A DNA stretch of 64,000 bases from Polyangiales bacterium (lineage in GTDB: Bacteria; Myxococcota_A; Polyangia; Polyangiales; Ga0077539). The notes under the pieces were generated by a model. That model saw nothing but the letters and a program-made list of their open reading frames with translations, was not told the DNA's origin and did no database searches. Location: positions 378,284 to 442,283 of the forward strand of contig JAXLYI010000006.1 in the NCBI GenBank assembly GCA_046351555.1, read 5' to 3'. The position numbers and the translations under genes are program-made. Each line of letters begins with the position of its first letter. The stretch's first letter is position 1. Shown one piece after another: positions 1-64,000 of the stretch.

Positions 1-361
1 CGAGGGGACAGGTCGACACCCCCACGCGGCGCCCGTCGGGGTCGCGGAAGTACGTGGTGAACTGCGTCTCCCCGTCGAGCGCCACGCCCCGCGCCGCGAG
101 CCGTTCGCGCACCGCCGCGCGGCCCTCGTCGCTCACCGCGAAGGCCACCAGCTCGCGCGAACCCGCGGGGACGTCGGGCTCCTCGGGGGCGGCCTGCTCG
201 ATCATCACGACGGCGCCGCCCGCGCGGAGCCACGCGGAGTAGCCCGGCGTCTCGCGCGCCACGGGGAGCTGGAAGATGTCGGTGTAGAAGTCGACGAGGC
301 GGGGGAGGTCGCGCGTGCGGAGGGCCAGGTGATGAACCGCGAGGCCCTCCACACGCGCCAC
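1..361 (-). CDS. VOC/glyoxalase-family protein, 5' part only (gene runs past the window start)
   Basis: Minus-strand translation gives ...VEGLAVHHLALRTRDLPRLVDFYTDIFQLPVARE...GVALDGETQFTTYFRDPDGRRVGVSTCP, a typical glyoxalase/bleomycin-resistance fold, with high GC3. It is absent from the ORF track because it is truncated; GTG start candidates at 352 and 361. Confidence 0.5.
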   Translation of the reverse strand, partial: MARVEGLAVHHLALRTRDLPRLVDFYTDIFQLPVARETPGYSAWLRAGGAVVMIEQAAPEEPDVPAGSRELVAFAVSDEGRAAVRERLAARGVALDGETQFTTYFRDPDGRRVGVSTCPL

Positions 362-368
362 CAGCGGC

Positions 369-507
369 TCAGTGCAGGCCGTCGCAGTCCTCGCCGCAGA
401 AGCGGCAGGCGGGCTGCTGATCGAAGCGGGGGGCCCGCAGCGCGTCGCCACGGCGGCGATCGCTCACGCGGAGGTTCTGAACAACGGGCTTCTCGGTCTT
501 CTTCATC
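369..507 (-). CDS. small hypothetical protein (46 aa) with a C-terminal CxxC..C motif
   Basis: ATG at 505-507 preceded by GGAGG. Peptide MKKTEKPVVQNLRVSDRRRGDALRAPRFDQQPACRFCGEDCDGLH with high GC3. The stop abuts the start of the glyoxalase-like gene (possible co-transcription). Confidence 0.35.
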
Positions 508-641
508 GGCGAGGCCTCCTTCGACGTGTAGTCTGCACACGAAACCGCGCGCATCAAGAGCGAACGCGGTGCTTTCGAGGCGCCGGGATGTGCGCCGGCC
601 GCGCGCTTCACCCCTCGCGCGGCGCGGTGGGGTTGGGGTAG

Positions 642-1496
642 ATGCAGCGGGCGATGAGCATCCAGTGGTACCCCGGGCACATGGCGAAGGCGCGGCGCGA
701 GCTCGCCGACCTCCTCCCCTCGCAGGACGTGGTCATCGAGGTGCTCGACGCCCGCATGCCCTGGGCGAGCCGGAGCCCCGCGGTCGTCGAGCTGCGTCAC
801 GACAAGCCGTCGGTGAAGGTGCTGAGCAAGGCCGACCTCGCCGACGAGGCCGTCACCCGGCGCTGGCTGCGGTTCTTCGAGGAAGACCCCAACGTCGCCG
901 CGATCGCCACCACCCTCGCCACCGCGAACGAGACCCGCGCCCGCGTCCCCGCCCTCTGCGAGAAGGTCTCGAAGCGAACGCGCGGCGCCGACAAGGCCAC
1001 CCGCGCGGTGATCGTCGGCATCCCCAACGTCGGCAAGTCCACGCTCACCAACATTCTCATGGGCCGCAAGGTGGCCGCGGTCGGGGACGTCCCCGCGGTG
1101 ACGCGCGTCCGGCAGCAGGTGACGCTCCCGGGGGGGATGATCCTCTCTGACAACCCGGGGCTCCTCGCGCCGCGCATCGAGGACAACGCGGCCACGACCC
1201 GCCTCGCGCTCGGCGGCGCGATCCCCGACACCGCGCTCGACTACGGGAGCGTCGCCCTCTTCGCCGCGGGCTTCCTGCTCGAACGCTACCCCGGGCTCGC
1301 CGTCGCCCGGTACAAGCTCAAGGTGGTGCCACCGTCGCCGACGGCCCTCGTCGAGGAGGTGGGGCGCCGCCGCGGGTGCCTGCGCGCGGGCGGCGTGGTC
1401 GACACCAACAAGGCCGCGGCGATCCTCGTCCACGACTTCCGCTCGGGCGCGCTCGGCCGCATCAGCCTGGAAGCTCCGCGCGGCGAGTGGCCCTGA
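642..1496 (+). CDS. rbgA: ribosome biogenesis GTPase A (YlqF/RbgA family)
   Basis: WYPGHMAKA signature at the N-terminus; circularly permuted GTPase motifs (DARMP, KADL, GIPNVGKST). Confidence 0.85.
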   Translation: MQRAMSIQWYPGHMAKARRELADLLPSQDVVIEVLDARMPWASRSPAVVELRHDKPSVKVLSKADLADEAVTRRWLRFFEEDPNVAAIATTLATANETRARVPALCEKVSKRTRGADKATRAVIVGIPNVGKSTLTNILMGRKVAAVGDVPAVTRVRQQVTLPGGMILSDNPGLLAPRIEDNAATTRLALGGAIPDTALDYGSVALFAAGFLLERYPGLAVARYKLKVVPPSPTALVEEVGRRRGCLRAGGVVDTNKAAAILVHDFRSGALGRISLEAPRGEWP

Positions 1497-1563
1497 CGAA
1501 TCAGCCGTTCGCGCGCGCGCCGGGCGGTTGCCCGCGTCGGGAGAATGCGCGTAGGCTCGCGCC

Positions 1564-2991
1564 GTGATCCGCCTCCGCGCTGCCACGGTCGCCCTGGCGT
1601 TGTTTTTCGCCCCCGCGCTAGCGCTAGCCGACGACCCCGCGTGCGCGGCCGCGTCGTCGCGCTCGCGGCTGTCGTTCACGAAGCGCGGCGAGGTGGACTT
1701 CGGCCCGGGGTTCACGGGCGACGCGGGGAGCTCGACGCTCGGCATCCGGTACAACTTCCTGCTGCTCGGCGACTACGACTGGATCATGCCGGGCACGCTC
1801 AACGTCCGTTGGCCGCCGGTGCTCACCGCCAGCGCGACGGGCGACCCGATGGGGGGCAGGCTCACCGTGCAGTACGGTTTGCGGCTCCAGTTCTGGCTGC
1901 GGCTGTTCGGCGGGGAGTTCATGATCCCGGTGCCGATGTGGGCGGGGGTCGACCGGAGCGAGCGCGGGTCGTCGATGTTCACCCCGTGGGCGTGGGACCC
2001 GATGCCGACCGCGGTGACGGTGACCGCGCACGAGCGCCTGCTGCGCATGGACTACGTGAGCACGTCGGTCGGCGTGGTCAACTACGCCATCTACGGGAGC
2101 TACGAGCTCACCACCTCGGTGCGCACGCGCGAGATCTCCTTCCCCCAGGCGATGACCTCGATCACCGAGACGATGCCCGACGCGCGCCTCTCGGTCACCG
2201 CCAACGGCGACATGGACCTCCCCACCCGCTGGCTCGGCTCGCTGCGCTACGTCGGCGCGCTGCGCCTGCGCGTCGAGGTCGAGTACCCGGTGCCGGGCGT
2301 CGGGATCCGCCGGCGCGACACGATCTTCAACGAGCCGATCCCCTTCGCCAGCCGCTCCGAGCAGCAGATGAGCGTCGACCGCAACGTGCACCTCTCGATG
2401 CCCGGCGCGGAGGTGAACCCCGGCTTCGAACTCAACCTCGGCACGGTGCGCCTCGGGCTCTCGGGCCGCGAGGTGATCACGCTGCGCAACCCCGGCACCG
2501 CCACCGTGGCCTTCACCCCGGTGGCCCCGATGGACACGCACTTCCAGGTCGCCACCGACCCGCTCTGCGTCGTCGGCGGCGCGTCGCGGCAGCTCTCGGT
2601 CCGCTTCGTCCCCGACCGCCCGGGGCACTTCGAGAGCGAGCTCGTCCTGCGCACGACCGCCCCGTCGGCGCCCGAGGTCCGCGTCCGCCTCGTGGCCGAC
2701 GTGCCCGACACCAACCGCGACGGCGGCGTCACCCCGACGCTCGACGGCGGCGCGCGCGACGCGGCGATCCCGGCGGATGACGCGAGCGTGGAGGAGGACG
2801 TCCCGCCGACCGACAAGGACGCCTCGACGGGCCCGATGGACGCCGACGACGGCCTCGTCGAAAACGCCCCCGCGTGCAACTGCCGCGTGCCCGGCGGCGC
2901 CCCGCGCGCGTCGGGTCGCGGCGTCGTCGCGGGCCTCGCGCTGGCGGCGTTCGCGTTCGGGCGACGGCGGCGCGCTACCGACGCGCGCTGA
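1564..2991 (+). CDS. secreted protein with a C-terminal MYXO-CTERM sorting domain
   Basis: N-terminal signal peptide (ALALFFAPALALA). C-terminus ACNCRVPGG...GLALAAFAFGRRRR matches the MYXO-CTERM pattern (Cys pair, hydrophobic helix, Arg cluster). Confidence 0.7.
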   Translation: MIRLRAATVALALFFAPALALADDPACAAASSRSRLSFTKRGEVDFGPGFTGDAGSSTLGIRYNFLLLGDYDWIMPGTLNVRWPPVLTASATGDPMGGRLTVQYGLRLQFWLRLFGGEFMIPVPMWAGVDRSERGSSMFTPWAWDPMPTAVTVTAHERLLRMDYVSTSVGVVNYAIYGSYELTTSVRTREISFPQAMTSITETMPDARLSVTANGDMDLPTRWLGSLRYVGALRLRVEVEYPVPGVGIRRRDTIFNEPIPFASRSEQQMSVDRNVHLSMPGAEVNPGFELNLGTVRLGLSGREVITLRNPGTATVAFTPVAPMDTHFQVATDPLCVVGGASRQLSVRFVPDRPGHFESELVLRTTAPSAPEVRVRLVADVPDTNRDGGVTPTLDGGARDAAIPADDASVEEDVPPTDKDASTGPMDADDGLVENAPACNCRVPGGAPRASGRGVVAGLALAAFAFGRRRRATDAR

Positions 2992-4384
2992 CCCGGCGGC
3001 GACGACGGCACGAAGCCACCACCGCCGCGGCGAGCCCGAGGGCGCCGGCGTGGGTGTGTGCGTGAGCGCCGACCGCGGCGCAGCGGCAGCCGTCGGCGGG
3101 CGGCGGGGGGGTCACGGGCGCGTCGGGTGCGGCGTCGAGTGCGGCGTCCATCCCGGCGTCGCGTCGTGCGTCCGTCGCCACGTCGCGCGCGGCGTCGCGG
3201 CGGGTGACGTCGGCCGGCGCGCTCGCGTCGAGGGGGTCGGGGTTCTGGAGCATCCGCTGCATCATGGGCCAGCGCTCGACGCAGAACTCCGCGCCCTCCG
3301 AGCGGCGGTCGCACACGGGCGGGCCGAGGAAGTGTTCGAAGTCCCCGAAGCGGAGCATGGGCTCGAAGGTGGCGCCGTCGTCGCGCGAGCGGCCGAGCGC
3401 GAAGTCGTGGCTCACCCAGTCGGAGCAGGCCCAGAGCGCGCCCGCGTGCTGCCGCAGGCAGATCACGGGGAGCGTGTTGACGCGCCGGAAGGAGTCGCCG
3501 CCGTCGTCCGAGCGGAAGAGCCCCTCGGCGATGCTGCCGTACCACACCGTGCGGCCGTCGTCGGAGATGGCGAAGCCGAGCATCGGGTCGCCGGTGGACG
3601 CGACGCGCGTGAAGCTGCGGCCGCCGTCGCGCGAGCGCAGCAGGTCGGTGCGGAGGCCGGACGGGGCGCGGAGGAAGAGCGTGTCGGGGTCGCGCGGGTC
3701 GACGCCCGCGACCCACCAGGAGTCGGCGGGGCCCGGGGTGGTGGTGGCGAGGAGCGTGAGGTTCGTGCCGCCGTCGTCGGAGCGGTAGAGCTTCGGGAGG
3801 AAGGTGTTGGCGTCGGTCCCCGTGACGTAGAGGCGCATCGGGTCGGAGGGGGCGACCTCGATCGTGTCGAAGTTGACGTTGGTGACGCCGGTGCCGAGCC
3901 GTCGAAACTCCAGCGTCTCGCCGTCGCCGCGGTAGACGGCGTTGGGCACGCCCTGCCCGCTCTCGATGCCGAAGATCGCGTCGCCCCGCGGCGTGGCCGT
4001 CAGGTCGAAGAAGGTGTGCATCTGCGTGCCGCGCAGGTCGTCGGCCTTGCACGCGTCGTCGGTCGAGCGGACGCCGATCTCGTAGCCCCAGACCACGCTG
4101 CCGCGGGAGGCGACCTCGATGGGCGCGTCGAAGTTGGAGGCCGGGACGAAGGGGGCGAACATCCCCTCCTCGCACATCCAGCGCCACGTGCGCCCGCCGT
4201 CGCGGCTCAACACCAGCCCGAAGGTGACGCGCAGCGCGACCACGTCGCTCGCCGCGCCGGGGCCCACCACCACATGCTGCGCCGCGGGGAAGCGCCCGTT
4301 GGCGAGGGCGGGGACAGCGACGGCGAGCGCCGCGGCGAGCGCCGCGAGGGGGGTGAACCTCATGCGCCCGGGACTATTGAACAA
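2975..4384 (-). CDS. secreted BNR/Asp-box repeat (sialidase/Ycf48-like beta-propeller) protein with MYXO-CTERM
   Basis: Signal peptide; repeated SxDxGxTW/F Asp-box motifs (SRDGGRTW, SDDGGTN, SRDGGRSF, SDDGGDSF, SRDDGATF). C-terminal GCRCAAVGAHA...RRRRR MYXO-CTERM. Its 3' end overlaps the upstream gene by 17 bp (convergent). Confidence 0.75.
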   Translation of the reverse strand: MFNSPGRMRFTPLAALAAALAVAVPALANGRFPAAQHVVVGPGAASDVVALRVTFGLVLSRDGGRTWRWMCEEGMFAPFVPASNFDAPIEVASRGSVVWGYEIGVRSTDDACKADDLRGTQMHTFFDLTATPRGDAIFGIESGQGVPNAVYRGDGETLEFRRLGTGVTNVNFDTIEVAPSDPMRLYVTGTDANTFLPKLYRSDDGGTNLTLLATTTPGPADSWWVAGVDPRDPDTLFLRAPSGLRTDLLRSRDGGRSFTRVASTGDPMLGFAISDDGRTVWYGSIAEGLFRSDDGGDSFRRVNTLPVICLRQHAGALWACSDWVSHDFALGRSRDDGATFEPMLRFGDFEHFLGPPVCDRRSEGAEFCVERWPMMQRMLQNPDPLDASAPADVTRRDAARDVATDARRDAGMDAALDAAPDAPVTPPPPADGCRCAAVGAHAHTHAGALGLAAAVVASCRRRRRVSARR

Positions 4385-4437
4385 CCACCGCCGCGCGGCA
4401 ATGGCCGCGACGCCCCCGGCGGTGGTACGACCCTGTT

Positions 4438-5214
4438 GTGAGCGCGACGAACCTCTCCTACGAGTTGCACGGCGCGGGCCCCGACGTGGTGTTTCTCCAC
4501 AGCTTCCCGCTCGACCGGTCGATGTGGAAGGGGCAGCTCGTGGCGGCGGGCGCGGCGGGGCGGCGGGCTGTTCTCGTCGACCTGCCGGGCTTCGGCGCGT
4601 CGCCGCTCCCCGCGGGCGCGGCGCCCTCGCTCGACGCGATGGCCCACGCGGTGCTCGACACGCTCGACGCGGTGGGCGCGGCGCGCGCGACGCTGGTCGG
4701 CCTCTCGCTCGGCGGCTACGTCGCGCTCGCGGTGGCCGCGCTCGCGCCCGAGCGCGTGGAGGCCCTCGTCCTCGCCGACACCCGCGCCGCGTCCGACGAC
4801 CCGGCCACCCGCGCGGGCCGCATGCTCAACCTCGCCCTCGTGCGCGACCGCGGCGCCGGCGCGCTCGTCGACAAGATGCTCCCGAAGCTCCTCGCCCCCG
4901 ACGCGCCCGAGGCCCTCCGCGCGGAGGTTCGTGCGCTCGGGGCCGCCCAGTCGCGCGAGGCGGTCACCTTCGCGCTCCTCGCGATGCGCGACCGGCCCGA
5001 CCGCGGCGACGTCGCGGCCGCCCTCGACGTCCCGGCGCTGGTGCTGGCGGGCTCGCGCGACGAGATCACGCCGCCGAAGGAGATGCGCGCGCTGGCGGCC
5101 TCGATGCGGCGCGCCCGCTTCGAGGAGCTGGAGGGCGCCGGGCACCTGTCGTCGCTCGAGCGCCCCGCAGCCTTCAACGCGGCGCTGGAGGGCTTCCTGC
5201 GGGGCGGGCGCTGA
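4438..5214 (+). CDS. alpha/beta hydrolase (enol-lactonase-like)
   Basis: VVFLHSFPLD...GxSxG-type nucleophile elbow (GLSLGG); fold-typical length. Confidence 0.85.
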   Translation: MSATNLSYELHGAGPDVVFLHSFPLDRSMWKGQLVAAGAAGRRAVLVDLPGFGASPLPAGAAPSLDAMAHAVLDTLDAVGAARATLVGLSLGGYVALAVAALAPERVEALVLADTRAASDDPATRAGRMLNLALVRDRGAGALVDKMLPKLLAPDAPEALRAEVRALGAAQSREAVTFALLAMRDRPDRGDVAAALDVPALVLAGSRDEITPPKEMRALAASMRRARFEELEGAGHLSSLERPAAFNAALEGFLRGGR

Positions 5215-5524
5215 CGGCCTTGCGCGCGCGCTCGAGGCGCTCGATGCGGGCGTCGATGCGGTCGAGGTGGACGGACGAGAAGCGGTGGTGGAGGACGCGC
5301 CCCACCGCGAGCAGGGTGCCGAGCGCGACGATCAGCTCGGTGCGCTCGGGCGCGCCGAGGAGCGAGCGGGCGACGTAGCCGACGCCGTAGCCCGCGGCGA
5401 AGAGGGCGATGGCGATGGGGAAGAGGGCCTCGTACCGGTGGAGGTCCCACCAGGTGACGCGGTCGAGGATGCGCTGGCGCTCGCGGCGGGCCTCGGCCAG
5501 CTCGTCGTCGTCGGGTGCGGTCAT
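5174..5524 (-). CDS. small hypothetical membrane protein
   Basis: 116-aa ORF with two predicted TM helices (LFPIAIALFAAGYGVGYV; LIVALGTLLAVG), high GC3, directly downstream of the amidotransferase gene. No clear RBS. Confidence 0.35.
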   Translation of the reverse strand: MTAPDDDELAEARRERQRILDRVTWWDLHRYEALFPIAIALFAAGYGVGYVARSLLGAPERTELIVALGTLLAVGRVLHHRFSSVHLDRIDARIERLERARKAVSARPAGSPPAPR

Positions 5525-5539
5525 TGCGGGGCGGCGACT

Positions 5540-6370
5540 CTACCGTGTTGCGGCGCGGAGGTGGCGGGGCGTCGGCCGGCGCACGGGCGTGCCGCTCGGG
5601 AGCGTCGCGCGCAGGGCTCCGCGGCGGAAGACCAGGAGCGTCGCGGGGTCGGCCGGCGTCCACGACTCGTTGCGGGTGAGCGGCGCGGTGGCGACGACGG
5701 CGACGCGGTCGCGGGGCGTGGTGACCGCGGAGAAGTCGACCGTCACCTCGTCGTCGGCGAGGGTCGCCTGGCCGAAGGGGGGCTGGCGGACGATGTGGCA
5801 GAGCCGCGTGTCGCAGCGCGCGAAGAGGTGGTCGCCGTTGCCGAGGATGAAGTTGAACGTCCCCTTGCGCGCGATGCGCCCGGCCTCGTGGGCCACGGCC
5901 TCCCAGAGCGCCTCGGGCCGCGCGGGCTCGTCGCGGAAGGACGCGCGCAGCGACTCGAGGAGGACGCAGAAGGCGTGCTCGCTGTCGGTGGCGCCCACCG
6001 GGCGGAAGCGCCCGAGCCGCAGCGACGCGGCGTCGCGCACGGTGCCGTTGTGGGCGAAGACCCAGTGGCGGCCCCAGAGCTCGCGCATGAAGGGGTGCGT
6101 GTTGGCGAGGCGCGCGCGCCCGCGGGTCTTCTTGCGGATGTGCGCGACGGCCTGGAGCGTCTTGATCGGCGTGCGGCGGAAGAAGTCCGCGAGCGGCGAG
6201 CGGGCGCACGCCCCGGGGTCGAGGAAGAGCCGCGCCGCCCGCCCCTCGAAGAAGGCCAGGCCCCAGCCGTCGCCGTGCGGCCCCGTCGCGCCGCCGCGCT
6301 GGGAGAAGCCCGTAAAGGAAAACACCAGGTCGGTCGGCGTCCGGCAGTCCATGCCGAGCAGTTCGCACAT
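5540..6370 (-). CDS. class II glutamine amidotransferase (YafJ-type)
   Basis: N-terminal MCELLGM with a catalytic Cys2, as in Ntn-type GATase class II (YafJ family). Confidence 0.8.
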   Translation of the reverse strand: MCELLGMDCRTPTDLVFSFTGFSQRGGATGPHGDGWGLAFFEGRAARLFLDPGACARSPLADFFRRTPIKTLQAVAHIRKKTRGRARLANTHPFMRELWGRHWVFAHNGTVRDAASLRLGRFRPVGATDSEHAFCVLLESLRASFRDEPARPEALWEAVAHEAGRIARKGTFNFILGNGDHLFARCDTRLCHIVRQPPFGQATLADDEVTVDFSAVTTPRDRVAVVATAPLTRNESWTPADPATLLVFRRGALRATLPSGTPVRRPTPRHLRAATR

Positions 6371-6535
6371 GAGAAGTTCTGGGCGCGATCCTACGCCGAA
6401 ACCCTTGCGGCGCAGCCCTCGGGTGACAGAACGCGGGAAGTTGCGCGGCCTTCCGGGGCCGGGGTATGTTCGTCACCTGCGAAAGCCGTGCGGGGTTGTC
6501 CCGCGTCGGTGACGCCGACGCCCAGGAAGCTTTTG

Positions 6536-6916
6536 ATGTCGTCCACGGAGAGCCCCCGATCGCTGCGCCCCACGGCCCGCCCCTCGTCGCGGCCGGTGGG
6601 GCACGAGTTCGTCTCCGCGATGCGGCGGCTGTGGGTGACGCACGACCCGCTCCGCTTCGTGGGCGACGGGGCCGAGACGCTCGACGTCTACGACCACCAG
6701 GCCTACGTCACCGCGCTCTGCGCCGACGAGATCGGCTCGGCGGCGGACGCCGAGAAGGTGATCGCGACGATCCTCCGCCACGAGTTCGGCATCCGCTCGC
6801 CCATCTGGTCCGACCCCGAGTTCGCGCCGCGGCTCCAGCGCCTCGCCGAGGACGTCGCCGCCGTCGTCGCGCGCCGCCCGGCCCGCGCGATCACGCAGCC
6901 CTACGCCGCGCGCTAG
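6536..6916 (+). CDS. hypothetical protein
   Basis: 126-aa ORF with very high GC3. Its TAG stop lies inside the 27-bp direct repeat (see the palindromic element). Confidence 0.45.
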   Translation: MSSTESPRSLRPTARPSSRPVGHEFVSAMRRLWVTHDPLRFVGDGAETLDVYDHQAYVTALCADEIGSAADAEKVIATILRHEFGIRSPIWSDPEFAPRLQRLAEDVAAVVARRPARAITQPYAAR

Positions 6917-6937
6917 ACCGTCGCCGCGTCGGGCTCG
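6911..6937. repeat. 27-bp direct repeat, copy 1 (CGCTAGACCGTCGCCGCGTCGGGCTCG)
   Basis: Identical 27-mer found again at 7585-7611. Carries the stop of the upstream + gene (TAG). Confidence 0.9.
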
Positions 6938-7584
6938 TTCGTGAATGCGCCCTGGTCTCGCCTCATGGCGTCGAGGGCCCTCTCCCCCTCGCGGCCTCCA
7001 TCCCCCGCTCGCCGAGCCCACGAGATGCGCAACGCCTCGCACGGAAATGCTTGCGCGCTCGATGTTTCGAGAAGGTGGAGCATCTGGTTCATCTGCTCGC
7101 GGCCCCGAGTGCCCAGGGTTCGCCCGCCCGCCCTCACTGAACGGGTTAGGCTCACCCTGGGCAACCGGCATGGGATCATCCGCCTGGTGGCGGATTCAGG
7201 CTGCGTGGCTGCGTGGCTGCGAGGCTGCGTGGCTACGTGGCTGCGAGGCTGCGTGGCTCGTTGTTTGTCGCTCGCAGCTCGTCGCCTGAATCCGCCACCA
7301 GGCGGATGATCCCATGCCGGTTGCCCAGGGTGAGCCTAACCCGTTCAGTGAGGGCAGGCGGGCGAACCCTGGGCACTCGGGGCCGCGAGCAGATGAACCA
7401 GATGCTCCTACTTCCGCGATCTCCAGGTCGACAAGCACTTCCGCGCGAGGCTCGGCGAGCGGGGATGGACGCGCGAGGTGACCCCTGACGGCCCTGCGTC
7501 GAGAAATGTGTCCGGCGCAATGCCCGGTACGGGAGAGGGGGACGGAGGGAGAGGGCGCTTCGTGAACGAGCGCGGGGCGCCGCC
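6938..7584. mobile_element. ~650-bp palindromic, non-coding (MITE-like?) element between convergent genes
   Basis: Near-perfect inverted-repeat arms 7078-7201 and 7284-7409 (~124 bp). Central loop of GCGTGGCT/GCGAGGCT octamer tandem repeats (7202-7283). Outer flanks are also partly mirror-symmetric (e.g. CATCCCCCGCTCGCCGAGCC at both ends). The whole block is bracketed by the 27-bp direct repeat. ORFs 6941-7309(+), 6945-7289(+), 7196-7438(-) and 7233-7520(-) are mirror images of one another and judged spurious. Confidence 0.6.
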
Positions 7585-7611
7585 CGCTAGACCGTCGCCG
7601 CGTCGGGCTCG
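7585..7611. repeat. 27-bp direct repeat, copy 2
   Basis: Identical to 6911-6937. Encodes the last residues of RecA (EPDAATV*) on the minus strand. Confidence 0.9.
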
Positions 7612-8648
7612 GCCGACGTCGCCGCGGGGGCCTTCGCCGTCGGGGCCGCGAGGCGCACGGCCTCCCGCAGCTTCGCCAGCAGCGCGGCGTTGCCCGCGAG
7701 CGCCTCGCGGCAGCGCTCGCGCCCGTTGCCGAGGTGCGCGCCGCCGAAGGAGAGGTGCGCGCCCGAGCGGTCGACCACGCCCCGCTCGACGCCGACGTCG
7801 AGCGCCTCGCCCACCGCGTCGATGCCCGTGCCGTAGCGGACGTCGAACTCCGCCTCGCGGAAGGGCGGCGCGAGCTTGTTCTTCACCACCTTCACCCGCG
7901 TGCGGCTGCCCTGCACCTCGTCGCCCGACTTGAGCGAGCCCACCCGCCGCACGTCGAGCCGCACCGAGGCGTAGAACTTCAGCGCGTTGCCCCCGGTGGT
8001 GGTCTCCGGGTTGCCGAACATCACCCCGATCTTCATCCGGAGCTGGTTGATGAAGAGGATGCACGCGCCGCCCCGGTGCGCCGCCGCGGTGAGCTTGCGC
8101 AGCGCCTGCGACATCAGCCGCGCCTGGAGCCCGACGTGGCTGTCGCCCATGTCGCCCTCGAGCTCCGCCTTCGGCACCAGCGCCGCCACCGAGTCGATCA
8201 CGATCAGGTCGACCGCGCCCGACCGCACGAGCGCGTCGGCCACCTCCAGCGCCTGCTCGCCGGTGTCGGGCTGCGAGATGAGGAGCTGCGCGAGGTCGAC
8301 GCCGAGGCCCTTCGCGTAGGCCGTGTCGAGCGCGTGCTCGGCGTCGATGAAGGCCGCCACGCCGCCCCCGCGCTGCACCTCCGCGATCGCGTGGAGCGCC
8401 AGCGTGGTCTTGCCCGACGACTCGGGCCCGTACACCTCCACGATGCGCCCGCGGGGGTAGCCCCCGACGCCGAGCGCCGCGTCGAGCGCGATCGAGCCCG
8501 ACGGGATCACCGCCGCCGCCTCGCGCGCCCCCTCGTCGCCCAGCGTCATCACCGTCCCCTTGCCGAACTGCTTCTCCAGCGCCGCCACCGCACCGCGCAC
8601 CGCGCGAAACCGATCCGTCGTGCTCGAAACCGCCGTCGTCGTGTTCAT
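7587..8648 (-). CDS. recA: recombinase RecA
   Basis: ALEKQFGKG, Walker [10 protein letters not shown], and the L2 loop of RecA. 353 aa from the ATG at 8646-8648; the longer ORF upstream of that Met has an Ala/Pro/Arg-rich, non-RecA extension. Confidence 0.9.
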
Positions 8649-8771
8649 GTTCTCTCGTGTCCTTCCGGGTTGGGCGGGGAGCGCCACCGCGGCGCCGCCC
8701 GCACGAGTCCCGACAAAGCGACGGCCGTGCCGCGCGCGGGAGTGGCTTGATTCAAGGCGTTTCGAAGGCGC

Positions 8772-8842
8772 GGGGGTGGCGGCCGAGGGGTGGCGGCGGG
8801 GTGGCGAGGGGGTGGCGGCGGGGTGGCGGGGTGGCGGGTCGC
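8772..8842. repeat. G-rich tandem repeat (GGGGTGGCGG)x~7 in the recA / sigma54-regulator divergent intergenic region
   Basis: Direct reading: gggggtggcggccgaggggtggcggcggggtggcgagggggtggcggcggggtggcggggtggcggg. Confidence 0.8.
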
Positions 8843-8893
8843 GCGCAGTGGGTGCAGCGCGGCCGCGCTCCGGGATATGCTCGCGCCGGCTTA

Positions 8894-10293
<1,400 letters not shown>

Positions 10294-10315
10294 CCGCGCT
10301 ACACTCTCCCCCGCC

Positions 10316-10666
10316 ATGGACCGCCGCGAACGCCTGGCCCGCAACCCCTTCCTCGTGCTCGGCCTCGCGCCCGACGCCGCGCGCGCCGACGTCGAGCGCG
10401 CCGCGCAGAAGCTCCTCGGATTGCTCGCCGTCGGGGCCAGCGCCGCGAAGCGCTACGCCACGCCCTCCGGCGAGCGCGAGCGCACCGAGGACGACGTCCG
10501 CGCCGCCGCCGCCGAGCTGCGCGACCCGGCCCGCCGCGCCCTCCACGAGCTGTGGGCGGAGGCGCCTGCAACACCGGGAGACGCAGCGCCCGACGTGGGG
10601 GAAGGGCCGCGCTGGGAGGGCGCGCTCGCCGACCTCGGGCTCGCGGCGCGGAGGCCCACGTCGTGA
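10316..10666 (+). CDS. J-domain-like protein
   Basis: NPFLVLGLAPDAARADVERAAQKLL resembles the J-domain helix II region. Stop overlaps the GTG start of the next gene (GTGA). Confidence 0.45.
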   Translation: MDRRERLARNPFLVLGLAPDAARADVERAAQKLLGLLAVGASAAKRYATPSGERERTEDDVRAAAAELRDPARRALHELWAEAPATPGDAAPDVGEGPRWEGALADLGLAARRPTS

Positions 10667-12135
10667 TCCCCTGGGGCGCCATCGCCGTCGCCGCCTGGGC
10701 CGCGTCGCGGGGCCTCGACCCCAACCGCCCGCCGAGCCCCGGGCTCCCGCTCGCCTTCCTCGTCGTCGTCGCGCGGTGGGGGCTCGCGCTGGCCGTCGTC
10801 GTCGCCGCGTCGGGGCTCGCGGGCATGTGGCCGCCGGGCGCGCCCGTCGTGATGCCGTTGGGGCTCGCGCTCGCGTTCGTGCTCACGCGGCCGACGGTTC
10901 TGCTCGAGCGCGTGCTCGTCCCGCGCGGCCTCGCGCGCGCCGCGTACTGGTGGGCGTACGTCACCGTGCCCATGACCGCGCTCTACGACACCCCGGGGGG
11001 CCGCGCCTTCTACGCCGCGCGCGCGCTGCTCCGCCGGCCGACGCCCGACGCCGACGCCGCCACGCTGGCCGAGCGCGCGCTCACCGCCCCGCGCACGACG
11101 CAGCGGACGGGGCTCTCGGTGGCGGCCGAGGGGCTCCTCGCCATCGCGCGGGGCTCGGTCGACCACGGGCGCGTCCTCCTCGCGTCGCTCGATGCGCTCG
11201 ACGAGGGGGCCGTCCGCGCGGCGGCGCGCGTTGTCGCGCGGACGTGGCTCGTGGCCGACGCGCTCGCCGCGGGCGACGTCGAGCGGGCGCTCCGCCACAC
11301 GCAGGGCCCCGGCTTCACCGCGTGGCCCGCGCTCGTGCGCGTCGAGGTCGAACGGGCCCGCGGGGTGAAGTTGCCCTGGTGGAGAGAGCCGCGGCGCTGG
11401 GCGCTGTGGGTTCTTTCGCCGGCGCGGCGTGCGACGAGGCGCTTCCTCGACGGGTGGCGCGAGCGGACGCTGACGCTCCCCGCGGAGGCGGGCGACGCGC
11501 TGGCCGACGCCCTCGCGGTGCACCGGCTCCTGCTGGCCGCGGACGCTCGGACGAAGGGCTACGCCACCGCGCTGGCCGAGGCGTGCCGGCGCTGGGAGGC
11601 CGCGCTCGCGTCGAACGCGCTGCGGGCCCGCGTCGAGCGCCGCAAGCTCGCGCTCAACCTCGCGGAGGAGGCGCCGGCGCTGCTCGATCGCTTCGCGGCG
11701 GAGGTGGAGGGCGACCTGACGGCCTTCGCGTCGGCGGTCGACGGCCCGCTCGCCGAGCTCGACGCCACGACCCTCGGCGAGCGCGTCCGGTACGCCGTGC
11801 GCGAGGCCGACTGCGGCGAGGTCGAGGCGCTGCTCGGCACCCTGCGCGCGCAGACCAACGGGGACTTCCCCGCGACGCCCGAGGCATGGGCGCTCTTCGC
11901 GCGGCTGCGCGACCGGACCGACGCGGCCCTGCGGCGCCACGGCGACGACGCGCGCGACGCGCTGGCGTCGGAGATCTTCCACGGCGCCACCAACTGGACC
12001 TGCCGGCTCTACAACGAGCGCCGCGAGCGCGCGCTCGGCCGCGCGGTGTTCGTGTGGATCCGCGCCCACGCCGACGCGCTCCCCGCGAAGGACCTCCAGC
12101 TCGCCATCAAGAACGCCCGCGTCGCCGCCCACTGA
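10663..12135 (+). CDS. hypothetical membrane protein (N-terminal TM helices plus a large Ala/Arg-rich helical domain)
   Basis: GTG at 10663 overlaps the upstream stop. Three to four hydrophobic helices in the first 130 aa; high GC3 throughout. Confidence 0.5.
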   Translation: MIPWGAIAVAAWAASRGLDPNRPPSPGLPLAFLVVVARWGLALAVVVAASGLAGMWPPGAPVVMPLGLALAFVLTRPTVLLERVLVPRGLARAAYWWAYVTVPMTALYDTPGGRAFYAARALLRRPTPDADAATLAERALTAPRTTQRTGLSVAAEGLLAIARGSVDHGRVLLASLDALDEGAVRAAARVVARTWLVADALAAGDVERALRHTQGPGFTAWPALVRVEVERARGVKLPWWREPRRWALWVLSPARRATRRFLDGWRERTLTLPAEAGDALADALAVHRLLLAADARTKGYATALAEACRRWEAALASNALRARVERRKLALNLAEEAPALLDRFAAEVEGDLTAFASAVDGPLAELDATTLGERVRYAVREADCGEVEALLGTLRAQTNGDFPATPEAWALFARLRDRTDAALRRHGDDARDALASEIFHGATNWTCRLYNERRERALGRAVFVWIRAHADALPAKDLQLAIKNARVAAH

Positions 12136-12181
12136 CCGCGCCGGGGGATCGCGGGGTGTGGCCTGCGCGCAGACCGGCGGC

Positions 12182-12210
12182 GGGCAGTGGGCAGTGGGCA
12201 GTGGGCAGCG
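12182..12210. repeat. (GGGCAGTG)x3-4 tandem octamer in a convergent intergenic region
   Basis: Direct reading: cgggcagtgggcagtgggcagtgggcagcggg. Confidence 0.7.
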
Positions 12211-12222
12211 GGAGGCGCGTCG

Positions 12223-13008
12223 TCAGCCGACGGGCGGGGCGGGGGTCTTCGGGGCAGGCGCCTTGCGCTTGGCGAGGCCGAGTCGGATGAGCAGGTCGCG
12301 GCGGGAGATCACCGCCCGCGCGGTCGTCGACCACTCCTCGAACCACCCCTTGAGCGCGCGCTGCGCGTCGCGGCGCTTCGCGGTGCGCGCGGCCTCGGCG
12401 GCGGGCTGGAGCTCGACCGACTCGGTGCTCCCGAGGGCCACCTGCACGAGGCCCCCGAGGCGCGTGCGCTCGTCGCGGTCGAGGCCGCGCTGCGCGAGGA
12501 GTTCGACCGCACCCTTGCACTCGGCCGCGGGGACGTCGCGGAAGAGCTCGCTCGCGGTCGCCACCGCGTCGCTCGCCTTCTTGTCCTCGCCGTTGCGCGC
12601 CGCGTGCTCGCAGCCGTCGACGCGCAGGAGCAGCGTGGCGACGCCCTGCACCGCGGCCGCGCCCGTCGACGCGGTGAGGTCGCGGAACATCCGCTCGCCC
12701 ACCGCGGGGAAGCGCCGGTCGAGCGCGGCCTGGTAGCGCGCGAAGTTGGGCTCGTCCCAGGCGTCGAGCGCGGCCACCGCGTTGCGCTGCTGCTGCGCCC
12801 CCGCGGAGTCGCGCTTCGCGGCCTCGGCCGGCGGCAGCGCGAGGCACGCGGTGAGGAGCCGCGTCCCCTCCTCGACGTCGGCGTCGCGCATCCCGGCGTT
12901 CTCCAGCAGCGTGCGGATCACCGCGCTCCCGCCCACGCCGGAGATGAAGCGCGTCACCCGCGACGGCGTCTCCTCCAGCAGGCTGTCCGACCACTCGACC
13001 TTCTCCAT
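12223..13008 (-). CDS. hypothetical protein
   Basis: ATG at 13006-13008 preceded by AAGGAGGA. 262 aa, high GC3, no recognisable domain. Confidence 0.45.
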   Translation of the reverse strand: MEKVEWSDSLLEETPSRVTRFISGVGGSAVIRTLLENAGMRDADVEEGTRLLTACLALPPAEAAKRDSAGAQQQRNAVAALDAWDEPNFARYQAALDRRFPAVGERMFRDLTASTGAAAVQGVATLLLRVDGCEHAARNGEDKKASDAVATASELFRDVPAAECKGAVELLAQRGLDRDERTRLGGLVQVALGSTESVELQPAAEAARTAKRRDAQRALKGWFEEWSTTARAVISRRDLLIRLGLAKRKAPAPKTPAPPVG

Positions 13009-13137
13009 CGTCGTCCTCCTTCTCGTGGGTGCGTGGCGAACCGTCGCCCCACCCACCGCCACCATAGGAGAAGCCACGCGTGGCCGACGCCGAGGACAGG
13101 TCGAATCCCGACTTCACACACCGGGGCGCCGCGGAGA

Positions 13138-13306
13138 CCTTCGCCGACGCTCCGGGGGCTTCGCCGACGTCCCCGAAGGCCATCGCCACGCGCAGGAAGC
13201 TGTTTTCAAAGGGCTTCGTGAGGCTGCACGGCGTGCGGGAGGGCGGTGGCCGCGCGGAGGAGGCGGATTTCCGGCGTCGGCGAAGCTCCCGGAGCGTCGG
13301 CGAAGG
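13138..13306. promoter_or_regulatory. operator-like inverted repeat: 32-bp arms (31/32 match), each with 2 copies of CTTCGCCGACG, 105 bp apart
   Basis: Left arm 13138-13169 ccttcgccgacgctccgggggcttcgccgacg; right arm 13275-13306 is its reverse complement with one mismatch. Sits in the 500-bp divergent region between the 12223-13008(-) gene and the small-ORF / S8 peptidase locus. Confidence 0.6.
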
Positions 13307-13509
13307 ACTCCGGGCGGTGGCGGAGGGGTTCGCGGGCATCGCCGAGGTGCACCGCGTCGGCGGCGACCTCTGGGTCCTCGTCGAAGACGTCGACGTGCCC
13401 CGCGAGTACCGCATCAGCCACGCGCTCGGCGACCTCGTCGACGACTACCAACTCGTCCCCCGCCGCCTCCACCGCTGACCTCTCCGCCCCCTCTGGTACG
13501 CTCGCGCTC

Positions 13510-13782
13510 GTGCGCATCACCGTGACCGTCTCCGCGCCCGTGGCCCGCTCGCTGCGCGGCCTCGCCCCACCCACCGACGCCTCCCGCGCGCTCCTCGCGT
13601 GCGCCGCGGGCGTCGGCGCATCGCTCGCCCCGCAGCACCCGCGCGCCCACGACGGCCCGCTGGCCGGCTACTTCACCGCGACGCTCGCGCCCGGACGCCC
13701 GCCGGAGGCCGCGCTCGCCGCCTTGCGCGCCGACCCCTCCGTCGAAGGCGCCTGGTCCACGCCCGCGGAGGAACTCCCGTGA
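13510..13782 (+). CDS. small protein resembling a subtilisin propeptide (inhibitor I9-like)
   Basis: High-GC3 frame ending in TGA that overlaps the GTG start of the S8 peptidase. C-terminal ...AALAALRADPSVEGAWSTP parallels ...ALAVTLRALPFVEGAYVKP inside the peptidase N-terminus. Start is uncertain (GTG 13510). Confidence 0.35.
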   Translation: MRITVTVSAPVARSLRGLAPPTDASRALLACAAGVGASLAPQHPRAHDGPLAGYFTATLAPGRPPEAALAALRADPSVEGAWSTPAEELP

Positions 13783-15587
13783 CCCGCCGCCAGCTCATCG
13801 TGGTGATGCCCCCCGCGCGCGCGAACGACGTCGCGCTCCTCGACGCGCTCGGCGACGCGCTCCTCGGGCCGCTGCTCGCGTCGGCGGACGACGCGCTCGC
13901 GCGCTTCCATACGGTCGACGCGCCCGACGCGGCGCTCGACGCGCTCGCGGTCACCCTGCGCGCGCTCCCCTTCGTGGAGGGGGCGTACGTGAAGCCCGCC
14001 GACGCGCTCCCGGTCCGCGCGATGCCGACGCCGCGCGTGCGTGACGGGGGCGACGCGACGCCGGATTTCACGCCGCGCCAGGGCTACCTCGGCCCGGCGC
14101 CCGCGGGCGTCGACGCGGCCGCGGCGTGGGCCCTGCCGGGTGGGCGCGGCGCGGACGTCCACGTCATCGACGTCGAGGGCGGCTGGGACTTCGAACACGA
14201 AGACCTCCGCGTGAACAAGGGCGGCGTGGTGACGGGGACGCCCTTCCGCGACCGCTACTGGCGCGACCATGGGACGGCGGTGCTCGGCGTGGTGGCGGGC
14301 GACGCCAACGCCTTCGGGGTGACCGGCATCGCGCCCGACGCGCGGGCCAGCGCGGCATCGCACCGGGGCCGCGGGACGGCGCCGGCGATCTACGACGCGG
14401 CCGAGCTCCTCTCGCCGGGCGACGTCATCCTCGTCGAGGCGCACCGGCCGGGGCCCCGCTTCGACTACGAGCCTCGCCCCGACCAGCGCGGCTACATCGC
14501 GATCGAGTGGTGGCCCGACGACCTCGCCGTCATCGCGCACGTCACCGCGCGCGGCGTCCTCGTGGTGGAGGCCGCGGGCAACGGCGCGGAGGACCTCGAC
14601 GACCCGCTCTACGACGTCCCGGGGGAGGGCTTTCCGCGCGACTGGGTCAACCCCTTCCAGCGGGCGCGGGACACCGGCGCGATCTTCGTGGGCGCGGGCG
14701 CGCCGCCGCCCGGCACGCACGGTCGCGACGTGCACGGCCCTGACCGGAGCCGCCTCGACTTCTCCAACCACGGGTCGAGCGTCGACGCGCAGGGCTGGGG
14801 CCGCGAGGTCACCACCGCGGGCTACGGCGACCTCCAGAACGTCGACGAGCACCGCGCCTACACCGACATGTTCTCGGGCACCTCCAGCGCGTCGCCGGTG
14901 GTGGTCGGCGCGCTCGCGTGCGTGCAGGGCGTGCTCCGCGCGGCCTCGCGGCCCCCGCTCACGCCCGCACAGGCCCGCGCGCTCCTGCGGACGTGCGGCT
15001 CACCGCAGGCCGACCGCGGGTCGGTCCCCGCTTCGAAGACGCCCATCGGCCCGCGCCCCGACCTGCGGAAGATGCTCGCCGCCGTCGAGTCGCCGCTGCT
15101 CCCGGTGGCGGTCGGCGATCGGCGCGTGTGGCTGGCGACGGACTGGTCGCGCGGGCCCGTCGCGCTCTACACGCTCACCGCGGGCGACACCGCGAGCGGG
15201 CGAGTGGAGCTCGACGTGTTCGATACGAACGGCGCGCGGCGCGGGCGCTTCGTGACGGGCGTCGACGCGAAGCCCGGCGCGGCGCTGACGTGGGCGCTGG
15301 CCGAGCGCGACGAGGGGGCGCCCGACCTCCACGCGATCGACCTGCGCGGCGACGACGGGCGCGCGACGGTGCGCGTGCTCCGCGCGGACGACGGCTACGC
15401 GCGCGTCCGCGAGGTGCTGCGGATGCCCGCGACGGAGGCGGTGGGCGTCGGGCGCGCGGAGACGAGCGACGTGGAGCGGCTGGTGTTCTGGGCCGACGAG
15501 GCGACGCTCTGCGTGGTGCGCGAGACGGCGCTGGGGCTCGCGGTCGTGCGGCGTCACCCGCCCGCGAAGAACGCCCGCCCGCGGTGA
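13780..15587 (+). CDS. S8-family serine peptidase (subtilisin-like) with an N-terminal propeptide-like region
   Basis: Asp (VHVIDVEGGWD), His (HGTAVLGVVAG) and Ser (GTSSASPVV) catalytic motifs in D-H-S order. GGAGG precedes GTG 13780. Confidence 0.8.
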
Positions 15588-15642
15588 GCGCACGTGCGCC
15601 GGAAAGTGGCGCCGCCGCCCGTTCCCGTGCGAGGCCCTGGGG

Positions 15643-16554
15643 GTGAACCGCACGCCCTTCGACACATACGCAAAGGACCTGACGGCGGCGGTGGTGTCCC
15701 GCTTCGGCGTGGCCGAGAGCGACGCACGGCTGTCCGCGGAGCCGCAGTTCGCCGACCTGCGCTTCGTCCTCGACCCGGCCCGGCGGCCCAGGCGCCCGCG
15801 CGACTTCCTCGAGCGGCTGCTCGCCCCGCAAGAGCTCTTCGAGTTCGCGCAGAGGCCGCCGAGTTCGGCGGTGATCAGCTCGTGGCTGCGCAAGCGCGAC
15901 GTGTGGTGGCAGGCGCTCATCCTCGACGCGGAGAAGCGCAAGGCGCGCCCGCCGGAAAAGCCGCCGTACCTCTGCGCGCTCTGCGCGGGGGACCCGGTGG
16001 AGGGGCGGCGCCGGCAGTGGCTTCGCCCGTGGCCGGGGCGCCCCGGGTGCTGGGTGGGCCCGCCGGACGCGACCTTCCGCCTGGTGGTGATCCCGAGGCT
16101 GCCGGAGGAGCGGGCGACGCTGCTGGTGCGGACGATGGGCGCGGGCGCGACGCGGGAGCGGGCGCTGCGCGAGCTGGAGGCCCTTCCGCCCGACGCGCCG
16201 GAGCGTATAGTTTCCGCGCGCATGGTGGTGCGTCTGCACCTGGAGCTGGTGAAGCAACCCGACCTCGACCTCGACGCCAGGAGGACCCTGATGGAGACCC
16301 AGAAGCTCTACGACCAGTTGATGCAACACCAGCTCGAGCGGGGCATCGAGCGGGGCATCGAGCGGGGCATCGAGCGGGGGACGTTGGGCACGCTCCGCGA
16401 CACGGTGGTGCAGGTGTTGGAGGCGCGGGGCATCGCGCTCTCCGCTGCGCAGCGGGCGAAGGTCGCAGCCGAGTCCGACCCCGCCGTGCTCCGGCGCTGG
16501 ATCACGCGCGCGGCGACGGCGTCGTCGGGCCGAGCGGTCTTCGCGCAGACGTAG
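15643..16554 (+). CDS. DUF4351-type C-terminal domain protein (Rpn/YhgA-like family?), with an (ERGI)x4 tandem repeat
   Basis: C-terminal ...VLEARGIALSAAQRAKVAAESDPAVLRRWITRAATASS resembles the DUF4351 tail of Rpn-family proteins. A 12-bp tandem (gagcggggcatc)x4 encodes the ERGI repeats. GTG start. Confidence 0.5.
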   Translation: MNRTPFDTYAKDLTAAVVSRFGVAESDARLSAEPQFADLRFVLDPARRPRRPRDFLERLLAPQELFEFAQRPPSSAVISSWLRKRDVWWQALILDAEKRKARPPEKPPYLCALCAGDPVEGRRRQWLRPWPGRPGCWVGPPDATFRLVVIPRLPEERATLLVRTMGAGATRERALRELEALPPDAPERIVSARMVVRLHLELVKQPDLDLDARRTLMETQKLYDQLMQHQLERGIERGIERGIERGTLGTLRDTVVQVLEARGIALSAAQRAKVAAESDPAVLRRWITRAATASSGRAVFAQT

Positions 16555-16557
16555 ACG

Positions 16558-17502
16558 TCACCCGCCGGCGAAGAACTCCCCCTGGTCGACGTAGCGGATG
16601 CCCGCGCGCGCCGCGAAGGTGCGATCGGTGGTCATGTCGCCCACCATCGTCGTGTGGGCGCGCGAGAGCTTGTGGCGCTCGATGAAGGCCACCGCGAGGC
16701 CCGGCATCGGCTTGCGGCAGAAGCAGTTGATGGGGGCGGGCTCGTGCGGGCAGAAGGCCACCTCCACGTCGAGCCCGAGCAGCTCGTTGGTGCGGGCGAA
16801 GCACGCGCGCGCCGTCTCCTCGGTGAGCTCGCCCTTCGAGACGCCGCTCTGGTTCGACACGCCGAGGAGCTTGTACCCCTGGGCGGCGTAGCGCCGGAGC
16901 ACCTCCGCGCGGCCCGGGAGCAGCTCGACGTCGTCGGGGGACGTCGGGTATTTCGCGCCGCTCTTCGTCCGGCGAAGGGTGCCGTCGTAGTCGACGAGCA
17001 CGGCCTTGTTCACGTACCCCGCGGGCTGTGATGCGCGGGCGAAGCGGGCGCGCTCGACGGCGGTGAATCCCTCGGCCACCGTGGGCTCCTCGAACACCTT
17101 GCGGTGGCGGAAGAGAACCGCGGGCGGGAAGGTGTTGGGGTCCTGGCGGGCGAGCTTCTTGATCTCCGCGGGCGACGGGAGCGACCCGTACTTCCGCACC
17201 ATGCGCTCGGCGGCGTTGTACTGGGCGTCTTCGATGGTGGTGTCGAGGACGACGGCGCGCACCGGCACACCGCGCGCCCGGCCGAGCGCGAGGATGGACG
17301 CGCGCGAGGCGCGGTCCGCGTAGGTGTTGTCGAGCACCACCGGGGCGCCCTCGTCGAGCGCGGCGGCGGCGAGGGGGACGAGGTCGTCGAGGGTCTTGTC
17401 CCCGAGCGAGTCGCGGTTGAGGCGGCGGTGCGCGGGGAAATGCGCGAGCGCCCACGACGATTTCCCCGACGCGGGGTAGCCCATGACCAGCACGATCTCC
17501 AT
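16558..17502 (-). CDS. bifunctional polynucleotide 5'-kinase / 3'-phosphatase (T4 Pnk-like order: P-loop kinase then HAD phosphatase)
   Basis: N-terminal MGYPASGKSS P-loop plus DNTY. C-terminal HAD motifs DYDGTL...GVSNQSG...GDMTTD and a Cys cluster (CPHEPAPINCFCRKP), as in the GmhB/PNKP phosphatase family. Confidence 0.7.
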   Translation of the reverse strand: MEIVLVMGYPASGKSSWALAHFPAHRRLNRDSLGDKTLDDLVPLAAAALDEGAPVVLDNTYADRASRASILALGRARGVPVRAVVLDTTIEDAQYNAAERMVRKYGSLPSPAEIKKLARQDPNTFPPAVLFRHRKVFEEPTVAEGFTAVERARFARASQPAGYVNKAVLVDYDGTLRRTKSGAKYPTSPDDVELLPGRAEVLRRYAAQGYKLLGVSNQSGVSKGELTEETARACFARTNELLGLDVEVAFCPHEPAPINCFCRKPMPGLAVAFIERHKLSRAHTTMVGDMTTDRTFAARAGIRYVDQGEFFAGG

Positions 17503-17582
17503 GGCGCCGCGGAGGGTACCAGAGGCGCCGCCCGCGAAGTGTCGCTTGACGCTCCGCCCGCTCCCACAGGAACATCCCGCCG

Positions 17583-18065
17583 ATGCCGACGCTCCGCCCG
17601 TACCGCGAGACCGACTGGGACGACTTCCTCGCCCTCGACCTCGAGACCGGCGACGCGACGCTCCGGTACGCCTCCGAGGCCGCGCGGGCGCGCTTCCGCG
17701 CGCGCTGGCCCGACGTGCTGCGCGAGCGCTACGGGTGGTCGGCCGCCGGGCCCACCGCCGACAAGGCCGCGCTCTACGTGCTCGAGGACGACGACGGCGG
17801 CTACGCCGGGCACCTCTGGCTCTCCGAGGAAGACGACGTGCGGACGGGCATCCCCCGGCTGTGGGTCAACACCATGGCCATCGTGCGCAAGCACCGCTCG
17901 CGTGGCTGGGGGCGGCTGCTGGTCGAGAAGGCCGAGGAGGTGGCGCGCGCCCGCGGCCTCGGCGGCATCGGCCTCGGCGTCGACGCCGACAACGTCGTCG
18001 CCCGCAAGCTCTACGAGGAGATGGGCTTCGAAACCGTCCGCCTGCGGATGATCCGCGACCTCTGA
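17583..18065 (+). CDS. GNAT-family N-acetyltransferase
   Basis: RSRGWGRLLVEKAEEVARARG is the acetyl-CoA binding motif A; ends ...KLYEEMGFE. Confidence 0.8.
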   Translation: MPTLRPYRETDWDDFLALDLETGDATLRYASEAARARFRARWPDVLRERYGWSAAGPTADKAALYVLEDDDGGYAGHLWLSEEDDVRTGIPRLWVNTMAIVRKHRSRGWGRLLVEKAEEVARARGLGGIGLGVDADNVVARKLYEEMGFETVRLRMIRDL

Positions 18066-18077
18066 CCCGCGCGGTGC

Positions 18078-19427
18078 CTACGCGCCGCGCTCGAGGTCGT
18101 GCTTGCGGATGAGGCGGTGCACGTAGGTGCGGTCGAGGCCGGCGGCCTGGGCGACGGCGGAGACGTTCCAGTGGTGGCGCTGGAGGAGGCCGGCGACGTA
18201 GGCGCGCTCGAGGTGGTCGAGCCAGCGCTCGCGGAGGTCTTTGAAGGGCTGGTCGAGGTCGACCGAGGGGAGCCCGTCGGCCCCGGCGCCCTCGGGCTTC
18301 TTCTGCCCCGCGGGGATCATCGCGAGCGCCTCCTTCGCGCCGAGGGCCACCGCGCGCTCGACGAAGTTGCGCAGCTCGCGCACGTTGCCGAGCCACGGCC
18401 GCGCGGCGAGCTCGCGCATGAGCTCCGGCGGCAGCGCGCCCCCCGCGCCCGGCGGCAGGAAGTGCTGGACGAGCAGGGGAATGTCCTCCGCGCGGCCCCG
18501 CAACGGCGGCACGGCCACGGGCAGCACCGCGAGGCGGAAGTAGAGGTCCTCGCGGAAGGCGCCCGAGTTGACCATCGTGCGCAGGTCGCGGTGCGTGGCC
18601 GACACGATGCGCACGTTGACCTTGCGGTAGGCGCTCTCGCCGATGCGCCGCACCGCGCGCGACTCGATCGCCCGCAGGAGCTTGGGCTGCATCGAGAGCG
18701 GCAGCTCGCCGACCTCGTCGAGGAAGACGGTCCCCCCCTCGGCCGTCTCGAAGGCGCCCGCCCGCGCGTTGGCCGCGCCGGTGAAGGCCCCCTTGGCGTG
18801 GCCGAAGAGCTCGGCCTCGAGGAGGTTCTCGGGCAGCGCGCCGCAGTCGACGATGACGAAGGGCTCCGCCGCGCGGGGCGACGCGCCGTGGATCGCCTCG
18901 GCGACGAGCTCCTTGCCCGTGCCCGTCTCCCCCTGCACGAGCACGGTGGAGTCCGTCGCCGCGATGCGGGCCAGCCGCGCGAAGAGCTCGCGCATCGCCA
19001 TCGAGCGCCCGAGCAGCGGCCCGAAGCGCCCGTCGGGGTGCAGCTCCACCGGCGAGGGGGCGGGCTCGTAGCTCACCGTGAGGGACGTCGCCCCCGCCTG
19101 CACGCGCCCGCCGTCGGGCACGCGCGCCGACTGGACCAGCACGCCCTCGACGAAGGTGCCGTTCCTGCTCCCGAGGTCGCGCACCCAGACGCCGTCGTCG
19201 CGCGCTTCGAACTCGAGGTGGAGGCGCGACACCGCCGGGTCGCTCACCACCAGGTCGACCCCGGGCGCGGCCCCGAGCACCGCGCGCCCGTCGAGCGCGG
19301 CGGCGTGGGGCCCCGAGGCGTCCTGCCAGGCGACCCGCGGCCGGCGCCGCGTGGCGGTGAGCGTCGCGCCGAGCGCGTCCCGCTGCACGACCGTGACGTT
19401 GGGCAAAGGCCCCGCTCGTTCAGCCAT
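18078..19427 (-). CDS. sigma54-dependent transcriptional activator with an N-terminal FHA domain
   Basis: FHA (GRAVLGAAPGVDLVVSDPAVSRLHLEF...GSRNGTFVEG), AAA+ sigma54 domain (GETGTGKE, GAFTGA, ELFGH), C-terminal HTH. Confidence 0.85.
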   Translation of the reverse strand: MAERAGPLPNVTVVQRDALGATLTATRRRPRVAWQDASGPHAAALDGRAVLGAAPGVDLVVSDPAVSRLHLEFEARDDGVWVRDLGSRNGTFVEGVLVQSARVPDGGRVQAGATSLTVSYEPAPSPVELHPDGRFGPLLGRSMAMRELFARLARIAATDSTVLVQGETGTGKELVAEAIHGASPRAAEPFVIVDCGALPENLLEAELFGHAKGAFTGAANARAGAFETAEGGTVFLDEVGELPLSMQPKLLRAIESRAVRRIGESAYRKVNVRIVSATHRDLRTMVNSGAFREDLYFRLAVLPVAVPPLRGRAEDIPLLVQHFLPPGAGGALPPELMRELAARPWLGNVRELRNFVERAVALGAKEALAMIPAGQKKPEGAGADGLPSVDLDQPFKDLRERWLDHLERAYVAGLLQRHHWNVSAVAQAAGLDRTYVHRLIRKHDLERGA

Positions 19428-19564
19428 CGGGGGCGACGATACACCAGCCTCCGCGGGAAAGATCCACCCGTCGCGGCCGCGCGCCCCGCCGCCGGGTGGA
19501 GCGTCTTCGTACGCCCGCCGCGAAGCTCAAGTGTTCGAGCGCCACGCCGTTGGAGAGTGATGTT

Positions 19565-20749
19565 ATGGAAGCAGCGATGGAGAACGCAGCCGCCGCCCGA
19601 GCCGCCGCCCGCGCCCGGGTCTTGTTCGTCGACGACGAGCCCCAGATGACCACCGCGCTACGGCGCGTCTTGAGCTGCGAGCCCTTCGAGGTGGCCGCGG
19701 CCAACAGCGTCTCGGACGCCTTCGCGCTGATGGCCGAGCGCGAGTTCGACGTCGTGGTCTCCGACGAGCTCATGCCCGACATGAGTGGGTCGGAGTTCTT
19801 GCGGCAGGTGCGGTCGTCGCACCCGTACACGGTGCGCATTCTCTTGACGGGCAAGGCCAGCCTCGACACCGCCATCCAGGCCGTCAACCGCGCGGGGATC
19901 TTCCGCTTCCTCCAGAAGCCCTGCTCCGCGCAGGACCTCATCGAGAGCCTCCGCGACGCGGTGAGCCACCGCAACGAGCGCGTGCTCAACCCCCCGACGC
20001 TGCTCCCGCCGCCCGACTCCCTCTCCATTGAGCTCTCGGGCCGCTACGAGCGCGCCCTCAAGGGCCTCTGGGTCGCCGTCCAGCCCGTCGTCTCGATGAC
20101 CACGCGCAACGTCTTCGCCTACGAGTGCCTCGTGCGCTCGAGCGACCCCTCCATCCCCCACGGCGGCGCCTTCGTCGAGCTCGCCGAGCGCCTCGGCCGC
20201 TCCGTCGACCTCGACCGGCACATCCGCCGCCACGTCGCGCGGATGATCGAGGGCGCCCCCGAGTCGCTCACCGTCCTCGTCAACCTCCACCCCTCCTCCC
20301 TCGACGACGCCGACCTCTTCGACCCGCAGTCGCCCCTCTCGCGCTGCGCCGAGCGCGTCGTGCTGGAGATCACCGAGCGCGCCTCCCTCCACGACCTCAA
20401 CGGCGCGCGCGAGAAGGTCACCGCGCTGCGCGCCCTCGGGTACCGCATCGCCGTCGACGACCTCGGCGCCGGCTACGCCGGGCTCACCAGCCTCGTCCTC
20501 CTGCACCCCGAGATCGTCAAGATCGACATGGAGCTGGTCCGGGGCATCCACGCCTCGCCCACCAAGGCCAAGCTCGTCTCCGCGGTGATCACCCTCTGCC
20601 GCGAGCTCGGCACGCAGGTGATCGCCGAGGGCATCGAGACGCTCGACGAGTGCCGCGCGCTCGAGACCCTCGGGTGCGGCCTCCTCCAGGGCTACTTCTT
20701 CGCCCGCCCCGGCGCCCCCTACCCCGCCGTCCACTGGCCCCGCGCCTGA
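19565..20749 (+). CDS. response regulator with an EAL (c-di-GMP phosphodiesterase) domain
   Basis: REC domain (VLFVDDE...DELMPDMSG), then an EAL-domain core (QPVVSM...AYECLVR, EITE, DDLGAGY, KIDMELV). GGAGAG RBS 7 nt upstream of the ATG. Confidence 0.8.
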   Translation: MEAAMENAAAARAAARARVLFVDDEPQMTTALRRVLSCEPFEVAAANSVSDAFALMAEREFDVVVSDELMPDMSGSEFLRQVRSSHPYTVRILLTGKASLDTAIQAVNRAGIFRFLQKPCSAQDLIESLRDAVSHRNERVLNPPTLLPPPDSLSIELSGRYERALKGLWVAVQPVVSMTTRNVFAYECLVRSSDPSIPHGGAFVELAERLGRSVDLDRHIRRHVARMIEGAPESLTVLVNLHPSSLDDADLFDPQSPLSRCAERVVLEITERASLHDLNGAREKVTALRALGYRIAVDDLGAGYAGLTSLVLLHPEIVKIDMELVRGIHASPTKAKLVSAVITLCRELGTQVIAEGIETLDECRALETLGCGLLQGYFFARPGAPYPAVHWPRA

Positions 20750-20758
20750 CGCAGCCCC

Positions 20759-21466
20759 TCAGCGCCCCAGAAACTCCGCGAGCAGCATCAGCGACGCCGA
20801 CACCGTCGCCACGCCGCCGTCGGCCCGCAGCACCCCGTCGCCCGCGATGAAGGGCACGAGGAAGCGCGTCGCGTCGACCCGCGCCGCGAGCCCGAGGCGG
20901 GCGAACGCGCCGAGGTTGTAGGTGCCCCCGGCCGACGCGCCGAGCGCGACGCCCACCGTGCGCACGCCGAGCAGCTCGCCGAAGAGCGCCACCGCGCCGC
21001 TCACCCCCGCGAAGGCCTCGAAGTTGTGCGCCGCCGTCGTGAAGAAGAGCCAGCGGTGCTCGATGCGCACCTGCTGGAGCGTCGCCGACGCGAAGAGGTT
21101 GCGCGCGTTGCGCAGCGAGAGGTCGTAGCCCGCCAGCCACTCGCGCGTGCGGTGGTAGCGGTAGCCGCCGCCGACGAAGATCCCGCCGCCGCCGCCGAAG
21201 GGGCACACGTCGCTCGCGTCGGGGCACACCGAGTCGGGCACCAGCAGGGCCGACGTGGAGACCGCGCCCACCGCGAAGGTGTAGGGCAGGAAGGGGAAGG
21301 TCACGCCGGGGACGGGCCTCGGCGGGGTCGCCGCGGCGCCCGACGTGACCGGCGCGCCCGACGCGCCCGATGCGCCCGCGAAGTCCTGGGCGCGCGCGGC
21401 CGGCGCGAGGGCGGAGAGCCCGGCGAGGAGCGCGGCGGCGGTGAGGCGCGGGGGGGCGGCGGACAC
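20759..21466 (-). CDS. secreted hypothetical protein (Gly/Ala-rich, probable beta-barrel)
   Basis: Signal peptide (LLAGLSALAPAARAQD), alternating hydrophobic pattern, high GC3. Confidence 0.5.
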   Translation of the reverse strand: MSAAPPRLTAAALLAGLSALAPAARAQDFAGASGASGAPVTSGAAATPPRPVPGVTFPFLPYTFAVGAVSTSALLVPDSVCPDASDVCPFGGGGGIFVGGGYRYHRTREWLAGYDLSLRNARNLFASATLQQVRIEHRWLFFTTAAHNFEAFAGVSGAVALFGELLGVRTVGVALGASAGGTYNLGAFARLGLAARVDATRFLVPFIAGDGVLRADGGVATVSASLMLLAEFLGR

Positions 21467-21585
21467 GCGCCGACGATACGGGACGTCGAAGACAGTTGAA
21501 AGCGCCCCGCGGATCGTGTTTGTTGGCGGCCCACGGGGCGCGCGACGGAGTGTCGCGGGCCGGTACTACAAGAGGCAGAGCAGCG

Positions 21586-21960
21586 ATGGAGATCGTTCTC
21601 GACAAGCGCGCGGTCAAGCAGATCCGTCTCTCGGCGCAGGACGCCATCGAGGAGGGCGACACCGATACGCTGCGCGACGACATCCTGGACTCCTTCAGCG
21701 AGGACCAGGTCGAGGAGATCGAGCGGCGCATCTCCACGGACTTCTACGACTTCCTCGGCGACACGCTGGAGGAGTGGTCGGCGGAGGACGTCGAGGAGCT
21801 GCTCGACCTGCTCGAGTCGCAGCTCGCGGACGTCGGGATCGAGCTGAAGTACGAGACGCAGGAGTCGGTCGACGACGAGGACCCCGACCCGGACTACGAC
21901 GACGTCGACGACGACGACGACGCGGACGCCGACGAGGAGCCCCTCGATGAAGACGACTGA
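21586..21960 (+). CDS. small highly acidic protein (Asp/Glu-rich C-terminus)
   Basis: MEIVLDKRAVKQIRL...DDEDPDPDYDDVDDDDDADADEEPLDEDD, high GC3. Confidence 0.5.
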   Translation: MEIVLDKRAVKQIRLSAQDAIEEGDTDTLRDDILDSFSEDQVEEIERRISTDFYDFLGDTLEEWSAEDVEELLDLLESQLADVGIELKYETQESVDDEDPDPDYDDVDDDDDADADEEPLDEDD

Positions 21961-22210
21961 CCGGCGGACGTCGGGCGGGCGCGTGGCCCGCTTGACACCC
22001 CCGGGCGGTGCCTTCTAGCTTCCGCGCCGCGCACCGGCGCACTTTTTCCCTGCCCCCCCGATGAGCCACTGAGACCCCGCACGACACCGTGACGCCGGCG
22101 CCGCCCGCGGGCGCGCGCACCCCTCCCCCGCCCCCCACCGGAAACACCGACCGCACGGCGCTCCCTGCGCCGGCGCACCGCCCACCCCACCGTAAGAGAG
22201 ACCGAGAGAC

Positions 22211-23467
22211 ATGGAATCGATCAACCTCCGCGACCTCAAGCAGAAGCCGATGCCCGAGCTGGTGCAGATGGCGAAGGACCTCAACATCGAGAACGCGGCC
22301 GGCCTGCGCAAGCAGGAGCTGATCTTCGCCTTCCTCCAGGCGTACGCGGGCCGCAAGGGCGAGGTCGGCGCCGAGGGCGTGCTCGAGTGCCTCCCGGACG
22401 GCTTCGGCTTCCTCCGCGCGCCGGACTACAACTACCTCCCGGGCCCCGACGACATCTACGTCTCGCCGTCGCAGATCCGCCGCTTCAACCTCCGCACCGG
22501 CGACGCGGTGCAGGGCACCGTCCGCCCGCCGCGCGACAACGAGCGCTACTTCGCGCTGCTCAAGGTCGACAAGATCAACGGCGACGCGCCCGAGGTGTCG
22601 CGCGACAAGATCCTCTTCGACAACCTCACGCCGCTCTACCCGCAGCGCCGCTTCAACCTCGAGTACGACCGCAAGAACAACTCGACCCGCATCATCGACC
22701 TGCTGGTGCCGATCGGCATGGGCCAGCGCTGCCTCATCGTCTCGCCGCCCCGCGCCGGCAAGACCGTCCTCCTGCAGAACATCGCCAACGCCATCAGCGC
22801 CAACCACCCCGACGCCGAGCTGATCGTGCTGCTGATCGACGAGCGGCCCGAGGAGGTCACCGACATGCAGCGCTCGGTGCGCGGCGAGGTGATCTCCAGC
22901 ACCTTCGACGAGCCCGCCACGCGCCACGTCCAGGTGGCCGAGATGGTGATCGAGAAGGCCAAGCGCATGGTCGAGCACAAGCGCGACGTGGTGATCCTCC
23001 TCGACTCGATCACGCGCCTCGCGCGCGCCTACAACACGGTGGTCCCCGCGTCGGGCAAGATCCTCTCGGGCGGCGTCGACGCCAACGCGCTGCACAAGCC
23101 GAAGCGCTTCTTCGGCGCGGCGCGCAACCTCGAGGAGGGCGGCTCGCTCACCATCATCGCGACGGCCCTCGTCGACACCGGGTCGCGCATGGACGAGGTG
23201 ATCTTCGAGGAGTTCAAGGGCACCGGCAACAGCGAGGTGCACCTCGACCGGAAGCTCATGGAGAAGCGGATCTTCCCGTGCCTCGACATCAACAAGTCGG
23301 CGACGCGCAAGGAGGAGCTGCTCCTGCCCGAGTTCACGCTCCAGCGCGTGTGGCTGCTCCGCCAGCTCCTGCACCCGCTCAACGTCATCGACTCGATGGA
23401 GTTCCTCCTCGACAAGATCACCCGGACCGAGAGCAACCGCGAGTTCCTCGAGTCGATGAACCAGTGA
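22211..23467 (+). CDS. rho: transcription termination factor Rho
   Basis: N-terminal [23 protein letters not shown]-fold RNA-binding region, Walker A GPPRAGKT, Q and R loops. 418 aa. Confidence 0.95.
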
Positions 23468-23656
23468 CCGCGCGGCGCGGTTGACGCCGCGCGCGCTCCC
23501 GTGCCCCAATCGCCCCCAGCACCGGTGGGCGACCCCTCCCCCAAGCCCCGCGCCCTCCCGACGACGCGCGCCGACGTCGCCCACGACGTCACCGCCGTCG
23601 CCGACGTCGCACACGACGTCACCGCCGTCGCCCCGTCACCCCTCCAGGCCGGCTCG

Positions 23657-25225
23657 ATGAAGCCCGCGGCCTCCCCCACCGGCGCCGCCACCGTGGCCGC
23701 CCGCGGCGCGATCCACTCGCTCGCCGAGCGCCAGGACCTCGCCCACGCCGCGGCCTTCTACCGCCGCGCGCGCGTCCCGGGCTACCTCGGCTGGCTCGTG
23801 TGGGCGCCGTTCGACCTCGCGCTCGACCGCGCGATGTACCCGGGCACCCTCGCCCGCTCGCTCGCGATCCGCGCCGTCGTCTTCGCGCTCCTCGCCCTCT
23901 GCCTGGAGGGCATCATCCGCGCGAAGAGCTACCGCGCGATGACCCTCTGGCTCCTCGCCCTCGCGGTGTGCGTCAACGGCGGCATCGCCGCGGTGGGCAC
24001 GCGCCTCGGCGGCATCCACAGCCCCTACAACCCCGGCGGGCTGGTGATCCTGGCCGTCCTCGGCTTCAGCCCGCTCCCCTGGCAGCGCATCCTGCCCGTC
24101 GCCGCCGCCTGCACCCTCGTCTACCCGCTCGTGCTCGTCGGCTACGCGGTGCGCGACCCGGTGCAGCACGCCGCGATGCACGCGCCCGGCGCGCTCGTCC
24201 CGCTCGCCGTCAACACGCTCCTCGGCGTGCTCGTCGCGGGCCTCGCGTCCATCGGCGCGAGCCTGTCGTGGTCGCTGCGGCAGCAGGTGTTCGAGAGCCG
24301 AAGCATCGGGCGCTACCAGCTCCGGCGGCGCCTCGGCGCGGGCGGCATGGGCGAGGTGTGGGCCGCGTGGCACAAGGGCCTCCACCGCGAAGTCGCCGTG
24401 AAGATCCTCCGCGCGCCCGGCGACCCCGCACAGGCCGCCGCCCGCTTCGAACGCGAGGTGCGCGCGATGACGGAGCTCACGCACCCCAACACCGTGCGCG
24501 TGTTCGACTACGGCGTCACCGACGACGGCATCCACTACTACGCCATGGAGCTTCTCGCCGGCGAGAACCTCGTCGAGCTCGTCGAGCGCGAGGGCCCGCT
24601 CCCGCCCGAGCGCGCGCTCTACCTCGCCGCCCAGGCCGCCCGCGCCCTCGCCGAGGCCCACGGCCGCGGCCTCGTCCACCGCGACGTGAAGCCCGAGAAC
24701 CTCTTCGTCACCAACGCCGGCGGCGAGCGCGATTTCGTCAAGGTGCTCGACTTCGGCATCGTGCGCCGCGAGGCCGAGGCCGAGAATGCCCACCTCACCA
24801 AGACCGGCGCCATCGCCGGCACCCCCGCGTACCTCGCGCCCGAGGTGGTGCGCGGCCAACCCGCCACCGCGCGCGCGGACGTGTACGCCCTCGGCGGCGT
24901 GCTCTACTTCCTCCTCACCGGCCGCCACGTCTTCGAAGGCGAAAGCGCCGTCGCCCTCCTCCTCGCCCAACTGAACGAGCCCGTCGCGCCGCCGAGCGCC
25001 GTCCGCGGTTCGCCCGTCCCCGCCGACCTCGAGGCCCTCGTCCTGCGCTGCCTCGACAAGTCCCCCGACGAGCGCCCGGCCGACGCGTTCCAACTCGCGG
25101 AGGCGCTCGCGGGCTGCTCGGTCGCGGGCCACTGGCGCCCAGCGCTCCTCACCTCGCCGGGCTCCGTCAAACCCGACCGCGCCGCCATCGCCGTCGCCGA
25201 GACCGTCCAGGTCGAGCGCCCCTGA
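23657..25225 (+). CDS. Ser/Thr protein kinase with a polytopic membrane N-terminal domain
   Basis: Six or more TM helices, then Hanks kinase motifs (GAGGMGEVW, VAVK, HRDVKPEN, DFGI, GTPAYLAPE). An alternative upstream start at 23501 would add a 27-bp in-frame tandem repeat (DVAHDVTAVA x2). Confidence 0.8.
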   Translation: MKPAASPTGAATVAARGAIHSLAERQDLAHAAAFYRRARVPGYLGWLVWAPFDLALDRAMYPGTLARSLAIRAVVFALLALCLEGIIRAKSYRAMTLWLLALAVCVNGGIAAVGTRLGGIHSPYNPGGLVILAVLGFSPLPWQRILPVAAACTLVYPLVLVGYAVRDPVQHAAMHAPGALVPLAVNTLLGVLVAGLASIGASLSWSLRQQVFESRSIGRYQLRRRLGAGGMGEVWAAWHKGLHREVAVKILRAPGDPAQAAARFEREVRAMTELTHPNTVRVFDYGVTDDGIHYYAMELLAGENLVELVEREGPLPPERALYLAAQAARALAEAHGRGLVHRDVKPENLFVTNAGGERDFVKVLDFGIVRREAEAENAHLTKTGAIAGTPAYLAPEVVRGQPATARADVYALGGVLYFLLTGRHVFEGESAVALLLAQLNEPVAPPSAVRGSPVPADLEALVLRCLDKSPDERPADAFQLAEALAGCSVAGHWRPALLTSPGSVKPDRAAIAVAETVQVERP

Positions 25226-25335
25226 GCGCGTTGCCCTGACGCTCCGCCCGCGGCCTCCACCGTTGCTCTAGTGGGCGGCCGACGTTCGATCGCGTGCGCT
25301 TGTGGGGATGCGTCGGGCTCCGCAAGCTGCGTCGC

Positions 25336-26274
25336 ATGAAGCACCGCGACGACGACCCCGACGAGCTCACGCGCCGCGAGGCGATCGCGGCCCTCGGCGC
25401 CGCCGCCCTCGCCGCGTGCACCACCGACCGCGCCGCCACCCCCGCGCGCCGCCCGGAGCGTCACCCCATGAACACCTCCCGCCTCCCCGTCGCCTACCTC
25501 CCCCACGGCGGCGGCCCGTGGCCCTTCGTCGAGGGCCTCGGCGACCCGTCGGAGCTCCGCCCCCTCGCCGACTACCTCCGCTCGGTGCGCGACCTCGCGC
25601 CGACTCGCCCGCGCGCCGTGCTGATGGTCTCGGCCCACTGGGAGGAGCCCGTCGTCACCGTGATGACCTCCCCCCGCCCGCCGATGCTCTACGACTACTA
25701 CGGCTTCCCGCCCGAGTCGTACCAGGTCACCTGGCCCGCGCCCGGCGACCCCGCGCTCGCGGGCCGCGTGCGCGAGCTCCTCACGGCCGCCAACATCGAG
25801 AGCCGCGAGGACCCCGCGCGCGGCTTCGACCACGGCACCTTCGTCCCGATGAAGCTCACCTGGCCCGACGCCGACGTCCCCACCGTGCAGATGTCGCTGC
25901 GCCGCGGCCTCGACCCCGCCGAGCACCTCCGCGTCGGCCGCGCGATCGCCCCGCTGCGCGACGAGGGCGTGCTCATCCTCGGCAGCGGCATGAGCTACCA
26001 CAACATGCAGGGCTTCTTCCGCGGCGGCGACGTCGCCACCGCGTCGGCCGCGTTCGACGCGTGGCTCGACGAGACCGTCGCGATGGACGCCGCCGCCCGC
26101 GACGAGCGCCTCACGCGCTGGGCCGGCGCGCCCGGCGGCCGCCGCTCGCACCCGCGCGAGGAGCACCTGCTCCCGCTGATGGTAATCGCCGGCGCCGCAG
26201 GGAGCGACCGCGGCCGCACCGCGTGGCGCGGCGGGCTGATGGGCGCGCGCATCTCGGCGCACCACTTCGGCTGA
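25336..26274 (+). CDS. class III extradiol ring-cleavage dioxygenase (LigB / DOPA-dioxygenase family) with Tat-like signal
   Basis: Tat-like motif (RREAIAALGAAALAAC); LigB-family His residues (PHGGGP...HWEEP...HNMQ). Confidence 0.7.
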   Translation: MKHRDDDPDELTRREAIAALGAAALAACTTDRAATPARRPERHPMNTSRLPVAYLPHGGGPWPFVEGLGDPSELRPLADYLRSVRDLAPTRPRAVLMVSAHWEEPVVTVMTSPRPPMLYDYYGFPPESYQVTWPAPGDPALAGRVRELLTAANIESREDPARGFDHGTFVPMKLTWPDADVPTVQMSLRRGLDPAEHLRVGRAIAPLRDEGVLILGSGMSYHNMQGFFRGGDVATASAAFDAWLDETVAMDAAARDERLTRWAGAPGGRRSHPREEHLLPLMVIAGAAGSDRGRTAWRGGLMGARISAHHFG

Positions 26275-26289
26275 ACCCCCCTCCGCGGC

Positions 26290-28197
26290 TCAGTGCCGCC
26301 GCCGCCGTCGCCGCGGCGCGGCCTGCGCCACCTCCGCGCCCTCGCGCCCCTCGGGCCTCGCCTCCGCCGCGCGCCGCTCGGCCGCCGCGCGCGCCTCCGC
26401 CGCGGTGAGCCGCGCGCGCAACGCGTCGGCCGTCGGCGTGGTGGGCTCCTGCGTCAGCGCGGTGCACCCCTCCGAGCGCGCGATCGCGTCGCGCAGCGCG
26501 GTCGCCTGCGTCGCCGGGGCGCTCGCCGCCTCGGCCCGCGCCACCAGCGCGCGCAGCGACTCGGCGCAGCGGGCGCGGCCGCGGACGAGCAGCGGGTCGG
26601 TCTGCGCCGGCTCCGCACCGTGCTCGAGGGCGCGCGTGGTCTCGTCGCGCACGCAGCGGCCGTCGCCCGCCTCCACGCACGCGCCCGCCCGCCGCAGCGC
26701 CGCGTCGCGCAGCAGCCGCTCGCGCAGCGGCGGGGCGAACTCCCGCGCCAGGTCGGCCAGCGCCGTCGCGCGCGCGTCGTCGGCGCCCGCGGCGGCCTGC
26801 TCGATGGACGTCGCAACGGCGCGGCGGGCCTCCTGGCGCGACTCGTCGCGGTACCAGGGCTCGCGCGCCGACGCGGCCTTCGCCTCGGGCGTGGCGGCGC
26901 GCGTGAGCCTGCGCAGGTGGACGCGGTCGAGGATCGCCTCGCCGGACGCCCGGTCGACGTCGAGCGCGCGGAGGGCGTCGGCCTCGAGGGCGGCGCGCGC
27001 GAGGTCGCCGGCGTCGAAGCTGGCCTGCGCGTGGGCGGCGCGGGGGCGGCCGCGCGAGGCCACCAGCGCGAGCGCGCCCGTCAGCAGCATCAGCGCGCCG
27101 GCGGGGACCCACAGCCGCATCGGCGTGCGCGCGGGCGGCGCGAGCAGGAGCCCCGCGAGCGTGAACGTGGACGCGAGCGAGAGCGCCACCGCGAGCGCCA
27201 CCAGCGTCGGCCCCTGCGCCCCCTGCGCGTACCACGCGTGCCGCGACGCGTTGCCCGCCGCGAGGAACACCCCGGCCCCCACCGCGACCGCCCCGAAGGC
27301 CAGGGTGACGTTGCGCCGCAGCTCGATCGGGCGCCAGTCGGCCGTCCCGTCGACCTCGGGGGGCGTGCCCCCCACCGGCACCACGCCCGTCGCGAGCGCC
27401 GTCCCGTACGTGACGAGGCACCGCACCGTCTGGAAGCGCTGGACCCTCGTGCTCACCACGCGCTCGTCGGGCTTGAGCCCCGCGGGGAGGAGCTCGCGCG
27501 GCGCGTCGCCCGGCGGCCGCGCGCCCGTGTCCTCGACGCGCGTGGCGACGAAGCGCGACGGGTCGAGGTCGAAGTCCGCCGGGTCGCTCACGTTGGGGTG
27601 AGCGCGCGCCGCGGCGCCCATCGGGTGGACGCACGCCGCCGTCCGCGTGCTCCGCTCGACCTCGAGCCACGCCGTCACCTCGCCCGCGCCCTTGCAGCCC
27701 GTGCACGGGAGCTGACCACTCTTGCACTCGGTGCACGGGAGCTTCTTCATCCCGCCGCACTGCGCGCACTCGGCGCCGCGCGCGTCGACGCCGGCGCCGT
27801 CGCAGCGCGCGCAGCGGACCTTGCCCGCGCCGCGGCAGGCGGGGCACTTCGAAGCGCCGCTCCCGAGGCACGCCGGGCACCACGCGACGACGCGCGTGGC
27901 GTCGGGCAGCGCGTGGACGTCGACCGCCCACGGGTCGACCCCCTCGGGCGCCGGGAGCGCCTTCTGCTCGCGCGACCGGCCGGGCCCCGGGCCCGTGCGC
28001 AGGAGCACCTTGCGCCGCTCGACGACGTGGAGCGCGCGCGCGTAGACGTCGACGTCGTCGCGGACGCCGAGCACCGAGTCGCGGAAGGCCTCCTCCGAGA
28101 AGCCAACGCGCGCGGAGGCCCGGGCGGCGGCGTCGATCGACTCCTGGTGCCGTCGGGTGCTGGGGGCCTGGAGCTCGGGGAGGAGGCTCTCGGACAT
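26290..28197 (-). CDS. membrane protein with DnaJ-type CxxCxGxG zinc-ribbon repeats, ~4 TM helices and an Ala-rich helical tail
   Basis: CPACLGSGASKCPACRGAGKVRCARCDGAG...CAQCGG...CTECKSGQLPCTGCKGAG; hydrophobic block LAFGAVAVGAGVFLAAG...LVALAVALSLASTFTLAGLLLA. Confidence 0.5.
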   Translation of the reverse strand: MSESLLPELQAPSTRRHQESIDAAARASARVGFSEEAFRDSVLGVRDDVDVYARALHVVERRKVLLRTGPGPGRSREQKALPAPEGVDPWAVDVHALPDATRVVAWCPACLGSGASKCPACRGAGKVRCARCDGAGVDARGAECAQCGGMKKLPCTECKSGQLPCTGCKGAGEVTAWLEVERSTRTAACVHPMGAAARAHPNVSDPADFDLDPSRFVATRVEDTGARPPGDAPRELLPAGLKPDERVVSTRVQRFQTVRCLVTYGTALATGVVPVGGTPPEVDGTADWRPIELRRNVTLAFGAVAVGAGVFLAAGNASRHAWYAQGAQGPTLVALAVALSLASTFTLAGLLLAPPARTPMRLWVPAGALMLLTGALALVASRGRPRAAHAQASFDAGDLARAALEADALRALDVDRASGEAILDRVHLRRLTRAATPEAKAASAREPWYRDESRQEARRAVATSIEQAAAGADDARATALADLAREFAPPLRERLLRDAALRRAGACVEAGDGRCVRDETTRALEHGAEPAQTDPLLVRGRARCAESLRALVARAEAASAPATQATALRDAIARSEGCTALTQEPTTPTADALRARLTAAEARAAAERRAAEARPEGREGAEVAQAAPRRRRRRH

Positions 28198-28331
28198 GGG
28201 GCGGACGTCTCGGTCGGCGCACGGCGCCTGACGGTCCCCGGCGCGCGGGGCGCAGTCTCACCGACCGGGACGGCGGCGCACAAGGCGGAAGTGGCGAGGA
28301 ACACGGCGTGACGTCGCCGCGCGACGGAGAT

Positions 28332-29186
28332 TCAGCGGTCGGGCGCGCCCGCGTCGACGAGGGGCGTCCCTCCGCCGCTTCCGCCGCTGCCGCACATCTG
28401 CAGGCGCATCGAGAGGGCGTCGCAGGCGGCGGCGGGCCGCGGGTTGCCGCCGCTGCAGACGAAGCCGTTGCGCTGGACGCAGATGAGCAGTTGGTCGAAC
28501 ACGCGCTGGCACGTCCCACCGAGCATGGTGGCGGCGTCGGAGCAGTTGGCGGCGCAGCCCGTGTCGCTCATCCCGCACGCGCGGTCGGCGAGGGCGCAGG
28601 CCTCGGCGCAGCCGGGGTAGGTGGGCGCGGGGCCGCCGTCGCCCGGGGGAGGCGGCGGCGGGGGCGGCGGGTCGACGCCGCCGTTGAGGCAGCCCGTCGC
28701 GGCCATGAAGAACGAGGCGCACGCGCGCGGCGGCTGCGCCATCCCCATCGGGCCGCAGGTGAAGCCCGTCCGCGTCACGCAGTCGTAGGCCGCGAGCACC
28801 TGCGCGCTGCACGTCGCGTAGTTGGGCGCGCCGCCCACCATCGCGCACTGGTCGACGCAGTTGCTGGAGGCCGTGCCGCAATCGCGTGCCATGCGGTCAC
28901 ACACCCGGGCGCAGGTCGCACGGAGGGGGTCCGTCCCGCCGTCGCCGGGAGGCGGCGGAGGCGGCGGCCGGGTGACGTCGACCGCGGGCACGTCGATGGG
29001 CGGCGGGGGCGGGATGACGCTGCCGTCGTTGACGGGTGCCCCATCGGGCGCGACGGCGTCGGGCGTGGGGGAGACGTCGGGCGTAGGGGCGGCGTCGGCG
29101 CGCGGGCCGATGGGAACCACCACCACCGAGCCGCACGCGGCGAGCGCGGCGACGAGCGGGGCGATGAGGAGGGAGGCGCGGTTCAT
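28332..29186 (-). CDS. Cys-rich lipoprotein with an internally duplicated domain and poly-Pro linkers
   Basis: Lipobox LVAALAACGS; two ~90-aa repeats each with ~8 Cys; PPPPPPPPGDGG linkers. AGGAG RBS. Confidence 0.6.
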   Translation of the reverse strand: MNRASLLIAPLVAALAACGSVVVVPIGPRADAAPTPDVSPTPDAVAPDGAPVNDGSVIPPPPPIDVPAVDVTRPPPPPPPGDGGTDPLRATCARVCDRMARDCGTASSNCVDQCAMVGGAPNYATCSAQVLAAYDCVTRTGFTCGPMGMAQPPRACASFFMAATGCLNGGVDPPPPPPPPPGDGGPAPTYPGCAEACALADRACGMSDTGCAANCSDAATMLGGTCQRVFDQLLICVQRNGFVCSGGNPRPAAACDALSMRLQMCGSGGSGGGTPLVDAGAPDR

Positions 29187-29245
29187 GGGAGGGGCTCCTG
29201 AGGGTGTCGGGCGCGCGGGATGTTGCACCCCCGGTGCCAGCGCTG

Positions 29246-30169
29246 TCACCTTCGCCGCGGGACGGGCAGGCGCATGAGGTCGTCGAGGGCCACCGTGTCG
29301 GGGAAGATCTCGCGCGCCTCGCGGACGTGCTCCGCGGTGCTTTCGTAGCGCTGGGAGAAGTGGGTGAGCGCGAGGCGGCGGGCGCCGGCGGCGAGGGCGG
29401 TGCGGGCGGCGTCGGCGGAGCTCGCGTGGCCGTGGGCGTCGGCGAGCGCCTGGTCGGCGGCGCTGTACGTGGCCTCCATCACGAGCAGGTCGGCGTCGCG
29501 CGCGAGGGCCACGGCGCCGGGGCACGCGCGGGTGTCCATCACGAAGGCCACGGCGCTCCCCTCCTTGGGCACGGAGACGTCGTCGAGGGCGACGGCGCGG
29601 CCGTCGACGGTGACGCTGCCGCGCGCGGCGAGCTCGCTGATGATGGGCCCGGCGAGCCCGAACTCGCGCAGGCGCTCGGGCACGAAGCGCCGGCCGGGGC
29701 GCTCTTGAATGCGGTAGCCGACGGTGGGCACCGGGTGGTCGAGGCGGTGCGCGTGGACGGTGTAGTTCGCGCTCTCGGCGATGCAGACGACGCCCGCGTC
29801 GGGGACGGTGACGGGCGCGGGGACGAGCTCGACGGCCGGGTGGTAGATCGACGCGAAGCGCAGGCGCTGGAAGAACTCCTCGCCGCTGGCGGGGTAGTGC
29901 ACGGTGACCGGGTGGTCGCAGCGGTCGAGCGAGAGGCGCTGGATGATGCCCGCGAGGCCGAGGCAGTGGTCGCCGTGGAAGTGGGTGACGAAGATGCGGT
30001 GGATGGCGCTGGCGGGGAGGTCGCCGAAGGCCATCTGGCGCTGCGTCCCCTCGCCCGGGTCGAAGAGGAAGCCCTCGTCGTCCCAGCGCAGGAAATAGCC
30101 ATTGTGGTTGCGCCGTCGCGTCGGCACCTGGCTGCTGGTGCCGAGGGCGATGAACTCACGGACGCTCAT
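29246..30169 (-). CDS. rnz: ribonuclease Z (MBL-fold tRNA 3'-processing endonuclease)
   Basis: LGTSSQVPTRRRNHNGYFLRWDDEGFLFDPGEGTQRQM, then HFHGDHCLG metallo-beta-lactamase motif. 307 aa. Confidence 0.8.
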   Translation of the reverse strand: MSVREFIALGTSSQVPTRRRNHNGYFLRWDDEGFLFDPGEGTQRQMAFGDLPASAIHRIFVTHFHGDHCLGLAGIIQRLSLDRCDHPVTVHYPASGEEFFQRLRFASIYHPAVELVPAPVTVPDAGVVCIAESANYTVHAHRLDHPVPTVGYRIQERPGRRFVPERLREFGLAGPIISELAARGSVTVDGRAVALDDVSVPKEGSAVAFVMDTRACPGAVALARDADLLVMEATYSAADQALADAHGHASSADAARTALAAGARRLALTHFSQRYESTAEHVREAREIFPDTVALDDLMRLPVPRRR

Positions 30170-30350
30170 CGTCGTGCTCTCGTGGAAGGGGTGTGGCGGA
30201 GGGAGAGGGTGGAGGCGGCGGCGGCATCGGGCGAGGCGCCGCGCGGGGCACCGAAGATGGCACACCCGGCGGCGACGGGCCACGCGGGAAGGTTGCGGCG
30301 GCGGCGCCCCGCGAGGTACACGGACGCTTGCGAAGAGGCGACCGCACCCC

Positions 30351-31628
30351 GTGAGCAACTCCAGGCGCCCCCCACCCCTGCAACCCGCGCCGCCGCGCCC
30401 GCCCGCGGTGTCCGCGCCCCCGCGCCCGCCCGGGGCGTCGATGCCGCCGCGTCCGCCGGCGCCTCCGGGGTCGGCCACGGCGTCGAGGCCCCCGGCCATC
30501 CCCGAGGGCGCGAAGCCGAGTTCGACGGGGCGCTTCGGGCCGAAGCCGGGGCCCATCACGGCGCGGCGCTCGGCGGTGCCGGGCTCGCTGCTCATGGTGA
30601 GCGCGCAGCAGCGGCTCGACCTCGCCGGCGCGGCGATGAAGCTGCGCGACGAGCAGGTGAGCGCGCGGGTGGTGTTCTTCGAGCCCGACCAGCGCACCAA
30701 CGCGGAGCTCGACAAGATCACCGACTCGGTGATCGCGGAGCTCAAGGCGATCCAGAAGGTGCGGGGCCCGACCGGGAGCACGGCGCCGTCGGCCAACGAC
30801 CGCGAGGCCGAGCTCACGTCGCTGCTGCGCGGGCGCCTGGAGCAGCTCCTCGACGCGAAGCGGGCGACCTTCATCCGGGCGAAGCTCGACACGCTCTCGC
30901 GGCGGGTGACGACGCTCTTCTTCGAAGCCGCGCTCGGGCACAACGCAACGCCCGACGAGCTCGCCGCCCGCGTGGTGATGCTCCCCGAGCAGGCGGTGTA
31001 CTACGCGATGCTGCGCGCGAAGGCGCAGATCGTCGACGACCTCCAGTCGCTCAACTACGAGACGGAGGACGTCTACAACGAGTCGCTCGACCGGCTCGCG
31101 CGCCTGGAGAAGGACCTCCAGGTGTCGCTGCTCTCGCGCAAGGCGCCCGAGCTCGAGAAGCTCCTGCCGGTGGTGATCGAGGTGCTGACGGAGTTCCTCA
31201 CCGACACCTTCCGGAGGGACCTGCGGGGCTTCACCGCGCAGGTGGTGAAGGAGTCGGGGGCGGGGCCGGGCGAGGGGCTCGCGCCTCGGATCTCCGCGGC
31301 GGCCTTCCCGCGCTTCCGCGAGGCCTTCGAGCGCAACTTCCTCGAGCGCCTCGTGATGGGCGTGCAGGAGCCCATCCTCCTGCGCCTCGAGGCGATGGAG
31401 GAGGAGTCCGAGGCGCAGCTCTTCCAGGACGAGACCCTCGACTTCATCGCCGACCCGCGCGTCTTCTCCGTCGTGTGCGGGGTGATGTGCGACGCCTTCT
31501 ACGACGCGCTCCACTCCGACGGCCTCGTCGAGCTCCCGGCCGCCTGGCGCCACGCCGACCCCTCCATCGCCAACGCCTACTCCCGCGTCTGGAGCCCCAA
31601 CACCGCCCACGGCGCGAAGCCCCGCTGA
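30351..31628 (+). CDS. hypothetical protein with a Pro-rich N-terminus (start uncertain)
   Basis: Long high-GC3 frame ending at 31628. Candidate starts: GTG 30351, ATG ~30444, ATG ~30592. Confidence 0.4.
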   Translation: MSNSRRPPPLQPAPPRPPAVSAPPRPPGASMPPRPPAPPGSATASRPPAIPEGAKPSSTGRFGPKPGPITARRSAVPGSLLMVSAQQRLDLAGAAMKLRDEQVSARVVFFEPDQRTNAELDKITDSVIAELKAIQKVRGPTGSTAPSANDREAELTSLLRGRLEQLLDAKRATFIRAKLDTLSRRVTTLFFEAALGHNATPDELAARVVMLPEQAVYYAMLRAKAQIVDDLQSLNYETEDVYNESLDRLARLEKDLQVSLLSRKAPELEKLLPVVIEVLTEFLTDTFRRDLRGFTAQVVKESGAGPGEGLAPRISAAAFPRFREAFERNFLERLVMGVQEPILLRLEAMEEESEAQLFQDETLDFIADPRVFSVVCGVMCDAFYDALHSDGLVELPAAWRHADPSIANAYSRVWSPNTAHGAKPR

Positions 31629-31748
31629 CCGCGCCGCCGGGGTGCCCACGCCCCACCGCGTCCCGGGCGGGTGGTGCCTCGGCACCCCAGGGGCCCCACG
31701 CATTCCCGGGCGTTTCGCTCGGCACGCGCCGCGCAATTGCCGGGGGCC

Positions 31749-32510
31749 ATGACGAACACCGCCCCCTTCACCATCGAGAGCGCGGCCCGCACCTTCACGG
31801 GCCGCCGGAGCAACAACGAGGATGCCTTCCTCGCCGAACCCTCGCTCGGCCTCTTCGCCGTCGCTGACGGGATGGGCGGCTACGAGGGCGGCGAGGTCGC
31901 GAGCGGCCTCGCCATCACCGCGATGCGCGGCTTCTACAAGCGCCTCGCGCGCGACGACAACGCGACCTGGCCCTTCGGCCTCGACCCGAGCCTCGGCCTC
32001 GACGAGAACGCCCTCGCCGTCGCCATGCGCGTCGCCGACGCCGAGGTGTCGTCGCAGAAGCGCGGGCGCCTCTCGTCCATGGGCTCCACCGTCGCGGCCG
32101 TGGCCGTGCGCGGCGGCCACGTCGCCATCGGGCACGTCGGCGACTCGCGCGTCTACCGCCTGCGCGACGGGGCCCTCGCGCAGCTCACCCGCGACCACTC
32201 GCTCTACGAGGAGATGCGCGCCACGGGGATGGAGCTGCCGCCGCGCGAGCGCTTCCCCCACGCCAACGTGATCACCCGCGCGCTCGGGATGTGCGCGCGG
32301 CAGGGCCCCGAGGTGAGCGGCGAGGCGCTGCGCGCGGGCGACGTCTACCTGCTCTGCACCGACGGCCTGCTCGAGACGCTCGACGAGGCGCGCATCGGCG
32401 AGGTGCTCGCGTCGGGCGACCCCGAGGCCGCCTGCGAGGACCTCGTCACCGAGGCATTCGAACGCGGCGCCCGCGACAACATCACCGCCGTGGTGCTCCG
32501 GGTGCGGTGA
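31749..32510 (+). CDS. PP2C-family Ser/Thr protein phosphatase
   Basis: FAVADGMGG...GSTVAAV...VGDSRVY...CTDGL...ARDNITAVVL, the PPM motifs. Confidence 0.8.
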   Translation: MTNTAPFTIESAARTFTGRRSNNEDAFLAEPSLGLFAVADGMGGYEGGEVASGLAITAMRGFYKRLARDDNATWPFGLDPSLGLDENALAVAMRVADAEVSSQKRGRLSSMGSTVAAVAVRGGHVAIGHVGDSRVYRLRDGALAQLTRDHSLYEEMRATGMELPPRERFPHANVITRALGMCARQGPEVSGEALRAGDVYLLCTDGLLETLDEARIGEVLASGDPEAACEDLVTEAFERGARDNITAVVLRVR

Positions 32511-32594
32511 GGGGCGCCGGGCCGCATTTTTCCGGCCCGCGCGAAGAACGCCCCGAAGCTCGGCGGTGTCTCTCCCCGACACAGGAGGCCCACG

Positions 32595-33068
32595 ATGGCA
32601 GGAGTTCAGGTGGAGACGGGGCGCCGCGGCGCGGACGGCAACGTCAACATGGTCCCGATGATCGACCTCATGGTCTCGATGATCGCGTTTCTCCTCATGG
32701 CGGCGGTCTGGTCGGAGAGCGGCTCGGTGCGCGCGAACCAGCCCCACGGCGCCGCCGACGCCCCGCCCGTCACCGCCCCGGAGAACGCCCTCCGCGTGGT
32801 GGTGAGCCCCTCGGGCATCGCCGTCGGGCGCACCGCCAGCGACCTCCAGCCCGTCGCCGGGAGCGCGCGCGCCGACGACGCCCTCCGCCGCGCGCTGGTC
32901 GCGCACCGCCGCGCCGACCCCACGCTGCGCAACGTCACCATCCAACCCGACAGCGCCGTCGCCTACGACGACCTCCTCCACGCGATGGACGTGGTCTACG
33001 ACGTATGGAGCGACGGGCTCCCGCGCTCACGCCACCGCGACGAGCGCGTGACCGTCAGCCTGATGTAG
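32595..33068 (+). CDS. exbD: ExbD/TolR-family biopolymer transport protein
   Basis: MVPMIDLMVSMIAFLLM signature TM segment and typical length. No ExbB/TolQ gene is adjacent. Confidence 0.7.
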   Translation: MAGVQVETGRRGADGNVNMVPMIDLMVSMIAFLLMAAVWSESGSVRANQPHGAADAPPVTAPENALRVVVSPSGIAVGRTASDLQPVAGSARADDALRRALVAHRRADPTLRNVTIQPDSAVAYDDLLHAMDVVYDVWSDGLPRSRHRDERVTVSLM

Positions 33069-33109
33069 TTCGCGTGACGGAAGGCTTCGCGCCCGGCCAC
33101 CTTCGGGGC

Positions 33110-34318
33110 ATGCGAGCCTTCGTCGCCCTCTCCTTCGCCCTCGCCGCGTGCGGCAGCGCCACGATCGTCCCCGCCGCCCCCGACGCCTCCACACCCGTCG
33201 ACGTCGCGTCCCTCGACGTCGCCGCGCCTGACGCCTCGCCCGACGTCGCCTCACCGCCCGACGTCGCGCCGCCGCCCGACGCCGACCCGCCCGCGCCCGG
33301 CCGGTGCGCCTCGTCCTCGTTGATCACACGCGACCTCGTCGGCGCCGCGCAGGTGGCCTCCGTCGCGGGCGGCCTCGTCATCGCGTGGTACCCGAACGGC
33401 GGGGGCAGCGTGATGGTGCAGGGCTTCTCCGACTCCCTCACGCCCTACGGCGCGGCCCTCGCGCTCCCGCTCCTCACCAACGGGGTCGAGAACCTCTCGC
33501 TCTCGTTCGACGGCGCGGCGGGCGTCGTCGGCGCGGGCTCGTCGCTCTACCTCCTCGCCCTCGACGGCGGGATGAACCTCTCCCTCACGCGCCGCGCGGA
33601 CTTCCCGCGCGCGATCGTCCGCCACGCGTGGATGGCCACGGAGTCGCTCGCCCACGGCGTCCTCGCCGACGGCCGATACGTCTTCGCCAACGCCATGGCC
33701 GAGAGCGCCAACACCCCCAACACGGCGCTCTCCCCGCCGCACGGCGCCGCGGCGTCGTTCGCCCCGACGCTCGGCGGCTACCTGTCCGTCGAACCCGTCG
33801 CGACCGCCGGCGGGACGCGCGTGCTCCAGCGACGCTTCGTGTTCGGGCACGGGGCCGCCCTCCAGGTCGGGAGTTCCACGGGCGACGGGGTGAGCGCGTC
33901 GCCGACGGTGATCGCGGGCGACGCGCTCACGCGGCTCGTGCAGAGCGAGGGCCGCGACGTCGACGTGAGCCTCGAGCGCCGCGACGTCAACACCTTCGCC
34001 CTCCTCGGCGAGCCCACCCTCCTCCAGCGCGCCGCCGCCTGGAACGGCACCCACGGCGCCATCGACGGCTCGGGCGGCGAAGCCTTCGTCGCGTGGGCCG
34101 CGCATCCGCCCTCCGGCGGCTTCAACAGCGCCGTCCAGGCGATGTGGGCCGGCGAGCGCGGACCGCGGGAGGTGTTCCATCACGCGCGCGGCGTGCCCGT
34201 CCGGGTGTTCGCCGCGGTGAGCGCGGCCGACGCCGCCCTCGGGTGGGTGCTCTACGGCGTCGACGAGATCGCCGGCGGCTTCGTGCTCTTCGGCCGCTGC
34301 GTCGTGCGCGCCTCCTGA
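33110..34318 (+). CDS. hypothetical lipoprotein
   Basis: Lipobox ALSFALAACGS, an Asp/Pro/Ala-rich linker, then a ~330-aa domain with no recognisable motif. Confidence 0.55.
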   Translation: MRAFVALSFALAACGSATIVPAAPDASTPVDVASLDVAAPDASPDVASPPDVAPPPDADPPAPGRCASSSLITRDLVGAAQVASVAGGLVIAWYPNGGGSVMVQGFSDSLTPYGAALALPLLTNGVENLSLSFDGAAGVVGAGSSLYLLALDGGMNLSLTRRADFPRAIVRHAWMATESLAHGVLADGRYVFANAMAESANTPNTALSPPHGAAASFAPTLGGYLSVEPVATAGGTRVLQRRFVFGHGAALQVGSSTGDGVSASPTVIAGDALTRLVQSEGRDVDVSLERRDVNTFALLGEPTLLQRAAAWNGTHGAIDGSGGEAFVAWAAHPPSGGFNSAVQAMWAGERGPREVFHHARGVPVRVFAAVSAADAALGWVLYGVDEIAGGFVLFGRCVVRAS

Positions 34319-34361
34319 ACGCCCTTCCCTTCCGCGCCGGCTCTTGAGACGCTCCGCGGCC

Positions 34362-35372
34362 ATGAAAGCCGCCGTGCTGCGTGGTCTGCGTGAGCTCGTC
34401 ATCGAAAACGTCCCGACGCCCGCCATCGGCCCCAAGGACGTCCTCCTGCGCTCCCGCGCCTGCGGCATCTGCGGGACGGACGTGCACATCTACGACGGGG
34501 AGTTCTTCCCGACGTACCCGCTGGTGCAGGGGCACGAGCTCGCGGGCGAAATCGCCGCCGTGGGCGACGAGGTGAAGGGCCTCGCGGTCGGCGACAAGGT
34601 GATGGTCGACCCCACCGTCACCTGCGACGAGTGCCACTTCTGCATGACCCAGCGGCAGAACCACTGCCTCGCGTGGAACGCCGTCGGCGTCACCCGCGAC
34701 GGCGGCTTCGGCGAGTTCGCCCGCGTCCCCGCCCGCAACTGCTACCGCTTCGACAACGTCAGCTTCTCCGAGGCCGCCTTCACCGAGCCCCTCGCCTGCG
34801 TGGTGTTCGGCCAGGACCGCGCCCGCATCGACATCGGCTCCGAGGTGCTCATCCTCGGCGCCGGGCCCATCGGGCAGCTCCAGCTCCAGGCCTCGCGCGC
34901 CAACGGGGCCGCGTCGGTCACCGTGGTCGACACGGTGGAGGCGAAGCTCGACATGGCCCGGCGCTTCGGCGCCGCCCACACCGTCGTCGCCGACAACGCG
35001 ATGGACGAGAAGCTCCGCAAGATCGCCCGCTACGGCTTCGACGTGGTGATCGACGCCACCGGCAACCCCCGCGCGGTCCAGTCGGCCCTCAAGCACATCG
35101 CGCCGGGCGGGCGCTTCCTGGTGTTCGGCGTGTGCTCGCCCGATGCCACCATCGAGATCAAGCCCTTCGACATCTACCGCCGCGACATCGAGATCATCGG
35201 CAGCTTCGCCATCCGCCGCACCTACGACCGCGCCTTCAAGCTCATGGAGAACGGCGTCGTCAAGGTGAAGGACCTCATCGCCGAGGCCCTCCCCGTCGAG
35301 GAGCTCGCCCGCGGCCTCGACGCCCTCCGCTCGGGCCGCGCCGGCATGAAGCTCCAGGTCGTCTGGGACTGA
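34362..35372 (+). CDS. Zn-dependent medium-chain dehydrogenase (sorbitol / xylitol / L-threonine dehydrogenase family)
   Basis: GICGTDVH...GHE catalytic Zn site, structural Zn Cys cluster (CDECHFC...C), GAGPIG Rossmann motif. Confidence 0.8.
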   Translation: MKAAVLRGLRELVIENVPTPAIGPKDVLLRSRACGICGTDVHIYDGEFFPTYPLVQGHELAGEIAAVGDEVKGLAVGDKVMVDPTVTCDECHFCMTQRQNHCLAWNAVGVTRDGGFGEFARVPARNCYRFDNVSFSEAAFTEPLACVVFGQDRARIDIGSEVLILGAGPIGQLQLQASRANGAASVTVVDTVEAKLDMARRFGAAHTVVADNAMDEKLRKIARYGFDVVIDATGNPRAVQSALKHIAPGGRFLVFGVCSPDATIEIKPFDIYRRDIEIIGSFAIRRTYDRAFKLMENGVVKVKDLIAEALPVEELARGLDALRSGRAGMKLQVVWD

Positions 35373-35375
35373 ACC

Positions 35376-36875
35376 ATGAACCTCCTCGTCGGCCTCGACG
35401 TCGGCACCTCCGCCCTCAAGGCCATCGCCGTCGACGCCGCCGACGGCCGCGTGGTGGCCTCCGCCTCGCGCGAGTACCCCCTCCACACGCCCGCGCCGGG
35501 CCACGCCGAGCAGGACGGCGACGACTTCGCCCGCGCGGCCTTCGAAGCGCTCGCCGAACTCTCGCAGCGCCTCGGCGACGCGCGCGCCAACGTCCGGGGC
35601 ATCGGGCTCTCGGGGCAGATGCACTCGGCGATGCTCCTCGACGCCGAGCGCCGGCTCGTGCGCCGCGCGATCCTCTGGTGCGACACGCGGACGCGCGCCG
35701 AGTGCGAGGCCATCACCGCCGCGCTCGGCCACGAGGGGCTCCGCCGCACCGCGCGCAACCTCGCGCTCGAGGGCTTCACGCTCCCGAAGCTCCTCTGGGT
35801 GCGCGCGCACGAGCCCGACGTGTACGCCCGCATCGAGCGCGTGGTGATGCCCAAGGACTTCGTCGCCCTCGCGCTCACCGGCGAGCTCGGCACGGACGTC
35901 TCCGACGCGAGCGGGACGCTGGCCTTCGACCCCGCGGCGCGATCGTGGTCGCGCGAGGTGCTCGACGCGGTGGGCGTCGACGCGCGGTGGTTCCCGAAGG
36001 CGCGGGAGTCGTGCGAGGTGGTCGGCGGGCTGACGCGCGCCGTCGCCGAGGCCACCGGGCTCCGCGAGGGGACGCCCGTGGTCGCGGGCGCCGCCGACAA
36101 CGCAGCCGCCGCCGTCGGGCTCGGCGTGGTGCGCGCGGGCCGCGGGATGGTCTCGCTCGGCACATCGGGCACCGTCGTCGCCCACACCGACGCGCTCCGG
36201 GTCGACGCGGGCATGCGCCTCCACAGCTTCTGCGCGGCCGTGCCCGGCGCGTCGTACCTGATGGGCGTGATGCTCTCCGCCGGCGCGTCGCTCCGGTGGT
36301 TCCGTGATGTCGTGGCGAAGAAGCCCTACGAGGCCATCACCGCCGACGCCGCACGGGCCACGCCGGGCGCAGGGGGCGTGCTCTTCCTCCCGTACCTGAT
36401 GGGCGAGCGGACGCCGCACAACGACGCGAACGCGCGCGGCGCCTTCGTCGGGCTCTCCGCGGTGACGGGCGAGGCCGAGCTCGCGCGCGCCGTGCTCGAA
36501 GGCATCTCCTTCGGCCTCGCCGACTCGCTCGACCTCATGCGCGAGGCCGAGCCCCCCGTGGCGCTCGACGAGCTGCGTCTCACGGGCGGCGGCGCGCGCA
36601 GCGCCGTGTGGCGCCAGATGCTCGCCGACGTGTTCGGCGTCGAGGTCGCGGTGACCAACTCCACCGAGGGCGCGGCCTTCGGCGCGGCGGTGCTCGCGGG
36701 CGCGGGGGCCGGGGTGTTCGCCGACGTCGCCGGCGCGGCCGACGCGCTCGTGCGGGTGACCGAGCGCGTCTCCCCGGACGCCGCCGCGCACGCGCGCTAC
36801 CGCGAGGCGCACGCGCAGTACCGCGCGCTCTACGGGGCGCTCAAGCCCCGCTTCGCCGCGATGGCCGGGCGCTAA
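35376..36875 (+). CDS. xylB: xylulokinase (FGGY carbohydrate kinase)
   Basis: N-terminal LGLDVGTSALKA and FGGY-family motifs throughout; 499 aa. Follows the polyol dehydrogenase by 3 bp, suggesting a polyol-to-xylulose-5-P operon. Confidence 0.8.
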   Translation: MNLLVGLDVGTSALKAIAVDAADGRVVASASREYPLHTPAPGHAEQDGDDFARAAFEALAELSQRLGDARANVRGIGLSGQMHSAMLLDAERRLVRRAILWCDTRTRAECEAITAALGHEGLRRTARNLALEGFTLPKLLWVRAHEPDVYARIERVVMPKDFVALALTGELGTDVSDASGTLAFDPAARSWSREVLDAVGVDARWFPKARESCEVVGGLTRAVAEATGLREGTPVVAGAADNAAAAVGLGVVRAGRGMVSLGTSGTVVAHTDALRVDAGMRLHSFCAAVPGASYLMGVMLSAGASLRWFRDVVAKKPYEAITADAARATPGAGGVLFLPYLMGERTPHNDANARGAFVGLSAVTGEAELARAVLEGISFGLADSLDLMREAEPPVALDELRLTGGGARSAVWRQMLADVFGVEVAVTNSTEGAAFGAAVLAGAGAGVFADVAGAADALVRVTERVSPDAAAHARYREAHAQYRALYGALKPRFAAMAGR

Positions 36876-37696
36876 CGCTCGAACTGGTAGCGCGCCGGGT
36901 CGTTGCCCCGCACCCGCACCACCACGCGCGAGTCCGTCAGCCGCGCCACCGCCCACGTCGCCGCGGGCAGCCCCGGCGCGTCGTCCTCCAGGTTCTCCAC
37001 CAGGCTCTGCACCGTGACGTACGGGATGCCCCGGATCACGTCGCAGTGGTTCCGGTGCAGGTGCCCGTTGAACACCGCCCGCACCTCGCCGCTCGCCTCC
37101 AGCACCGCGCGGAGCTCGGCGCGGTTCTTCACCAGCGCGAGGTGGGGGGCCTTCGAAAACCACCGCGAGTCCTCGATCTCCTGCTCCGACGCGCTGTGGT
37201 GCATCAGCACCACCGTCGGGCGCCGCGCCGCCGCGAGGTCGGCCCGCAGCCACTCGAGCTGCTCCGACGACACCGCGATGTCCACGTCGCGCCGCTCCAC
37301 CGTGTGGAGAACCACCAGGTGCCAGCCGCGCAGGTCGAAGCTGTAGTAGAGCGCGCGCGGCGCCCCGAGCGAGCCCTCCCAGGCGTGCACGAGTTCGCGC
37401 GACTTCAGGTGGATCAGGTCGTGGTTGCCCGCCACGTTGACCAGCGGCGCCTTCGAGTGGCGGAGCGCCGCCTGGCACTCCAGGTAGCGCGCGAGGTCGA
37501 GGTCGTGCGACTCGTCCTCGATGTCGTCGCCGAGGTTCACCAGGGCGTCGACGCCGACGCGGTCGACCGCCGCCACCGCCGCCGAAGCGAGGGAGCCCGC
37601 GTGCGCGGTCAGCTTGCGGAGCTTGCCTTCGAAGCGCGCCTCGGGGCCGAAGTGCAGGTCGCTGACGAAGCCCAGGGTGAGCGTCTCGGTCGCCAT
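36872..37696 (-). CDS. metallophosphoesterase (calcineurin-like)
   Basis: GFVSDLHFG, GDDIE, GNHD, MHH, GHLH motifs. Confidence 0.75.
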   Translation of the reverse strand: MATETLTLGFVSDLHFGPEARFEGKLRKLTAHAGSLASAAVAAVDRVGVDALVNLGDDIEDESHDLDLARYLECQAALRHSKAPLVNVAGNHDLIHLKSRELVHAWEGSLGAPRALYYSFDLRGWHLVVLHTVERRDVDIAVSSEQLEWLRADLAAARRPTVVLMHHSASEQEIEDSRWFSKAPHLALVKNRAELRAVLEASGEVRAVFNGHLHRNHCDVIRGIPYVTVQSLVENLEDDAPGLPAATWAVARLTDSRVVVRVRGNDPARYQFER

Positions 37697-37764
37697 CCGC
37701 GCGACGCTAGCACCGAGCGTTCGGCGATTGAAGGCGCCGCCCCCCTCGTGCGACCCTCCGCGCC

Positions 37765-38532
37765 ATGCGACCGATCATCATCGGGGCCGGGCGCGGCTCG
37801 CGGCTCGGGCCGCGCACCGACGAGGTCCCCAAGACGCTCGTCCCGGTGATGGGGCGCCCCATGCTCGACTGGATCCTCGACGCCCTCGCCGCCGGCGGCT
37901 TCTCGCGCCGCGACGTGGTCTTCATCTGCGGCTACCGCGCCGAGGTGGTGCGCGCGCGGTACCCCGAGTTCACCTTCGTCGACAACCGCGACTGGGCCCA
38001 CAACAACATCCTCCTCTCGCTCCTCTGCGCGCGCGAGCACCTCGGCGACGGCTTCCTCTGCACCTACGCCGACATCGTCTACCGCCCCGCCATCGTGCGC
38101 GCGCTGATGGCCTCCGCCCACGACGCCACCCTCGGCTGCGACACCGACTGGCGCCGCCGCTATCGCGACCGCTCGCAGCACCCCGAGAGCGACGGCGAGA
38201 AGCTCCTCGCCGAGGGCGACCGCGTCACCCGGCTCTCCCGCACCATCGACCCGGCGAGCGCCAGCGGCGAGTTCGTCGGCGTCGCGCGCTTCACCGCCGA
38301 CGGCGCGCGCACCTTCCTCGACGCCTTCGACGCGGCCCGCGCGCAATACGCCGGCGGCCCCTTCCGCGAGGGCCGGAGCTTCGAGAAGGCCTACCTCATC
38401 GACCTCTTCCAATGGATGATCGAGCGCGGCGCCGCCTTCCACCGCGCCGACACGCACGGAGGCTACATGGAGATCGACACCCTCGAAGACCTCGCCGCGG
38501 CCCAGCGCTGGTGGGAGGAGTCCGCGCCGTGA
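37765..38532 (+). CDS. sugar-phosphate / phospho-base nucleotidyltransferase (LicC/GlmU-N fold)
   Basis: IIGAGRGSRLGPRTDEVPKTLVPVMGRPMLDW is the nucleotidyltransferase signature. Start of a 6-gene overlapping operon. Confidence 0.7.
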   Translation: MRPIIIGAGRGSRLGPRTDEVPKTLVPVMGRPMLDWILDALAAGGFSRRDVVFICGYRAEVVRARYPEFTFVDNRDWAHNNILLSLLCAREHLGDGFLCTYADIVYRPAIVRALMASAHDATLGCDTDWRRRYRDRSQHPESDGEKLLAEGDRVTRLSRTIDPASASGEFVGVARFTADGARTFLDAFDAARAQYAGGPFREGRSFEKAYLIDLFQWMIERGAAFHRADTHGGYMEIDTLEDLAAAQRWWEESAP

Positions 38533-39611
38533 ACGACCGCCCCGTCGCCCCCCTCTTCCCCACCACGGTCGTCGGCTCGATGCCGCGGCCGCAGATGCTC
38601 AAGGATCTCTTCGACGACCTCCACGAGGGCCGCGTCTCGCGCGCCGACTGCGACCGCGTCCTCGACCGCGCCGTCCCCTACGCCATCGCGCTGCAAGACG
38701 CCGCCGGCGTCGACGTCGTCTCCGACGGCGAGTGGCGCCGCTTCTCCTACGTCGCCGTCATCTGCGACGTGGCCTCCGGCTTCCGCCGCGGGCTCTCGGG
38801 CGCGGGCCAGGACGGGCGCTACTGGCACACCGTCGTCGGCCCCGTCGCCACCACCGACCCCGACGGCCTCGCCGCCGACGCGCGCTTCGCCCTCGCCCAC
38901 ACCGCGCGCCCCGTGAAGGTCGCCCTCCCTTCGCCCTACCTCCTCTCCGTCCGCATGTGGGACGAGGCCCAGTCGGCCAACGCCTACCCCACGCGCCGCG
39001 AGTTCGCGAAGGCGCTCGTCCCCGTGCTCCGCCAGCAGGTGATCGCGCTGCGCGACGCGGGCGTCCACACCGTCCAGCTCGACGACCCGCACCTCTGCCT
39101 CTTCGTCGACCCCGCCGTCCGCGCCCGCTTCGCCGACCCCGACGAGGAGGCGATGCACTGCGTCGGGCTCATCAATTCGGTGTTCGAAGGGGTGACGGGC
39201 GTCCGCCGCGCCGTCCACCTCTGCCGACGCAACAAGGGCCGCAAGGGCTGGGTCGCCGAAGGGTCCTACGACGCCATCATGCCGCAGCTCCGCGCGCTCG
39301 ACGTCGACCAGCTCATGATGGAGTTCACCATCCCCGCGGCGGGCGACATGCGCTGCCTGCGCGACCTGCCCGAGCGCGTCCACGTCGGCCTCGGCTGCGT
39401 CGACTGCCGCGGTGAGGTCATCGATTCGCCCGCCACCATCGTCGAGCGCGTCGAGCGCGCGCTCGAGCACCTGCACCCGTCGCGCGTCGCCCTCGCCCCC
39501 GACTGCGGATTCGCGCCGGGCAACGCCGCCGACATCCCCGTCGACGAGGCGTACCAGAAGCTCCGCAACATGGCCGCCGCCGCGCGCGTCCTCCGGGAGC
39601 GCCACGGGTGA
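38529..39611 (+). CDS. cobalamin-independent methionine synthase (MetE) C-terminal-domain-like protein (UroD/MetE fold)
   Basis: GTG overlaps the upstream stop (GTGA). PTTVVGSMPRP start and the DCGF...P end are typical of the standalone MetE-like family. Confidence 0.65.
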   Translation: MNDRPVAPLFPTTVVGSMPRPQMLKDLFDDLHEGRVSRADCDRVLDRAVPYAIALQDAAGVDVVSDGEWRRFSYVAVICDVASGFRRGLSGAGQDGRYWHTVVGPVATTDPDGLAADARFALAHTARPVKVALPSPYLLSVRMWDEAQSANAYPTRREFAKALVPVLRQQVIALRDAGVHTVQLDDPHLCLFVDPAVRARFADPDEEAMHCVGLINSVFEGVTGVRRAVHLCRRNKGRKGWVAEGSYDAIMPQLRALDVDQLMMEFTIPAAGDMRCLRDLPERVHVGLGCVDCRGEVIDSPATIVERVERALEHLHPSRVALAPDCGFAPGNAADIPVDEAYQKLRNMAAAARVLRERHG

Positions 39612-40684
39612 CCGACGCGGAGGTCGCGCTCGAGGGGGTCTCCCGCACGTACCCGGCCCTCCCCGGCGCGGCCCCCCACGCGGCCCTCTCCGACGTCACC
39701 CTCCGCGTCAACCGCGGCGAGGTCGTCGCCCTCATCGGCCCGTCGGGCTGCGGCAAATCCACCACCCTTCGGCTCATCGCGGGCCTCGACGACCCCGACG
39801 CCGGGAGCATCCACATCGCCGGCCGCGACGTGCGCGACGTCGCCCCGCAAGACCGCGACGTCGCCATGGTCTTCCAGGGCTACGCGCTCTACCCCCACAT
39901 GACCGCGCGGGAGATCATGGCCTTCCCGCTCAAGATGCGCGGCGCTTCGAAGGCCGAACAGTCTCGCGCCGTGGAGGAAGCCGCGGCGCGCCTCGGGCTC
40001 GCGAAGCTCCTCGACCGCCGGCCCGACCAGCTCTCCGGCGGCGAGCGGCAGCGCGTCGCCATCGGACGCGCGCTCGTGCGGCGGCCGAAGGTGTTCCTCT
40101 TCGACGAGCCGCTGAGCAACATCGACCCTGCGCTGCGCGAGGGCATCCGCGCCGAGCTCGCCGCGCTCGTCCGCTCGCTCGGCGCCACCGTGCTCTACGT
40201 CACCCACGACCACGTCGAGGCCATGACCCTCGCCGACCGCGTCGCCGTCCTGCGCAACGGAAGACTCCTCCAGGTGTCGCCCCCGCGCGAGCTCTACGAG
40301 CGCCCCGCGGCGGAGTTCGTCGGCGTCTTCGTCGGCTCCTCCCGGATGAACGTCCTCGCCACCACGGCCCGCGACGGGAAGCTCCGCGCGGGCCCCTTCG
40401 CGCTCCCCTTCGACGCGACGTCCGTCCCCGCGGGCGTGCGCGTCGGCGTCCGCCCCGAGCACGTCGCGCTCGGCGACGAGGGCGCGCGGGCCGCCGTTCG
40501 CACCGTCGAGCCCCACGGCGTCGAGACGCTGGTCACCGTGGCCGCCGGCGACGTCGAGCTCCGCGCGCGGGTGCCGGGCTTCGCCTCGCTTCGAACGGGC
40601 GACGACGTCGGCGTCACCCTCGACCCGCGCGGCCTTCACCTCTTCGACCCCGCGCGCGACGGGGCCCGCGTGGAGCCGACGTGA
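39608..40684 (+). CDS. ABC transporter ATP-binding protein (UgpC/MalK type)
   Basis: Walker A GPSGCGKST, signature LSGGERQRVAIGRAL, Walker B LFDEPLSNID, and the C-terminal TOBE domain. Confidence 0.9.
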   Translation: MTDAEVALEGVSRTYPALPGAAPHAALSDVTLRVNRGEVVALIGPSGCGKSTTLRLIAGLDDPDAGSIHIAGRDVRDVAPQDRDVAMVFQGYALYPHMTAREIMAFPLKMRGASKAEQSRAVEEAAARLGLAKLLDRRPDQLSGGERQRVAIGRALVRRPKVFLFDEPLSNIDPALREGIRAELAALVRSLGATVLYVTHDHVEAMTLADRVAVLRNGRLLQVSPPRELYERPAAEFVGVFVGSSRMNVLATTARDGKLRAGPFALPFDATSVPAGVRVGVRPEHVALGDEGARAAVRTVEPHGVETLVTVAAGDVELRARVPGFASLRTGDDVGVTLDPRGLHLFDPARDGARVEPT

Positions 40685-41946
40685 AAGCCCTCTCCCGGCG
40701 CCGCTGGTTGCAGGCGCTGGGCGCGTCGCTCGCCGCCTGCCGCGCGCCGCGGCGCGACGGATCGCGCACCGTCGTCGACCTCTGGTTCGCCTACGGCGGC
40801 ACCAACAGAACAACGCTCCTCGCCCTCGTCGATCGCTTCAACCGGTCGCAGCGCGCGGTCACCGTCCGCCCCGTCTACCAGGGCGACTACTTCGAGTGCC
40901 TCGCCAAGCTCCGCACCGCCATCGCCGCGGGCGTCGCCCCCGCGCTCAGCCACGTCGTGGGCGAGGTGGTCCCCTACCTCGCGGGCGCGGGCGTGCTCGA
41001 CGCGCTCGACGACTACGAGGGCGCGCACACGCTCCCGCTCGTCCGAGCGCTCGCCCAGTCGGGCAGCTACGTCGGCGGAGACCGTCACCCGCTCGTCGCC
41101 GTCCCCTTCAACCGCTCGACGCCCGTGCTCTACGCCAACGCGCGGATGCTCGGCGACGCCGGCGTGCGCGTGCCCGACACCTGGGACGCGCTCCGCGACG
41201 CCGCGACGGCCCTCACCCGCCGCGACGGAGCCAACGTCCGCTGGGGCTTCGAGGTGCCGATCTCGTGGTGGTTCTGGGTCGCGCTGGTGGGGCAGGCGGG
41301 GGGCTCCGTGCTCGACGCCGACGGCCGCCCCACGCTCGGCGGCGAGGCCGGCGTGAAGGCCCTGCGCTTCTGGCAGGAGCTCGTCCACGAGCGCCGCGTG
41401 ATGCGCCCGCCGCCGGGCCGCGACTACAACGCCTGGCAGGCCGCCAACCAGGACTTCCTCGCCGGCCGCGCCGCCCTCGTGATGACCAGCAGCGCCTTCC
41501 TGCGCTACCTCGAGCGCAACGCGTCGTTCCCGGTGACGGCCGCGCCGGTGCCGCGCGACGTGCGGGCGGCCGTGCCGACGGGCGGGACGTTCTTCGTGCT
41601 CTTGAAGCAGGCGCCGCGGGCCGAGCGCGAGGCGGCGTGGCGCTTCCTCCGGTGGATGTGCGGGGCCGACCAGACCGTCGAGTGGGCCACGCGCACGGGC
41701 TACCTCCCCGTCGCCACCGACGCCGTCGCGAAGCTCGAATCCGAAGGATATTATCGTTCGCACCCGAACGACCGCGTCGCCCTCGACCAGCTCCGCGACG
41801 CGCAGCCGTGGCCCTGGTCGGAGAGCCTCTTCCGCGTCCAGCGCGACGCCGTCGAGCCGCGCCTGGAGGAGGCCGTCCTCGCGCGACGCGACGCCCGCGC
41901 GGCCCTCGACGAGGCCCGCGCCGCCGCCCGGGAGGACGCCCCGTGA
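40681..41946 (+). CDS. ABC transporter substrate-binding protein (UgpB-like), Tat/lipobox signal
   Basis: GTGA coupling; RRRWLQALGASLAAC signal; SBP fold length. Confidence 0.8.
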   Translation: MKALSRRRWLQALGASLAACRAPRRDGSRTVVDLWFAYGGTNRTTLLALVDRFNRSQRAVTVRPVYQGDYFECLAKLRTAIAAGVAPALSHVVGEVVPYLAGAGVLDALDDYEGAHTLPLVRALAQSGSYVGGDRHPLVAVPFNRSTPVLYANARMLGDAGVRVPDTWDALRDAATALTRRDGANVRWGFEVPISWWFWVALVGQAGGSVLDADGRPTLGGEAGVKALRFWQELVHERRVMRPPPGRDYNAWQAANQDFLAGRAALVMTSSAFLRYLERNASFPVTAAPVPRDVRAAVPTGGTFFVLLKQAPRAEREAAWRFLRWMCGADQTVEWATRTGYLPVATDAVAKLESEGYYRSHPNDRVALDQLRDAQPWPWSESLFRVQRDAVEPRLEEAVLARRDARAALDEARAAAREDAP

Positions 41947-42815
41947 AGCCCCGCGCCCCGTGGCACCCGTGGGCCATGCTCGGCCCGACGCTCGCCTTCC
42001 TCGGGCTCTTCTGGGTGCTGCCGGTCGTGCGCGCGGCGGCCTACTCCCTCTACGCCTGGGACCTCCTCACCCCGCCGCGCTTCGTTGGCCTCGCCAACTA
42101 CTGCGCCCTCGCGTCGAGCGGACTCGCGTGGCGCGCGCTCGTCGCCACCGCGTCGTACAGCGCGATGGTCGTCGCCGGATCGATGGCCCTCGGCCTCGCG
42201 CTCGCCCTCGCACTCCAAGGGAGCGGGCGCTTCGTGTCCTTCGTCCGCGCGTCGATCTTCAGCGCGTACGTCGTGAGCTGGGTGGCCGTGGCGCTCCTGT
42301 GGATGTGGCTCCTCGACCCCGACGCGGGCGTCGTGGCGGCGCTCCTCCGCGCGCTCCACCTGCCGCGCTCGGGCCTGCTCGGCGATCCCCGCTCCGCCCT
42401 CCCCACGCTCGCCGCCGTCACCGTGTGGAAGCTCACCGGCTACGCGATGATCCTCTTCACCGCGGGCCTCCAGGACGTGCCGCGCTCGCTCCACGAGGCC
42501 GCCGCGCTCGACGGCGCGGGGCCCGTCGCCCGCTTCCGCTACGTCACGTGGCCCGCGCTCGGCCCCACCGCGGCCTTCGTCGCCACGACGAGCCTCATCG
42601 TGTCCTTCCAGGCCTTCGACATCGTGCGGATCATGACCCAGGGCGGGCCCGTCCACGCCACCACGCTGCTCGTGTACGCGATCTACGAGCAGGTGTTCCT
42701 CGACCTCCGCGTCGGGCGGGCGAGCGCGCTGACTGTTGTGTTCTTCGTCGCGCTGGTGGCGCTCGCGGCGCTCCAGATGCGCGCGTGGCGGGCGCGCGGC
42801 GGAGGCAGCCCGTGA
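41943..42815 (+). CDS. ABC transporter permease (UgpA-like)
   Basis: GTGA coupling; six TM helices; EAA-type loop (EAAALDGAGPVARFRYVTWPAL). Confidence 0.85.
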   Translation: MKPRAPWHPWAMLGPTLAFLGLFWVLPVVRAAAYSLYAWDLLTPPRFVGLANYCALASSGLAWRALVATASYSAMVVAGSMALGLALALALQGSGRFVSFVRASIFSAYVVSWVAVALLWMWLLDPDAGVVAALLRALHLPRSGLLGDPRSALPTLAAVTVWKLTGYAMILFTAGLQDVPRSLHEAAALDGAGPVARFRYVTWPALGPTAAFVATTSLIVSFQAFDIVRIMTQGGPVHATTLLVYAIYEQVFLDLRVGRASALTVVFFVALVALAALQMRAWRARGGGSP

Positions 42816-43627
42816 GGCGCCCGTGGCCGCTCCGCGTCGGCGTGGGCGCGCTCTGCGCGACGGCCGCGGCCGCGTGGATCGCCCCGTACCTCTGGATGGT
42901 CTCCACCTCGTTCAAGTCGCTGCGGGAGATCGTGCGGGCCCCCACCGCGCCACTCCCCGAGCGCCTCGACGCGGGCGCGTACCGTGAGGTGTTCGCGGCG
43001 ATCCCGGTCGGGCGCTACCTGCTCGTCTCGACCCTCATCGCGCTCACGATCGCGCTCCTCCAGGTGGCCCTCGCGCTGCCCGCGGGGTACGCGCTGGCCA
43101 AGCTGCGCTTCGCGGGGCGGCGCGCGGCCTTCGCGGCGGTGGTGGCGTGCCTGCTGGTGCCCGCGCAGGTCACCTTCGTGCCGGTGTTCGTGATGTTCTC
43201 ACGGGCGGGGCTGGTCAACACGGCGGCCGCGCTGGTGCTGCCCTTCGCGGCGAGCGCGCTCGGCACCTTCCTGGTGCGCCAGGCGCTCGCGGCCGTGCCC
43301 GACGAGGTGATCGAGGCGGCCCGCATGGACGGCGCCCCCGAGCGCACCATCGTGTACGGCATCCTCGGGCCCATCGTGACGCCCACCCTCGCGTCCCTCT
43401 TCCTCATCAGCTTCGTCTTCCACTGGAACGACTATTTCTGGCCCCTCGTGATGACCACCGACGACACCGTGCGCACGCTGCCGCTCGGCGTCGCGCTCCT
43501 GCGCGAGCAGGGGACGGGCGTGCGGTGGCACGTGGTGATGGCCGGCAACGTGGTGCTCTCGGTGCCGCCGCTCGCGCTCTTCGCCGTGCTCCAGAAGCAC
43601 CTGCTGCGCGCGGTGGGCGGGCGGTAG
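42812..43627 (+). CDS. ABC transporter permease (UgpE-like)
   Basis: GTGA coupling; EAARMDGAPERTIVYGILGP permease loop. Confidence 0.85.
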   Translation: MRRPWPLRVGVGALCATAAAAWIAPYLWMVSTSFKSLREIVRAPTAPLPERLDAGAYREVFAAIPVGRYLLVSTLIALTIALLQVALALPAGYALAKLRFAGRRAAFAAVVACLLVPAQVTFVPVFVMFSRAGLVNTAAALVLPFAASALGTFLVRQALAAVPDEVIEAARMDGAPERTIVYGILGPIVTPTLASLFLISFVFHWNDYFWPLVMTTDDTVRTLPLGVALLREQGTGVRWHVVMAGNVVLSVPPLALFAVLQKHLLRAVGGR

Positions 43628-43670
43628 CGGTCCCTCACCGCGACCGCGCTTCCCCCCGTCGTTTCAGAGG

Positions 43671-43743
43671 CACCCCCGGCAGGAATCGGACCTGCGACCT
43701 TCGGCTTAGGAAGCCGCCGCTCTATCCACTGAGCTACGGGGGC
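43671..43743 (-). tRNA. tRNA-Arg (anticodon CCT)
   Basis: Hand-folded cloverleaf: acceptor GCCCCCG/CGGGGGT (G1:U72), D-arm GCTC-AGTGGATA-GAGC, anticodon loop TTCCTAA, T-arm GCAGG-TCCGATT-CCTGC, discriminator G. The T-loop reads TCC where TTC (T54-Psi55-C56) is nearly universal. CCA is not encoded. Confidence 0.65.
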
Positions 43744-43934
43744 GTCGTCGCCGCTGCGACCCGGCGGCCGCGGCGCGGGGCACTCGATGACACGCCCGCC
43801 GGGCCGCTGTCAATCGCCGCGCACCGCGGGCGTTCGCATCTTCCGTTGTGATTCCGCGGGAAGTGGGTTAGTCGTCCGGGCGCGGGCCGCCGGGAGACGG
43901 TAGGCGGCGCACCGCGGGAGCACCGACACACCCT

Positions 43935-45458
43935 ATGAGCCTCACGAAGCGCACTCTCCTCATGGCGGCCGCGGGAGCGGCCCTCACGCTCGCGCCCGGC
44001 GCCGCCTCGGCGCAGGACTACTCGCGCTGGGTGTTCCGCGCGGAAGTGGGCGCGGGCACGATGCTCCACGACTTCTTCAACCCGCCCGACACGCTCGACA
44101 CCGGCACGCTCGCGGGCCAGCTCTCGGCGCGCGTCACCTACCGCTTCGTCGGCCCCCTCGGCGTCCAGCTCGGCGCCGGCTTCGGGCGCTTCTTCCAGCC
44201 CAACAACCGCGACGACGTGCCGGTCATCTTCGGCATCGGCGGCCTCCGCGTCGACCCCGAGATCGGCCGCGTCGGGCGCCTCTGGCTCGACGCCAACGGC
44301 GGCCTCTTCGCCGTCGGCACCATCAACCGCGGCGGCATCGACGCGGGGCTCGGCTTCGAGTTCCGCCTCTCCGACACGGTCGCGATCGGGCCCTTCGCAC
44401 GCTACGCGCGGGTGTTCGACGGGCGCTACGTGCCGCCCTCCAACGCGACCGGCACGATGCTCGGCGGCGCGGGCGTGGCCGGCGACATCGACTGGTGGGT
44501 CGCGGGCATCAACCTCGCCATCTACTCCCTCAACGACGCGCCGCCGCCCCCGCCGCCCCCGCCGCCCCCGGCCGACGGCGACAACGACGGCGTCACCGAC
44601 CCCAACGACCAGTGCGTGGCCGTGCCCGCGGGCGACCACCCCGACCCCGCGCGCGCCGGCTGCCCGCTCGCCGACGACGACCACGACGGCGTCTACGGCA
44701 GCGACGACCAGTGCCCCACCGACGCCGCGGGCGACCACCCCGACCCCGCGCGCGCCGGCTGCCCCGCGTCGGACGAGGACCACGACAACGTCTACGGCGC
44801 CGACGACCTGTGCCCCACCGACGCCGCGGGCGACCACCCCAACCCCGAGCGCGCGGGCTGCCCCGACGCCGACGGCGACAGCGACGGCGTCTTCGACCAC
44901 GGCGACCAGTGCCCGGCCGAGGCCGCGGGCCTGCACCCCGACCCGGCGCGCGCCGGCTGCCCGCTGCCCGACCGCGACCACGACAGCATCCCCGACGCGA
45001 CGGACGCTTGCCCCGACCGCCCCGGCGCCCCGAGCTCGACGCCCGCGCGCAACGGCTGCCCCGGCCTCCTCGTGATCGAGAACGGCGCGCTCCGCATCCT
45101 GCGCCCCGTGTTCTTCGCGCCCAACCGCGACGCGATCCTCCCGGCGAGCACCCCCGTGCTCAACGCGATGGCCGACGCGCTCCGCACCACCACGGAGATC
45201 CGCCGCGTCTCGATCGAGGGCCACACCGACGACGTCGGCGCCGACGAGGCCAACCTCGACCTCTCGCGCCGCCGCGCCGCCGCCGTGGTGCGCTGGCTCA
45301 CCACCACCGGCCGCGTCGACGCCGCCCGGCTCACGTCCGAGGGCTTCGGCGAGGCGCGGCCCCTCCAGCCCATCGCCGGCCTCGCCGGCCCCCGCCTCGT
45401 CGCCGCGCGCGCGCAGAACCGCCGCGTCGAGTTCCGCATCACCGAGATCGCCCACTGA
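43935..45458 (+). CDS. OmpA-family outer-membrane protein with thrombospondin type-3 (Ca-binding DxDxDG) repeats
   Basis: Signal peptide; six TSP3-like repeats (DxDxDGVxDxxDQCP...HPDPARAGCP); C-terminal OmpA domain (NRDAILP...EGHTDDVG...LSRRRA). Confidence 0.85.
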   Translation: MSLTKRTLLMAAAGAALTLAPGAASAQDYSRWVFRAEVGAGTMLHDFFNPPDTLDTGTLAGQLSARVTYRFVGPLGVQLGAGFGRFFQPNNRDDVPVIFGIGGLRVDPEIGRVGRLWLDANGGLFAVGTINRGGIDAGLGFEFRLSDTVAIGPFARYARVFDGRYVPPSNATGTMLGGAGVAGDIDWWVAGINLAIYSLNDAPPPPPPPPPPADGDNDGVTDPNDQCVAVPAGDHPDPARAGCPLADDDHDGVYGSDDQCPTDAAGDHPDPARAGCPASDEDHDNVYGADDLCPTDAAGDHPNPERAGCPDADGDSDGVFDHGDQCPAEAAGLHPDPARAGCPLPDRDHDSIPDATDACPDRPGAPSSTPARNGCPGLLVIENGALRILRPVFFAPNRDAILPASTPVLNAMADALRTTTEIRRVSIEGHTDDVGADEANLDLSRRRAAAVVRWLTTTGRVDAARLTSEGFGEARPLQPIAGLAGPRLVAARAQNRRVEFRITEIAH

Positions 45459-45511
45459 GTGTTCGCGGCGCGTGAACGCCGCCCCCGCCGCGGCGCATCC
45501 CACCGCGCACG

Positions 45512-46198
45512 GTGAACGCCCCCCTCCACTCCCCGACGACAGGCGAAGCGATGGTCCCGACGCAGGTGAAGACGCTCGTGAAGGAGAGCTTCCTGTACCC
45601 GTGGGTGCAGGCGGGCCGGGAGTGGGTCCACTCGCGGCGCGAGCTCGACCAGTGGGTCCGCGAGGGCTGCGAGGGCGCGGCGCCCCACCGCGTCAAGCAG
45701 GGCCTCGTCCGCTCGTACGCGCGCAAGCACAACTGCCGCGTGCTGGTCGAGACGGGCACCTACCTCGGCGGGATGGTCTACGCCATGCGCCACGACTTCG
45801 ACCGGATCTTCACCATCGAGGTCGACGAGGCCCTCGCCCGCATGGCCCGCCGCCGCTTCGCCGGCCGCGTCAACGTCAACGTGCTCCAGGGTGACAGCGC
45901 GACGGTGATCGCCGACGTGCTGCGCGACCTGCGCGAGCCTGCGGTCTTCTGGCTCGACGGCCACTACTCGGGCGGCTTCACGGGCATGGGCGCGAAGGAG
46001 ACGCCGATCGTCGAGGAGGTGGAGGCCGTCTTCGCCCACGAGGTGAAGGGCCACGCGATCCTCATCGACGACGCGCGCTGCTTCGGCACGCTGCCCGACT
46101 ACCCGACGCTCGAGGCCTTCCGCGAGAAGGCCGAGCGCGAGCGCCCCGACCTCGCGTGGGAACTCGCCCACGACATCATCCGCCTCACGCCCCGCTGA
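45512..46198 (+). CDS. class I SAM-dependent methyltransferase (TylF/MycF-like O-methyltransferase fold)
   Basis: VLVETGTYLGGMV glycine-rich SAM motif, then acidic motif II. Confidence 0.6.
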   Translation: MNAPLHSPTTGEAMVPTQVKTLVKESFLYPWVQAGREWVHSRRELDQWVREGCEGAAPHRVKQGLVRSYARKHNCRVLVETGTYLGGMVYAMRHDFDRIFTIEVDEALARMARRRFAGRVNVNVLQGDSATVIADVLRDLREPAVFWLDGHYSGGFTGMGAKETPIVEEVEAVFAHEVKGHAILIDDARCFGTLPDYPTLEAFREKAERERPDLAWELAHDIIRLTPR

Positions 46199-46201
46199 AG
46201 C

Positions 46202-46654
46202 TCAGCGACGGTCCATCCGCGCGAGGATGGTCAGGTACGCGTCGGTGAGCCCGGTCACCACGGCGACGGACGAGGCGTGCTGCTCGGGGTCGCCGAGGTA
46301 GCGGTCGGGGTGGTACTGCCGCAGGAGCGAGCGCCACGCGCGCTGCACCTCGAGCCGCGAGGCGCCCACCGGCAGCTCGAGGCGCGCGTAGCACTTCGCC
46401 AGGGTGACCTCGCGCATGCGGTCGCGGCGGGCCTGGGCGGCGGCGGTGAGCTCGTCGTCGGCGGCGTTGCGGCCGCTGGCGGGGCGGCCCCGGGCGCGGC
46501 GGCGGCGCTCGAGCTCGGTGCGGAGCTGCTCGTCGGTGAGGGCCTTGAGGTTCAGGCGCTCCTGCAGCGTGGCGCCCGGCGCGTTGGGCGCCCCCGCGGC
46601 GCGCGGGTCGAGGGCCGAGCGGACGCCTTCGGTGAGCCGGTCGAGGATCCCCAC
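46202..46654 (-). CDS. J-domain (DnaJ-like) protein with the J domain at the C-terminus
   Basis: CYARLELPVGASRLEVQRAWRSLLRQYHPDR (HPD motif) near the C-terminus. Confidence 0.6.
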   Translation of the reverse strand: MGILDRLTEGVRSALDPRAAGAPNAPGATLQERLNLKALTDEQLRTELERRRRARGRPASGRNAADDELTAAAQARRDRMREVTLAKCYARLELPVGASRLEVQRAWRSLLRQYHPDRYLGDPEQHASSVAVVTGLTDAYLTILARMDRR

Positions 46655-46658
46655 GCCG

Positions 46659-46979
46659 TCACCCCGCGTTGCGCCGCGCGAGCATCCGCTCGATCACGGC
46701 GGCCGACTCGGGGGTGAGCTCGGAGAACACCACGCCCACGCCGGGCGGGTCGTTCTGCACCCGAACAACCTCGCCCACGCCCGTCACGGTCTCCATGTCC
46801 TCGTGGAGCACGGTGAAGTGGAGGTTCACCTTCGTGCCCACCGGGAGCGGGGTCTTCGTCTTGATGAAGGCCCCCGTGCGCGAGAGGTTCGTCACGTACT
46901 CATCAATGAACGCGTCGAACGATTCGAACTCCTGGTTGATCGTCACGCGCTCCTCGGCGCGCCGCCTGTCGTCGCTCAT
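46659..46979 (-). CDS. PilZ-domain protein
   Basis: RRxxxR-like N-terminal motif (DRRRAEERV) and D/NxSxxG-like (NLSRTGAFI) c-di-GMP binding signatures; 106 aa. Confidence 0.65.
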   Translation of the reverse strand: MSDDRRRAEERVTINQEFESFDAFIDEYVTNLSRTGAFIKTKTPLPVGTKVNLHFTVLHEDMETVTGVGEVVRVQNDPPGVGVVFSELTPESAAVIERMLARRNAG

Positions 46980-47001
46980 GCGCGCTCCTCCGCGGGCCCC
47001 T

Positions 47002-48603
47002 TCAGCCCCCCACCAGGTCGAACTGCTCGATGTGGTACTCGGGCCGCCCCGCCACCATGATCTGCCGCGTGTAGCGCCGCTGGGCCTCCTCGAGGTCCTG
47101 CCGGAGGTCGCTCTTCAGCGTCTCGGCCACCGCGGGGTGGGCGTTCACCGTGATCGCGTACCCGCGGAGGTCGTCCTTCTCGCGCCGGATCTGCCGCAGG
47201 ATCTCGTAGGCCACCGTCAGCCGCGACGAGGTGTGCCCCGTGCCGTCGCAGTAGAAGCACGGCTCGAAGAGCGTGCGCCCGAGGCTCTCGCGCGTGCGCT
47301 TGCGGGTCATCTCGACGAGCCCGAGCTCGCTGATGCGCACCATGGTGGTCTTGGCCTTGTCGTTCTTCATCGCCTCGGCGAGGGCCTTGTCGACGCGGTC
47401 GCGGTTCTGCGGCCGGTCCATGTCGATGAAGTCGATCACGATCAGCCCGCCGAGGTTGCGCAGCCGGAGCTGGTACGCGATCTCCGCCACGGCCTCCATG
47501 TTGGTCGCGGTGACGGTCTCCTCGACGTCCTTCTTGCCGACGAAGCGCCCGGTGTTCACGTCGATGGCGGTGAGCGCCTCGGCCTGGTCGATGATGAGGT
47601 ACCCGCCGGATTTGAGCGGCACCTTGCGCGAGAGCGCGCGGCCGATCTCGTCCTCGATGCCGTACGCGTCGAACACCGGCTCGCGCCCCGAGTAGAGCTC
47701 GACCGAGTCCTTCCGGTCGGGCATGAACTGCTCGACGAAGCGCACGAGGCGCCCGTGCGCCTCCTTGTCGTCGATCACGATCTTCTCGATCTCGGGGCCG
47801 AACACGTCGCGCACGGTGCGGAGCACCACGTCGAGCTCGGAGTAGAGCAGCGCCGGCGCCCGCGCGCCCTCGCGCTTCTTGCAGATGTCCGACCAGAGGT
47901 GGACGAGGTAGGCCACGTCGGTCTTGAGCTGCTTCTTCGTGAGGCCCTCGGAGAGCGTCCGCACGATGAGCCCGCCCTTCTCGGGCTTGATGCCCTCGAT
48001 GGCCTCGCGCAGCCGCCGCCGCTCCTTCTCGTTGCCGATGCGCTTCGACACGCCGAGGTGGTCGACCGTCGGCATGTAGACCACGTAGCGGCCCGGCAGC
48101 GAGATGTGCGACGTGACGCGCGCCCCCTTGGTGCTGATGGGCCCCTTGGAGACCTGCACGATGATCTCCTGGCCCTCCCGCACCAGGTCGCGGATGGGCT
48201 TCTGCGGCCGCGCCTCGCGCGCCTGGCGCTGCGGGCGCTTGGGCTTCGGGCGGGCCTCGCGCGGCGCCCCCTCGGCCCCCTCCGCGCCCTCCGCGGGCGC
48301 CTCGGAGTCCGCCTCCGCGGCCTCGTCCTCGTCGTCGGCCTCCGCGTCGAACATGGCCGCGCGCAGCTCCTCATCGGGCAGCGCGTCGTCCACGTGGAGG
48401 AAGGCCGCCCGCTCGAGCCCGAGGTCGACGAAGGCCGCGTTCATGCCCGGGAGCACCCGGGTCACCTTGCCGAGGTAGACGTCGCCGACGACGCTGCGGT
48501 CGCCACGGCGCTCGACGTGCAGCTCCGCCACGATCCCGTTCTCGATGATCGCGACGCGCGTCTCGCCGATATCTACATTGATGACGATCTGGTTTCCCGC
48601 CAT
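47002..48603 (-). CDS. rng: ribonuclease G (RNase E/G family)
   Basis: S1 domain, DNase-I-like and Zn-link (CxxC) motifs: GRYVVYMP...AIDVNTGRF...VIDFIDM...CFYCDGTG. 533 aa from the ATG at 48601-48603. Confidence 0.9.
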   Translation of the reverse strand: MAGNQIVINVDIGETRVAIIENGIVAELHVERRGDRSVVGDVYLGKVTRVLPGMNAAFVDLGLERAAFLHVDDALPDEELRAAMFDAEADDEDEAAEADSEAPAEGAEGAEGAPREARPKPKRPQRQAREARPQKPIRDLVREGQEIIVQVSKGPISTKGARVTSHISLPGRYVVYMPTVDHLGVSKRIGNEKERRRLREAIEGIKPEKGGLIVRTLSEGLTKKQLKTDVAYLVHLWSDICKKREGARAPALLYSELDVVLRTVRDVFGPEIEKIVIDDKEAHGRLVRFVEQFMPDRKDSVELYSGREPVFDAYGIEDEIGRALSRKVPLKSGGYLIIDQAEALTAIDVNTGRFVGKKDVEETVTATNMEAVAEIAYQLRLRNLGGLIVIDFIDMDRPQNRDRVDKALAEAMKNDKAKTTMVRISELGLVEMTRKRTRESLGRTLFEPCFYCDGTGHTSSRLTVAYEILRQIRREKDDLRGYAITVNAHPAVAETLKSDLRQDLEEAQRRYTRQIMVAGRPEYHIEQFDLVGG

Positions 48604-48779
48604 TGAGACTCTGTCAGTGCGAGGATGAAAAACTCTCCGCGACGCAGCGATGCGCCGCCGGGCGGCGCGGACTCTAACACACACCGCGCCCCGCCCCTGA
48701 AGGACGAACGCACGGGAATCGCAGGTCGGGGAATGTCCGGGAGGAGGGAGGCGGGGAGAGGGGGCGGGCGGCGCTTCGG

Positions 48780-49295
48780 TCAGTTGTTCGTGAAGATCGC
48801 CTCGATCTCCTCGCGGACGGAGTCCTCCGTGCGGTCGAGGGCGATGGCGAGCTCCTTCACGACGAGGGTGCGGGCGTTGTCGAGCATGCGGCGCTCGCCG
48901 AAGGAGAGGGACTTCTCGGCCTTGAGGCGGTAGAGGTCGCGCAGCACCTCGGCGACGTCGTAGATGCTGCCGGTCTTGATCTTGTCCATGAAGCCGCGGT
49001 AACGACGGTTCCAGGTCTGGTTGTCGAAGGCGACGGTGCGCTCGCGCAGGATCTCGAAGATCTCCCGGATCTCCTCCTCGCAGATCACGCTCCGCAGCCC
49101 CACGGTCTCCGCGTTCTTCACGGGGACCATGATCTTGCGGTCCGAGTCGAGGATCCGCAGGACGTAGAAGCGCTGGCGCGCCCCGGCGATGTCCCGCTCC
49201 TCGATGCTGACGACCTCGGCCACACCCTGCGCGGGGTACACGGCCTTGTCGCCCACCTTGAACTCGGAGACGCTTCGTGCCTGTTGCATCATCAC
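48780..49295 (-). CDS. cdnL: CarD-family transcriptional regulator (CdnL-like)
   Basis: EFKVGDKAVYPAQGVAEVVSIE is the RNAP-interacting Tudor-like N-terminal domain; 171 aa. Confidence 0.9.
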   Translation of the reverse strand: MMMQQARSVSEFKVGDKAVYPAQGVAEVVSIEERDIAGARQRFYVLRILDSDRKIMVPVKNAETVGLRSVICEEEIREIFEILRERTVAFDNQTWNRRYRGFMDKIKTGSIYDVAEVLRDLYRLKAEKSLSFGERRMLDNARTLVVKELAIALDRTEDSVREEIEAIFTNN

Positions 49296-49709
49296 TCCAC
49301 TTTCCTTGCTTGCAGCGCCGGCGGAATACGGCGGGTCCCAACGGAGCCGCGCGCAGACGGGTGCTGCTTCAGGCCGCGCGGCGCTGCGTCCGCACGTCCT
49401 GACTCAACCTGTTTGCGGCGAGTCCCATTCCCGCGTTCCCTCCCCACGACGGCGTGAGTCCGGGCGCCCCGCGCTCCGTCGCACGTGGCACCCCGAAAGA
49501 GGAACGCGTGTCGCCTCCCCGTCGCGACAAGCACCTCTGAAAGCGCTCTACCGAAGGGGGCGAACCAACCTGATCGACCGCGCACCCCTCCGCGAGGCGC
49601 GCACTTGTATTTCAGCGTGTTCGCCGGAGTCCAGTCCTCCGGGAGCGGCCGGACTGTAGTCAATCAAGACGCTCCAGTCAATAGTGACCTTCGCGCGCTG
49701 AACGGCGAT

Positions 49710-50615
49710 TCAGTCGGCGAGGAGCCCGACGCGGACGCCCCCGTCGGAGACGACGAAGTCCCTCACGCCGGCCCAGTCCATCACGGCCTGGACGATCACG
49801 GCGCCGGCGACGATGACGTCGGCGCGGCGGGGGTCGAGGCCGGGCACCGCGCGGCGCGCGTCGAGCGGGAGCGAGGCGAGCCGGTCGACGAGGAGGTCGA
49901 CCACGGGGCGCGCGAGGCGCATGCCGTGGATGCGCTCGTGCGCGTAGGGGACGACGGCCTCGTGGACGGCCGCGAGCGTGGTGACGGTGCCGGCGACGCC
50001 GACGAGGGCGTGGTGGGCGGGCGCGGCGTCGAGCGAGGCGAGGGCGCGGTCGGCGGCGGCGCGGAGCGCGAGGAGCTCGGTCGCGCTCGGTGGGTCGTTG
50101 CGGACGTGGCGCTCGGTGAGCCGGACGGCGCCGACGTCCACCGAGCGCGCGGAGCGGGGCGCGGGGTCGCCCGCGAGGCCGACGGTCACCTCGGTGGAGC
50201 CGCCGCCGATGTCGAAGGTGACCACGGGCGCGCCCGCGTCGAGCGCGAGCCCGAGGAGCGCGCCGCGGAAGGCCGCGCGGGCCTCGGCCTCGCCCGAGAG
50301 CGTCTCGACCTCGACGCCAAGGAGCTCGCGCGCGGGCCCGAGGAAGTCGTCGCGGTTGGACGCGTCACGCACCGCGCTCGTGGCGACCGCGCGCACCGAG
50401 GTGACGTTGCGTGCGCGGAGCTCGGCGGCGTAGTCGCGCAGGACGTCGAGCGTGCGGGCGACGGCCTCGGGCGCGAGCCGGCGGGTCGCGTCGACGCCGG
50501 CGCCGAGGCGCGTGACCACGGCGCGGTCGACCACGCGGGCGAGCGAGTCGCCCTGGACGTCGGCGATGAGGAGGAGGGTGGAGTTGGTGCCGATGTCGAC
50601 GGCCGCGCGGAGCAC
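49710..50615 (-). CDS. Ppx/GppA-family exopolyphosphatase / pppGpp phosphohydrolase (catalytic N-terminal domains only)
   Basis: VDIGTNSTLLLIA, FDIGGGSTE, GVAGTVTT actin-fold motifs. GTG start (50613-50615) overlaps the upstream stop (cTGAccGTG). Confidence 0.75.
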   Translation of the reverse strand: MLRAAVDIGTNSTLLLIADVQGDSLARVVDRAVVTRLGAGVDATRRLAPEAVARTLDVLRDYAAELRARNVTSVRAVATSAVRDASNRDDFLGPARELLGVEVETLSGEAEARAAFRGALLGLALDAGAPVVTFDIGGGSTEVTVGLAGDPAPRSARSVDVGAVRLTERHVRNDPPSATELLALRAAADRALASLDAAPAHHALVGVAGTVTTLAAVHEAVVPYAHERIHGMRLARPVVDLLVDRLASLPLDARRAVPGLDPRRADVIVAGAVIVQAVMDWAGVRDFVVSDGGVRVGLLAD

Positions 50616-50617
50616 GG

Positions 50618-51463
50618 TCAGCGCGCGGTGGGCGCGGTGGCCGGGGGCGCGGCGGGGGCGGTCGCGCCGGGCGCGGGCGCGGCGGGGGCGCCGGGCGCGT
50701 CGAGCGAGGTGAGGTCGGGGAGCTCCTCGATGTTGGGCATGAGGATGATCTCGACGCGGCGGTTCTGCCCGCGGTTCTCGTCCGTGTCGTTGGGCCGCGC
50801 GGGCTGGAACTCCGCGTACCCCGCGGCGCCGAGGTGCTCGGCGGGCACCTGGTTCTGCGCGAGGAAGCGCACCACCGTGGTCGCGCGCGCCGAGGAGAGG
50901 TCCCAGTTGTCCTCGTAGCGGCCGCCGCGCGAGAGGCGCTGGTTGTCGGTGTGGCCCGCCACGAGGAAGTCGCGGTCGCGGATCTGCGTGAGCACCGACG
51001 CGACCTGCGTGAGCACCTGCTGCCCCTCGGGCTTGAGCTCCGCGCGGCCCGAGTCGAAAAGAATCCCCGCGGGCAGCTCGATCACCATCCGCCCGCGCAC
51101 CACGCGGACGCGGAGCTGGCCCGCCGAGATCATCGAGCGGAACGACTGGAGCATGTTGCGGTACGCCGCGAGGCGCGCCGCCTGGAGCTGCTCGCGCCGC
51201 CGCAGCTCGGCCAGCTCGGTCGCCGTCCGGTCGCGCTCGGTCGCCGTCCGGTCGCGCTCGCCCGACACGATGCCGAGCCGCTGCTCCATGTCGTTGGCGC
51301 GCGCGGTGAGCTCGTTGAGCTGCGTCTGCAGCCGGTCGCGCTCGCCGCTGCGCTCGTCGAGCTGGCGCTGGAGCTCCCGCTGCTCGCGGAGCTTCCCCTG
51401 CCACTCGTCCTCGTTGTGGCCGCAGGCCGCGACCGCCAGCGAAGCCCCGAAAAACAAGGGCAT
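50618..51463 (-). CDS. OmpA/MotB-domain lipoprotein with an N-terminal coiled coil
   Basis: Lipobox SLAVAACG; coiled coil with an 18-bp tandem duplication (ERDRTAT x2); OmpA-like C-terminal domain (GHTDN...LSSARA). Confidence 0.75.
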   Translation of the reverse strand: MPLFFGASLAVAACGHNEDEWQGKLREQRELQRQLDERSGERDRLQTQLNELTARANDMEQRLGIVSGERDRTATERDRTATELAELRRREQLQAARLAAYRNMLQSFRSMISAGQLRVRVVRGRMVIELPAGILFDSGRAELKPEGQQVLTQVASVLTQIRDRDFLVAGHTDNQRLSRGGRYEDNWDLSSARATTVVRFLAQNQVPAEHLGAAGYAEFQPARPNDTDENRGQNRRVEIILMPNIEELPDLTSLDAPGAPAAPAPGATAPAAPPATAPTAR

Positions 51464-51653
51464 CGCGCGCGAAAACAGGGGGCTCCGGGGGGTCTCGATC
51501 ATGGGCGGGGGACGGTAGAGAAGGTGTCAAGTCGGGGTCAAGGGAATTCAAAATGCCCACCGACGTGCTTTGCGTGCGACGTAGGTGCTTGACACCAAAC
51601 AAAACGACGATACATTACGTCACAGACAACCCACCACTGGAGGTAAGGGTTCC

Positions 51654-51965
51654 ATGGCAACTGCGAAGAAGACGGCGAAGAAGGCGGCCCCCAAGGCCAA
51701 GAAGTCCACGGCGAAGAAGGCGGCGAAGAAGACCGCGGCCAAGAAGGCGCCCGCGAAGAAGACCGCGAAGCGCGGCGCGGCCAAGAAGACCGCGGCGAAG
51801 CGCACGGCGAAGCGCGGCGCGGCCAAGAAGACCGCGGCCAAGAAGACCGCCAAGCGCGGCGCGGCCAAGAAGGCGGCGGCCCCGAAGGCGAAGAAGGCGC
51901 GCGCGGCCAAGAAGACCGCGGCCCCCGCGGCCCCCGCGGCGACGACCAGCGACAGCGAGGAGTAG
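51654..51965 (+). CDS. histone H1-like Lys/Ala-rich nucleoid protein
   Basis: MATAKKTAKKAAPKAKK...(AKKTAAKR/TAKRGAAKK repeats); GGAGG RBS; 103 aa. Confidence 0.75.
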   Translation: MATAKKTAKKAAPKAKKSTAKKAAKKTAAKKAPAKKTAKRGAAKKTAAKRTAKRGAAKKTAAKKTAKRGAAKKAAAPKAKKARAAKKTAAPAAPAATTSDSEE

Positions 51966-52074
51966 CCTCCTCCGTCCTCCCAAGGACGACTGAAGGCCGG
52001 TGCTCACCTCACGGTGGCGCCGGCCTTCGGCTATTTGGGCCCCTCCGCCCTTGACCCGCCCCCCGCCCCGTGCA

Positions 52075-52893
52075 TCAGCCCGAGGCCGCCTCGCCGCCGT
52101 CGACGAAGATCACGTTGCCGTTGACCCAGCGCGTCCCCTCGCCCGCGAGCGCGACGACCGCCTGCGCGACGTCGTCGGGCGTGGTGAGGCGCCCGTGGGG
52201 GTTGCGCGCGAGGGCCTTCGCCACGATCGCCTCGTGCCCCGGGATCTTCTCCAGCGCGGGGGTGCGCGTGACGCCCGCGCAGATCGCGTTGGCGGTGAAG
52301 CCGCGGCGCGCGCCCTCGAGCGCGAGCTGGCGCACCCACGCCTCGAGCGCGGCCTTCGCGGCCCCCACCGCGCCGTACTCCGCGATCGCGTGGCGCCCGC
52401 CCTCGCTCGTCATCGCGAGCACGCGCCCGTGCTCGCCGAGGTGCCCGCGCGCGACGAGGTCGCGCGTCCAGTAGACGAGCGACGAGGACATCACGTCGAG
52501 CGTCATCTCCACCTGCATCCGCGTGAGGGGCTCGCCGTTGATCCCGGGCAGCGCGGGCCGCAGCGAGCCGAACGCGAGCGAGTGGAGCAGCACCCGCACG
52601 CGCTCGCCCCTCCCCCGCTCGGCGAGGCGCGCGTCGACCGCGTCGAGCACCGCCTGGCGCTTGCCGTCGTCGGCCGCGTTGCTGTTGAAGAACCACGCCT
52701 CGCGCCCCAGCGCGCGGACCTTCGCGACCACCTCCTCGACGTGCGGCATCGTCGAGCGGCGGTCGAGGTGGACGCCGACGATGTCCATCCCCGCCGCGGC
52801 GAGGGCGAGCGCGGCGGCCTCGCCGAAGCCGCTCGAGGCGCCGAGCACGAGGGCGAAGCCGTTCAACGGGCGGGGGGGCGTAGGGTCGCTCAT
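52075..52893 (-). CDS. SDR-family oxidoreductase (enoyl-ACP reductase FabL-like)
   Basis: LVLGASSGFG Rossmann motif; Y(A)xxK catalytic motif YGAVGAAK. Confidence 0.8.
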   Translation of the reverse strand: MSDPTPPRPLNGFALVLGASSGFGEAAALALAAAGMDIVGVHLDRRSTMPHVEEVVAKVRALGREAWFFNSNAADDGKRQAVLDAVDARLAERGRGERVRVLLHSLAFGSLRPALPGINGEPLTRMQVEMTLDVMSSSLVYWTRDLVARGHLGEHGRVLAMTSEGGRHAIAEYGAVGAAKAALEAWVRQLALEGARRGFTANAICAGVTRTPALEKIPGHEAIVAKALARNPHGRLTTPDDVAQAVVALAGEGTRWVNGNVIFVDGGEAASG

Positions 52894-52976
52894 GGGTCGC
52901 GGGGATTCCTACACCGTCCCGCGGGCGCTTCCTACCCTGGACGCGCGCGGCGCCGTGCTGGTACGGTGCGCCCCGC

Positions 52977-53429
52977 ATGGTGCCCCCCACGCTGCGACTC
53001 GTCGCGCTCGTCGCGCTCCTCGGCGGGTGCACCATCGAGGGCTCGCGCCAGGCCGGCGACACGTGCCTGATGGCCCGCGAGTGCGCCCCGCCCCTGCGCT
53101 GCGAGGTCACCTCCGAGGGCGTCGCGCGCTGCGTCCCGCCCGTGCGCCTCGAGCTCCCCGACGCGGCCGCGCCCGACGCGTCCCCCGACGTCGCCCCGAT
53201 GGACGCCGCGCCCGACGCGTCCCCCGACGTCGCCCCGATGGACGCCGCGCCCGACCTCGCGCCGATGGACGCGCCCCGCGAGGCCGCGCCCGCGGACGTG
53301 CCCCGCGAGCCCGCCGCCGACGCCTCGCCCGACGCGCCGGAAGACGCGCGGGCCGACCTCGCCGTAGACGCCGCGGACGACGTCGACGACGCCGGCGACG
53401 ACCGCCCGCGCGAGGCCGCGACCGATTGA
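52977..53429 (+). CDS. lipoprotein with a 39-bp tandem repeat (DAAPDASPDVAPM) and an acidic tail
   Basis: Lipobox LVALVALLGGC; high GC3; repeat 'gacgccgcgcccgacgcgtcccccgacgtcgccccgatg' x2. Confidence 0.5.
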   Translation: MVPPTLRLVALVALLGGCTIEGSRQAGDTCLMARECAPPLRCEVTSEGVARCVPPVRLELPDAAAPDASPDVAPMDAAPDASPDVAPMDAAPDLAPMDAPREAAPADVPREPAADASPDAPEDARADLAVDAADDVDDAGDDRPREAATD

Positions 53430-53476
53430 CGCGGCACGCGCGCTGCTTGACGACGGCCGCGGTGGCATCATCGTCC

Positions 53477-54733
53477 GCACACGCCATGAAGACTTCGAAT
53501 GCCTTGCGCGCACTCGCACTCGGTGCCGCGCTCGCTGCGGGCTGCGGCGAGGACTCCGTGCGCTACCCCGACGCGCTCGACGGCGGCTGGCGGCCGGCGC
53601 CCGCGACGCGCTGGGCCCAGCCCGACGGCGGCGCCGGGGGCTACGCCTACGTCACCAACAGCCTGATGAACTCCGTCTCCATCCTCGACCTCGCCGCGCG
53701 GCGCACGGTCGCGACGATCCCGGTCGGGGTCGTGCCGCTGGCGGAGAACGGCCCCCACCACCTCGCCGTCATCGCGCGCGACAACGCGGTGTACATGCCG
53801 CTGTCGTTCCCGCCGCCGAGCGTCCCGTCGGGGCCGCACGCGGCGCACGGTTCGTCGACGCGGCCGGGCGTCTTCATCAAGCGCGCGCTCGACGACTTCC
53901 GCCTCCTCGGGCGCGTCGACATCGACCCCAACCCCGGCGAGATGGTCGTCTCCCCCGACGGCCGCCGCGCCTTCGTCTCCCACTTCGACCTCATCCGCGC
54001 GCAGGCCAACCCCAACGACCGCGCGGCGCAGCGCTCGAACCTCATCGTCATCGACACCCGCACGATGGAGCGCGAGTTCACCGTGCCCCTCTGCGTCGCG
54101 GCCCACGGCATGGCCGTCGCGCCCGACGGCCGCACCGTCTACGCCGCCTGCTACGGCGAGGACGCGCTCGCCGTCGTCTCGCTCGCCGGCGCGCGCCCCG
54201 AGGTCACGCTCGTCCCCATCCGCGACCAGCTCGCGCCCAACCCCACCTCGCCCGCCTACGGCCCCTACGCCGTCACCGCCGCGCCCGACGGGTCCACCGT
54301 GTGGGTCGGCTGCTCCGCCGTCTCCGGCAGCCGCGGGCTCTTCATCGCCTTCGACACCGCCACCCGCCGCTTCGACCCCGCCCGCGCCACCACCTCGCTC
54401 CAGGGCACGCCCATGTTCGGCGCGTACGCCGCCGACGGCGCCAGCCTGGTGCTCCCGCTCCAGGGCCGCGACGCGGTCGCGCGGCTCACCACCGCCGCGC
54501 CGCTGCGCATCATGGAGCAGCGCGCGATGCCCGCCGAGACGTGCACCCTCCCGCACGTCATCTCCCGCGGCCCCGACGGGCTCTACTACCTCGTCTGCGA
54601 GGGCCGCCACGACCGCATCCGCGAGGACCCCGGCGCCGTGCTCGCCCTCCACCCCGACACCCTCGACGTCGTCGCCACCTACCCCGTCGGCGAGTACCCC
54701 GACGCGATCGTCTTCACGGGGGCGCCGCGATGA
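53477..54733 (+). CDS. lipoprotein with YVTN-type beta-propeller repeats
   Basis: Lipobox ALALGAALAAGCG. Repeated motifs (YVTNSLMNSVSILD; SPDGRRAFVSH; APDGRTVYAAC; APDGSTVWVGC) are typical of YVTN/lactonase 7-bladed propellers. Confidence 0.65.
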   Translation, partial: AHAMKTSNALRALALGAALAAGCGEDSVRYPDALDGGWRPAPATRWAQPDGGAGGYAYVTNSLMNSVSILDLAARRTVATIPVGVVPLAENGPHHLAVIARDNAVYMPLSFPPPSVPSGPHAAHGSSTRPGVFIKRALDDFRLLGRVDIDPNPGEMVVSPDGRRAFVSHFDLIRAQANPNDRAAQRSNLIVIDTRTMEREFTVPLCVAAHGMAVAPDGRTVYAACYGEDALAVVSLAGARPEVTLVPIRDQLAPNPTSPAYGPYAVTAAPDGSTVWVGCSAVSGSRGLFIAFDTATRRFDPARATTSLQGTPMFGAYAADGASLVLPLQGRDAVARLTTAAPLRIMEQRAMPAETCTLPHVISRGPDGLYYLVCEGRHDRIREDPGAVLALHPDTLDVVATYPVGEYPDAIVFTGAPR

Positions 54734-55470
54734 AGCGCGCCCTCCTCGCAGTGGCTCTCTGCGCGCTCTCCTGCGGGGGCGAGGTGCGCGACGGGACGGC
54801 CGTCGAGCTCGGCGCGTCCCTCGCCGCCAACCCCCGCGTCACGCGCTCGCAGTACAACCCCTTCTCCTGCCTCACGTGCCACGCGGTGCGGCCCGGCGGC
54901 GACCGCGCGCTGCCCGGCGCTCCGCTCCAGGGGGCCGCGCGCCGCCCGAGCTTCTGGGGCGGCGAAGTCGCGCACCTCCGCGAGGCCGTCGAGCGCTGCT
55001 GGGTGGGCTTCATGCGCGGCGACGCCCGCGACCTCGACGCGCGCGACGGCCAGGCCATCGCCGCGTGGCTTGAGTCCCTCGCGCCGGAAGGCTCCACCGA
55101 AGGGACCGCCGCCGTCCCCCGCACGTGGGCCGTCTCCGTCCGTGACCCCGGCGCCGGCGGCGACCCCGCCCTCGGCCGCGCCGCGTGGCAGCGGGCCTGC
55201 GCGTACTGCCACGGCGCGCTCGACACCGCCGCGGGCCGCCTCGCGCCGCTCGTGTCGCGGCTCCCGCAGGACACCCTCGCCGAGCACTGCGACGACGACC
55301 TCGCCGTCGCCGGGTACACCGACCGCCAGGCATACCTCCGCGGCGTTCTCGCGGAGAAGACGCGCCACGGGAGCTTCCTCGGGTACGCCGGCGCGATGCC
55401 GCCGTTCACGCAGGAGGTCCTCTCCGACGACGACGTGCGCCACCTCGCCTCCCTCTTCCGCTGCCCCTGA
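54730..55470 (+). CDS. diheme c-type cytochrome lipoprotein
   Basis: ATGA overlap with the propeller gene. Lipobox LAVALCALSCGG. Two CxxCH motifs (CLTCH, CAYCH), each followed by a Met-containing region. Confidence 0.65.
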   Translation: MKRALLAVALCALSCGGEVRDGTAVELGASLAANPRVTRSQYNPFSCLTCHAVRPGGDRALPGAPLQGAARRPSFWGGEVAHLREAVERCWVGFMRGDARDLDARDGQAIAAWLESLAPEGSTEGTAAVPRTWAVSVRDPGAGGDPALGRAAWQRACAYCHGALDTAAGRLAPLVSRLPQDTLAEHCDDDLAVAGYTDRQAYLRGVLAEKTRHGSFLGYAGAMPPFTQEVLSDDDVRHLASLFRCP

Positions 55471-55486
55471 CGGAGATTCTTGACCG

Positions 55487-56314
55487 ATGCCCACCGCCCA
55501 CGTCCACGGCGTCGACCTCTACTTCGAGTCCTTCGGCGACGAGGCCGCGCCTCCCTTCGTGCTCATCATGGGCCTCGGCGCGCAGCTCCTCGGCTGGGAC
55601 GAGGGCTTCTGCCGCCTGCTCGCGGCCCGCGGGTACCGCGTCACGCGCTTCGACAACCGCGACGTCGGGCTCTCGTCGCGCTGCTCGGGCCGCGCCCCCT
55701 ACGCGCTCGAGGACATGGCCGACGACGTCGCCGGGCTCCTCGACGCGCTCGGCGCCCCCTCGGCCCACGTCGCGGGGTGCTCCATGGGCGGCATGATCGC
55801 GCAGCTCCTCGCGATCAGGCACCCCGCGCGGGTGCGTTCGCTCGCGTCGATCATGTCGTCGACGGGCGCGCCGGGCGTGGGCTGGCCGCGCGCCGACGCG
55901 ATGTGGGTGCTGATGCAGCCCGCGCCCGCGGAGCGAGCGGCCTTCATCGAGCACATGCTCCGGGTGATGCGCTTCATCGGCTCGCCCGCGCACCCGATCG
56001 ACGAAGAAGCCGCGCGGCGGCGCATCGCGCTGGGCTTCGACCGCGGCCACGAGCCCGCCGGCGTCGCCCGCCAGGCGCGCGCGGTGATCTCCCAGCGCGA
56101 CCGCACCGCGGCCCTCGCGGACGTGAAGGCCCCCACCGTGGTGATCCACGGCGAGGCCGACGTGCTCGTGCGCCCTGACGGGGGCGAGGCGACGGCGCGG
56201 GCGATCCCGGGGGCGCGTCACGTGAGCGTGCCGGGGATGGGGCACGACCTGCCGCCTGCCCTCTGGCCGATGCTGGTCGACGCGCTCGACGCCAACGCGC
56301 GGCGCGCGGGCTGA
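55487..56314 (+). CDS. alpha/beta hydrolase
   Basis: HGVDLYFE...FVLIMGLG...GCSMGG nucleophile elbow; the C-terminal GHDLPP region would carry the catalytic His. Confidence 0.85.
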   Translation: MPTAHVHGVDLYFESFGDEAAPPFVLIMGLGAQLLGWDEGFCRLLAARGYRVTRFDNRDVGLSSRCSGRAPYALEDMADDVAGLLDALGAPSAHVAGCSMGGMIAQLLAIRHPARVRSLASIMSSTGAPGVGWPRADAMWVLMQPAPAERAAFIEHMLRVMRFIGSPAHPIDEEAARRRIALGFDRGHEPAGVARQARAVISQRDRTAALADVKAPTVVIHGEADVLVRPDGGEATARAIPGARHVSVPGMGHDLPPALWPMLVDALDANARRAG

Positions 56315-56315
56315 G

Positions 56316-57239
56316 CTACAGGTCGGCGCAGCAGCGGAAGCCGATCTGGTAGTAGCGGAAGCCCTCGTCGTGGCGGCGCGTGGCGGGGCGGCAGCGGGTG
56401 CGGACGCGGCCCCAGTAGCCGCCCTTGAGCACCGACTGGTGGGGCGCGCCCGTGCGGCTGACGGCCCACTCGTCGACGTTGCCGGTCATGTCGCGCGCGC
56501 CGTAGGGCGACTCGCAGCGGGGGTACGCGCCGCTCGGCGCCGCCTGCGAGACGCGCGCGGCCTCCTCGGCGGCGCGCTCGCGGTCGTTGCCGGTGACGAC
56601 GTCGCGCTCGTACTCGAGGTTGTGGCGGTCGATGTTGCACGTGGTGGCGTCGCGGTCGTAGCCCCAGGGGTAGGGGAGCATCGCGGGGCCCTCGCACGCG
56701 AGGGTCCATTCGTCTTCGGTGCAGAGCCTGCGGCCGGCGCGGCGGCAGAGGTCGGCGGCCTCGTTCCAGGAGACGACGACGGCGGGCGCGGCGCCCTCGC
56801 GGTTGGGCCACTCGTAGCGGTCGATGCAGAAGTCCATCGGGCGCGTGCGGCGGCTGCGGCAGCGCGTGGGCTTGCGGAAGTGCAGGCAGCGCTCGCGCTC
56901 GTCGTCCGACATCTCCAGGCACTCCTGGCGGACCTCCGGGCAGAAATCACCCGTCACGCGAACCGTCCCCTCGGGGCACTGCCCCGCCGGAGCAACGGGC
57001 ACGTTGGGCGCGGGCGCGCTGGGCGCGGCGTCGGGCGCGCGGTGGTGGCGGTGGTGACGCGCGTCGCGGTCGTCGCGGTCGTCGGCGTCGCGGTGGCGGC
57101 GGTGGTGGCGCACGCCTTCGGGGGTGACGTCGGAGGCGACCTCGGGGGCGACGCGCGGGGCGTCGGCAGTGAGGGTGGCCCACGTGGAGAGGGTCAGCGC
57201 GGCGGCGCCGACCCCGGCGCTCATGCGAGGGGAGTTCAT
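56316..57239 (-). CDS. formylglycine-generating-enzyme (FGE/SUMF1) family protein with a His/Arg/Asp-rich N-terminal tract
   Basis: FGE-sulfatase fold motifs (VSWNEAADLC, RLCTEDEWTLACEG, GNVDEWA, GGYW, GFRCC). N-terminal RHHRRHRDADDRDDRDARHHRHHR follows the signal peptide. Confidence 0.7.
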   Translation of the reverse strand: MNSPRMSAGVGAAALTLSTWATLTADAPRVAPEVASDVTPEGVRHHRRHRDADDRDDRDARHHRHHRAPDAAPSAPAPNVPVAPAGQCPEGTVRVTGDFCPEVRQECLEMSDDERERCLHFRKPTRCRSRRTRPMDFCIDRYEWPNREGAAPAVVVSWNEAADLCRRAGRRLCTEDEWTLACEGPAMLPYPWGYDRDATTCNIDRHNLEYERDVVTGNDRERAAEEAARVSQAAPSGAYPRCESPYGARDMTGNVDEWAVSRTGAPHQSVLKGGYWGRVRTRCRPATRRHDEGFRYYQIGFRCCADL

Positions 57240-57330
57240 CCGTCGAGGCAATCCAACGGCACGGGAGGGCGCCGCGTCCAGCGCGCTGCGCGTCGAGTCG
57301 ACCGAAGTCGAAACATCCCTCCCCGAACAG

Positions 57331-57780
57331 TCACTCGCGCGTGGTGTTGCGGCGCTCGGCGGCGCGCGGGGGAGCGGTGTCGACGGGCTCGGTGCCCGAA
57401 GGGACGGAGGGGGCGCCCGCGTCCGCGGCGCGCTCGCCGGTGGGGACCCAGTCGGCCTCGGTGAGCGCGCGCTGGAGGTCGGCGCGGTCGGTGTCGGGCA
57501 GCGGGGCGCCGGCCTCGATCATCTCGCGGGTGACGGCGAGCCAGTGGCGCGCGTCGGCGCGCTGCCCGAGGTGGGCGTGGCTGAGCCCGCGCACGTAGCC
57601 GTAGCGGGCGCGGTCGGCGCGGTCGAGGTCGCCGAGGGCGTGCTCGAGGTCGCTGAGGTTGGTCACGGCCTCTCCGTAGCGGCCGGCGCGGTAGTGCTCC
57701 TCGGCGCGGTCGAGTTGGCTGCGGTAGTTCCAGCAGCCGAGGGAGGCGGCGAGGAGCAGGGCGGCGAGGGCGAGGCGGGT
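57331..57780 (-). CDS. small lipoprotein with TPR-like helical content
   Basis: ATG at 57778-57780; lipobox LLLAASLGCWN; 149 aa. The longer upstream ORF extension is low-complexity. Confidence 0.5.
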   Translation of the reverse strand, partial: TRLALAALLLAASLGCWNYRSQLDRAEEHYRAGRYGEAVTNLSDLEHALGDLDRADRARYGYVRGLSHAHLGQRADARHWLAVTREMIEAGAPLPDTDRADLQRALTEADWVPTGERAADAGAPSVPSGTEPVDTAPPRAAERRNTTRE

Positions 57781-57911
57781 CATCGGGCGCGAAGCTACCA
57801 CCGGGGCGGCGGCGCTGGGAATGTCCCGGCGGGTTGTGGTGTTTCGAAAACGCCGAGGGCACCCGCCGTTGCGCGGCGCGTGCCCTCGAGTCGTCAACCG
57901 GATTCGGTGCA

Positions 57912-58125
57912 GTGGAAGCGGAGGAGAAGCCGTCACGAAGCCCAAGGAGAAGCGAGGCCCAAGCGAAGCGAGTCGAAGCGAGGTCAAGCGAAGCGGAAGG
58001 CCGAAGCGAAGGTGGAGGTGAGGCGAAGGAGGGAAGACGAAGGGAAGCGGAAGCGAAGACGAAGCGAAGCGCAGGCGCCTGCAAGCCAAGCGAAGAAGGA
58101 GCGAAGCGAAGGAGGTCAAGACCCG
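57912..58125. repeat. ~210-bp purine-rich degenerate (GAAGCGA)n tract in the intergenic region
   Basis: Direct reading: ...gaagcggaggagaagcc...aagcgaagcgagtcgaagcgaggtcaagcgaagcggaagg...gaagcgaagacgaagcgaagcg... Third-position GC is low, unlike host genes. Confidence 0.8.
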
Positions 58126-58446
58126 CGTTCACGTGGCGCCATCAACCTGGCGGGCGGCGGAGCCGCGTGAACGTTGCGGAAGCGACAGAAGAAGTGCCTC
58201 GGGCGGGGGGAGTAGCGCCGGAGACGTTTGGGATGTTTGCAGCCGCCGTGCCGGCCAAAGACGGGCGCGCTTTCACCACAGGTTTCCCGGTGATTTCAAG
58301 CCCAATCGTCCCGCCCGCGAGGCATCGGGCCCGCACGAGTCCCACCGGAATCTGACATCCGTGTCGCACCCGTGACGAATCACGGCGCGTTGCGGGGCTG
58401 TTCCTCGCAGGAAAGGGCTTGTTTTCCCGCGTGAGGTGGGACCCTG

Positions 58447-59250
58447 TCAGAAAACGTAGTGGAGGGCGGCCCCGCCGTAGAAGCCGATGAGGGCGAAGCC
58501 CCCGTCGAGGCGGACGTCGAAGTGGCGGTGGGGGCGGAAGTGCAGGGCGAGGTGCGGGAGGGAGATCCAGGGCACCACGGGGGGGATGCTGCCGTTGCTG
58601 GTGAGGTAGGGCTCGGTGTAGCCGCCGTAGTGCTGGTTGGCGCGGTCGCAGTACGACGGGTCGGGCGTGCCCTGGGCCTGGCAGTCCTGGTAGGGCCCGG
58701 CCGGCGGGGGGTTGCGGTACACCTGCGTGCGGTAGAGGTCGCCGCCCACGTACCCGAGGCCCACGCCCGCCCCGTACTGGAACTCGAACCAGTCGGTGGG
58801 CCGTACGCGCCAGAGGAAGAGCGCGTTGGCGTAGAGCGCCCAGAGCGAGCTCTTCACGCGCTCGGTGGCGATGTCGCCCTCGCTGCTGCCGTGGAAGTAC
58901 CCGTCGGCGGCCTGGAGGCCCGTGTACTGGAGCCCGATCACCACGTCGAGGTTGCCGCGGCGGTAGGTGTACTCGGGCCCGATCGCGAGGTTGGTCGCGC
59001 CGCCCCACTCGGGGTTGACGCTCGCGAAGAGCCCCACCATCCACGACGGGACGGCGAACATCCACACGCGCACGCCGGCGGAGTGCTCCATCGAGCGGCC
59101 GAAGCGCGGGGGCTCGGCCTCGGCGGGCGGCGCGTTGGGGAGGATGGCCGGGGCCGCCGACGAGGCGGGCTCCTGGCTCTGCGCCCACGCGGGCGCCGTC
59201 GTCGTCATCAGGAGCGCGGCCGACAGGGCCGCGAAGCGGGTGTGTCTCAT
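58447..59250 (-). CDS. outer-membrane beta-barrel protein (porin-like)
   Basis: Signal peptide LLMTTTAPAWAQ; alternating aromatic/Gly beta-strand pattern; C-terminal ...LHYVF with terminal Phe. Confidence 0.6.
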   Translation of the reverse strand: MRHTRFAALSAALLMTTTAPAWAQSQEPASSAAPAILPNAPPAEAEPPRFGRSMEHSAGVRVWMFAVPSWMVGLFASVNPEWGGATNLAIGPEYTYRRGNLDVVIGLQYTGLQAADGYFHGSSEGDIATERVKSSLWALYANALFLWRVRPTDWFEFQYGAGVGLGYVGGDLYRTQVYRNPPPAGPYQDCQAQGTPDPSYCDRANQHYGGYTEPYLTSNGSIPPVVPWISLPHLALHFRPHRHFDVRLDGGFALIGFYGGAALHYVF

Positions 59251-59309
59251 TGAAGCGATCGCCTCCTCGCGAAGTGGGGGGCGATGCTACGCGAGCGGTC
59301 GCCGCGGGA

Positions 59310-59948
59310 TCAACGCCTCCGCGCGGCGCGCACGACGGCGCGGCGGGCGGGCGCGGGCGCGGCCGCGTGTGCCACGGGCACCACGACGGAAACGGCGGGC
59401 GCGGTCACGGGCGCGGGCGGCGCGTCGGCCTGCGCGAGCGTGGCGCGGACGGTGGGGTCGGTCTCCACCGCGAGGCGCGCGCGGAGGGCGGCGCGGGCCT
59501 CAGGGCGGGCCGAGCGGGAGAGCGTCCACGCGGCGCCGTCGCGCACCTCGGGGAGGGGGTCGGCGAGGTGGCGGGCGACCTCGGCGACGTCGTCGAAGCC
59601 CTCGACCAGCGCGTCGAAGCAGGCGCGGCGCACGAAGAGGTCGGCGTTGGGCTGGGCCGCCGTTTCGCGCAGGAGGCGCAGCACGCCGGCGTCGGGCGCG
59701 TAGGCCCGGAGCGCGTGGAAGGCCCGTACCCGCACCACGCCGCCGAGCGTCGCGTCGCGCGCGATGGCGAGGAGCGCGCGCTCGCCGTCGGCGCCCCACG
59801 CGCGGACGGCGGCGACGTCGGGCTCGCTCTCGTAGCCCGAGAGGGAGGCCTCGACGGAGGCGCGGGTCACCGGGTCGGCGGCGGCGGCGGGCGCGAGGGA
59901 GAGCGCGGCGCACGCGAGGGCGAGGCGAAGGATGCGCGTTCGGGTCAC
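59310..59948 (-). CDS. secreted HEAT/armadillo-like repeat protein
   Basis: Signal peptide LALACAALSLAPAAAAD; helical repeats with conserved Asp/Arg spacing; high GC3. Confidence 0.45.
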   Translation of the reverse strand: MTRTRILRLALACAALSLAPAAAADPVTRASVEASLSGYESEPDVAAVRAWGADGERALLAIARDATLGGVVRVRAFHALRAYAPDAGVLRLLRETAAQPNADLFVRRACFDALVEGFDDVAEVARHLADPLPEVRDGAAWTLSRSARPEARAALRARLAVETDPTVRATLAQADAPPAPVTAPAVSVVVPVAHAAAPAPARRAVVRAARRR

Positions 59949-59972
59949 GGCGCGGGTACACTATCACCGCCG

Positions 59973-61037
59973 ATGGCGCACCGACAGGCCCCGCGCGTCT
60001 CCGTCGCCGACCGCCACACCGTCCGCCAGCCCGTCGACGGGCACGGGGGTGAGCCCGTCACGCTGGTGAAGGAGGTGGTCCACGTCGAGGCCGACGCGCA
60101 GCTCGCGATGGTTCGAAAGCACCTCCCGGAAGGCGCCCCCCGCCTCGGCGCGCTCGTCCTCACGCACGGCTTCGGGCAGAACCGCTACGCCTGGCACCTC
60201 CCCGGCCGCAGCTTCGTCAACCACCTCGCGGCCGCGGGGTGGGACGTGTTCAACCTCGACCTGCGGGGCCACGGGCGCTCGGGGGCGCTCGGCTCGCGGC
60301 CCTGCGCGGCGATCGACGAGTACATCCGCCACGACCTCCCCGCCGCCCTCGACGGGGCACTCACCGTGAGCGGCGAGCGCCGCGCTTTTCTGCTCGGGCA
60401 CTCGCTCGGCGGCCTCGTGGGCTACGCCGCCGCGCCCTCGCTGGGCGAGCGCGTCGCGGGGCTCGTGACGATCGGCTCGCCCTACGCCTTCGGCCGCGGC
60501 AACCGGCTGCTGCTCGCGCTCACACGCGCGCTGGTGGGCGCGACGTCGGCGCTCGACGCGCAGTCCCGCGTGCCGATGCGGCTGGTGCAGGGGTGGTTCC
60601 GCCGGCAGCGCGCGCTGTGGGATCACCCGTCGATCCCGCTGCCGGTGCGCGCGTGGCACCCGGAGAGCATCGAGCCGGCGCTGCTGGAGGAGTACCTGCG
60701 CCTCGCGTTCGACCGGGCGACCTTCGGCGAGCTGGCGACGGTGACGGCGAGTGGAACCGCGGGGCGCTTCGCGAGCACGGACGGGAGCATCGACTACGCC
60801 GCGCGCTGGGAGGCCGCCGACCTGCCGACGCTCGTCGTCGCCGGCACGCGCGACCTGCTCGCGCCGGAGGACTCCGTGCGCCCGGCGTTCGAACGGTCGC
60901 GGGCGCGGGACAAGACGTTCCATGCGGTTCCGCTCGGGCACGCCGACCTGCTGCTCGGGCGCGAGGCGCCGCGGCTCGTCTGGCCCGTCGTCACCGCCTG
61001 GCTCGACCGCCGCGCTGCACGGAACTCGCCCCCCTGA
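59973..61037 (+). CDS. alpha/beta hydrolase
   Basis: LVLTHGFGQN...GHSLGG nucleophile elbow...HADLL catalytic His region. Confidence 0.7.
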   Translation: MAHRQAPRVSVADRHTVRQPVDGHGGEPVTLVKEVVHVEADAQLAMVRKHLPEGAPRLGALVLTHGFGQNRYAWHLPGRSFVNHLAAAGWDVFNLDLRGHGRSGALGSRPCAAIDEYIRHDLPAALDGALTVSGERRAFLLGHSLGGLVGYAAAPSLGERVAGLVTIGSPYAFGRGNRLLLALTRALVGATSALDAQSRVPMRLVQGWFRRQRALWDHPSIPLPVRAWHPESIEPALLEEYLRLAFDRATFGELATVTASGTAGRFASTDGSIDYAARWEAADLPTLVVAGTRDLLAPEDSVRPAFERSRARDKTFHAVPLGHADLLLGREAPRLVWPVVTAWLDRRAARNSPP

Positions 61038-61062
61038 GCCCGCCCGCGGTAGGGGTCGGCGC

Positions 61063-62094
61063 ATGGCCCGCGCCGCGTACCTCCTCCCGTCGCTGCTCCT
61101 CCTCGCGTCGCCCGCGGGCGCCACCGCGCTCGACGACGCGCTCGGCCCGCGCTGCACCGTCGACGCGCGCCTCGCGCCGGTGGCCGAGGCCGCCCGCGCC
61201 GACCCCGAGACCTTCGACCCGCTCGAGCTCCGCGAGCTCGCCCACGCGCAACACGTCGCCGCCCCCACCGTGCAGACGCTGGTACTGCGGGGCGACGCCG
61301 ACGCGCTCCCCGTCGTCGCCGGCCGCTGGCTCGCCGAGCGCAACGCGAGCCCCGCGCTCTCGCGCTGCGCGGTGGCCGTCGGCGAGGGAACGCTCGCGCT
61401 GGTGATGGTCCCGCGGCTGGTGGAGCCGCGCGCGCTGCCCGCGAACGGGAACGTTCATGCGTGGCAGGTGGCGCTCCCCGCAGGCGTCACGGAGGCCGCG
61501 CTGGTGGCCACCGCGCCCGACGGGGCCGTCACCCGCCACGCGTTGAGCGGCGACGGCACGGCCTCGCTCGCGCTCGATCACGATGGTGCGTGGACGCTCC
61601 AGGTGCTCGCGACCTTCCCCTCGGGCCCGATGCCCGTGGCGCTGTGGGAAGAGCGCATCGGCGAGGGCGCGAGCGAAGCGCCGGCGGTCGATGGTTCGAT
61701 CACGAACGACCGCCACCTGATGCGGGCGATCAACGGGCTGCGGCGCGAGCGCGGGCTCCCGGCGCTGCGGCGCGATCCCCTGCTCGACCTCGTGGCGCTC
61801 GCCCACGCGCGCCGGCTCGCTGCGTCGGGCACGGTGGCGCACACGCCCGCGCCCGGCGACACCCCCGTCGACCGCCTCCGCGCCGCCGGCGTGACGGCCG
61901 AACGCGTCGCCGAGAACCTCGCCCGCGCCCGCTCGCTCGCCGTCGCCCACGCGCGCATCGCCCGCTCGCCCGCGCACCGCGCCAACCTGCTCGACGCGGC
62001 GGTCGACGCGGTGGGCGTCGGCGTCGCGCACGCGGGGGGCATGGCCTACGTGGTCGAGCTCCTCGCCACGCGGCCCACGCTCGTCGGGCGGTAG
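61063..62094 (+). CDS. secreted CAP/SCP/PR-1 domain protein
   Basis: Signal peptide; C-terminal CAP domain motifs (NDRHLMRAINGLRRERGLPAL...LAHARRLAASGTVAHT...AENLA...HRANLL). Confidence 0.65.
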   Translation: MARAAYLLPSLLLLASPAGATALDDALGPRCTVDARLAPVAEAARADPETFDPLELRELAHAQHVAAPTVQTLVLRGDADALPVVAGRWLAERNASPALSRCAVAVGEGTLALVMVPRLVEPRALPANGNVHAWQVALPAGVTEAALVATAPDGAVTRHALSGDGTASLALDHDGAWTLQVLATFPSGPMPVALWEERIGEGASEAPAVDGSITNDRHLMRAINGLRRERGLPALRRDPLLDLVALAHARRLAASGTVAHTPAPGDTPVDRLRAAGVTAERVAENLARARSLAVAHARIARSPAHRANLLDAAVDAVGVGVAHAGGMAYVVELLATRPTLVGR

Positions 62095-62178
62095 CGCGGG
62101 GCGGGCAAATGGCGGACGTCCCCGGTCGCGCTTACCCGGTGGGGGTCGCGCGCGGGGACGTTGTGCCGTGGGGCGGGA

Positions 62179-62457
62179 TCAGCCCTTCTTCTCGGCCGCG
62201 GCCTTGTGGACGGCCGAGACGATGCGCGACACGCGGCGCGAGGCCGTCGCGCGGTGGAGCACGCCCTTGGCCGCGGCGGCGTCGAGCGCCGAGGTGGCGG
62301 GCTTGAGCGCGGCCTGGGCCGCCTCGAGGTTGCCGTTGGTGAGGGCCTCGCGCACGGCCTTCACGAGCGTGCGGAACTCCGACTTGACGGCGCGGTTGCG
62401 CGCGGTGCTCTTGATGCGCTGACGGTTGCGCTTCTCGGCCGATGCATGGTTCGCCAC
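62179..62457 (-). CDS. rpsT: 30S ribosomal protein S20
   Basis: MANHASAEKRNRQ...RNRAVKS is the S20 signature; 92 aa. Confidence 0.9.
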   Translation of the reverse strand: MANHASAEKRNRQRIKSTARNRAVKSEFRTLVKAVREALTNGNLEAAQAALKPATSALDAAAAKGVLHRATASRRVSRIVSAVHKAAAEKKG

Positions 62458-62666
62458 GTAACTTCTCCTGCGGGGTATCGGAAGGGCGCGGACCCTACGC
62501 CGGCCCGTCGGAATCTGTCAAGCGGCTGCACGACGCCCAGAGGCCCTGGCGCGGCGCCCCGCCGTCAAGCGCTCGGTGACATTCCCCGACCGCCCCGGGC
62601 ACCGCGGCTGGACAGGGCTTTCCGCGCGCTCCTATAGTTCGCCGCACCGCCCCGCAGGAGTCGCCC

Positions 62667-62852
62667 ATGAAGTACCAGTTCGTCGAGCCCGTCGTGCTCT
62701 CCCCCCGCGAGGTTCGTCTCGACGTGGCCCTCATGCGCCGCCTGCACGCGCGCTGGAGCCGCCAGGCCCACGCGGACGACGTCCCCCCGCCCGCCGCCGC
62801 CCCCGCCGCCCCCGCCGCCGACGCCCCGCGCGCCTCCCGCGTCCCCGGCTGA
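62667..62852 (+). CDS. small hypothetical protein (61 aa)
   Basis: AGGAG RBS 6 nt before the ATG; high GC3; Pro/Ala-rich tail. Confidence 0.35.
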   Translation: MKYQFVEPVVLSPREVRLDVALMRRLHARWSRQAHADDVPPPAAAPAAPAADAPRASRVPG

Positions 62853-62894
62853 CCGCCGCCCCCTCCCTCCTCCCGCGCGATTCCCCCGAAAGCC

Positions 62895-64000
62895 ATGCGC
62901 CTCCTCCACCTGTCCGACCTGCACGTCACGGGGCAGTTCGCCAGCTACGACGACGCCTGGAGCGCGCCCGCCGCCGCCCTCGGCGACCGCAGCTTCGACG
63001 CCGTCGTGCTCAGCGGCGACCTCACCCAGGACGCCTCCGCCGCCTCGTACACCCAGCTCCTCGACTTCCTCCGACGGCGCGTCTTCCCGCTGATCGACGG
63101 GGCCACCGACGCGGAGAAGCCCCGGCGCATCGTCGCCGTGCCCGGCAACCACGACGTCGACTGGCGCGCCGACGTCTGGGCGCAGCGCTCGGTGCGCGAG
63201 CTCCTCAAGGGCGACGGGAGCGCGCTGCGCGACCTCTTGCGTGCGGCCCGGCGCAACCCGCGGGAAGCGCGGTGCCGCGTGGTCGAGAGCCCCCTCGGGC
63301 ACGTCGAGATCTTCGAGAAGCGGGCCAACTACGCCGACCGCCTCGCCCACGTGCAGGGCTTCTTCGACGCGCTCTACGGGGCGGACGTCGGCGACGACTT
63401 CTCGCCCTTCGCCGTCACCGCCGACCCGCCGCGCCACTGGAGCGCCCACGTCTTCCGCGCGCACGGCGTCGCGCTCTACGGCTTCAACTCCTGCGTCCAC
63501 AACGACAACTTCTGGACGGGCGCCTCGCTCGACCCCGCCGCCGTCGACGCGGCCGCGGCCCACGCGCGCGCCCACGCCGCCGGGCTCGTCTGGGTGGCCG
63601 TGTGGCACCACGGGCTCTCCGACGGGCAGGGGCGCGCCGACGCGCTCGCGCCCGCCGACCTCGCGCGCCTCGTCAACGCGGGCTTCCGCCTCGGGCTCCA
63701 CGGGCACATCCACGAGCAGCAGGCGGAGGCGCTCGACACGCTCTACCGCGGGCGCTTCGTCCGCCTCGCCGTCGGCACGCTCAACGCCGACCACGAGGAG
63801 CGCCCGCCCATGAAGGGCCGCCAGTTCGCCGCGCTGCGGGTGTACCCGTCGCAGGTGCACGTCGAGCTCTTCGAAGAGCGCGACGCGCGGGTGGGCGAGT
63901 TCGCGCCGGCGCCGCGGCGCATCGAGTCGCTCGACGTCGGCGAGGTCGAGCGGCGCAGCCCCGACGCGCGCCTCCACCGACGCGCGTGGCGCCTCGACGC
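62895..64000 (+). CDS. metallophosphoesterase, 3'-truncated at the window end
   Basis: MRLLHLSDLH, SGDLTQD, PGNHD, HHG, GHIH calcineurin-like motifs; the frame is open to the end of the window. Confidence 0.7.
   Translation, partial: MRLLHLSDLHVTGQFASYDDAWSAPAAALGDRSFDAVVLSGDLTQDASAASYTQLLDFLRRRVFPLIDGATDAEKPRRIVAVPGNHDVDWRADVWAQRSVRELLKGDGSALRDLLRAARRNPREARCRVVESPLGHVEIFEKRANYADRLAHVQGFFDALYGADVGDDFSPFAVTADPPRHWSAHVFRAHGVALYGFNSCVHNDNFWTGASLDPAAVDAAAAHARAHAAGLVWVAVWHHGLSDGQGRADALAPADLARLVNAGFRLGLHGHIHEQQAEALDTLYRGRFVRLAVGTLNADHEERPPMKGRQFAALRVYPSQVHVELFEERDARVGEFAPAPRRIESLDVGEVERRSPDARLHRRAWRLD

Follow-up and report, generated by a model that had tools for sequence, protein, structure and literature searches.

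The recA gene of an uncultured Polyangiales bacterium is separated from its convergent neighbour by a 640-bp non-coding palindrome (6938-7577) that was inserted between the two genes. Positions are those of the window, the whole 64-kb stretch of DNA analysed here. In the ancestral state, recA and a convergent gene for a 126-aa protein (geneA) had overlapping stop codons (CTAG); the insertion added the 640 bp and a second copy of a 34-bp target, and both reading frames keep their original ends. With a probability that we put at roughly 55%, the insert belongs to a non-autonomous, MITE-like family of palindromic repeats in an uncultured lineage of Polyangiales (Myxococcota).

The direct repeat and the two gene ends

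An earlier note on this DNA, made from the sequence alone, had reported a 27-mer (CGCTAGACCGTCGCCGCGTCGGGCTCG) on both sides of the palindrome, and an exact match count returned the same two occurrences, 6911-6937 and 7585-7611, as the only ones in the 64-kb window. None is expected by chance, judging from 100 shuffles that yielded no such pair even with 3 mismatches permitted. The duplication itself is real, but its true length is 34 nt rather than the 27 bp first reported: the full direct repeat extends over 6904-6937 and 7578-7611 with one mismatch, and only its inner 27 bp are exact. The duplicated target comprises the last 10 nt of geneA, the common stop and the last 20 nt of recA, and it folds no better than shuffled sequences. 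The open reading frames confirm how the two copies had been read, with the TAG stop of the upstream gene in copy 1 and the final RecA codons (EPDAATV-stop) in copy 2.

6536..6916, + strand: geneA, a 126-aa conserved hypothetical protein convergent with recA (ORF call); stop TAG at 6914-6916, within repeat copy 1
6904..6937, no strand: direct repeat copy 1, 34 nt; the end of geneA (10 nt) and its stop, followed by 20 nt duplicated from the 3' end of recA (non-coding here)
7578..7611, no strand: direct repeat copy 2, 34 nt; the real recA 3' end, the stop and 10 nt copied from geneA (non-coding here)
7587..8648, - strand: recA, 353 aa, intact; Pfam RecA (E=1e-133) and RecA_C; tail regenerated by repeat copy 2

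Thanks to its length, the duplication restores the ends of both genes, and neither is disrupted. The RecA protein of the window is identical to NCBI MFO0603822.1, from a Polyangiales bacterium metagenome-assembled genome (MAG). A Pfam search assigned no family to the geneA protein, whose orthologues (84-88% identical) adjoin recA in three other loci, L003, L010 and L011. Besides these two, the genes near the insert encode a class II glutamine amidotransferase, an alpha/beta hydrolase and a sigma-54 activator; a Pfam search of the insert ORFs and the immediate neighbours found no recombinase gene in the insert or beside it.

Filled and empty alleles of the recA site

A scan with the 126-aa geneA protein identified an empty site, L012 (WBZM01009424.1). 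Window 6787-6937 corresponds to L012 1-151 (98% identity) and window 7578-9998 to L012 118-2546 (97%); the stretch common to the two matches is precisely the 34-mer, present there as a single copy (L012 118-151). L012 reads ...TACGCCGCCCGCTAGACCGCCGCCGCGTCGGGCTCGGCC..., in which the recA and geneA stops overlap as CTAG. This is precisely the arrangement that the earlier note had deduced for a single repeat copy, found here between flanks 97-98% identical to those of the window, and it supports the accompanying claim that an insertion had duplicated its target and regenerated both gene ends. The comparison of orthologous recA loci that the note had proposed gave three more empty sites, all in more distant relatives: in L003 (recA 91% identical) the stops overlap as CTAA, and in L010 and L011 they lie 3-4 nt apart.

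The filled site is present in three conspecific assemblies and in a diverged lineage, L002. L001, whose recA is 99.6% identical to that of the window, carries the recA-side half of the insert, and its sequence ends in the loop. L009, a noisy long-read contig syntenic with window 1-12979 (recA about 98% identical), contains the whole insert and both repeat copies. In L002, the first 74 nt after the recA stop are present with the same junction as in the window, and the contig ends inside the insert. The filled allele is polymorphic among near-identical strains. L012 can simply be a retained ancestral empty allele; loss of the insert by slippage between the repeats is possible there but not required.

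Palindromes break short-read assemblies, and both L001 and L002 end inside the insert, as might be expected if the structure in the MAG were a fold-back chimera or a mis-join. We regard such an artefact as almost inconceivable, given that the same structure with both repeat copies occurs in the independent long-read contig L009, that the recA-side half of the insert recurs in two further assemblies, and that the imperfect arms and asymmetric flanks are unlike those of a chimera. Nor are the empty alleles likely to be collapses of the repeat, since short-read assemblers normally build their final graph with k-mers longer than 34 bp.

The presence of the insert in L002 has a different history. 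Its recA is 89.8% identical to that of the window overall, but a sliding comparison gave 81-88% over nt 1-600 and 93-97% over the last ~400 nt, whereas the recA genes of L003, L010 and L011 show the opposite trend along the gene. Judging from this pattern of identity, L002 evidently acquired its recA 3' end together with the insert by homologous recombination between diverged lineages. The jump in identity at the recA 3' end indicates that the filled haplotype has been exchanged between lineages, and with a recombination tract in L002 a second insertion is therefore not needed to explain its insert. Identity of L012 to the window falls to about 95% at the very 3' end of recA.

Structure of the insert

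The core of the insert is a pair of inverted arms (7071-7201 and 7284-7414), each of 131 nt, 98% complementary and 82 nt apart. They had been described as near-perfect, which they are, and as 124 bp long, which falls short of their extent. The G+C content of the insert is 68%, against 74% in the window. The predicted fold of the whole region, which the earlier note had suggested computing, has a free energy of -560.6 kcal/mol (z = -24.6), and three local hairpins are predicted in the left near-perfect arm on the minus strand (z = -4.7).

6933..6953, + strand: left terminal inverted-repeat-like end, GCTCGTTCGTGAATGCGCCCT; overlaps repeat copy 1 by 5 nt at its start
6938..7016, no strand: left outer flank, mirrored on the right side only partly (half-element and local alignments)
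7017..7201, + strand: A-type arm, conserved unit CCCACGAGATGCGC to GGATTCAGGC; nhmmer arm profile match 7034-7205, E=1e-56
7054-7076, + strand: A-specific segment CGCGCTCGATGTTTCGAGAAGGT, within the A-type arm
7071..7201, no strand: left near-perfect palindrome arm, 98% complementary to 7284-7414
7202..7283, no strand: asymmetric loop; octamer array, then the unique stretch TCGTTGTTTGTCGCTCGCAGCTCGTCGCC
7284..7451, - strand: B-type arm; nhmmer arm profile match 7451-7280, E=5e-59
7409-7431, - strand: B-specific segment TCGACCTGGAGATCGCGGAAGTA (reverse complement at these positions), within the B-type arm
7452..7577, no strand: right outer flank; block CATTGCGCCGGACACATTTCTCGACGCAGGGCCGTCAGGGG (minus strand) common to the window insert and L008
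7552-7571, no strand: right inverted-repeat-like end, followed by the 6-nt filler GCGGGG, 7572-7577

The loop, already recognized as an array of octamer repeats, contains octamers of the type GCGTGGCT; in register they form 7.5 copies of GGCTGCGT at 7199-7258. The outer flanks had been called mirror-related as well, which holds for blocks that they share and fails for the unrelated stretches between the blocks. On the recA side, 45 nt that are present in the flanks of L001 and L009 are deleted from the window insert.

The two ends of the insert resemble each other. A 13-mer, GCTCGTTCRYGAA, occurs in the window only at the left end and at 7559-7571 on the minus strand, that is, at the two insert ends, and the 20-nt ends GCTCGTTCGTGAATGCGCCCT and GCTCGTTCACGAAGCGCCCT, both unique in the window, agree at 17 of 20 positions. 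GCTCG is common to the left end and the target, and the right end stops 6 nt short of repeat copy 2. Were the 5-nt overlap at the left end counted as part of the element, the repeat would measure 29 bp and the 6-nt filler would be left unexplained.

Coding, RNA and regulatory signals

The six ORFs of 80-122 aa in the insert matched no Pfam family at E<=0.1, in agreement with the earlier reading that it holds no transposase or integrase, and its palindromic layout makes it unlikely to be coding at all. An Rfam 15 covariance-model search of 6000-9000 returned 0 matches at E<=1, ARAGORN found 0 tRNA or tmRNA genes, and BLASTN of the whole insert against plasmids and phages gave no match. We found no sigma-70-like promoter in the insert, and no reverse transcriptase ORF, as a retron would require, adjoins it; candidate sigma-54 promoters, parS sites and retron msr/msd were rejected by eye. 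The one terminator-like site is weak and lies inside the loop (7231-7258), and neither strand has a T-run (U-tract) after the base of the large stem.

These searches bear on the idea that the palindrome is native to the recA locus, as a conserved structured intergenic RNA or a terminator, and was not inserted there. An extremely stable fold placed between convergent genes is what such a function would call for. Set against this are the four independent empty sites, one of them in a relative as close as L012, the lack of any Rfam match or promoter-like site together with the weakness of the lone terminator-like site, and the homologous copies at unrelated loci described below. The idea is accordingly very improbable, and the empty sites exclude a native bidirectional terminator or sRNA gene, one of the options that the earlier note had offered, as the origin of the palindrome. 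A terminator-like effect of the putative hairpin after insertion is possible. The 131-nt stems probably form a strong hairpin of this kind in both convergent transcripts and would then insulate recA and geneA from read-through, a putative terminator or insulator role that is plausible and that we purely infer.

A dispersed family of related copies

Since gene callers can be expected to read through repeats of this kind, proteins were searched with a three-frame translation of the insert. Three matches were recovered (P0121, P0122 and P0123), all from ORFs running through copies at other loci. P0121 is an RCC1-repeat protein from the same MAG. Its C-terminal part is the translation of a B-type arm and the loop, and the second copy in that MAG is known from this protein alone. 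P0122 and P0123 lie on contigs of ENA sample ERZ1714334, which is also the source of L009. Dispersed copies are thus a second one in the same MAG (via P0121) and those at four further loci in ERZ1714334 contigs, of which L007 and L008 have the sample in common with L009, though not necessarily the organism; L007, L008 and L009 all come from an error-prone assembly. The ERZ1714334 strain, probably a sister of the window strain, appears to have more copies than the MAG. An exhaustive phmmer search with ORF 6941-7309 gave 35 matches, among which only P0121-P0123 align to the arm region; five others were inspected and rejected as unrelated, all of them matching the translation of the octamer repeat (CVAAWLRG...). 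An arm 22-mer, GAACGGGTTAGGCTCACCCTGG, had 0 matches in genome_contigs, metagenome_contigs and viral_contigs, collections without the source genome or close relatives, and a 20-mer had 0 matches in viral_contigs.

An nhmmer profile of the arm found 13 arm matches in the window and the fetched loci combined, with no further copy within the 64-kb window. The copy in L008 (~6243-7254) is complete and oppositely oriented, and it lies between convergent genes for an AI-2E transporter and an outer-membrane protein. L007 has a copy in which one arm breaks off at a stop codon as well as a diverged copy (11635-11876), and L009 has a second, diverged copy at 861-1124. The earlier note had named two observations that would speak for a conserved intergenic RNA or terminator rather than a mobile insertion, the lack of an empty site among relatives and a single-copy element; both turned out the other way, as empty sites exist and related copies occur elsewhere.

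The related copies sit at unrelated 3' gene ends, and all share an arm core of ~170 nt, of which the inner ~110 nt are at least 97% identical in 8 full-length arms (5 assemblies, 3 genomic loci). A segment of ~23 nt within the arm has two forms, A (CGCGCTCGATGTTTCGAGAAGGT) and B (TCGACCTGGAGATCGCGGAAGTA), and each complete copy, at the recA site as at the unrelated L008 locus, consists of one A arm and one B arm. Given this fixed pairing, the element is polar and would move as an entire unit. The loop, with its octamer array and TCGTTGTTTGTCGCTCGCAGCTCGTCGCC, is common to the window, L001, L009 and L008 and, at the protein level, P0121. The outer flanks vary among copies and include nested hairpins with tandem-repeat loops of their own (L008 6403-6626, L007 6417-6544). 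The outermost palindromic layers of L008 differ from those of the window insert, and the 20-nt ends are not family-wide.

The surroundings of these copies also speak to site-specific integration, in which the 34-mer would be the attachment core of a CIME-like miniature element that carries the recA/geneA junction and depends on a recombinase encoded elsewhere. Integrase-driven elements classically insert at the 3' end of a gene and restore it, a repeat of this length is in keeping with attachment cores, and the same site is occupied in two diverged lineages. The last point is explained by the recombination tract over the recA 3' end of L002, and no recombinase gene lies in or beside the insert. 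The other copies adjoin unrelated sequence: no 34-mer-like sequence was found beside the L007, L008 or second L009 copies, and the best match to the 34-mer near L007 or L008 is 12-14 nt long and far from the copies. Integration of a segment bearing its own copy of the target, as the earlier note had also considered, is therefore unsupported, and we judge it improbable. Direct repeats flanking the L008 and L007 copies scored no higher than in shuffled sequences, the L007 copy being truncated.

In L014, a locus syntenic with L008 in a JGI assembly, the spacer between the AI-2E transporter and outer-membrane protein genes is occupied by another palindrome of like design (arms 1104-1228 and 1298-1422, 125 nt, 98%, with a 69-nt G-rich repeat loop). 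L014 and L008 have only outer layers in common, and the presence of that palindrome led us to reject L014 as an empty site for L008. We also rejected L009 861-1126 and window 12136-12190 as a second filled/empty pair, as the spacer has been replaced and not cleanly interrupted. A 9-nt match between the end of geneA (CGCCGCCCG) and the L008 flank was put down to chance, since the two positions do not correspond and the sequence is G+C-rich and of low complexity. In this lineage, the spacers between convergent genes hold interchangeable inner palindromes and appear to be hot spots for the replacement of one long palindrome by a different one.

How the insert may have moved

Among the three origins offered in the earlier note, a MITE-like element is the best fit. 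Under this reading, the insert would have moved as a defined unit, with symmetrical 20-nt ends and a fixed polarity of A arm, loop and B arm. The enzyme that we infer behind the insertion would probably have been supplied in trans and would have cut the two target strands about 34 nt apart; filling of the gaps left by the staggered cut would then have produced the 34-bp duplication, as in transposons with long duplications (the IS1202 group and IS1549/IS1634). The 34-bp repeats would in turn make the insert removable by slippage. The restriction of the near-symmetrical 20-mers to the insert ends within the window and the fixed polarity argue for transposition. Against it, neither a transposase nor an autonomous partner with matching ends was seen, and L008, the sole other complete copy (in a noisy long-read assembly), has no flanking repeat above chance.

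A serious rival is capture without a transposase, in which a palindromic repeat from another locus was pasted in through repair of a staggered break or through microhomology-mediated template switching. A replication fork would leave the target at ...GGGCTCG, copy the donor palindrome and re-enter 34 nt upstream, giving the duplication; later, ectopic gene conversion would spread the inner cores among palindromes with outer layers and loops in common. A microhomology (GCTCG, left junction) and a filler (the 6 nt GCGGGG, right junction) are commoner in repair joins than in transposase joins, and this mode of insertion would account for the lack of a long repeat around L008. The inner palindromes of L008 and L014 differ inside shared outer layers, as conversion or replacement predicts, so that this pair looks more like replacement by recombination than like transposition. 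Two further observations fit: the window insert has outer layers absent from L008, as if donor context had been copied along, and window spacer 12136-12190 is replaced by the diverged copy in L009. Other features fit less well. The insert ends are almost symmetrical about the palindrome axis (17/20), which is unexpected for capture of a random segment; at the empty recA site there is neither a palindrome nor homology from which conversion could start, and the target folds no better than shuffles; and 5 nt of microhomology is weak evidence in DNA of 74% G+C. On balance, we hold capture to be possible, though doubtful.

Less likely again, and at best a speculative prospect, is that the layered palindromic elements form a so far undescribed class that colonizes convergent-gene junctions in Polyangiales and spreads without a conventional transposase. 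Snap-back single strands or hairpin-ended DNA would be integrated across a stagger of ~34 nt or, alternatively, template switching into hairpin apices might be involved; the conserved A/B asymmetry and the octamer loop would be functional parts of the cycle. A spacing of ~34 nt is otherwise typical of Cas1-type integrases.

Comparison with known elements

Like the MITEs of other bacteria (Correia/NEMIS, ERIC/IRU, RUP and Nezha), the insert is small and non-coding, has inverted-repeat-like ends and, at the recA site, a target duplication, is dispersed in intergenic DNA at 3' gene ends, is predicted to fold into a long hairpin and is polymorphic among strains. Target duplications of MITEs are typically 2-10 bp, whereas the present one is 34 bp. 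The family is also large for a bacterial MITE (640-1000 bp), the insert is almost wholly palindromic, with nested hairpins that have tandem-repeat loops of their own, the inner arm and not the termini is the most conserved part, and no parent IS is known. The element behaves like a MITE but departs, or may depart, from the MITE pattern in the fixed duplication length, the family-wide termini and the known parent.

The IS1202 subgroup of the IS1202 family, with direct repeats of 27-29 bp, ends starting TGT or TrT, and hosts among Firmicutes, Tenericutes and one spirochaete (bioRxiv 10.1101/2022.12.17.520857), is the sole well-populated bacterial IS group with duplications near the length seen here. 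Unlike in that subgroup, the insert ends read TTCGTGAA... or GCTCGTTC..., the host belongs to the Myxococcota, and the 34-bp repeat lies outside the 27-29 bp range. To our knowledge, 34 bp is beyond the fixed duplication length made by any catalogued bacterial IS group. IS1549 and IS1634 (IS1634 family) have direct repeats of variable length, 8-514 bp (PMC2266710). A variable stagger of that kind would be consistent with one copy having a long duplication and another having none that can be detected, but these are autonomous elements of 1.5-2 kb with short inverted repeats, found in mycobacteria and mycoplasmas, with no sequence link to the insert.

CIMEs and other att-flanked elements without an integrase resemble the insert in that they restore the 3' end of the target gene through a direct repeat and contain no recombinase; here, in contrast, the other family members are not at the same site and there is no sign of an integrase partner. 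Clusters of REP/BIME sequences are alike in that palindromic repeats gather between convergent genes, with new palindromes inside older ones, as in L008 versus L014. REPs are 20-40 bp long, have copy numbers in the hundreds and are linked to RAYT transposases, whereas the present units are ~170-215 nt per arm, with few copies in the available data. Literature searches found no described family of such layered palindromic elements in myxobacteria.

Conclusions

The best reading of the insert is a MITE-like element whose target duplication is exceptionally long for that kind. In these bacteria, the recA locus occurs naturally both with and without an insertion that hit two overlapping stop codons and left both genes intact. 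The 34-bp duplication points either to an unrecognized transposition enzyme in Myxococcota or to a repair-based movement of palindromes. As a non-coding insert that crosses lineages together with the 3' end of recA, it also matters for the use of recA as a phylogenetic marker in these organisms.

Strain differences within the recA element and at a nearby spacer

The 640-bp palindromic insert at the 3' end of recA (window 6938-7577) differs between closely related strains. In its recA-side flank, 45 nucleotides (CTCGCGGCCTCCATCCCCCGCTCGCCGAGCCCACGAGATGCGCTAC-like) that are present in the filled-site relatives L001 (3905-3950) and L009 are missing from the window (7443-7451); the deletion, inside the element and between short repeats, is of the slippage type. 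In the outer flank, the loop of a small hairpin is inverted between strains (L001 3828-3842 versus window 7523-7537; CCCGTACCGGG versus CCCGGTACGGG), a change of the kind made by template switching within a hairpin.

The strain represented by L009 is approximately 98% identical to the window. At L009 861-1126, a diverged palindromic member of the repeat family, approximately 400 bp long and with an octamer loop of GTCGTGGC, lies in place of window spacer 12136-12212. In the window, this spacer of two convergent ORFs, ending at 12135 (+) and approximately 12190 (-), holds a (GGGCAGT)x4.4 array.

Other palindromes and repeats

The site of the complete family copy on contig L008 is filled in L014, a syntenic contig, by a different palindrome (1104-1228 / 1298-1422; 125-nucleotide arms, 98%) with a 69-nucleotide G-rich repeat as its loop; the outer palindromic layers are common to both. 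The window itself contains further repeats:

13132-13169 / 13275-13312, intergenic palindrome: 38-nucleotide arms, 95% complementary, 105-nucleotide spacer, CTTCGCCGACG directly repeated inside each arm; neither BLAST nor nhmmer relates it to the recA element

44466-45059, coding region: five tandem 99-nucleotide units, Asp-rich and DxDxDGV-like, by eye resembling thrombospondin type 3 / OmpA-associated calcium-binding repeats

9347-9845 / 18499-18997, inverted match, 72-77% over approximately 500 nucleotides: the first member within the sigma-54-dependent response regulator gene adjoining recA, the second probably a paralogue in opposite orientation

A mosaic recA gene

We compared recA (window 7587-8648) with its counterparts in L002, a diverged lineage carrying the insert, and in the empty-site relatives L003, L010, L011 and L012. 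Across the last approximately 400 nucleotides of the gene, identity to L002 rises from 81-88% to 93-97%, and identity to L003, L010 and L011 drops. The mosaic pattern is a recombination tract with its end at the insert, and it is a warning for any phylogeny built on recA in this group.
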